From contig NZ_LT934425.1 of assembly GCF_900232105.1 (NCBI RefSeq), forward strand, positions 1,920,001-1,952,000: DNA of 32,000 nucleotides, given 5' to 3'. This DNA is from Candidatus Kuenenia stuttgartensis. Its GTDB lineage: Bacteria; Planctomycetota; Brocadiia; Brocadiales; Brocadiaceae. The position numbers and the translations under genes are program-made. The stretch's first letter is position 1; each line of letters starts with the position of its first letter. The notes under the pieces are model-generated. The model was given only the letters and a program-made list of their open reading frames with translations, ran no database searches and was not told the DNA's origin. Of this stretch, positions 1-32,000 are shown in pieces.

Positions 1-2
1 AA

Positions 3-1253
3 ATGATTCATATTGTTGCAAGCGACAACGCGCTCACGCAGGAGGGGAAAAAGATACTTCTTAATTACGCTGATACCCTGGGACTTAGCCAGGCAACAGC
101 TTCCGATATGATAACAACAGAAACAGACAAGATGGGGGTGAGGCAACATCAACCATCTTCTCATTCAAGGCCAATTATTGTCGTCAGACAGTCCGGCACT
201 TCTCAACAACCTGAGCTCCCAAACTATTATGCTCTTTTGGAAATAGACGCAACTGCCGGAGAGCATGAAATTCTGGAAGCATATAAAAGAAAAGTGTCTC
301 TTTGGGAAAGCCTGAGTTCAAACCCAAAATTCAGGGACTTTGCCCTGCGAAGAATAGGTACCTTGCGGGAGGCCGTTGATATACTCCTCAATCATGACCG
401 GCGAAGGAGATATGACTATGAATTATTTGGCAAAGGGAAAAAACCTGTCCGGAAAGCCTCGCAAGGAAAAAACAAAACCATAACGGCTGTCCTTGGCGGT
501 GTAGCAATGGTAACTGTGGCGGCAATGATTGCCGTTGTTTTAAACAAGGGCAAGAATTTTCCTCCGGCAATAGTTGCCCCCGAGCCGTATATTTCCAAAA
601 ACAAGGACATGCATGATGTTTTGGTGCAGGAAGATGTATCTCCATTTTATAAGGGGTGGCTGGGCGCAACAATCCAGGAGATTGACCCTGCACTGGCGGA
701 GGCTTTTGGTGTTGACATTACAGAAGGAGTCATTGTGACGGAGGCACTGGGTAACTCTCCCGCGGAATCCGCAGGACTCCGGAGCGGTGATATCATTGTT
801 GAGTTTGACGGGACGAAGTTGCGGCACGCAAATCACCTGAATTTCATGGTGGAACAAACAGGAGCAGGGAAGCATGTTGCGATGAGAATCATACGAGACC
901 GCAAAGAAATGGAGCTAAATGTGATTCTTGGCGAACGACCAACTGTACTCTATTCTGCTACGTCACCGGAAACGATACCTCCCGAAAAGAACATTGGCAT
1001 AATGGTACAAAACGTATCCGAAAATGAAAACGGGGGTGAGGGGGTATTGGTTATTGATGTGCAACCGGAAAGCGCGGCTGCAAAATATAATATAGAAAAA
1101 GGTGATATCATTACGGAAATAAATAGAAATAAAATTTCAAATGTCGCTGAATTTATAAGGGCATTGATCTCTGCTGATGCCGATGAAAAAATACTCCTGC
1201 ATATAAAGAAAAGCGATATTTCGCTTTATCTTACCATCGATCCTGCGGAATAA
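3..1253 (+). CDS. J-like domain / transmembrane / tandem PDZ domain protein (ATG 2 nt from window edge, possibly 5'-partial)
   Basis: ORF 3..1253. NYYALLEID...EAYKRKVSLWESL...RRRYD aligns to the DnaJ J-domain helices, but the HPD position reads ESL. Hydrophobic span ITAVLGGVAMVTVAAMIAVVL. Two HtrA-type PDZ-like segments (GWLGATIQEID...SGDIIVEFDG and IGIMVQNV...KGDIITEINR). Confidence 0.7.
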   Translation: MIHIVASDNALTQEGKKILLNYADTLGLSQATASDMITTETDKMGVRQHQPSSHSRPIIVVRQSGTSQQPELPNYYALLEIDATAGEHEILEAYKRKVSLWESLSSNPKFRDFALRRIGTLREAVDILLNHDRRRRYDYELFGKGKKPVRKASQGKNKTITAVLGGVAMVTVAAMIAVVLNKGKNFPPAIVAPEPYISKNKDMHDVLVQEDVSPFYKGWLGATIQEIDPALAEAFGVDITEGVIVTEALGNSPAESAGLRSGDIIVEFDGTKLRHANHLNFMVEQTGAGKHVAMRIIRDRKEMELNVILGERPTVLYSATSPETIPPEKNIGIMVQNVSENENGGEGVLVIDVQPESAAAKYNIEKGDIITEINRNKISNVAEFIRALISADADEKILLHIKKSDISLYLTIDPAE

Positions 1254-1794
1254 TAGTATAAGGAGGATAAGAAAATTTCACAATTCTAAATTCCTACGCT
1301 GGTATATGCTCAATCAGGTTGAAACCACGGGTTTCAGCTTCCGGAAATTATCATTAATTCTGTCTGTCAAATCAGGTAAGATAGTATTTCAAGTTGAACT
1401 AAAAACTTACGGATTTTAGCTTTGAACCCAGTAAATGAATCGAATACCTTTGCTTTTGCCGAAAAGGAGTACAACGCTTGCCAGGCACGGCTCGATATCT
1501 TTTGTACCCAGAAAAGAGTGGTGTTTTAAAGCAACACAATCTTTTCTGCGATTGCCTATGTGTTCGCAAACAGGAATTGCCGGATAACGCCCCGGTTTTT
1601 CGGGTAATACGTTTTTATTTTCCATAAATAAGTCCTTTTTAAAAAAAATGGTTGTTGTTTTCGTTCCGCTTTCAGTATCATTATTGTCTCATAAGCTTCC
1701 TGTTTTTGGTATTTGAAACTCAAGCCAGAGGCCTGCGTTACTTTGCAAGATATTTCTGAATTATAGTCAAACAAATAAGGTTTTCGAAAAATTT

Positions 1795-1865
1795 ACACCC
1801 CCCCGGCCCCTCTTTTTAGAGGGGAGATGAGAAGTCCCCTCTATCAAGAGGGGATTTAGGGGTGT
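1795..1865. other. nested three-stem palindromic element of unknown function
   Basis: Outer stem ACACCCC (1795-1801) / GGGGTGT (1859-1865) encloses two hairpins with identical stems: CCCCTCT (1807-1813) / AGAGGGG (1818-1824), and CCCCTCT (1836-1842) / AGAGGGG (1847-1853). Confidence 0.5.
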
Positions 1866-1989
1866 GTTTGATAGTATGCTTAGTCAAATAAATCTATTTT
1901 TCAGAAAGCCATTTTATCGCCAAATTTCTAAAATCATATTTATTTGGCTATAACTCAATAACCATGAAAAAAGAATTTGTTCTCAATAC

Positions 1990-2071
1990 TAACACTTTGG
2001 TTATGAAAAAAAACGGCTTGTTCCCAAGCTCCGGCTTGAGAACGGGGTTGTTTGAGAAGCTCCGGCTTCGA
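1990..2071. repeat. degenerate IS66-IRL-like end plus GTTCCCAAG/CTTGAGAAC hairpin (MITE remnant)
   Basis: taacactttggttatgaaaaaaaacggcttgttcccaag closely resembles 25223-25262 (taacactttagttctatgaaaaaaaacgctcgttcccaaa) and the IS66 left end at 17975. Hairpin at 2020-2043, followed by a partial tandem variant at 2049-2071. Confidence 0.45.
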
Positions 2072-2376
2072 ATGTAAAAGGGAATGAACCCATGACAGCT
2101 TGCAGGTTTTTCAGTATGTTACCCCTGACCTTCGCAATTCTATGGCAGATAAACCGCTAAACCAGTCAATTCAGGGGAAGCACAAAATAGGTCTGCACAC
2201 TGTAAGCCATTTTGGTAAATTAACACTTAAAATCAATGGTTACATAGAGATACCTGCCAGAAAATAGCAATTTCCGGAATCGAATTGCAAAAGTCGGGTT
2301 ACCGATGATATTTGAAGACCTCTTTTGAACCAAATAATTATTGCTAAATGGAAGCAAGAGCCTCCAATGCAATTGT

Positions 2377-2400
2377 GTTCCCAAGCCGGAGCTTGGGCAC
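2377..2400. repeat. REP-like hairpin GTTCCCAAGC-cgga-GCTTGGGCAC
   Basis: Palindrome of the same family as 2020-2043, 21092-21135 and 25254-25299. The following gagc matches the MITE sequence ttgggaacgagc. Confidence 0.4.
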
Positions 2401-2487
2401 GAGCATTTCTGCTTTTCCAAAAATCTAAACCGTTACCAATTTAATTGTTTTTTCGAAATGAAAGAGGAATAAAAAAGGAGGCAATCT

Positions 2488-2676
2488 ATGAAGGCAAAGG
2501 TGGATCAAGATATGTGTATCGGTTGCGCTTTATGTACTCAAATCTGTCCCGAAGTTTTTAAAATGGAAGATGACAAGGCAGTAGCATATGTTGCTATTGT
2601 TCCTAAAGAGGACGAAGATGCCTGTAAAGAGGCGGCAGGTGAATGTCCTGTCACTGCGATAATAATAGAAGAATAA
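2488..2676 (+). CDS. small single-cluster [4Fe-4S]/[3Fe-4S] ferredoxin
   Basis: 62 aa with CIGCALCTQICP plus a distal ECP cysteine. Strong SD aaaaaggagg 7 nt upstream of the ATG. Confidence 0.85.
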   Translation: MKAKVDQDMCIGCALCTQICPEVFKMEDDKAVAYVAIVPKEDEDACKEAAGECPVTAIIIEE

Positions 2677-2796
2677 GAGAATTTAAGCAGAGGGGCGGGG
2701 AAATCTTGAAAATCAGGAACGGGCTAACGGTTGTTATTGTTGTAAAACTAAACAGGATTATTTATAGTGTGAAGTGAAGGAAGGTTTAAATTTGCC

Positions 2797-3141
2797 ATGT
2801 TTAAAATAAAACGGGTTTATGAAAAACCAGATGAAGGCGATGGGATAAGGGTATTGATTGATCGCCTATGGCCGCGGGGTCTCAAAAAAGAAGAGGCTAA
2901 AATCGACCATTGGATGAAAGAAATCAGTCCCAGTGATACGCTCCGTAAATGGTTTGCTCATAAAGAGGATCGGTGGCAGGAGTTTGAAAGCCGTTATATG
3001 AAAGAGTTGAAAGATAAAAACGACCTCTTGAAACAATTGATAGATTTGGGGAAAAAGGAAAAGGTTACTTTACTATATGCTGCCAAAGATGAGGGACGAA
3101 ATAATGCACAAGTACTTTTGGAGGTGTTGAAAAAGAAATGA
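2797..3141 (+). CDS. DUF488 family protein (YeaO-like)
   Basis: KRVYE.P...DG.R.L.DRLWPRG.KK......W.KE..PS..LRK.F ... LLYAAKD...N.A.VL matches my recollection of E. coli YeaO along its whole length. Confidence 0.8.
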   Translation: MFKIKRVYEKPDEGDGIRVLIDRLWPRGLKKEEAKIDHWMKEISPSDTLRKWFAHKEDRWQEFESRYMKELKDKNDLLKQLIDLGKKEKVTLLYAAKDEGRNNAQVLLEVLKKK

Positions 3142-3323
3142 GTTGGGATTGTCCACATCAAAAAAAAGATGAATGTGTAAGATTAAAGAAATTATGCCTG
3201 CCATTGCAGAAAGGGTGTGTGCTGGAGGGAAGGGTACAATATATAGACTATCAACCGGATAAGAGAGAAGAAGTGTCAAATATTAAATATTTTAAAAAGC
3301 TAATTCCCAAAAAAGAGGATTAA
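3138..3323 (+). CDS. hypothetical small Cys-containing protein
   Basis: 61-aa ORF. Its ATG overlaps the DUF488 stop (ATGA), and it ends 4 nt before the HAO-like start. A decayed paralogous stretch at about 8510-8575 retains PLQ.GCVL.G. No family recognised. Confidence 0.45.
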   Translation: MSWDCPHQKKDECVRLKKLCLPLQKGCVLEGRVQYIDYQPDKREEVSNIKYFKKLIPKKED

Positions 3324-3327
3324 ACAC

Positions 3328-4992
3328 ATGTGCAACAAAACAAACCTGCTAAAGATTTTTAATATGTTTTTATTCCTGGGGTTGTCAGTTTTTAGCGTCG
3401 TATGTACTGAGGCTAATGAGTTACACAGAGATGACCAGGCATTGACCGGGGACTTTTCACATTTACCGAAGAAAGCTGTTGAAGTTGAAGAGCAATACCC
3501 ACCAGATGTAAAGCCAGGTCCGGTAATAACCGCTGCGAATAAAATATGCGTCGAATGCCATAAAAACCAGACGCCTGCTCTGGTAATGGAATGGGAGCGA
3601 TCACTGCATGCTCAAAAAGCGGTAGGGTGTGTTGATTGTCACAAGGCTAATGAAGGAGAAATAGACGCCTGGCAGCATATGGGAGCTTTGATTTCTACAT
3701 TAGTTACTCCCAAAGACTGCTCAAATTGCCACGCAACTGAGTATAAAGAGTTTTCCAGAAGTCATCATGCAAAAGCCGGAGAGATCTTAGATAGCCTTGA
3801 TAATGTGCTTGCAGAGAAGGTTATTGGCCTTCCGGACAATAATGCCGATGCCGTTAACGGTTGTTTGCAATGTCACGGAAGCATAATAAGATTTATGCGT
3901 AATGATGCGGGTGAAATATTGCGGGAAGGAGGAAAGCCGGTAATTGACCCTGATACATGGCCAAACAGTGGAATAGGCCGGTTAAATCCGGATGGTTCAA
4001 AAGGTTCGTGCCACGCATGCCATTCGAGACATTCATTTGAGGCAAAATTGTCCAGAGCGCCTGAAAATTGTGGTAAGTGCCACATGGGGCCCGACCATCC
4101 TCAAATGGAAATTTATAGAGAATCAAAGCATGGAATTGCATATACCGCCAATATTGATCACATGGCGCTGGATAAAGAAGGTGATTGGGTGTTGGGAAAG
4201 GATTACTCCGCAGCTCCGACGTGTACCACCTGCCATATCAGCAGCTATATGACATCGGAAGGACAGCATACCGCCAGCAACCATGATGTTGGAGAGCGAA
4301 TTAGCTGGACACTTCGGCCGGTCGTCAGTACAAAGATAAATTTGGTGATATATGAAGATGGTTTTAAAGAAGATTATCCCGATACACGGAAATTGCCTGA
4401 GATTGGTGAAAGGGTTCAGGTGACTGAAAAAATCGTGCAGGAGGAAACGTTGGTTAATAAAATCGTCTCAAAACGTGTTGATAAAATTGTAACATGGCAG
4501 GAACGGCGTGAAAAAATGAAGGGCGTGTGTAGAAATTGCCATAACCATACTCATGTCGACAATTTTTACCACCAATTCGATAGTCTTGTGAACCTCTACA
4601 ACGAAAAATTTGCGAAACCTGCACAGGCAATGATGACTGCGCTGGCTGAGGATGAAGTCTTAAATCCAAATGCACCATTTGAACATGAAGTACAATGGGT
4701 TTTCTGGGAATTGTGGCACCATGAAGGCAGAAGAGCGCGGCATGGAGCAAGCATGATGGGTCCTGATTATACTCACTGGCATGGCATGTATGAGGTGGCA
4801 AAACACTATTATATGAAGTTTTTACCTGCCGTAATTAAGGCCGCTGCCCAAAAGAGTGATGATATGAAGATAAAATACGAACAAAAAATTGAGAAATTGT
4901 TGGAACAAAAAGAACACTTGTGGATGAAGGGCCTTTCGGAAGAAGAAACAGAAGTATTAAAAGCTACCTATAAAAATCGTTATAATGAATAA
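3328..4992 (+). CDS. octaheme cytochrome c, hydroxylamine oxidoreductase (HAO)-like
   Basis: N-terminal signal-like segment. Eight CxxCH motifs (CVECH, CVDCH, CSNCH, CLQCH, CHACH, CGKCH, CTTCH, CRNCH) with HAO-family spacing. C-terminal WHHEGRRARHGASMMGPDYTHWHG block. SD gagga upstream. Confidence 0.85.
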   Translation: MCNKTNLLKIFNMFLFLGLSVFSVVCTEANELHRDDQALTGDFSHLPKKAVEVEEQYPPDVKPGPVITAANKICVECHKNQTPALVMEWERSLHAQKAVGCVDCHKANEGEIDAWQHMGALISTLVTPKDCSNCHATEYKEFSRSHHAKAGEILDSLDNVLAEKVIGLPDNNADAVNGCLQCHGSIIRFMRNDAGEILREGGKPVIDPDTWPNSGIGRLNPDGSKGSCHACHSRHSFEAKLSRAPENCGKCHMGPDHPQMEIYRESKHGIAYTANIDHMALDKEGDWVLGKDYSAAPTCTTCHISSYMTSEGQHTASNHDVGERISWTLRPVVSTKINLVIYEDGFKEDYPDTRKLPEIGERVQVTEKIVQEETLVNKIVSKRVDKIVTWQERREKMKGVCRNCHNHTHVDNFYHQFDSLVNLYNEKFAKPAQAMMTALAEDEVLNPNAPFEHEVQWVFWELWHHEGRRARHGASMMGPDYTHWHGMYEVAKHYYMKFLPAVIKAAAQKSDDMKIKYEQKIEKLLEQKEHLWMKGLSEEETEVLKATYKNRYNE

Positions 4993-5113
4993 AAATGTAA
5001 ATATAGTATATCTCAAAACAATAATTGGTGGAATGAGGATCACAGATATGCTTGTTGGTGATCGCCTCTCAGAAATCTGTTAATTTAATTTTAAAAGAAG
5101 AAAGGGGAAATCT

Positions 5114-5374
5114 ATGAAAGTATCTGTCTATGACACACACGTAGTGAAGAAAAACGGGCTGACAATGCATTTTGATATTATCGTCCCTGATGATCAGACA
5201 CATGAAAAGGTTCTTCAATTTGGCCTTGAATATCTAAAAAGAGTGGGACAGGAGGGACAACCACTCACAACAAAAGAATGTCGTTTCTGCCACATGGAAG
5301 AGGCGTCAGAGGATATTGAAAAGGCTATTAAAGAAAGCGGTTATTACATTTATGAAATGGAAGGATGTCATTGA
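5114..5374 (+). CDS. DUF2024 family protein
   Basis: 86 aa. MKVSVYDTHV..K.G..MHFDI.VP ... EGQPLT.KECRFCH.E.AS ... GYYI.EMEGC pattern recalled for DUF2024. SD aaagggga upstream. Confidence 0.6.
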   Translation: MKVSVYDTHVVKKNGLTMHFDIIVPDDQTHEKVLQFGLEYLKRVGQEGQPLTTKECRFCHMEEASEDIEKAIKESGYYIYEMEGCH

Positions 5375-5409
5375 GAAACACTCCAACCCGATTTTGATGC
5401 GAGGCTAAC

Positions 5410-5595
5410 ATGGAATTCAAAAATTTGTCGAATACTATTAAAATACCAGTGATAGGTCTTGGAACATGGACTATTGGCGGAGGAGATGAAGCAGATACCA
5501 CGTATGATAAAGAGAATATTTCTGCAATAAAAACTGCAATCAAACTTGGAATAACACACATTGATAACGCTGAAGCATATGCCCAAGGCCATTCA
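5410..5595 (+). pseudogene. aldo/keto reductase, 5' portion (gene split by IS insertion)
   Basis: MEFKNL..IKIPVIGLGTW...AIKLGITHIDNAEAYAQGHS, after which the reading frame runs into the IS end at 5596. It continues in frame at 7667. Confidence 0.85.
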
Positions 5596-5803
5596 CACGG
5601 CAACGTCAAAGTCACCCTACGAAAGACGCGGATCAAGAATTTGTGCCAAAAGCTCCCGTCAATAAGTGGAGAAGAAAGTAAAAAACGATAGAATTCCCAT
5701 ATAAATCTGCAGAAATGAGCAAAACAAGCAAAATGTAACGGGAGTATCCCTGTGGTAACGAAAGAGATAGTAAAAAAATAAAGGCTTTTTTTTGTTCTCT
5801 ACA

Positions 5804-6238
5804 TTACAAGCGAAGCATTTGAAGTGCAAGAAAAGGTCTTGCCGCAAAATTTCTGAGCGTCTTTGCAATATTTGGTACATTGAGAAAATGAAACAGCCCA
5901 ACCACAAGGTTCTTCAAAGAAGCCATTGCCCTTGGGGCATTTTGTGTGCGTATTTGAGAATGGTCTTCACGGAAGGAGGTATCACGCACATAATGAAGTC
6001 CATTTTCTATTGACCAGTGTCCGCGGGAAAACTTAAGAATGGTTTTGGGACTTGCTTTTTGTTGTGTCAGGCTGGTAATACCGTAAACAATTTCCTCGGT
6101 CTTTTTGCCGGTCTTGACTTTTGTAAATATTCTATGAATGCAAAATACCTGCTTAACGTAGGGGAAATCAAGATATTCGTTTAATTCGGTGCTGGTCCAA
6201 ATCCTGCGGATTTCAATGCGGCCATGGCCTTTTTCAAT
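5804..6238 (-). pseudogene. C-terminal continuation of the ISAs1 transposase, in a different frame
   Basis: Hand translation gives IEKGHGRIEIRRIWTSTELNEYLDFPYVKQVF...SRGHWSIENGLHYVRDTSFREDHSQIRT with no stops. It joins the upstream ORF if one C is removed from the C6 run (ttttcccccctcag, about 6250). Confidence 0.75.
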
Positions 6239-7562
6239 TGTTTCGTGCTGAGGGGGGAAAAGAACTGAGATTCAGTTCCTTGATGGCTTGTTTTATGGTT
6301 TTTTGATTATCTTTCACCGTGAATATATATTCTGCCTTTTTGTCTTCTACCAGATAACGGGCGGTTTCCTTTTGCGCATGTAAGGCATCGAAAGTAACGA
6401 CACGGTCTTTTATGTCTAAATCATCAAACAATACCGGAACCATCGGTATTTCGTTTGTTTTGCGGTCTACCTGAGTTTGTGCGAGAACTATACCCTGTTT
6501 ATGAAGAAAAGCGGCAAGCAAATGTACCTGTTTGCCGTCAGGCTGTCTTGCACCGCAAAGGGTTTTCCCGTCAACCGCAATGGGCAGGCTTTTATCACCT
6601 ACAGATTGAAACCAACGCGAGAGGACTTTATCAACTGCTTCTGCATCCACCTGCTGTAAGAAACGCCTGATGGTAGGTTCACTCGGTGGTTCGTATCGTT
6701 TCGTTTTTGCATTGTAACGGCAGGAGAGACGTTTGAGCATATTTTGCGGACAACGCTTTGCCCACTCTGCAATGGCGGCAAAGCTCCAGGCATTGCAGAT
6801 GATAGCACAGATAGAAATTGCCAGGATAGAACGTTTCCTGTGGCGAACGCCTCTGGGCATGCGATGTTCAGGGATTTGCTGCAATAATTCGTCAAGAAAT
6901 TCCGCATCTTTTAAAGATAATTTCATAGGCTTTGTCTCCTTTCTTAATTGTATGGTAAGATTAAGGTTGTTAAGTTGTTTTTGGACTTGTGCTTTCAATG
7001 AGCGAACAAAGACCATCTTTGGCTTATTGTGCAGAAGATAGCCTTGTGATGATCTGGCAAAACCGGTTGAATGTCCTAAAAAAATCCATCCTGCGGCCTT
7101 ATAGCAGACGCCTTTAAAAAAACGAGGATCGACAAAGGTCTCCACAAACCAGATTGGATGCCCATAGACCTTAGTCCAGTCTTGTGATAAGCGCTTAAGG
7201 TTAAGAGAAAGAATACGGGAGGCAAGGTTTGGTACGTGTATCTGAGGAAGGATCAGGAAACGTGAGTTGTTTGCTATGAGTTTCAGTCGTTGCGATTTTA
7301 AAAATGGCGGCCATCCAATCCACTTATCGCGAACGGTACATTTTAATGCTGCGGCAGCCCAGCCGATCAAGGCAAGCCATTGTCCCTGTGATTCCGCTAC
7401 GTAGCGAATTGATTCTCCTACGAGAGAACGAAATACAAGGTAATGATGCTGGCGCATCAGTGTGTCCCAATTTGCCTGGTCGTTTTGTGAAACAGGACGA
7501 ACGGTAATTGAATGAAGTAGTTCGTTGTGTGTGTTATCGATTGGTGTTGTATGCTGGTTCAT
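6234..7562 (-). CDS. DUF4338 (DruA-like) domain fused to ISAs1-family DDE transposase, portion upstream of a frameshift
   Basis: Residues ~20-195: GW.AAALK...RD.WIGW...LIANNSRFLILP...NLASRILSL.LKRLS.DW...YGHP...ETFVD..RF.G.CYKAAGW (DUF4338 pattern). These are followed by ISAs1-type RGVRH...SILAISICAI, VDGKTL and FDALHAQKET. Confidence 0.8.
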   Translation of the reverse strand: MNQHTTPIDNTHNELLHSITVRPVSQNDQANWDTLMRQHHYLVFRSLVGESIRYVAESQGQWLALIGWAAAALKCTVRDKWIGWPPFLKSQRLKLIANNSRFLILPQIHVPNLASRILSLNLKRLSQDWTKVYGHPIWFVETFVDPRFFKGVCYKAAGWIFLGHSTGFARSSQGYLLHNKPKMVFVRSLKAQVQKQLNNLNLTIQLRKETKPMKLSLKDAEFLDELLQQIPEHRMPRGVRHRKRSILAISICAIICNAWSFAAIAEWAKRCPQNMLKRLSCRYNAKTKRYEPPSEPTIRRFLQQVDAEAVDKVLSRWFQSVGDKSLPIAVDGKTLCGARQPDGKQVHLLAAFLHKQGIVLAQTQVDRKTNEIPMVPVLFDDLDIKDRVVTFDALHAQKETARYLVEDKKAEYIFTVKDNQKTIKQAIKELNLSSFPPSARNN

Positions 7563-7666
7563 GCCCTATAATATAAAATATTTTAGGGGGAATGTCCACG
7601 TTTTTTTACATATCTTTGTATATTATGCGCTTATGGAAAACTTTGACAGCGCCGTGAGGCCATTCA

Positions 7667-8335
7667 GAAGAACTGGTTGGAAGAGCAATCGTTGGTTTAG
7701 ATAGAAAAAGCCTGTTTATCACCTCGAAAGTTTCACCGGAGCATTTAAGCTATGACAATCTTCTTGCTTCTGCAAAAGGAAGCCTGCAAAGATTAAATAC
7801 GGATTATATTGATTTATATTTGATTCATGCGCCTAATCCGGATATCCCAATACAGGAAACCATGAAGGCAATGGATTTTTTAGTTGAACAGAAACTGGTT
7901 AGGTGTATTGGGGTAAGTAATTTTTCGGTTGACCAAATAAAAGAAGCGCAGAAATATACCAAAAACAAAATAGTTGCTAATCAAATTGAATACAACCTAC
8001 TCGTAAGAGACAAAGGCAGAGTTACAGAGAATATGGAATCTGAAATAATTCCCTATTGCCAGGAAAATAATATTTTCATTATCGCATGGAGACCACTTGC
8101 AAAGGGTAAGCTTGCAAAACCGGGTTTCAAAATCTTAGATGAATTAGCTGATAAGTATCATAAGACGCAGGCCCAAATTGCAATAAATTGGCTAATTTCT
8201 AAAAAGGGGATTGTTGTCATTTCGAAATCAACAAAAGTTGAACATCTTGAAAAAAACCTGGGTGCAATTGGCTGGAAATTAAGACAAGAAGATACTGATA
8301 GATTAAATAACGAATTTATTAATTCAAGGACGTAA
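7667..8335 (+). pseudogene. aldo/keto reductase, 3' portion
   Basis: EELVGRAIVGLDRKSLFITSKV...YIDLYLIHAPNP...CIGVSNF...IANQIEYNLL... continues the 5' fragment at 5410-5595 directly, in frame. Confidence 0.85.
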
Positions 8336-8367
8336 ATAAATTTACAAGGTTGATTATTTTTAGAAAT

Positions 8368-8575
8368 AAAGGCTTAAATTTGCCATATTTGAAATAAAAC
8401 GTGTTTATGAAAAACCGGACGAGGGTGCTGGGATAGGGTATTGATTGATCGTCTATGGCCACGGGGACTCAAGAAAGAAGATGCCGCCAAAGATTATTGA
8501 ATGAAAGAGATTGTTTCCTTTGCAGGAAGGCTGTGTGTTGAAAGGGGAAAAGTTACATTTACAGGCAACCAATTA
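8368..8575 (+). pseudogene. decayed paralogue of the DUF488 + small-ORF pair
   Basis: Nucleotide similarity to 2781-2930 and about 3190-3250. Start ATG is now ATA (8385-8387), there is a 1-bp deletion (gggatagggt vs gggataagggt), and about 250 bp of internal sequence is missing. Confidence 0.7.
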
Positions 8576-8609
8576 TATAATGCACATAAAATAAATTTAA
8601 AAAAGGGGG

Positions 8610-9101
8610 ATGATAAGGATGACAAAGTTAGATCCAATTGTAGAATTTAGAGAAGACCACCGAAAGGTAAGGGACGGATTACTTGAATTAATGGAAGCCT
8701 TGCAATCAAAGGATGTTGTTACGGCAAGGAAAATACTTGGCAAAATAAACGTGGCTGTCGGCCCACATTTTCGATATGAGGAAGAAACTCTTTATCCCGC
8801 ACTGCGGGTATTATTAGGCGAGCACGTAGACCAGTTAATAAAGGAGCATGATGGCGTAATAGCTACTGCCCGTTCTTGTGCTGAGCTATTAAAGAAGGAT
8901 AGCCTGACAGATGAAGAGGCAAAAAAGGCGACCACGGCAGCAAGGGAGCTTTTAGTCCACGTCTCAAACTGTGACGGTTTGTCCATACTTTCCGAAAGAT
9001 TGAGTAAAAAGGAAGTTGATAATTTAAGCGAGAAACTTGCTGCCGCAAGAAAGGCAGGCGTACCTTTACTGGATTGGGCAGAAACCATAAGAGGCAAATG
9101 A
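8610..9101 (+). CDS. hemerythrin-like (HHE cation-binding) domain protein
   Basis: F.EDH.K..D.L.EL... H.RYEEE.LYP.L ... EH pattern. The start may be the second ATG at 8619. Confidence 0.55.
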   Translation: MIRMTKLDPIVEFREDHRKVRDGLLELMEALQSKDVVTARKILGKINVAVGPHFRYEEETLYPALRVLLGEHVDQLIKEHDGVIATARSCAELLKKDSLTDEEAKKATTAARELLVHVSNCDGLSILSERLSKKEVDNLSEKLAAARKAGVPLLDWAETIRGK

Positions 9102-9109
9102 AATAAACC

Positions 9110-9523
9110 ATGGAGACAGATAAGAAAGGTTTGGCGATCATATTTCATAGCGGTTCTTACGACCGCATTTATCACGGTTTTTCCATAGTCCTTGTAGCCC
9201 TGGCATTAGGCAGAGAGGTAAGGTGTTTTTTTACCTATTGGGCATTAGAATATCTGATAAAAGGAAAGTCTGTGTTCCAGCTTAATGAAGAGGGACAGAC
9301 TCACAGGAAACTATTAGAAGCGCATATGAGAAAGGGCCATATTCAGGAAATATCTGAACTTTTAACTCAATCTAAGGCAATGGGTGCAAAGTTTTATGTG
9401 TGTACCAATTCTATGGGCTTGTTAAACATATCGCGGGATGAACTTGTAAATGAGGTTGATAAGAGTATGGGGTTAACCACATTTCTTGCAGAGACGGGTC
9501 AGGATCAAATCCTGTTTATTTAA
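9110..9523 (+). CDS. DsrE/DsrF-like family protein
   Basis: 137 aa. LAIIFHSGSYDRIYHGFSIVLVALALGREV..FFTYWAL and FYVCTNSM resemble the DsrE/F-like sulfur-relay fold family. Assignment is by eye only. Confidence 0.5.
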   Translation: METDKKGLAIIFHSGSYDRIYHGFSIVLVALALGREVRCFFTYWALEYLIKGKSVFQLNEEGQTHRKLLEAHMRKGHIQEISELLTQSKAMGAKFYVCTNSMGLLNISRDELVNEVDKSMGLTTFLAETGQDQILFI

Positions 9524-9648
9524 TTTATGAAAGAATGATAAAAGAAAAATAACTTGCAATTTTTCTTTATTTTTCTAAATTGATCATTTGATGAAAAAAA
9601 GTAATTTCCTATCATCTATCATCTAAAAAAGAAGAGTGGGCTTTGCGT

Positions 9649-10287
9649 ATGAACGAGAATGTAATCGCTAACAAAAATAATTTTTTGAAGGTCAAAAAAC
9701 GCCAGATCAGTGACGAACAAATCCGTAAATTTGAGGGATATGCCGCCGAGATATTTACCACGCTGGGGCTGAATTTGAATACCGCAGCCACAAAGGAAAC
9801 GCCCCACCGTTTTATCAATGCTCTTATCGAGTCGACTGAGGGTTATGACGGCGATCCTAAATTAGTTAAGGTGTTTGAAACCGAGTGCCGCGGCGGGCCC
9901 GATTGTCGCCTGAGTCAGATAATCGAAGGCCCGATTCGCTTTTTCGCGCTCTGCGAACATCACTGCCTGCCGTTTTACGGCGTGGTCTATGTCGGCTATA
10001 TCTCACATGAACATATTATCGGTCTTTCCAAACTCACGCGTCTGGTGCATCTTTTTTCGCGTCGTTTTGAGGTACAGGAACGAATCGGTCAGCAGATCGC
10101 CGACACCCTCAACCAACTTCTTCTTCCTCACGGCGTCGCTGTATACATTGAGGCGCATCACTTATGCGTCGAGATGCGCGGCGTTAAAGAAATCTCTTCC
10201 ATTAGCCGCACGACGTTTTGGCGTGGAAATTATGATGGCGATCCGGCGCTGCGGGCGGAATTTCTGGCGGCATGCGGAAAGAAATAA
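9649..10287 (+). CDS. folE: GTP cyclohydrolase I
   Basis: FALCEHHCLPFYG...YI....I.GLSKL.R.V..FSRR.QVQERI..QIA..L......GV.V.IEA.H.C..MRGV, the canonical FolE core. ATG at 9649 is within the ORF-track start at 9643 (TTG). Confidence 0.9.
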   Translation: MNENVIANKNNFLKVKKRQISDEQIRKFEGYAAEIFTTLGLNLNTAATKETPHRFINALIESTEGYDGDPKLVKVFETECRGGPDCRLSQIIEGPIRFFALCEHHCLPFYGVVYVGYISHEHIIGLSKLTRLVHLFSRRFEVQERIGQQIADTLNQLLLPHGVAVYIEAHHLCVEMRGVKEISSISRTTFWRGNYDGDPALRAEFLAACGKK

Positions 10288-10311
10288 TGATAGTATAACG
10301 CGAGGACTTTG

Positions 10312-11076
10312 ATGTCGACATTGCAAAACACAAAACGAGCATATTTGATCACCGGTGCAGCCAATCGGATCGGCCGGACATTAGCACTAAATCTAGCTCA
10401 TCAAGCCTCCGTCGTAGTCATTCATTATCGCTCGTCTCAATCCGCCGCTGAAGAATTGGCCAAAGAAATCCGCGACAACGGAACCACGACCTTTACAATT
10501 GCCGCAAACCTTGAATCCCCTGCTGAGGCGCAAAATCTGCTCAAGCGAGTATGGGATATAGCAGGTCCGATAGATGTGCTAATTAACAATGCCTCTATTT
10601 TTGAAACCGGCCGCCTTACTGAAATTTCAATGGACGACATCCAGCGTAACATGATGACCAATGCCTTCGCTCCGTTTCTGCTTTCCCGTTCGTTTGCCCG
10701 GTTGAACAAGGATCGTGCGTCGGCCGTGCTGCCGGTAATCATTAATTTTCTTGATTCACGTATTACCGGGTACGACCGTCAGCACGTCGCGTATCATCTG
10801 GCGAAGCGCGCACTCTTTGCGCTGACAAAAATGATGGCGCTAGAATTTGCCCCTAATGTCCGCGCCAACGCTATTGCGCCGGGTCTGATACTGCCGCCGG
10901 CCGGTAAAGATCGGGCTTATCTTGAGCAGCTTAAATCCGCCAATCCACTCAATAGCATCGGTAGTGCCGACCAGATCACGACTGCCGTCCGCTTTCTGAT
11001 CGATAACGAATTTGTCACCGGCCAGGTCATTTATGTCGATGGCGGCAGACACCTTATTGGCAATACGTACGGATAA
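10312..11076 (+). CDS. short-chain dehydrogenase/reductase, pteridine (dihydromonapterin/PTR1)-reductase-like
   Basis: ITGAANRIGR glycine motif, NNAS, YxxxK (YHLAKRAL) and IAPG. Lies between folE and folB. Confidence 0.65.
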   Translation: MSTLQNTKRAYLITGAANRIGRTLALNLAHQASVVVIHYRSSQSAAEELAKEIRDNGTTTFTIAANLESPAEAQNLLKRVWDIAGPIDVLINNASIFETGRLTEISMDDIQRNMMTNAFAPFLLSRSFARLNKDRASAVLPVIINFLDSRITGYDRQHVAYHLAKRALFALTKMMALEFAPNVRANAIAPGLILPPAGKDRAYLEQLKSANPLNSIGSADQITTAVRFLIDNEFVTGQVIYVDGGRHLIGNTYG

Positions 11077-11192
11077 AGAGTTATGGTATCTCTCAAAAAA
11101 AACAGTGTAAAAACCCGTTTTTAATTTATCTAAAGCCAGCCTTTATGCGGGCTTTACTTTCTAACAAATAGCATTTACCATGAAATTTTGAG

Positions 11193-11579
11193 ATGATACG
11201 ATTTATGGATAGAGAAAAGCTCGACAAAATTAGTATTACCGATCTGCTGCTTCGATGCGTTATCGGCCTAAACGACTGGGAACGCACGCAAAAACAGGAT
11301 GTGCTAATCAACATTACTCTTTATGCCGATTTGAGTCGTCCCTGTAAAAGCGACCGCATCAAAGATTCCATTGACTACAAAGAAATTAAAAAACAGGTAA
11401 TCACAATAGTGGAAAGCTCAAGTTTCTATCTCGTTGAGCGGCTGGCAGACAGCATCGCGCAGATTTGTCTTACACACCCGGTCGTCAAGGCCGTAACTAT
11501 ACGAGTTGATAAACCCGGTGCACTGCGATACGCAAAAAGCGTCAGTGTTGAAATTTTCAGGATGCGCAACGATGACTGA
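11193..11579 (+). CDS. folB: dihydroneopterin aldolase
   Basis: GLNDWER...Q......L..D...........D.IDY......I.......S.F.L.E.LA..IA...L and V.V.KPGAL pattern typical of FolB. Confidence 0.8.
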   Translation: MIRFMDREKLDKISITDLLLRCVIGLNDWERTQKQDVLINITLYADLSRPCKSDRIKDSIDYKEIKKQVITIVESSSFYLVERLADSIAQICLTHPVVKAVTIRVDKPGALRYAKSVSVEIFRMRNDD

Positions 11580-12114
11580 AATATTGCATACTAGGCCTGT
11601 GGTCGATGCCTTTATTGCCGTTGGCTCAAATATTGATCCGCAGGACAACATTTGCCGAGCCTTAACTATGCTCTGCACACAAATGCCGATTGCCGCCATA
11701 TCGAATTTTTACAAGACCGTCGCAGTCAGTGCCTCTGAGCAACCTGATTTTCTAAACGGCGTTGTCAGAATTAAAACCGATCATCAACCGCGCGAAATAA
11801 AATTTGATATCCTGCGAAAAATTGAAGTACGCCTTGGCCGCGTGCGCTCTGTAGATAAATTCGCACCACGAACTATCGACCTCGACCTCATTCTGTACGG
11901 AACATCAGTAATTAATGATCCCGATCTTCGCCTGCCAGATCCGTCAATTTACACTTATTCGTTTGTGACCGTTCCACTTATAGAACTTGCACCTGACCTT
12001 GTCCTGCCGGATACCGGCAAACAACTTTCAACCGAACCTGTAACAAAACTTAAAATCGCCCTGCACCTTGAAAGCGAATTCACCGACATGCTTCGCCGCC
12101 TCATTTTGCGTTGA
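11572..12114 (+). CDS. folK: 2-amino-4-hydroxy-6-hydroxymethyldihydropteridine pyrophosphokinase
   Basis: AFIAVGSNI.P, S..Y.T..V....QPDFLN.V..I.T, E..LGR.R...FAPRTIDLDL.LYG. ATG 11572 overlaps the folB stop (ATGACTGA). Confidence 0.85.
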   Translation: MTEILHTRPVVDAFIAVGSNIDPQDNICRALTMLCTQMPIAAISNFYKTVAVSASEQPDFLNGVVRIKTDHQPREIKFDILRKIEVRLGRVRSVDKFAPRTIDLDLILYGTSVINDPDLRLPDPSIYTYSFVTVPLIELAPDLVLPDTGKQLSTEPVTKLKIALHLESEFTDMLRRLILR

Positions 12115-12285
12115 CAGGCTACTCATTGAATAAAAATGCTAAAACTTAATAACATTGGGGTAGTAAGGAAGAGTGATATCGTCTATTGTGTAAGCTATCT
12201 TGTCGGGACCAGGGGCTAAAGATTACATATTATGGAAGAATTGCTAAAGTAACTTTATGGAAAATAAATATATAAAAAATGCGCT

Positions 12286-12816
12286 ATGAAGAAACCTGTA
12301 ATCTTTACCATTGGCCATTCTACTCGGCAAATAGATGAATTTATAAAACTGTTGCAGATATACAGCGTTAAAGTAGTGGTGGATGTGAGGACAATACCGA
12401 AATCTCGCCATAACCCACAATTTAATGAAGAGGATCTCAAGCAATCATTGCGGAAGGTGCATATCCGTTACAAGCATCTAAAGAAGCTTGGTGGATTGCG
12501 CCACACAACAAAAGATTCGTTAAATCTCGGTTGGCGCAACGCCTCATTTAGAGGATTCGCCGATTACATGGCAACGCCTGAATTTTCAGAAGGTTTGGAA
12601 AGCCTTATAAAGATCGCTAGTTTGAGAGAAACAACTATCATGTGTGCCGAAGCCGTGCCGTGGCGATGTCACCGCTCGCTCATTGCCGACGCACTCACGA
12701 AAAGAGGGTGGACAGTGAAAGACATCATGAGTCGCACCTCCGCCACAAAGCACCGCCTGACCCCTTTTTTGAAAGTAAAGAAAGGGCAACTCATATATCC
12801 CGGACCTAAAACATGA
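12286..12816 (+). CDS. DUF488 domain-containing protein (long form)
   Basis: TIGHST....F..LL......VVDVR..P.SR.NP.F and CAE..PWRCHR..IAD.L, the DUF488 signature. Confidence 0.8.
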   Translation: MKKPVIFTIGHSTRQIDEFIKLLQIYSVKVVVDVRTIPKSRHNPQFNEEDLKQSLRKVHIRYKHLKKLGGLRHTTKDSLNLGWRNASFRGFADYMATPEFSEGLESLIKIASLRETTIMCAEAVPWRCHRSLIADALTKRGWTVKDIMSRTSATKHRLTPFLKVKKGQLIYPGPKT

Positions 12817-13325
12817 TTCGCTATAGATACAAGAAGCCGGTAATACTTTTCGTGGGTATTAATCCCCATCCCGGATCGTTCAATCGTCGCGTGCCGTTTT
12901 CCAACAATAAGCTCTTTTGGTACCTCCTCTCGGAAGCCGGTCTCATTAAGGAGAAAAGAGAAGAATTACGTGACGACAAGACACTGGAGCGTGTCTACAA
13001 AGAAAAATTTAATACGGTATATGAGCTTGGATTCGTGAACATTATTGATAGACCGACACGAGATATAACAGGGATTAAGAAGCACGAGGAGTTGCCCGGA
13101 CGTAAAAAGATTTCTCGTATTATAAAAGCCGAGATGCCGAAGGTGGTCTGCTTCATCGGCAAAGTCACTTATGAAAAGTACGCCGGATCAAAGGATTTCT
13201 CTTTTGGCTGGCAAGAAAATATAGGCGCGTCAAAAGTCTTTGTCATGCATTTCCCTTTACGCGGCGAAGCCCTTATTAGAGTCCGGGAATTGCAAGAGAT
13301 TAAGCGAACTATCCAAAGTCTATGA
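12813..13325 (+). CDS. uracil-DNA glycosylase superfamily protein, Mug/TDG-like
   Basis: ILFVGINPHPGS...PFS...N.FW.LL.EAGL ... N...RPT ... GK..YE aligns with my recollection of E. coli Mug. The start overlaps the DUF488 stop (ATGA). Confidence 0.7.
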   Translation: MIRYRYKKPVILFVGINPHPGSFNRRVPFSNNKLFWYLLSEAGLIKEKREELRDDKTLERVYKEKFNTVYELGFVNIIDRPTRDITGIKKHEELPGRKKISRIIKAEMPKVVCFIGKVTYEKYAGSKDFSFGWQENIGASKVFVMHFPLRGEALIRVRELQEIKRTIQSL

Positions 13326-13647
13326 TACTGGGTTCATTGGTAGTGGTTTAGTTATATGGGTATATGTGCCGTAAATCAAGCATTCAATCAAAGAGCACTG
13401 TTCCACTGGCATCAGTCGTCGGACGTATGCGCTCTGGTTTTTGGTCGCCTTACTTCTTTTGATTCACGCAGTTATGATTATGATCCGCGACATCGTCTTT
13501 ATTTTATTGCAAGCGGTCAACGCACCCCTTACTTTGGTGATTCTTCTTTTTACAGGGAAATATAAAAAAGGAATATGTCCAATTCACAAAATTGGAAAGA
13601 ATCCGTTTTGATATATGGAATTTTTTAAGTTGTAGCCGCAAATTACG

Positions 13648-13676
13648 TTTACAAGAAACCGCTGAATTGATATAAT
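13648..13676 (+). promoter_or_regulatory. sigma70-like promoter candidate TTTACA-N17-TATAAT
   Basis: TTTACA at 13648-13653, a 17-nt spacer, and TATAAT at 13671-13676. The downstream ATG (13686) is only 9 nt after the -10 box and has no SD, which would give a near-leaderless mRNA. Confidence 0.35.
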
Positions 13677-13685
13677 TAACCACAT

Positions 13686-14396
13686 ATGAAACTAAACCTT
13701 ATTCGTAGAAAAACGGAAGCTCCGGATGTCGAATCGTTTGTCTTCAGTCCCACAGAACCTCTCACCTGGAAAGCCGGACAGTTTCTCCACTATGTACTCC
13801 ATCACGAGCCGACAGATAATCGTGGCTCAGATCGGTGGTTTACGGTAGCCTCGGCTCCGTTTGAGAAAGAGATAATGATTACGACAAGGCTAACTAGCGA
13901 AAAAGGGAGCAGCTTCAAGGCTGCACTTAACGCTTTACAGGTAGGCGAGTCGATAGAAATATCCGACATAGACGGCGATTTCATCGTGGACGATCCGACG
14001 CAGGAGTATGTCTTCATCGCAGGCGGTATCGGCATCACACCATTCCACTCCATACTTAAAGAAGCGGATCACGTAGATCTAAAACTACACGCAACGTTAT
14101 TGTATGCCAACCGCGATCACAACATCCCATATAAAGAGGGGTTGGAGAAATTCGCAAAAAATAATCCAAACCTTGTCATGCATTATGTCATCGCTCCCGA
14201 GCGTATAGACGAAAACACATTTAAAAAACTGGTGCCGGATATACAAACACCAGTCTTTTATGTTTCGGGTCCCACGCCGATGGTGGAGAGCCTGGGTGGC
14301 ATCTTAAAAAGAATGGGTATTGCGGCAGATCGTATAAAGCAGGATTATTTCCCAGGCTATACTGACGAACTGTATTCTGCTCGAAATACATTCTAA
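13686..14396 (+). CDS. ferredoxin-NADP reductase-like FAD/NAD(P)-binding oxidoreductase
   Basis: RWFTVASAP (RxYS-type FAD motif), FIAGGIGITPF (NAD(P) motif), and a C-terminal YVSGP...M. Confidence 0.7.
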   Translation: MKLNLIRRKTEAPDVESFVFSPTEPLTWKAGQFLHYVLHHEPTDNRGSDRWFTVASAPFEKEIMITTRLTSEKGSSFKAALNALQVGESIEISDIDGDFIVDDPTQEYVFIAGGIGITPFHSILKEADHVDLKLHATLLYANRDHNIPYKEGLEKFAKNNPNLVMHYVIAPERIDENTFKKLVPDIQTPVFYVSGPTPMVESLGGILKRMGIAADRIKQDYFPGYTDELYSARNTF

Positions 14397-14440
14397 TTTT
14401 GTCCAACAAACACCGTAAATAAATTTGCTATAATCGAATT

Positions 14441-15575
14441 ATGACCAATGAAAAATTAATACAATCGGGTGTTGCGGGTGGAATTGCCGCTGCCTTCAAC
14501 GCGCCTATTACCGGTATATTTTTAGCGTTGGAGATTATTTAGGAGAACCTGAACGTAAACGCCTTTGGCATCGTTGCATTGGCGGCAGCCGTGGCCGCGT
14601 CTGTGTTTACTCTGGTCGTATCAGGGGCTCCTCCTGCGTTTCACATCCCTGCATATACAATTAACTCAGCATGTGAATAGTCGCTCTATTTTGTGTTAGG
14701 AGTGCTCTCCGGGCTTAGTGCTGCATTCTATATTCGCTTGCATCATTTCACGCGGGATATCTTTGATACATGGAATGCCCCGCGCTGGTTTAAACCAGTT
14801 GCTGCCGGTCTCGCCGTTAGCCTCGTTGGAATTTATCTACCGCAGGTGCTTAGCACAGGTTATGCAACAACTGGAAATATCTTAGACGGCAAACCGCTTT
14901 CGGTTACTCTCCTGCTTTCGCTGGCATTATCCAGACTGGTGCTAACGCCGATTTGTATCTGTGGTGGTTTCCACGGCGGTGTGTTTGCGCCTGCCCTTTT
15001 TTCCGGTGCTTCACTTGGGGCTGCTTATGGACTCGTTGCTAAACAGGTTTTTCATTCTCTCAACATTTCACCACCTGCCATTGTGATGGTCGGGTGGCGG
15101 CCGTCCTTGCAGGCACAATACGTGCACCGATTGCCTCGTTCATGTTACTATTTGAAATGACTCATGGTTATCGGATCATTCTGCCGTTGATAGCTGCGGT
15201 AAACGTCAGCACGATTCAGTATATACCTTGGGATTGACGTTCAAGGGTATACGTCTGCAACGATGGCGTGACGTTGACGTTTTGGAAACAATTACGGTTG
15301 ACAATGTCATGGAGACGGAGATCGACACTTTGCGGGAATCTGATTCGTTGACAGTGGCAATCGATTTACTTATGCGTAAACGATATCACGGCTTACCAGT
15401 GCTCAATGACGATGGTGAATTGACTGGCATTATCACCGTGCAAGATATTGATCACATACAGAGTGACGGTAGTGATATGATGCACACCATAGGTTTGCTG
15501 CGCAATACCGGTATTGCACGCACCTACGATCTGGCAGTAACCCGCCGTGCTGCAATTCGGCATAGTGCTTATTAA
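14441..15575 (+). pseudogene. ClC-type chloride channel with CBS domains, 5'-truncated and decayed
   Basis: GGIAAAFNAPITGIFLALEII, then TAG (14540-14542). A second in-frame stop near 14677. A frameshift near 15093 (MAAVLAGTIRAPIASFMLLFEMTHGY is in another frame). CBS-like ORF at 15228-15575. The first ~180 codons of a typical ClC are absent. Confidence 0.8.
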
Positions 15576-15682
15576 GTGCGACTAAGGGAGTTTGATTATG
15601 CAGAAATTTTTAAATCGAATCAATGATATACCATCGTCGTTTTGATTACTTTACGAAGAATGCATAAGGAGAATGTAAAACA

Positions 15683-15841
15683 ATGGAAAGATACAAATGT
15701 ATAATTTGTGGATATATCTACGACCCTAAATTTGGTGATCCTGACCATGGAATTAATCCTGGCACAAGCTTTCAGAATTTACCTGATGATTGGGTCTGTC
15801 CTCTGTGTGGCGCTCCAAAGGAACAGTTTGAACAAATTTGA
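15683..15841 (+). CDS. rubredoxin
   Basis: 52 aa, [40 protein letters not shown]. Both CxxCG knuckles are present. Too short to appear in the supplied ORF track. Confidence 0.9.
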
Positions 15842-15949
15842 AATTTTTGATTGAATGAGTAAAAAGGGTATTTCCTTTGTTTTTCTCAAAGCAAGGTTTT
15901 GGCGTATTTATCAGTTACTATAATAACGGATTCACAAGGAAACAGACGT

Positions 15950-16297
15950 ATGGATCAGGATAAGAAACATGCTCATATCACAACACTTGGATCTAAACCT
16001 GCACGATTAATTGATTTGATAAATTACCAGGATTGCTCAGTGGTGAGCCGGGAGATCATGACTAAAAAGACAGGAACTATAACGGTGTTCGCCTTTGATG
16101 AAGGGCAGGGGTTGAGTGAACATACCGCGCCATTCGATGCCTTAGTTTATCTTCTTGAGGGTGAAGTGGAAATTGTTATATCTGGCAATCCCCTTCGCCT
16201 GAAAGAGGGCGAAATTGTTATCATGCCAGCCAACCAACCACATGCGCTGAAAGCAATAAAAAAATTTAAGATGCTGCTGACTATGATAAGGTCTTAA
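15950..16297 (+). CDS. cupin domain protein
   Basis: G.GLSEHTAPFDALVYLLEGEVEI.I.G....LKEGEIVIMPANQPHAL. ATG 15950 is preferred over the upstream alternative start at 15899. Confidence 0.7.
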   Translation: MDQDKKHAHITTLGSKPARLIDLINYQDCSVVSREIMTKKTGTITVFAFDEGQGLSEHTAPFDALVYLLEGEVEIVISGNPLRLKEGEIVIMPANQPHALKAIKKFKMLLTMIRS

Positions 16298-16396
16298 TTT
16301 CATTGCCCAGTGATACTGTATAATGGGCAAGGGTGGATTAAGGCCGATAGGCCGAATCCACCGGAATAATTTTAGATTTATTCGAAGGTATCAGTC

Positions 16397-17605
16397 ATGG
16401 AATCCAAAAAAAATATCGTTGTCGTGGGAGCAGGCTACGGAGGAATTACGTCTGTATTGCGATTAGCAAGGTTGTTCCGTAAGCACCCCGAATATCAAAT
16501 ACACCTTATAGATAGAAATCCCTATCATACGCTCAAGACACAATTACACGAGGCCGCCGTGCGAAAAAGGGAGGTATCTATTCCTATTAATCGCATTATA
16601 CAAGGGAGAAACATTATCTTTCATCTTGGAGAAGTAACCAGGATTGATGCGAAAGAACATATCGTTTACATGGAAGGCGGGGCTTTACCCTTTCATTACT
16701 TGGTAATTGCACTTGGAAGTCAGGTAAATTTCCATAACATCCCTGGATTACAGGAAAATTCTTTCTCGCTTCAGACATTGAGAGACGCCCAACAAATCTA
16801 TGCACATATTGATAAACTATGTGCACGTGCGGCATCAGAACCGAACGAGGAACTACGAAGAGATATGCTTCGGTTTGTCATTGGCGGTGGTGGTTTATCG
16901 GGGATAGAATTTGCCGCTGAACTTGCCGACTATACTGTTCATTGCACCCATAACTGTCACGTGAATTCTAATGAGGTTGAAATTATCATCGTAGAATCTG
17001 GTGACCACATAGTGCCAAGAATGGAGGCATCCTTTGCGACACGTATTCATAAAAAACTCCTTGAGAAAGGTGTAAAAATCATAACAAGAACAAAAATCAT
17101 TAGTCGGACATCAGACACTACAACTCTTTCATCGGGTGAAGTGGTGAAAACGAAAACGGTGATTTGGACGGGAGGCACTCGTATTCATGAACTCATTGGA
17201 GAAAGTGGAATGAAAATCGGACAATCAGGACGTATTGTTGTTGATGAGTTTCTTCAGGTAGAAGGTTATCCTTTCATTTATGCCATTGGTGATAATGCCC
17301 TTGCAATAAATCCCTACTCAAAACAACCTGTTCCCGCTGCTGCCCAGTTTGCATTACAGCAAGGACGATTGGTAGCATACAATGTCTACGCGGATATTTT
17401 TAGGGGCATGAGAAAACCATATCACCCAAAAGTTCTGGGTGAAGTCGTCAGCCTGGGAAGACATCTTGCCGTTGGATGGTTCGCACTCCCCTTACTGAAG
17501 AAAATTACCTTTGTTGGTTTTTTGGGAAGTCTTCTTAAAACAGCAATTCAGGAAAAACACATCTTTCTCTTAAGAAAAGAGAGTAGAAACTGGATAACAT
17601 ATTAA
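16397..17605 (+). CDS. type II NADH dehydrogenase-like FAD-dependent pyridine nucleotide-disulfide oxidoreductase
   Basis: IVVVGAGYGG (FAD GxGxxG), VIGGGGLSGIE (NAD GxGxxG), and IYAIGDNA. Confidence 0.75.
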   Translation: MESKKNIVVVGAGYGGITSVLRLARLFRKHPEYQIHLIDRNPYHTLKTQLHEAAVRKREVSIPINRIIQGRNIIFHLGEVTRIDAKEHIVYMEGGALPFHYLVIALGSQVNFHNIPGLQENSFSLQTLRDAQQIYAHIDKLCARAASEPNEELRRDMLRFVIGGGGLSGIEFAAELADYTVHCTHNCHVNSNEVEIIIVESGDHIVPRMEASFATRIHKKLLEKGVKIITRTKIISRTSDTTTLSSGEVVKTKTVIWTGGTRIHELIGESGMKIGQSGRIVVDEFLQVEGYPFIYAIGDNALAINPYSKQPVPAAAQFALQQGRLVAYNVYADIFRGMRKPYHPKVLGEVVSLGRHLAVGWFALPLLKKITFVGFLGSLLKTAIQEKHIFLLRKESRNWITY

Positions 17606-18079
17606 CAAATTTGCTTTCATAATAATGAAAGTATTAAGGTGACAGTTGTTGAACTTCTCTATCAAATCCTTCCTCCCTTGGATAAAGATATGGCATTGCT
17701 CGTCCAGAAACACGTTCGGATGATGGAAAATCTTTTGAGGGAAATGGCGGTGGTGCCGTGACAAAAGTTATCATAGGCAAACAACTGCTACCGGCAGATA
17801 TATACTGTAAGAGTTCACAAATAGGGATTTCTAAAATTAGATTTAACCTCTGTAAACATAATCTGTAAACATAAATAGTTATAGCATTTTTGTAATCACA
17901 TTTTGTGAACTCCTTGAGTATAATTATTCTTCCCATTATGAATTGCCTTAGGTTCTACGGCAATCAAAATAATTGTAACACTTTAGTTCTTTGAAAAATT
18001 AATAGCGAAAAAAGGTAAAAAAAGCTGGCGTCTGTTTTTCCTTTGTGGTATAAAAGGCTTCAATAAAGGGAAACAGTTT

Positions 18080-18961
18080 ATGAAGCCTATCATATTCCAA
18101 TACCGTTCACGAAAACTGCATGCGGACGATATCGCCTTTATAAAGGCGCTCATCGAGCAGCATTTTCTCAGAGGTCGGACTTATATTTCCTGCGAACTAT
18201 GCAAGCATTGGAACTGGGTGCAGCCCAATGGCAAACATAAAGAATACGCAGCACGAGACCTCCTTTTGAGATTAGAAGAACAGGGATTGATAACGCTTCC
18301 TCCACGTATACGGGCCAAAAACAATCTGAAACCCAAGGTCTTTGTCCAGACACCCCTTTTCGTCAGGAGACCACTAGAAGGTAAAATCACAGAGTATGAA
18401 AACCTGACAATCCATGTGGTAAAAGACCCTCAGGAAAGATATCTCTGGGAGTATCTCTTCCAACACTATCACTACCTCGGCAATCCCCGGCTTGTTGGCG
18501 AACACCTCAGACACATCGTACGTATAGGCAATCAGGTTGTTGCCTGCCTGGGGTGGGCAAGCGCCGCATGGAAAGTCAAAGACCGTGATCGTTTCATTGA
18601 ATGGGATGAGACGACTAAACGTACACACTTACATTTGATTGCAAATAACGTACGATTTCTCATTCTACCATGGGTTAAGATCAAACACCTTGCATCCAAG
18701 GTATTGTCACTTGCCCTCAGACGTCTGTCAGATGACTGGAATACCGTTTACGGCCATCCCGTTTATTTAGCCGAAACCTTTGTTGATACCGCGCGGTTTA
18801 AGGGTACCTGCTATCAGGCGGCCAATTGGATTCGTGCTGGCAAAACCAAAGGGAGCGCAAAACGGGGCAATCGCTATCTGTATCATGGCCAACCTAAGGA
18901 TCTCTACCTCTACCCTCTTCAAAAAAACTTTCGGAGGTTTCTTGACTGTGACCAGGGATGA
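18080..18961 (+). CDS. DUF4338 (DruA-like) domain protein encoded within the IS66-family element
   Basis: GW.SAAWKVKDRD.FI.W......HL.LIANN.RFLILPWV.I.HLASKVLSLALRRLSDDW...YGHPV.LAETFVD..RFKGTCYQAANW. Clearly homologous to the N-terminal half of the ORF at 6234-7562. Confidence 0.8.
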   Translation: MKPIIFQYRSRKLHADDIAFIKALIEQHFLRGRTYISCELCKHWNWVQPNGKHKEYAARDLLLRLEEQGLITLPPRIRAKNNLKPKVFVQTPLFVRRPLEGKITEYENLTIHVVKDPQERYLWEYLFQHYHYLGNPRLVGEHLRHIVRIGNQVVACLGWASAAWKVKDRDRFIEWDETTKRTHLHLIANNVRFLILPWVKIKHLASKVLSLALRRLSDDWNTVYGHPVYLAETFVDTARFKGTCYQAANWIRAGKTKGSAKRGNRYLYHGQPKDLYLYPLQKNFRRFLDCDQG

Positions 18962-20318
18962 AGCCATAGCTATTTTGGAGATGGACAGAGAGGATGCGAT
19001 TCAAGCCATCCTGATACTGGCGGAGAAAGCAGAAAAATATGACCGGCTTTGCGATAAACCGGGTCCGACTACCCCTTCCGGTTCGATACCGCCCTATCTA
19101 AAGCCCACAAAGAAAAAGAGAAAACGGCCTTGTGGCAGGAAAAAGGGACATAAGGGAGTTTGCCGGAAACGACCTGAAACAGTAACTGCCTATCAAACGC
19201 ATTCCATGGAGAGTTGCCCTGATTGCCACCAGCCATTACAAAAACCGGTAAGAACTTATAAGCGATACATCGAAGATATTCCACGCCTTGACCCTGTTGT
19301 GACGGAACATACAGTTCATGGTTACTGGTGTGCTTGTTGCAAAAAGATAGTTCAACCCAAGGTCACAGATGCGTTGCATGGCGCCCGACTAGGATTGCGC
19401 CTTGTTGTCTTTACCGCATGGCTTCACTACTTAATCGGTATCAGTGTAAACAACATCGTAAAGATGCTTTCCGTATTTTTCAACCTTCAAATAAGCGCCG
19501 GCGGTCTAACCCAGGCATGGAAATCCCTTGCAACACTCCTGGAGCCACAGTATAACGAGATTGGCCAAAAAGTCTCCGCAAGCGCTGTCTTACATGCAGA
19601 TGAAACCGGATGGAGGTTGAATGGAAAAACCCATTGGCTATGGTGTTTTACAACACAAAAACTCTGCTACTATCTCATAACACCAAGTCGGGGGTCTCCT
19701 GTCATAAAAAAACTCTTGGGCATTCTATTTGGTGGTATCCTGATCTGTGACTTTCTGGGCGCTTACAACAAGATAAGCGCACTGGCAAAGCAGCGGTGTT
19801 TCTATCATCTGTTCACGGAACTCGTGAAAGTAGATGCCCACAACCATTCTGCCGCATGGAAAGCTTTCCGGAAAAAACTCTCCCGGTTGCTCAAGGATGC
19901 CATCCGGTTATCAGAGAAAAAGAACCAGATAAGCCTGGTATGCTTTCTTCGGCTAAAAAAAAGATTGTATCGCAGGCTTGAACAGTTTTTGGCAACGCCT
20001 TGTCAGGATAAAGACGTACAAAGATTGACCAAACGCCTGAAGCGCCATAAACAGGAACTCTTTACGTTCCTGGAACATGAAGGTGTGAGTCCCTATAATA
20101 ATCATGCCGAGCAACAGATGCGAAAGCCAGTATTGACCCGAAAGGTATCACAACAGAATCGTTCTGTTCAGGGCGCCAATACCCAGGCTATCCTTATGAC
20201 GTTGCTTCGCTCTGCAGAATTGCAAGGAGACAACCCCGTGGAAAACCTTCTGGCATACGCCAAAAAAGCTCTTTTAACAAAAACCACTTCCGGCTTAACT
20301 TATAATATCGCTTGTTAA
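18948..20318 (+). CDS. IS66 family DDE transposase (TnpC-like)
   Basis: Basic stretch KKKRKRPCGRKKGHKG, zinc-finger-like CPDCH...CACC, and HADETGWRLNGK.HWLWCF (IS66 DDE block). GTG 18948 (GGAGG 10 nt upstream) overlaps the DUF4338 stop. ATG 18981 is an alternative start. Confidence 0.85.
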   Translation: MTRDEAIAILEMDREDAIQAILILAEKAEKYDRLCDKPGPTTPSGSIPPYLKPTKKKRKRPCGRKKGHKGVCRKRPETVTAYQTHSMESCPDCHQPLQKPVRTYKRYIEDIPRLDPVVTEHTVHGYWCACCKKIVQPKVTDALHGARLGLRLVVFTAWLHYLIGISVNNIVKMLSVFFNLQISAGGLTQAWKSLATLLEPQYNEIGQKVSASAVLHADETGWRLNGKTHWLWCFTTQKLCYYLITPSRGSPVIKKLLGILFGGILICDFLGAYNKISALAKQRCFYHLFTELVKVDAHNHSAAWKAFRKKLSRLLKDAIRLSEKKNQISLVCFLRLKKRLYRRLEQFLATPCQDKDVQRLTKRLKRHKQELFTFLEHEGVSPYNNHAEQQMRKPVLTRKVSQQNRSVQGANTQAILMTLLRSAELQGDNPVENLLAYAKKALLTKTTSGLTYNIAC

Positions 20319-20449
20319 TTTTTCAAAGAACTAAAGTGTTACAAATAATTAAGTGAAAGGCCATTGAAAGTCAGGCGATGGTCACGAACAGTTGAGATCC
20401 TGACATAAACTTGTGTGACGGGGTCTCCTGTCGCAAAAAAGGAGTTAGA

Positions 20450-20836
20450 ATGATGTTCAAGAGAGTCGACCATGTGGAAATTGTACCAGGGAATGCGGAA
20501 AAGACCATAGACTTCTATGTAGACATTCTTGGCTTTAGAATCAGGAGTCGTAAGGAAATGAAAATGCCGCCCATGAAAGAGATTGTTTATATTGAACTTG
20601 GCGATACGGTGCTTGAAATCATCTCCGTGGACGATCCCAAGCCGAAATCCAATAACCCCTGGGAGGTAGGATACAGAGGCATTGCCCTCGAGGTGGACGA
20701 TATGGCAATGACGGTGGATTATCTGAAGGGCAAAGGGATAGCCATAGCCCAAGAGCCAGTAGACCTGGGCAATTCGTTCCGTGGAGAGATAAGAGACCCG
20801 GATGGGCTTATTATAGAACTCCGGCAGTGGAAGTAG
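20450..20836 (+). CDS. VOC (glyoxalase/bleomycin-resistance/dioxygenase) family protein, copy A (intact)
   Basis: MMFKRVDHVEI.V.N.EK.IDFY.D.LGF......E ... GY.GIA.EVDD...... L...G......P ... IRDPDG..IEL. SD ggag 5 nt upstream of ATG 20450. Confidence 0.8.
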   Translation: MMFKRVDHVEIVPGNAEKTIDFYVDILGFRIRSRKEMKMPPMKEIVYIELGDTVLEIISVDDPKPKSNNPWEVGYRGIALEVDDMAMTVDYLKGKGIAIAQEPVDLGNSFRGEIRDPDGLIIELRQWK

Positions 20837-20916
20837 CAGAACGACGCCCATTAACGACCGGACGGTTTCAGCGGACAGGATGTCGTTGATGAGCCGGAGC
20901 GTTAGGCACAAGTAAA

Positions 20917-21167
20917 GTAACTATTCAGCGTAATTTATTAAACTACCGGAGATCAGAACGCAATTGCACTGGAAATTTTGTTTCCAGTGAGGGTCTGATT
21001 TGATAAATTACAAACTGTCTTAACCCTGTGATTTTATCCCCTATCTATCAGCAAACAGGCGAGAAACCGGAGTTTCTCGAACAAATGCGCATTCCCAAAC
21101 AGATACTTCACTATGTTCTGTACAAGGTTTGGGAACGAGCCGTGTATCGTTTACGCTGAATAGTTAC
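20917..21167. mobile_element. 251-bp MITE with perfect 17-bp TIRs GTAACTATTCAGCGTAA
   Basis: TIRs at 20917-20933 and 21151-21167. Flanked by CAAGTAAA (20909-20916) and CAAGGAAA (21168-21175). The paralogous copy at 24468-24475 has a single CAAGGAAA and no element, i.e. an empty site. Confidence 0.75.
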
Positions 21168-21218
21168 CAAGGAAATGCGATTGTGATAAGAGACTAAAAA
21201 CATGAGGAGGTTTTACAG

Positions 21219-21371
21219 ATGATCTCAGACAAGATGATGCAGCTTCTTAAATGTGAGGGTATAGTCGCAATAGTGACCATGGGCGGCGACGGTCCGCATG
21301 TGGTAAATACCTGGAATAGCTACATAGACGTCACCCTAGACGGGTATCTTTTGCTCCCTGTTGGAGGGTAA
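21219..21371 (+). pseudogene. PNPOx-like split-barrel protein, 5' fragment (copy A)
   Basis: MISDKMMQLLKCEGIVAIVTMGGDGPHVVNTWNSYIDVT parallels 24518-. Similarity is lost at about 21366, with a stop at 21369-21371. Confidence 0.7.
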
Positions 21372-21578
21372 GAGCTATGGAGGACTTTATACTAAAAACT
21401 ATTACCAATCCAGCGATTATTTTCTTGATACCAGCCTACTCAATTTCTTTTCACAACTGCCGTCCCCCAACTGGAACTTTCACTCAAGAGCAAGAAACTA
21501 AGGTAAAAATCTAGCTGGTCAAATTCTATAATATCACAGGCTTAAACAAATAACATTAACGCATCAGGAGGGATAAAA

Positions 21579-21968
21579 ATGCAAAAGTATGGCTCTTTAT
21601 TATCACGTTTATTAATATCGGCGATTTTCATATTTGCTGGATTGGGAAAAATCTTTGATCCGACATCAACTATGGGTTACATGAAATCAACTGGAATGCC
21701 CGCAGTGAGATTTTTTCTGGTAATGGCAATTATTTTTGAACTGGCAGGAGGGATTTCAGTGCTGATCGGATACAAAGCAAGATTAGGCGCACTTGGATTG
21801 ATTGTATTTTTAATTCCTGTAACGTTGATTTTTCATAACAATTTCAGTGATCAGACGCAGTTAATCATGTTTATGAAAAACATGGCCATTTTGGGCGCAC
21901 TCATTGCCATTGCGATAAACGGGCCAGGTGGCATGAGTTTAGACGGACGAAAACCGGCTTTATCATAG
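21579..21968 (+). CDS. DoxX family membrane protein
   Basis: 129 aa with four hydrophobic spans. LLISAIFIFAGLGKI.D ... ELAGGI.VLIGYK.R.GAL.L..F ... KN.AI.G. SD aggaggg upstream. Confidence 0.8.
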   Translation: MQKYGSLLSRLLISAIFIFAGLGKIFDPTSTMGYMKSTGMPAVRFFLVMAIIFELAGGISVLIGYKARLGALGLIVFLIPVTLIFHNNFSDQTQLIMFMKNMAILGALIAIAINGPGGMSLDGRKPALS

Positions 21969-22026
21969 TTGCTTTTACTTAGACAGTAAAGCACTTTAAG
22001 AATATAAGCCCGTTTACACATTGCTG

Positions 22027-22165
22027 TCTTCGGTACCGGGTTCCTGGTCAAAGGCACGGGACCTTCGTGAAAACCGGCGAGCGATTTGCCATCGTAAAGA
22101 AGCGTCTTTCTTGGGCAAAAGCGGCAATGGAGATAACGATACTCTCCGTTACGCAGACATTGTAA
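22027..22165 (+). pseudogene. PNPOx-like protein, 3' fragment (copy A)
   Basis: GFLVKGTG.F.K.GE.F.IVKKR.SW...AMEITILS.TQTL* parallels the end of 24518-24889 (GFLIKGTATFIKSGGQFDIVKKRFSWVRAAMEITILSATQTL*). Confidence 0.65.
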
Positions 22166-22186
22166 ACATAAGGAGCAATAAATTAG

Positions 22187-23410
22187 ATGCAGCTCGAAAC
22201 GCCTTCCGCAACCATAGAGCACTCCGCTCGAACGGTGTTCCCAATTCTGATTGCCATCGGTTTTTCGCATTTGTTGAACGATACGATTCAATCGTTGATT
22301 CCGGCCATTTACCCCATCGTCAAGGAATCGTTTCATTTGACTTTCGCGCAAGTCGGATTGATTACACTCACTTTTCAAATGACCGCTTCGTTATTGCAGC
22401 CAGTGGTCGGGTTTTACACAGATCGAAATCCGAAACCCTTCTCACTGGCCATAGGAATGTCGTTCACGTTGTTTGGGTTGATCTGCCTTGCGTTCGCCTC
22501 TGGTTTTCCCTGGTTGCTTTTTTCAGTCGGACTGGTTGGTTTGGGTTCGTCGATCTTCCATCCCGAATCTTCGCGCATCGCTTACATGGCATCGGGTGGC
22601 CGGCACGGATTTGCCCAATCGCTTTTTCAAGTCGGAGGAAATGCGGGAAGTGCGATCGGCCCGTTATGCGCCGCGTTGATTATTGCGGGACATGGACAGC
22701 GCAATATACTTTGGTTTTCACTTGCGGCAATTGTGGGAATCGCAGTCCTATACAAAGTCGGACAATGGTATCAAACTCATCATCACAGGATCGTCGGCGC
22801 AACAAAACACCCGCTTCGAAATGCTTCGTTGAGTTCAACAAAAATCGCGATGTCTCTGTTTATCCTAATTGCTCTGATTTTTTCAAAATATTTTTATTTG
22901 ACCAGCCTCACGAGTTATTACACGTTTTATCTGATCCACACATTTCACGTCTCAGTGGCCAGCGCACAGGTTCATCTGTTCTTGTTTCTGTTTGCAGTCG
23001 CGGCGGGAACATTTATCGGCGGGCCGTTGGGTGATCGGTTCGGGCGTAAATACGTGATCTGGATTTCTATTCTTGGCGTGTCTCCGTTCACGATTGCTCT
23101 GCCTTACGCGAATCTGATGTGGACTTCAATTCTTACTGTGCCGATAGGCGTCATTTTGGCGTCGGCGTTTTCTGCCATCCTGGTTTATGCGCAGAATTTG
23201 CTGCCGGGAAAGATCGGAATGGTTGCGGGACTGTTTTTCGGTCTGGCCTTCGGCATGGCGGGCATCGGTTCAGCCATTTTGGGGAAGTTGGCCGATCTAA
23301 CCAGTATTTCTTACGTCTTTCACGTTTGTTCCTATTTACCGCTGATCGGTCTGTTGACCGGCTTTTTGCCTAATATTGAGATAAGCGGTGATATTTCACA
23401 GGAGGAATAA
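22187..23410 (+). CDS. fsr: MFS transporter, Fsr (fosmidomycin-resistance) family
   Basis: SHLLND.IQSLI.AIYP......L.F.Q.G.ITLTFQ...SLLQPVVG..TD ... GSS.FHPESSR.A.MASGGRHG.AQS.FQVGGN.GS..GPL matches my recollection of E. coli Fsr closely. GC is visibly higher than in the flanks. Confidence 0.8.
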   Translation: MQLETPSATIEHSARTVFPILIAIGFSHLLNDTIQSLIPAIYPIVKESFHLTFAQVGLITLTFQMTASLLQPVVGFYTDRNPKPFSLAIGMSFTLFGLICLAFASGFPWLLFSVGLVGLGSSIFHPESSRIAYMASGGRHGFAQSLFQVGGNAGSAIGPLCAALIIAGHGQRNILWFSLAAIVGIAVLYKVGQWYQTHHHRIVGATKHPLRNASLSSTKIAMSLFILIALIFSKYFYLTSLTSYYTFYLIHTFHVSVASAQVHLFLFLFAVAAGTFIGGPLGDRFGRKYVIWISILGVSPFTIALPYANLMWTSILTVPIGVILASAFSAILVYAQNLLPGKIGMVAGLFFGLAFGMAGIGSAILGKLADLTSISYVFHVCSYLPLIGLLTGFLPNIEISGDISQEE

Positions 23411-24006
23411 TGATGACTATTTTAGCGAAGATTGATGCACGCAGGGCGTTTGAGTTATTGGCGGATCCGGAAACACTGCTCGTTTGCGCTTACGAAGGAG
23501 ACGAAGAATTCCAGCAGCACCACCTGGAGGGTGCGATCTCGCTGCACGACTTTTTGTCGCGAAAGGAGTCGTTGCGGAAGGGCCAGCCGATCATCTTTTA
23601 CTGTGCCTGCCCACATGACGAAACAGCAAATGGCCAGGCGAGTAAGTATCAGAACGAAGGCTTCACGAATGTGAATGTCCTAGAAGGTGGAGTACACGTC
23701 TGGAAAGAGGCGGGCTGTACGGTTGCGATGTCTATGCCCCCAACCGAAATCGATCTCGACGCTTATTTCGCTCGCATCCGTTACGCCGGGCCGCGAAAAC
23801 CGACGCTCGCCTTGCTTCATGCCATCGTTGCCCATCACGTCGCCGCAATCCCGTTCGAGAACCTCGACGTGCTGCTGAGCTGGCCCATCCTGCTGGAACC
23901 CGCTTCGCTCCAAAAAAAATTGATTCACGACCGCCGCGGTGGATACTGCTTCGAACAAAACGTGCTTTTTCTGCTTCTTGACACCCCCCAAGACAGAAGG
24001 AGATAG
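23410..24006 (+). CDS. rhodanese-like domain joined to the N-terminal ~90 aa of an arylamine N-acetyltransferase (truncated)
   Basis: Rhodanese-like HLEGAI...IIFYCACPHDE...EGG...W, then IDLDAYFARI.Y.GPR.PTL..L.A...HV..IPFENLDVLL......L......KL...RRGGYCFEQN (NAT catalytic Cys motif). NAT similarity is lost a few residues after FEQN at the duplication junction near 23975; the ORF then runs 14 more codons to its stop at 24006. Confidence 0.7.
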   Translation: MMTILAKIDARRAFELLADPETLLVCAYEGDEEFQQHHLEGAISLHDFLSRKESLRKGQPIIFYCACPHDETANGQASKYQNEGFTNVNVLEGGVHVWKEAGCTVAMSMPPTEIDLDAYFARIRYAGPRKPTLALLHAIVAHHVAAIPFENLDVLLSWPILLEPASLQKKLIHDRRGGYCFEQNVLFLLLDTPQDRRR

Positions 24007-24010
24007 TACG

Positions 24011-24395
24011 ATGTTCAAGAGAGTCGATCATGTAGAAATTGTACCAAAGGAATGCGGAAAAGACCATTGACTTCTATGTAGACGTTCTTGGCTTTAGCAT
24101 CAGGAGTCGTAAGGAAATGAAAATACCGCCCATGAAAGAGATTGTTTATATTGAACTTGGCGATACGGTCATTGAGATTCTCCCCGTAGATGATCTCAGG
24201 CCAAAATCCGGAAATCCCTGGGAGATAGGATATAGGGGCATTGCCATTGAGGTGGACGATATGGCAACGGCGATGGATTATCTGAAGGGCAAAGGGATAG
24301 CCATCGCCCAGGAGCCAATAGACCTGGGCAATTCGTTCCGTGGAGAAATAAGAGACCAGGATGGACTTATTATAGAACTCCGGCTGTGGAAGTAG
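24011..24395 (+). pseudogene. VOC family protein, copy B (frameshifted near the 5' end)
   Basis: ATG 24011 gives MFKRVDHVEIVPKECGKDH*. There is one extra base relative to copy A (ccaaaggaatgcg vs ccagggaatgcg). The rest of the gene is open only from a TTG at 24039. Confidence 0.7.
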
Positions 24396-24517
24396 CAAAA
24401 CGACGCACATTAACGACCGGCCGGTTCCAGCGGACAGGATGCCGTTGATGAGCCGGAGCGTCAGGCACAAGGAAATGCGATTGTGATAAGATACTTAAAA
24501 ATGAGGAGGTTTTACAG

Positions 24518-24889
24518 ATGATCCCAGACAAAATGATGCAGATTCTTAAATGTGAGGGTGTAGTCGCAATAGTGACCATGGGCGGCGATGGTCCGCATGT
24601 GGTAAATACCTGGAATAGCTACATAGATGTCACCCGAGATGAACATCTGTTGATCCCGGTTGGCGGCATGATACGGACAGAGGCCAATGTGGAGAAAAAT
24701 AACAATATTCTTTTAACCCTTGGAAGCCGAGAGGTACAGGGATTCCGCGGTCCAGGTGCTGGGTTCCTGATCAAAGGCACGGCGACCTTCATAAAATCTG
24801 GCGGACAATTTGACATCGTAAAAAAGCGATTCTCCTGGGTAAGGGCAGCTATGGAGATAACAATCCTCTCTGCCACGCAGACATTGTAA
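24518..24889 (+). CDS. pyridoxamine 5'-phosphate oxidase-like (FMN-binding split barrel) family protein, copy B (intact)
   Basis: 123 aa. VAIVTMGGDGPHVVNTW ... LLIPVGGM..TE.N ... GFLIKG.A.F is typical of small PNPOx-like proteins. SD gaggagg upstream. Confidence 0.6.
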   Translation: MIPDKMMQILKCEGVVAIVTMGGDGPHVVNTWNSYIDVTRDEHLLIPVGGMIRTEANVEKNNNILLTLGSREVQGFRGPGAGFLIKGTATFIKSGGQFDIVKKRFSWVRAAMEITILSATQTL

Positions 24890-25047
24890 AAACAGAGTTT
24901 GGCGTGTGAGATTAAAAAGGCGCTATCTTTATTGCAAAAGATGCGAACGATTCTTCGTAAGGCATGACAACTACTCAGCGATAAAATGCATCTGGAATAG
25001 GCCAATATGAGGGGCATGGCCGCCTGGATTGGATTGGAGGAATAACT

Positions 25048-25206
25048 ATGGAGTAGTACAGATGCTTTGCTTGTGGATATGTCTATGACCCAAAATCTGG
25101 CGATCCTGACTATGAAATTACTCCTGCCACCCGTTTTCATAATCTACCTGATGATTGGGTCTGTCCGGAATGTGGGGCGCCAAAAGAACAATTTGAAAAA
25201 ATTTAA
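25048..25206 (+). pseudogene. rubredoxin paralogue with in-frame TAG at codon 3
   Basis: ATG GAG TAG TAC AGA TGC... gives [51 protein letters not shown]. Same 159-nt length as 15683-15841. SD ggagg is retained. Confidence 0.7.
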
Positions 25207-25221
25207 AATCATCGAAAAAAG

Positions 25222-25330
25222 GTAACACTTTAGTTCTATGAAAAAAAACGCTCGTTCCCAAACAGATACTTCACTATGTTCAGTACAAGGTTTGGGAACT
25301 AGCCGTGTATCGTTTACGCTGAATAGTTAC
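25222..25330. mobile_element. 109-bp mini-MITE combining an IS66-IRL-like left end with the 251-bp MITE right end
   Basis: The left end GTAACACTTTAGTTCT matches IS66 IRL 16/16. The interior hairpin and right end (25254-25330) match 21092-21167 almost base for base, ending GCTGAATAGTTAC. No clean TSD is seen. Confidence 0.55.
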
Positions 25331-25340
25331 AGAAAATATA

Positions 25341-26123
25341 CTATTTCCAATCATAGGGCATCTTTCTTAACAACAGCCTTGTGCCGTACAACACCCCGAT
25401 ACCTGTTCCAATAAGGATAAAAATGAGAATTACGGTTCTTTCGATATCTGCATTGGAAAGACTCATAAATATTGCTATAGGAATCGTTTCTGTTTTCATT
25501 GCCATTGAGCCTGCAATGGTGATAGTTGCACCAAATTCTCCAAGCGCCTTTGCCCATGTTAAAATAGCGCCGGCAATAATGCCACGTTTGCTCAGGGGAA
25601 GCGTGACCGTTAAAAATGATTTTAGCGGCGATGCGCCAAGCGAACTGGCAACATCCTCGTACTTGCCGGGTATTTCGTCCATCGCAGCCTTTATTAGCCG
25701 CGTTGCAATTCCGGCAGTAGTGATAAATTGGGCAAGGATAATCCCCGGGAAGGCAAACACGAACTGCACTCCGTGTTGCTGCAGCCAGCTTCCGGCAGGG
25801 TTGCTGAAAAAAATGAGAAGCATGGCGCCCAGCGCAGCAGGAGAAACAATCATTGGAAGTTCGAGCATCGTATCTATAATGCCTTTTCCGGGAAAATGAC
25901 ACCGCGACAATGCATAGGCGGAGGGGATGGCAATGAACAAAGAAATTAATGTCGCGATGGTAGCCGCTGACACGCTGAGGCGAATGGAATAAAAAGTTCT
26001 CTCATTAAAAAGCGTCTCTGCAAAAAGGGATCCCCTGAAAAAGTAGGCAAGTGATACAATAAGCCCGGCATAGAGGAAAAACGAGCAGAAAGCAAACATT
26101 ATACAAAGTCTTTTAAATCTCAT
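25341..26123 (-). CDS. modB: molybdate-type ABC transporter permease
   Basis: Multi-span permease with an EAA-like loop (DEIPGKYEDVASSLGASPLKSF..VTLP). ATG at 26123 overlaps the upstream binding-protein stop (ATGA). Confidence 0.75.
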   Translation of the reverse strand: MRFKRLCIMFAFCSFFLYAGLIVSLAYFFRGSLFAETLFNERTFYSIRLSVSAATIATLISLFIAIPSAYALSRCHFPGKGIIDTMLELPMIVSPAALGAMLLIFFSNPAGSWLQQHGVQFVFAFPGIILAQFITTAGIATRLIKAAMDEIPGKYEDVASSLGASPLKSFLTVTLPLSKRGIIAGAILTWAKALGEFGATITIAGSMAMKTETIPIAIFMSLSNADIERTVILIFILIGTGIGVLYGTRLLLRKMPYDWK

Positions 26124-26983
26124 TTCCCGGTCGTCCATTCTGCCGGAACGGCATATTCGCCGCCAACAGGCTTTTGACCTATCCATGCAAAGGCTTCCTG
26201 TTCCGATGAAAAATATTGATACTCTTTGAATATTGATCGTACTTCTTCAGAAAGGATGAAATCAACAAACTGCTCAGCAAGCACTTTGTTTTTAGTAAAG
26301 GTGGAGACCGCGATAGGTATATAACCCACACGCACAACTTCATCGCTCTTTAGGGGAATTGTTTCAACTGTCTCCGGGTTCCAGTGCTGAAAAACACTCC
26401 ACCCTATTACCGCATCCACCTGTTTTAAAGAGACAACCGTCAGTGTTTTTGCGCAACTCTCCGTATAATTTACAATGTTTTTTTTAAAATCTTTTTTCTG
26501 CTTTTTTGTGAAATTCTTTTCAATTATTTCCACTGCATACGCTCCGACACACACACCCTCCGGATTTGCTATGGCTACTTTAATACCGGGATGCGCCAAA
26601 TCTTCCAGGCCTTTAATATGCTTCGGGTTGCCTTTTTGCACATTTATTGCAGGGACAAGATACACAACAATCCTTTCAGTTTCAGGATATACATAGCCTT
26701 CCCTTTTTGCCTTTTCCATATAGTCTGATGAACCCGGGAAATAAATATCTCCTTTCTTTGCCAATATCATCTGCGAGAGAATATATCCCGAACCACCAAA
26801 TACTACCTCTACCCTAACACCCGTCTTTTTTTCAAACAGCTTCACCGCCTCCTCGGTCGGCGGCTTGCTTGCAGCGCCTACGAAAAGCAGAAGCCGTTCA
26901 CCGTTTTCAGACAGAACTTCTGTTGCTACGAAAAATATTGCCACAGAAAAAACGGCACCGGCAAGAAATAGTCTGGATACCAT
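26120..26983 (-). CDS. modA: molybdate/tungstate-type periplasmic substrate-binding protein (ModA-like)
   Basis: Signal-like N-terminus. L.VGAAS...EEA.K.FE.KTGV.V.VVFGGSG.L..Q......GD...PGS pattern of ModA-like PBPs. Oxyanion specificity cannot be called by eye. Confidence 0.65.
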   Translation of the reverse strand: MVSRLFLAGAVFSVAIFFVATEVLSENGERLLLFVGAASKPPTEEAVKLFEKKTGVRVEVVFGGSGYILSQMILAKKGDIYFPGSSDYMEKAKREGYVYPETERIVVYLVPAINVQKGNPKHIKGLEDLAHPGIKVAIANPEGVCVGAYAVEIIEKNFTKKQKKDFKKNIVNYTESCAKTLTVVSLKQVDAVIGWSVFQHWNPETVETIPLKSDEVVRVGYIPIAVSTFTKNKVLAEQFVDFILSEEVRSIFKEYQYFSSEQEAFAWIGQKPVGGEYAVPAEWTTGK

Positions 26984-27060
26984 AAGTTAACTCCTTGTTA
27001 TATTATTAAATGAGGTTAATAAATTTTGTTCTATTACACTAAAACGTAATCGCCCTTATA

Positions 27061-28521
27061 CTAAAATGCAATTTCGTACTGTAATCTGTACTTGTTTTCT
27101 CTTTTATCCTGTTCGTCGCCTTGCTCAGTGATAAAAGTGCCAAAATCGGCCTGTATTTTTGACCGATGACCACGGAAATAATAATTTATTCCCGCTGTAT
27201 ACTCCCTTTGAATATCGTTTGATACATCATCATCCGGGTCAACCATGGAATAGCGTGCCGCTATCTCAAGTTTTTTTGGTATAACAAAATAACCGGCCTG
27301 TGTAAAAAATCCGTCTGACCCCACGGAATCCCCGCCGCCATCAGACTCAGGATTTTCTGTCATCATATAGTATTCGCTATCCCATGCAATGCCCTTATAC
27401 CTTAAGCCGAAATCAATCACACCTACTATTATATCCGTATCATCGCGTTTTACATCCCTCTTCTTTCCATTAAAGGCTACGGATGATCCAAAAGTAGCTT
27501 TAAGGGTTTTGGAATATCCAATGTCCGTTCCGTCGTAGTAATTAAATTTTCCAAACGGATTATATCTCAGGCTCAACACGGACATGATTTCGTTATCGAG
27601 ATTTTCGTCTTTTCCTGTAATCCTTTTTGAGGGATTATCACCGGCCCCCTGAAATACTGCGGCATGGTATTCAATGTGTCCGTCAAACGGTCTTCCGTAA
27701 ATATCCAGGCCATAGTCACGGTACTGGCCAAAGGCATCACTGGCAATGGCTCTATCCTGAAACAACAGTCTTTGCGAGGAGACAACCATTTCTCTGTTAA
27801 ACGGTACTTTAAAATATCCAATTTTTGCGTTCAATTCTTTATAAGGCGTCCAGTACAAGTAGAAATCCCTTAATTGAACATCGAAGCTATCCGCATCTAT
27901 AGCCCAGTAATAATTAATCGTTTTGCTATAGATGTTTCCCCCCATATAGATTCTTGCCCGGCGGACATCAATATTTTGAGTATCTACACCCCCGAAATCT
28001 CCGTCCTTGTCATTATACTGATACCTCATCTGCAATCTGCCGCCTATGTTTAGCGAATAATCGCCGCTGTGCGACCGAATACTTAGTGCATAGCTACTAT
28101 CATCAGGCGTGTAGAATATATCACATATATCTGCTTCTGTCCTGCTCCTCTCCAATAATGGAATGTCTGGCAGGCCAATCCCCAATTTCTCGCGCACCTC
28201 ATCCGAGGACAGATAGTTCTCAACCTCATGCTTTACTTCATCTTTTATTTCTTCTGTTGCAATTACCACGGGTTTTTCACTTATAGACTCTACACGACTT
28301 TTCAATTCTTTGATTTGCTCCTGCTGGCTCAATGCTATGATTTCCATCTGTTTCAACATTTTTTGCTGTATTGAAAACGCCTCCTCCATTTGTTTCAATT
28401 GCCCTTTTAATTCCTCCAGTTCGTCACCATATGCCATGCAAGGCCGCATCGTATTGACTACTAAAACACTACATACTATTAATAAACGCCAAAGTACACG
28501 TTTAAATTTTCTGCCAAACAC
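27061..28521 (-). CDS. outer-membrane beta-barrel porin with N-terminal coiled coil (phosphate-selective porin O/P-like)
   Basis: Signal-like VFGRKFKRVLWRLLIVCSVLVV...MA. Heptad-rich ELEELKGQLKQMEEAF...IKELKSRVE. Alternating beta-strand pattern. C-terminal YRLQYEIAF. GTG 28521 follows aaaggaggg. Confidence 0.65.
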   Translation of the reverse strand: MFGRKFKRVLWRLLIVCSVLVVNTMRPCMAYGDELEELKGQLKQMEEAFSIQQKMLKQMEIIALSQQEQIKELKSRVESISEKPVVIATEEIKDEVKHEVENYLSSDEVREKLGIGLPDIPLLERSRTEADICDIFYTPDDSSYALSIRSHSGDYSLNIGGRLQMRYQYNDKDGDFGGVDTQNIDVRRARIYMGGNIYSKTINYYWAIDADSFDVQLRDFYLYWTPYKELNAKIGYFKVPFNREMVVSSQRLLFQDRAIASDAFGQYRDYGLDIYGRPFDGHIEYHAAVFQGAGDNPSKRITGKDENLDNEIMSVLSLRYNPFGKFNYYDGTDIGYSKTLKATFGSSVAFNGKKRDVKRDDTDIIVGVIDFGLRYKGIAWDSEYYMMTENPESDGGGDSVGSDGFFTQAGYFVIPKKLEIAARYSMVDPDDDVSNDIQREYTAGINYYFRGHRSKIQADFGTFITEQGDEQDKRENKYRLQYEIAF

Positions 28522-28625
28522 AAAAACCCTCCTTTCTAAAAAAAACTGCAAAAATAAATCACATCGGCGCTTCCGAAATACGATATATCATATTTGACAT
28601 AACGATAATGAAAATTTACACTTTT

Positions 28626-29495
28626 TTATAGCGGCTTGAACAAGACAACATCTGAAGACTTTGCCCCAATAATAACGTCATCTCCAATTTTTAAGTTTAA
28701 TCTTTGCACCTCTTCGGTATCGATGAGTGTTTTAAAATATTGCTCCGCGTGCAAAACAGTAACTATTGTCATGATAGTATCGTGTTCGGTACCGACGACT
28801 TTACCTGCCAGCTGTATCCGCGTACTGAGCCTTTTCCCCAAAAAAACTTCTTCCGGAGTCCCCTGCTTTATTACACTGCCGGAATGTATCACAACAACGT
28901 TGTCTGCCATTTTATAGGTTTCCGGAATATCATGTGTTACATACAGGGTTGTTACCTTAAGCTGGCGCAGGATACGCTTCAGATCATCCTGCAATTGCCT
29001 GCGCGTCTGCCAATCCACGGCGGAAAGCGGTTCGTCCATTAACAAAATATCGGGTTCTCTTGCCAGCGCCCTTATAAGCGCTACTCTTTGTTTTTGTCCG
29101 CCTGACAATTGAGACGGATAATAATGCTCGTAACCGGAAAGCCCGACAAGTGCAAGCAGGTCTTTTACTTTATCCCCCTCATGCCTTTTTTTTGCCCCAT
29201 ATAATACATTCTTTTCAACCGTCAGGTGCGGAAACAATGCATAATCCTGAAAGACAAAGCCAACCGACCGGTATTGTGGGGGAAGGTTTATATTGTTTTG
29301 CTTGTCAAACCAGACGTCGTTTCCGTTTTGAATGCTGCCATTATCCGCCGTTGACAGTCCGGAGACAAAACGCAATATGCTCGACTTTCCTGCGCCTGAC
29401 GGACCAAATAAAACGGTGACCTCCCCCGTGGATATTTTAAATGCAGCATCGAGTTGAAAGGAATGCCATTTTTTCTGAAGGTTGACAACTAACAA
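28626..29495 (-). CDS. modC: ABC transporter ATP-binding protein with C-terminal TOBE-like domain (ModC-like)
   Basis: Walker A GPSGAGKS, signature LSGGQKQRVAL, Walker B ILLMDEPLSAVD, and a C-terminal beta-rich TOBE-like tail. Confidence 0.8.
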   Translation of the reverse strand: MLVVNLQKKWHSFQLDAAFKISTGEVTVLFGPSGAGKSSILRFVSGLSTADNGSIQNGNDVWFDKQNNINLPPQYRSVGFVFQDYALFPHLTVEKNVLYGAKKRHEGDKVKDLLALVGLSGYEHYYPSQLSGGQKQRVALIRALAREPDILLMDEPLSAVDWQTRRQLQDDLKRILRQLKVTTLYVTHDIPETYKMADNVVVIHSGSVIKQGTPEEVFLGKRLSTRIQLAGKVVGTEHDTIMTIVTVLHAEQYFKTLIDTEEVQRLNLKIGDDVIIGAKSSDVVLFKPL

Positions 29496-29515
29496 TTGCG
29501 TGCTTCTCCGTTCAT

Positions 29516-29932
29516 TTAGATGCCCTTTTTGTTTTTAAATAAAATCAATTCGGTTGATTTGATAATTGCTGTTATTTCTTCTCCTGTTTGCATATTCATT
29601 TCTTCTAATGAAGCATTGGTGACAATTGCGCAGAGCGTGTCTCCCTGGGATTCAAAAATAACCTTTGACAGCACATCGCCCCGGAGAATGGTTACAACAA
29701 CTCCTGTTATAAAATTTCTGGCGCTCAACATGCCTCGAAATGCCTTTGCCAGTATCAGGTCTGTGCTTTTCATAAGCACACTGATAGCATCCCCCTCGAA
29801 AATATTCATATCGTCGCAAGAGGCTGTAGTGATAACGGCGCTCAGAGGGATGTCTTTCCACATGATTTGAATATGGGTATGAATCCTGCCCTTATTGATT
29901 TTCATTATTTTGCCATTAAGTTTGCAGGCCAT
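29516..29932 (-). CDS. tandem Mop/TOBE molybdate-binding domain protein (ModE C-terminal half-like)
   Basis: Two repeats of the N.L.G.I..I......V.I.......L.A.IT..S...M....G......IKST.L.L pattern. The start is 2 nt after the upstream HTH ORF stop. Confidence 0.7.
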   Translation of the reverse strand: MACKLNGKIMKINKGRIHTHIQIMWKDIPLSAVITTASCDDMNIFEGDAISVLMKSTDLILAKAFRGMLSARNFITGVVVTILRGDVLSKVIFESQGDTLCAIVTNASLEEMNMQTGEEITAIIKSTELILFKNKKGI

Positions 29933-29934
29933 AG

Positions 29935-30267
29935 TTATTTTCCGAAAATGCGCTTAAATTCCTTTTCCGCTAAAGTGTTAAGCCTGTTTTTATAGGTATT
30001 AAAATTTATCATCAGCCTTTTCGCGTCCTCTGTCAGTACCGCGCCACCGCCGCCCTTTCCCCCCGTAGTAACTTTTAACAATTTAATCCCCAACACCTTT
30101 TCAGTAGCCCTTATTTTCCCCCATGCCGCACGATATGACATCCCCATCTCCTTTGCCGCGGCGTTAAGAGAACCAAGCCTGTCTACCGCCTCAAGCAGCA
30201 ATCTCCTGCCTTCGGCAAATGCAACGCCATCCCCGCATTCCAGCCATATTTTTATTTTTGCCTTCAT
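29935..30267 (-). CDS. ModE N-terminal-like winged-helix regulator
   Basis: GRRLLLEAVDRLGSLNAAAKEMGMSYRAAWGKI...E..LG..LL....GG.GGGGA.LT..A, the ModE/LysR-type HTH pattern. Confidence 0.7.
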   Translation of the reverse strand: MKAKIKIWLECGDGVAFAEGRRLLLEAVDRLGSLNAAAKEMGMSYRAAWGKIRATEKVLGIKLLKVTTGGKGGGGAVLTEDAKRLMINFNTYKNRLNTLAEKEFKRIFGK

Positions 30268-30758
30268 ACATTACCCCTTCGGCGGCTTTCACGTACATAT
30301 CCTTTGCGCGATTAGGTTGCAAATCTGAACCCGGCGAGTACATCATTTCGTTAAAATGTGTACGTAAAAAAATGTCCTTGCGAGGAGTGGAGCGACAAAG
30401 CAATCTCTTGTTCCCAAAAAACTTAAGATTGCTTCGCTGTCGTTTGCAATGACGGTATCAATGTAGATATTTTAATGAAACGTTATACTAGTCGCACTAC
30501 TTGAGTTAATCCCGCAAGATGTAAATTCCTGTATATAAAATCTGATTACGCATTATGCCATAATAGACATAGCGATATCAATGATAATTTGTTTTTAGTG
30601 GGCATTGAGAATTGAATATTTTTCTTACTGCACAACATGCGTTGCACGGTTTTTAAAATAGATATTGCAGATACTCTGGCAAATACTATAATAATTTGAT
30701 TATGCACGGATTTTCACCTGTAATTGCCATTGTTGACAATTTTTTCCCTTGCTAAACC

Positions 30759-31502
30759 ATGATAAAATTTCTGGAACCTGAATGGCACGACAAATTATCA
30801 TCTACCAACACCGTCCTTCTGCGCTGGCTTAAAAATGAAAAAGATATTCCCACAGGATTTGTATTGGCTGCCCTTGAGCAAACAGCCGGTCATGGTCGAA
30901 GCAATCATCATTGGCTTTCACAACCTGGAGAAGATCTCACCTTTTCCTTTCTTTTGTCTACCCGGCATGACCTTTCGGGGCTTGCTTCACTCTCCATGGC
31001 AATTTCACTGGGAATCGCTTCCGCCCTGGATACCTTTGGTTTCACGACACAAACGAAGTGGCCAAACGACCTTCTTGTGAGGGGTCGTAAAATCGGTGGA
31101 ATTCTTTCCGAGGAGAGTGGCGTGAAACGCCCGAACGGGCATGCTGCCATCGTTGTTGGCGTGGGAGTCAATGTGAATATGCAGGAGCCGCAGGTTTCTT
31201 CTATGAAAAAACCCGCAACTTCTCTTCGCATAGAGACCGGCAAAAAACATCTCATCAGGGATGTTCTCAATATTATTCTTGAAATGCTGCCTCAGTGGAT
31301 CGACCGTTGGGAAGCCGGCGGATTTCCAGCCATACGTAACGAATGGCTCGCGCGCTGCTGTTTCGTAGGAGAGCGTATAACCCTGGGAGAGGGAATGGAA
31401 CAAAGGTCGGGTATCTTGACGGGATTCGGGGAGAAAGGGCAAATCATCCTTCGCGGTGATGATGGTTTATTGTGTGATGTTTGGGCGGGAGAAGTAGAAT
31501 AA
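30759..31502 (+). CDS. birA: biotin--[acetyl-CoA-carboxylase] ligase (no N-terminal HTH)
   Basis: Q.AGHGRSNHHW.S.PG.DL.FS and KWPND.L..G.KIGGIL.E, the BirA catalytic motifs. 247 aa. Confidence 0.85.
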   Translation: MIKFLEPEWHDKLSSTNTVLLRWLKNEKDIPTGFVLAALEQTAGHGRSNHHWLSQPGEDLTFSFLLSTRHDLSGLASLSMAISLGIASALDTFGFTTQTKWPNDLLVRGRKIGGILSEESGVKRPNGHAAIVVGVGVNVNMQEPQVSSMKKPATSLRIETGKKHLIRDVLNIILEMLPQWIDRWEAGGFPAIRNEWLARCCFVGERITLGEGMEQRSGILTGFGEKGQIILRGDDGLLCDVWAGEVE

Positions 31503-31510
31503 CCCGCCTT

Positions 31511-32000
31511 TTAGTTTATAAACGCAAGCACCTGTCCGGTGACAATCTGGTCGCATTCTTTTACCTTTATATCTATTACTGTTCCCTCTGCAGGGCTTGA
31601 AACGTGTATTTCCATTTTCATTGCCTCAACAACTAAAATTGACTGCCCGGAATGAAGATAATCTCCGATCCTTGAGGTGAGCCGAATCACCTTCCCGGGC
31701 ATTTGCGCTTTTACCGCAAGGCCTTCTTCCTTAATTTTCTTTACGCCTACAGCCGTTACTGCCTCCGGTGTTTTGTGAATTTCTACCTGATAGATTTTAC
31801 CATTTACCTTTGCCTTGTTTCCTTCAATCGTAACCGAATACTCTTTTCCGTTCACCGTCAGCAGGTATTCCTGCGATCTGACTTGCCGGTTCTGTTCGTC
31901 ATTGGCAACGATTTGTCCTCCCTTTTTATCCACCAGGCGAATCCCCATCTCTGCTTTTCCCTTAAGGAATTTCAACCCCTTATCCGTGCATGTGGCAACG
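31511..32000 (-). CDS. biotinyl (biotin carboxyl carrier) domain protein, probably the C-terminus of a larger ORF running off the window
   Basis: C-terminal LVVEAMKMEI...G.V..I.V...D.V..GQVL biotin attachment motif. The frame stays open upstream of the listed TTG at 31975 to the window edge. Confidence 0.7.
   Translation of the reverse strand, partial: VATCTDKGLKFLKGKAEMGIRLVDKKGGQIVANDEQNRQVRSQEYLLTVNGKEYSVTIEGNKAKVNGKIYQVEIHKTPEAVTAVGVKKIKEEGLAVKAQMPGKVIRLTSRIGDYLHSGQSILVVEAMKMEIHVSSPAEGTVIDIKVKECDQIVTGQVLAFIN

Follow-up and report, generated by a model that had tools for sequence, protein, structure and literature searches.

Canonical members of the IS66 family have terminal inverted repeats (IRs) beginning with GTAA, duplicate 8 bp of the target, and carry tnpA and tnpB (PF05717) upstream of the transposase gene tnpC. 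The ISBst12 group of the family (ISH10-like elements) has a single transposase ORF, without TnpA or TnpB. Accessory genes common to several transposon families, such as TnpB of IS200/IS605 and IS607 or TnpA/TnpB of IS66, are well known. Proteins of the DUF4338 family (PF14236, named DruA/DUF4338), which include DruA of type I Druantia, have been called GNAT (PMC10853773). The phage Mu protein Mom is a Gly-tRNA-dependent DNA adenine aminoacyl-transferase that acts on double-stranded DNA, with assigned roles for its active-site residues, and protects phage DNA from restriction (PMC13219725). Here, we describe an insertion sequence of Ca. Kuenenia stuttgartiensis in which an IS66-type transposase gene is preceded by a DUF4338 gene. 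All coordinates refer to the window, i.e., the whole 32,000-nucleotide stretch that was analyzed.

Organization of the IS66-family element

The insertion sequence is 2368 bp long and occupies positions 17975-20342. Its 28-nt IRs, IRL (17975-18002, plus strand; GTAACACTTTAGTTCTTTGAAAAATTAA) and IRR (20315-20342, minus strand), are perfect complements of each other (28/28 matched), and both ends begin with GTAACAC. The 8-bp target-site duplication AAATAATT was read directly at 17967-17974 on the left and at 20343-20350 on the right, which confirms the boundaries proposed in the first-pass annotation. The IR consensus GTAACACTTTAGCTCTTTGAAAA is kept in copies down to 55-67% protein identity, and related copies whose IRs reach the GTAAC terminus are 2351-2372 bp long. 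In Kuenenia assemblies, the 2368-bp unit is present at a minimum of seven different sites, being identical or having 1-3 differences, and is flanked by perfect 8-bp duplications at four distinct sites: TTTTCTGG (found in two assemblies), AATATTTT, AAATAATT (the window's own site), and CTTTTTTT. The unit is an IS66-family insertion sequence of two genes that is both active and autonomous. An accidental adjacency of two unrelated genes between chance repeats, a reading already refuted, has a negligible probability given the perfect 28-bp IRs, the 8-bp duplications at several sites, and the preservation of the unit across dozens of divergent loci.

The first gene, ORF1 (18080-18961, plus strand), encodes a 293-aa protein matching PF14236 over residues 99-260 (E 3e-39; 135.4 bits, cut-off 27). 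The second gene (18948-20318, plus strand) encodes a 456-aa DDE transposase of the TnpC type with zf-IS66 and DDE_Tnp_IS66 domains, as identified by Pfam and NCBIfam. As suggested from the sequence earlier, the two genes overlap: the transposase GTG start codon at 18948 precedes the ORF1 stop codon (18959-18961) by 11 nt, the overlap being 14 nt including the stop codon. A GGAGG ribosome-binding site, read directly at 18933-18937 (plus strand) within the end of ORF1, precedes the GTG by 10 nt. As the GTG lies inside the end of ORF1, both proteins would be made together from one transcript. The transposase shares 100% identity with KsCSTR_40750 of Ca. Kuenenia stuttgartiensis, and its homologues, in copies down to 55% identity, align from residue 1 and have the same overlap with ORF1. 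Two other gene models were rejected. First, TTG at 18780 was ruled out as the transposase start, since the homologues align from GTG 18948, which has a good ribosome-binding site. Second, a frameshift fusion of ORF1 and the transposase was ruled out, as no slippery run is present in the overlap, whose length among relatives ranges from about -24 to +18 nt. A scan of the region from IRL to ORF1 for sigma-70 promoters found no site; planctomycete promoters may differ from the sigma-70 model.

The assignment to IS66 holds, as the transposase matches zf-IS66, PF03050 (DDE_Tnp_IS66, E 1.2e-37), and the NCBIfam model transpos_IS66 (NF033517, 246.5 bits, cut-off 180). The LZ and C-terminal IS66 domains are absent from the protein. 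Named IS66 elements on plasmids have at most 29% identity to this transposase, the nearest being ISH10-like, and the best named matches, ISH10 and ISNpe24, show 27% identity over 75% of its length. The element shares with IS66 insertion sequences the domains of its transposase (zf-IS66 and DDE_Tnp_IS66), GTAA ends, and 8-bp duplication, and with the ISBst12 group in particular the lack of tnpA and tnpB; however, it has two ORFs, the extra one being an upstream, translationally coupled gene for a predicted HTH and GNAT protein.

In agreement with the gene content reported initially, the list of ORFs inside the 2368-bp element contains no TnpA or TnpB, and the DUF4338 gene is the sole ORF ahead of tnpC. 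The proposal that DUF4338 replaces TnpA/TnpB is valid only as a description of the window element. Canonical IS66 relatives have the order TnpA-TnpB-DUF4338-TnpC, and TnpB (PF05717) is present in distant DUF4338-carrying relatives (L058, L060, L070, L071, and L074); thus, in other IS66 lineages the DUF4338 gene is located between tnpB and tnpC, unlike in the window element. Because of this order, the DUF4338 gene is an add-on in IS66 elements and no substitute for TnpA/B.

Fold and conserved residues of ORF1

The AF2 model of ORF1 (pLDDT 75.6, i.e., medium confidence, from a shallow alignment) comprises a three-helix HTH-like N-terminal domain (residues ~15-67, pLDDT 76-95), a linker, and a Mom-like GNAT domain (~99-289). 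The N-terminal helical domain is probably DNA-binding. The Foldseek search of the PDB, which had been proposed along with structure prediction, yielded 229 matches at E<=0.001; 50 of the 50 matches listed are GNAT acyltransferases, the top one being Mu Mom (8bv8, E 5.7e-7). In the BFVD structure search, a phage Mom is the third-ranked match. Fold scores close to that of Mom were obtained by Foldseek for SpeG-type protein and polyamine acetyltransferases and for N-terminal acetyltransferases.

At the sequence level, Mom (PF25680) is the sole other Pfam family detected for ORF1 and its relatives (E 1e-5 to 0.016), with scores of 15.3 bits for ORF1 and 24.6-25.6 bits for the relatives, all below the gathering cut-off of 27.1. 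An hhalign comparison of the ORF1 family with Mom gave E 0.012-0.024, a deeper alignment being no better, and the family profile had no match at E<=1 among PDB sequences. In this hhalign comparison, H58/Y59, S124, D149, and Y159 of Mom are paired with H131/Y132, S206, D236, and Y245 of ORF1, the Mom motif YQASNF corresponds to YQAANW, and R192 and R239 of ORF1 lie a few positions off R111 and R151 of Mom. Nine residues of ORF1 (H131, R169, N190, R192, S206, E232, T233, Y245, and K273) are conserved in at least 90% of 150 diverse representatives. The HTH-like insertion essential for Mom (~175-209) is absent in ORF1, which has only ~40 residues after YQAANW, the aligned region ending earlier.

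At the level of the modeled fold and aligned residues, phage Mu Mom is the closest characterized relative of ORF1. The two proteins share the GNAT fold, with Mom being the best PDB match, and the His-Tyr/Ser/Asp/Tyr active-site residues of Mom and the YQA(A/S)N(W/F) motif can be aligned between them. They differ in that ORF1 has a predicted N-terminal helical domain in place of the HTH-like insertion, and is encoded in an insertion sequence rather than in a phage late operon with Com. Given the conserved residues, the GNAT fold, Mom as the top PDB match, and the aligned Mom residues, ORF1 is probably active as an enzyme.

Proteins or small molecules are the substrates of most GNATs, and SpeG and the N-terminal acetyltransferases are near Mom by fold score; hence, ORF1 could be a protein acetyltransferase, with the transposase or a nucleoid protein as its substrate. 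Another option is a non-catalytic regulator that binds the element ends via its helical domain and represses or assembles the transpososome, similarly to small accessory ORFs of other insertion sequences, as the predicted helical domain and a gene order resembling regulator-then-transposase operons would suggest. We consider this pair of options improbable: Mom is the only GNAT family detected by sequence, the short ISAs1 fusions described below retain the GNAT core without the helical domain, and the invariant polar residues speak against a purely structural role.

DUF4338 modules in other transposon families

The window contains a second element with this module, an ISAs1-type insertion sequence of 2061 bp (5596-7656, minus strand), where the GNAT module is fused to the transposase. 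It sits within an aldo/keto reductase gene. Its borders were determined from independent, 100%-identical copies (L097-L100), in which homology stops at 7656 and 5596; its ends are CACGGC...GCCGTG, and the 10-bp duplication AGGCCATTCA, within the 8-10 bp typical of the ISAs1 family, is found at 5586-5595 and 7657-7666. A 442-aa ORF (6234-7562, minus strand) contains the DUF4338 GNAT core, DDE_Tnp_1_assoc, and the initial portion of the ISAs1 DDE domain, as identified by Pfam: the DruA match covers residues 21-168 (PF14236, 77.3 bits, cut-off 27), and both DDE_Tnp_1_assoc and DDE_Tnp_1 match as well. The protein is of the ISAs1 type according to the model NF033564 (139 bits, cut-off 70), and lacks the N-terminal helical domain of ORF1. 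Three-frame translation revealed a T4C6 slippery run (6261-6252, minus strand); past it, the C-terminal third of the transposase is read in the +1 frame (HETIEKGHGRIE...HWSIENGLHYVRDTSFRED...), the two together spanning 5804-6261 (minus strand). At a conserved T/C run, 13 divergent homologues change frame in the same way. The 442-aa ORF is not a truncated pseudogene, as its homologues have the same end point, beyond which they, too, proceed in the +1 frame. Hence, the fusion noted in the first-pass annotation is real with respect to the DUF4338 core and the transposase, but it is not one simple ORF. The DUF4338 cores of ORF1 and the ISAs1 protein share 46% identity over 167 aa without gaps (E 4e-49), in line with the homology claimed for them. 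PF14236 is thus found by profile search in both proteins, and zf-IS66 and DDE_Tnp_IS66 in the IS66-type transposase.

A neighborhood survey, suggested earlier, was performed for the best 80 matches to ORF1, a sample that spans many phyla and represents the ORF1-like side of the DUF4338 family rather than its Druantia-linked part; many of these loci are IS-sized contigs of metagenome bins with unreliable taxonomic labels. Among these 80 loci, 75 are informative, and in 73 of them the DUF4338 gene abuts a transposase gene or is fused to it. A co-oriented transposase is located directly downstream or fused in 71/80 loci (IS66, 40; IS1182-like, 12; ISAs1, 12; ISKra4, 7); in the remaining nine, an IS66 transposase is directly upstream (two), the contig ends too early (five), or the arrangement is unexplained (two).

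In the whole search, 8089 cluster representatives matched DUF4338 at E<=1e-3. Sixty of the best 150 representatives are longer than 330 aa, and a Pfam domain scan of these 60 identified domains of ISAs1, IS701 (DDE_5), IS66, IS630 (DDE_3), and IS4/Tn5 (Tnp_DNA_bind) transposases. Four partner families are therefore represented by adjacency or fusion, and IS701-, IS630-, and IS4-type partners by fusion. Related DUF4338 genes partner with at least four, and probably seven or more, transposase families. The GNAT tree groups by transposase family, indicating that, as judged from sequence, DUF4338 lineages co-diverged with the IS66, ISAs1, IS1182-like, and ISKra4 transposases with a few partner switches. 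The idea of a portable module that transposases of different families have recruited is thus supported as an association. In the papers that could be searched, no description of this association was found. Similarly to TnpB of IS200/IS605 and IS607 and to TnpA/TnpB of IS66, DUF4338 is a non-transposase gene that travels, and is conserved, with a transposase. Those accessory proteins are nucleases or small helical proteins, whereas ORF1 is a predicted GNAT enzyme whose relatives also exist as in-frame transposase fusions.

Selection on ORF1 and its possible role

The dN/dS ratio of ORF1 is 0.14-0.19 (about 0.16), compared to 0.175 for the transposase, and the dN values of the two genes are nearly equal in each pair (ORF1/transposase: 0.083/0.078, 0.243/0.252, and 0.264/0.278). 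By these estimates, purifying selection on the two genes is the same. We infer that it is needed by the element, although trans-complementation among IS copies could relax this selection argument. The module cannot belong to the core transposition chemistry, as most IS66, ISAs1, ISKra4, and IS1182 elements transpose without it. Since the short ISAs1 fusions keep the GNAT core and drop the helical domain, the core is the part under selection.

Taken jointly, the reading that we favor, with a probability of about 0.55, is that of an active IS66 element whose ORF1 is a Mom-like GNAT serving as a catalytic accessory of transposition and a portable module. ORF1 would then be a catalytically active accessory factor, not cargo. 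Its own helical domain may recruit it to DNA, a task that would fall to the DNA-binding domains of the transposase in fused proteins, and it would acylate a substrate beside the transposase. The most likely substrate would be DNA, modified in a Mom-like manner at the element ends, in the intermediate or in the target; acylation of the transposase or of a bound host factor would be less likely. Acylation could license, time, or protect transposition.

Two further readings were weighed. First, ORF1 could be cargo that benefits the element or its host aside from the transposition reaction, either an orphan Mom-like DNA modifier that protects DNA from restriction or Druantia-like defense, or an IS-carried component of a defense system. 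Anti-defense genes are often carried by mobile elements, Druantia DruA gave the Pfam family its name, and the catalytic-looking residues of ORF1 are conserved, all of which would suit cargo. The shielding of phage DNA from restriction by Mom would suit it as well (PMC13219725). However, cargo would not be expected to be fused in frame with five or more types of transposase domain or to keep a fixed upstream, translationally coupled position; moreover, constraint and divergence of ORF1 match those of the transposase, and co-divergence by transposase family points to a unit. At least seven identical copies per genome have no obvious dosage benefit, and PADLOC DruA models had no match. On balance, a cargo role is unlikely.

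The label "DruA-like" applies to ORF1 only in the sense of the Pfam family, PF14236, which it shares with DruA of type I Druantia: the DruA models of PADLOC-DB had no match at E<=0.01 for either ORF1 or the ISAs1 fusion. In the window, no druB-druE genes, including the large DruE helicase, were found nearby (the longest ORF being 554 aa), and the neighbors of the element are a glyoxalase gene and an oxidoreductase gene. Unlike DruA of type I Druantia, ORF1 is partnered by a transposase, without druB-E. By sequence comparison and gene context, ORF1 is not a defense-system DruA, and the alternative of a defense-derived module raised in the first-pass annotation is left without support.

Second, ORF1 could be a GNAT-type toxin, e.g., an aminoacyl-tRNA acetylase, stabilizing the element by addiction. 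GNAT toxins acting on charged tRNA are known, and charged tRNA is bound by Mom as well (PMC13219725); however, no antitoxin-sized partner gene was found inside the 2368-bp element, a cell would hardly tolerate seven or more expressed copies, and transposase fusions do not fit a toxin, making this function very improbable.

Insertion sequences carry little beyond what is needed for movement; therefore, a conserved enzyme gene under transposase-like constraint points to a step in transposition, or a means of controlling it, that is not yet known. The DUF4338 module has been recruited by at least four transposase families via adjacency and, probably, by three more via fusion. The nearest characterized relative of the module uses charged tRNA for an unusual modification of a DNA base, which makes the module a concrete candidate for a transposon-borne DNA mark. 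It also provides a lead on DruA of type I Druantia. Thousands of metagenomic proteins labeled "Druantia protein DruA" probably belong to insertion sequences, and such IS-borne proteins should not be counted as defense genes. More speculatively, and with considerable doubt on our side, DUF4338 could be a large unrecognized class of Mom-like enzymes marking DNA covalently, maybe using charged tRNA, that insertion sequences from many families recruited repeatedly for the control or protection of their transposition, DruA being the same enzyme employed for self-marking in defense, or the reverse. If so, a transposon-encoded epigenetic mark would exist, and the function of DruA would become directly testable.

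The two-gene IS66-type element and its copies

The IS66-family element is bounded by perfect 28-nt inverted repeats starting with GTAAC (17975-18002 and 20315-20342), which are flanked on both sides by the 8-bp direct repeat AAATAATT (17967-17974 and 20343-20350), as the first-pass annotation had read them. It contains two co-oriented genes: ORF1 (18080-18961), encoding a 293-aa protein of the DruA/DUF4338 family (Pfam PF14236, E 3e-39), and the gene of a 456-aa IS66-type transposase (GTG at 18948 to 20318) with zf-IS66 and DDE_Tnp_IS66 domains. The transposase scores 246 bits against a cut-off of 180 for the NCBI IS66 transposase model and matches KsCSTR_40750 of Candidatus Kuenenia stuttgartiensis at 100% identity; the window as a whole has its match in contig OCTL01000036.1 (assembly GCA_900232175.1). 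The transposase GTG, with GGAGG 10 nt upstream, lies 11 nt ahead of the ORF1 stop, giving a gene overlap of 14 nt, stop codon included. No TnpA or TnpB gene was found among the ORFs between the inverted repeats, the DUF4338 gene being, as annotated, the sole ORF ahead of the transposase.

In Kuenenia assemblies the 2368-bp element occupies at least seven distinct chromosomal sites, in copies that are identical or have 1-3 differences. The target sites are A+T-rich; four different ones carry perfect 8-bp duplications (TTTTCTGG, present in two assemblies, AATATTTT, the window's own AAATAATT, and CTTTTTTT), and two more carry duplications with one mismatch. Since copies occur at several sites with target duplications, the element moves as a two-gene unit and is a real and active insertion sequence. 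One metagenome contig, L094 (L-numbers denote DUF4338-carrying loci from our contig scans), when compared with L087 and L088, has the left flank of one Kuenenia site on one side of the element and the right flank of another site on the other; either copies have recombined or the assembly is chimeric at the repeat.

At 20320-20349, an outward-facing -35-like hexamer (TTCAAA or TTTTCA) within the right inverted repeat pairs with AATAAT in the flank. This promoter-like site, solely a consensus match, might serve the adjacent glyoxalase gene or act as the junction promoter of a circular intermediate. Immediately before the insertion site, the two arms of a 37-nt imperfect inverted repeat (17801-17837 and 17886-17922) enclose a perfect 13-bp tandem duplication (TCTGTAAACATAA twice, 17849-17874); this stretch (17801-17922) may regulate the flanking host genes.

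A 90%-clustered collection contains 4369 relatives of ORF1 at E<=1e-5; the top 120 are about 292 aa long, and many of them lie on contigs that equal the element in length (about 2.36 kb). Scanning one genome per species yielded 80 loci. In the 22 closest full-length copies (52-86% identity) a close IS66-type transposase immediately follows the DUF4338 gene, usually with the same short overlap. Close full-length copies share the end consensus GTAACACTTTAGCTCTTTGAAAA, those with inverted repeats reaching the GTAAC terminus are 2351-2372 bp long, and matching 8-bp duplications were found in L013 and, with the boundary moved one base, in L007. Internal deletions that spare both ends mark L001 (Brocadia bin, 7852-9107, 1256 bp), L002 and L059: these copies have kept ORF1 wholly or mostly and lost most of the transposase gene; the L001 remnant was called as a single 360-aa fusion of DruA and DDE_Tnp_IS66. 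The dN/dS ratio is 0.14-0.19 for ORF1 against 0.175 for the transposase, and the non-synonymous divergence of the two genes is nearly equal in every comparison. Judged by these ratios, purifying selection on ORF1 is as strong as on the transposase. The two genes are coupled and co-evolving.

DUF4338 and its transposase partners

Replacement of TnpA and TnpB by DUF4338, as originally suggested, is only partly tenable. Both genes are absent from the window element, but TnpB and a small HTH ORF coexist with DUF4338 in L058, L060, L070, L071, and L074. Each of these distant IS66 elements has four genes, namely a small HTH ORF, TnpB (PF05717, E about 1e-31), DUF4338, and TnpC in this order, the latter having LZ, zinc-finger, DDE, and C-terminal domains. 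As TnpB and DUF4338 stand side by side in canonical IS66 elements, DUF4338 is no stand-in for TnpA/B. Compared with canonical IS66, the window transposase lacks the LZ and C-terminal domains, and its best named plasmid matches are ISH10, ISNpe24, and cyanobacterial IS66 elements (27-29% identity). ISH10 belongs to the ISBst12 group, which is not known to have tnpA or tnpB. We infer that the likelier history is the addition of DUF4338 to a single-gene element.

The neighbourhood survey bore out the association with transposases and extended it beyond the two DDE families noticed at first. In 71 of the 80 loci, a sample biased towards ORF1 relatives, a co-oriented transposase is directly downstream of the DUF4338 gene or fused to it, the partners being of the IS66 type (40), IS1182-like (12), ISAs1 (12, fused), and ISKra4 (7). 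In two further loci the gene directly upstream is that of an IS66 transposase, five lie on contigs that end too early, and two are unexplained. A search of 1.84 billion cluster representatives returned 8089 relatives at E<=1e-3; of the best 150 of these, 60 exceed 330 aa, with fused domains DDE_Tnp_1_assoc (20), DDE_Tnp_1 (17), DDE_5 of the IS701 type (7), DDE_Tnp_IS66 (3), IS630-type HTH domains (2), DDE_3 (1), and Tnp_DNA_bind of the IS4/Tn5 type (1). The module recurs with many transposases, fusions included. In a neighbour-joining tree of the GNAT core, sequences group by partner family, with one clade each for IS1182-like, ISAs1, and close IS66 partners, and ISKra4 appearing twice among distant IS66 partners; this topology indicates long co-divergence of the module with the transposases and a few partner switches.

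Many loci are IS-sized contigs from metagenome bins; taxonomy is most reliable for long contigs, whose hosts are Desulfobacterales, Desulfobulbus, Verrucomicrobiae, Ignavibacteria, Binatia, and the isolate Desulfallas sp. Bu1-1. On plasmid pTs485 of Ca. Thiodictyon syntrophicum (L095, NZ_CP020372.1 282572-285774), genes for DUF4338, a site-specific integrase, and an IS91-family (non-DDE) transposase lie in this order and co-oriented, which may be a further partner class or just nested elements.

A defence-derived origin of the module had also been considered. ORF1 falls into PF14236, yet PADLOC DruA models match neither ORF1 nor the ISAs1 fusion, and no druB-E genes were found in the window, its longest ORF being 554 aa; ORF1 should not be counted as a defence gene. 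For some metagenomic relatives on IS-sized contigs, the source annotation reads 'Druantia anti-phage system protein DruA', a name that is probably wrong for the ORF1 clade.

The ISAs1-type element and its split transposase

The ISAs1-type element (2061 bp, 5596-7656, minus strand) splits an aldo/keto reductase gene (5410-5595 and 7657-8335) and is flanked by the 10-bp duplication AGGCCATTCA (5586-5595 and 7657-7666); identical copies from other samples (L097-L100) confirm where it begins and ends. It encodes a 442-aa protein (6234-7562, minus strand) with a DUF4338 domain followed by ISAs1-type domains, and the homology to ORF1, proposed from shared blocks, holds at 46% identity over 167 aa without gaps (E 4e-49). 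The coding sequence of the transposase is divided between two frames: the 442-aa ORF ends shortly past a T4C6 run (6252-6261), and the C-terminal third of the protein (HETIEKGHGRIE...HWSIENGLHYVRDTSFRED), which includes the last catalytic motif, lies in the +1 frame. Thirteen homologues from different phyla with 40-55% identity (L045, L046 in two copies, L048, L052, L055, L067, L073, L075, L076, L077, L080, and L082) have the same n to n+1 frame change; it falls on a conserved T(3-5)C(5-7) run, after which TGA or TCA often comes. From the sequence, the split looks like programmed recoding (+1 frameshifting or transcriptional slippage), not decay; no description of either in ISAs1 surfaced in the literature searched.

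Fold and proposed role of ORF1

In the AlphaFold2 model of ORF1 (mean pLDDT 75.6, 15-sequence alignment), a three-helix domain at the N-terminus (residues 15-67, pLDDT 76-95) is joined by a disordered linker to an alpha/beta domain (about 99-289). A Foldseek search of PDB placed it with GNAT-type folds: the best match was phage Mu Mom (8bv8, E 5.7e-7, 18% identity), followed by many GNAT acetyltransferases, e.g., SpeG, while phage NAT_SF proteins and Mom of Salmonella phage FSL SP-031 were near the top among viral models. Beyond PF14236, Mom (PF25680) was the sole Pfam family matched by ORF1 and its relatives, with E from 1e-5 to 0.016, under the curated cut-off. DUF4338 has already been termed a GNAT domain (Burroughs and Aravind, PMC10853773). 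Ranks 19-33 of the BFVD matches (E about 1e-5 against the GNAT-like model) include several phage proteins, 400-700 aa long and with homing endonuclease or endonuclease-like annotations, which might contain a similar domain joined to a different kind of mobile-element nuclease.

Mom moves glycine from Gly-tRNA onto adenine in double-stranded DNA; its R111, S124, and R151 are essential, and H58, Y59, D149, and Y159 are in the active site (PMC13219725). In hhalign alignments (E 0.012-0.024), Mom H58/Y59, S124, D149, and Y159 correspond to H131/Y132, S206, D236, and Y245 of ORF1, and YQASNF to YQAANW; ORF1 H131, R192, S206, E232, and Y245 are conserved in at least 90% of 150 diverse family members. 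By this alignment, the GNAT core retains an active-site-like residue set. However, counterparts of R111 and R151 could not be placed cleanly, and the essential HTH-like insertion of Mom is missing, an N-terminal helical domain being present instead; in short ISAs1 fusions the only DNA-binding domain is the transposase's own.

No description of the DUF4338-transposase association was found in the literature searched (ISfinder and TnPedia lay outside it). At the element level, the window element is a new IS66-family variant, and the repeated pairing of a Mom-like GNAT with transposases of many families seems to have gone undescribed.

The DUF4338 gene stands outside core transposition chemistry, because most members of these IS families lack it. 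Independent cargo with an anti-restriction or defence role would fit the Mom and DruA connections, but this weaker explanation disagrees with the fusions to transposases, the fixed coupled gene position, and selection on ORF1 equal to that on the transposase; a toxin, likewise a weaker candidate, would be without a partner gene. We infer that ORF1 would be an active accessory enzyme of transposition, working next to the transposase on substrates bound to DNA. The version we prefer is a Mom-like covalent DNA mark at the ends, intermediate, or target, which would time, license, or protect transposition; a close rival is that ORF1 acylates the transposase or a host factor.
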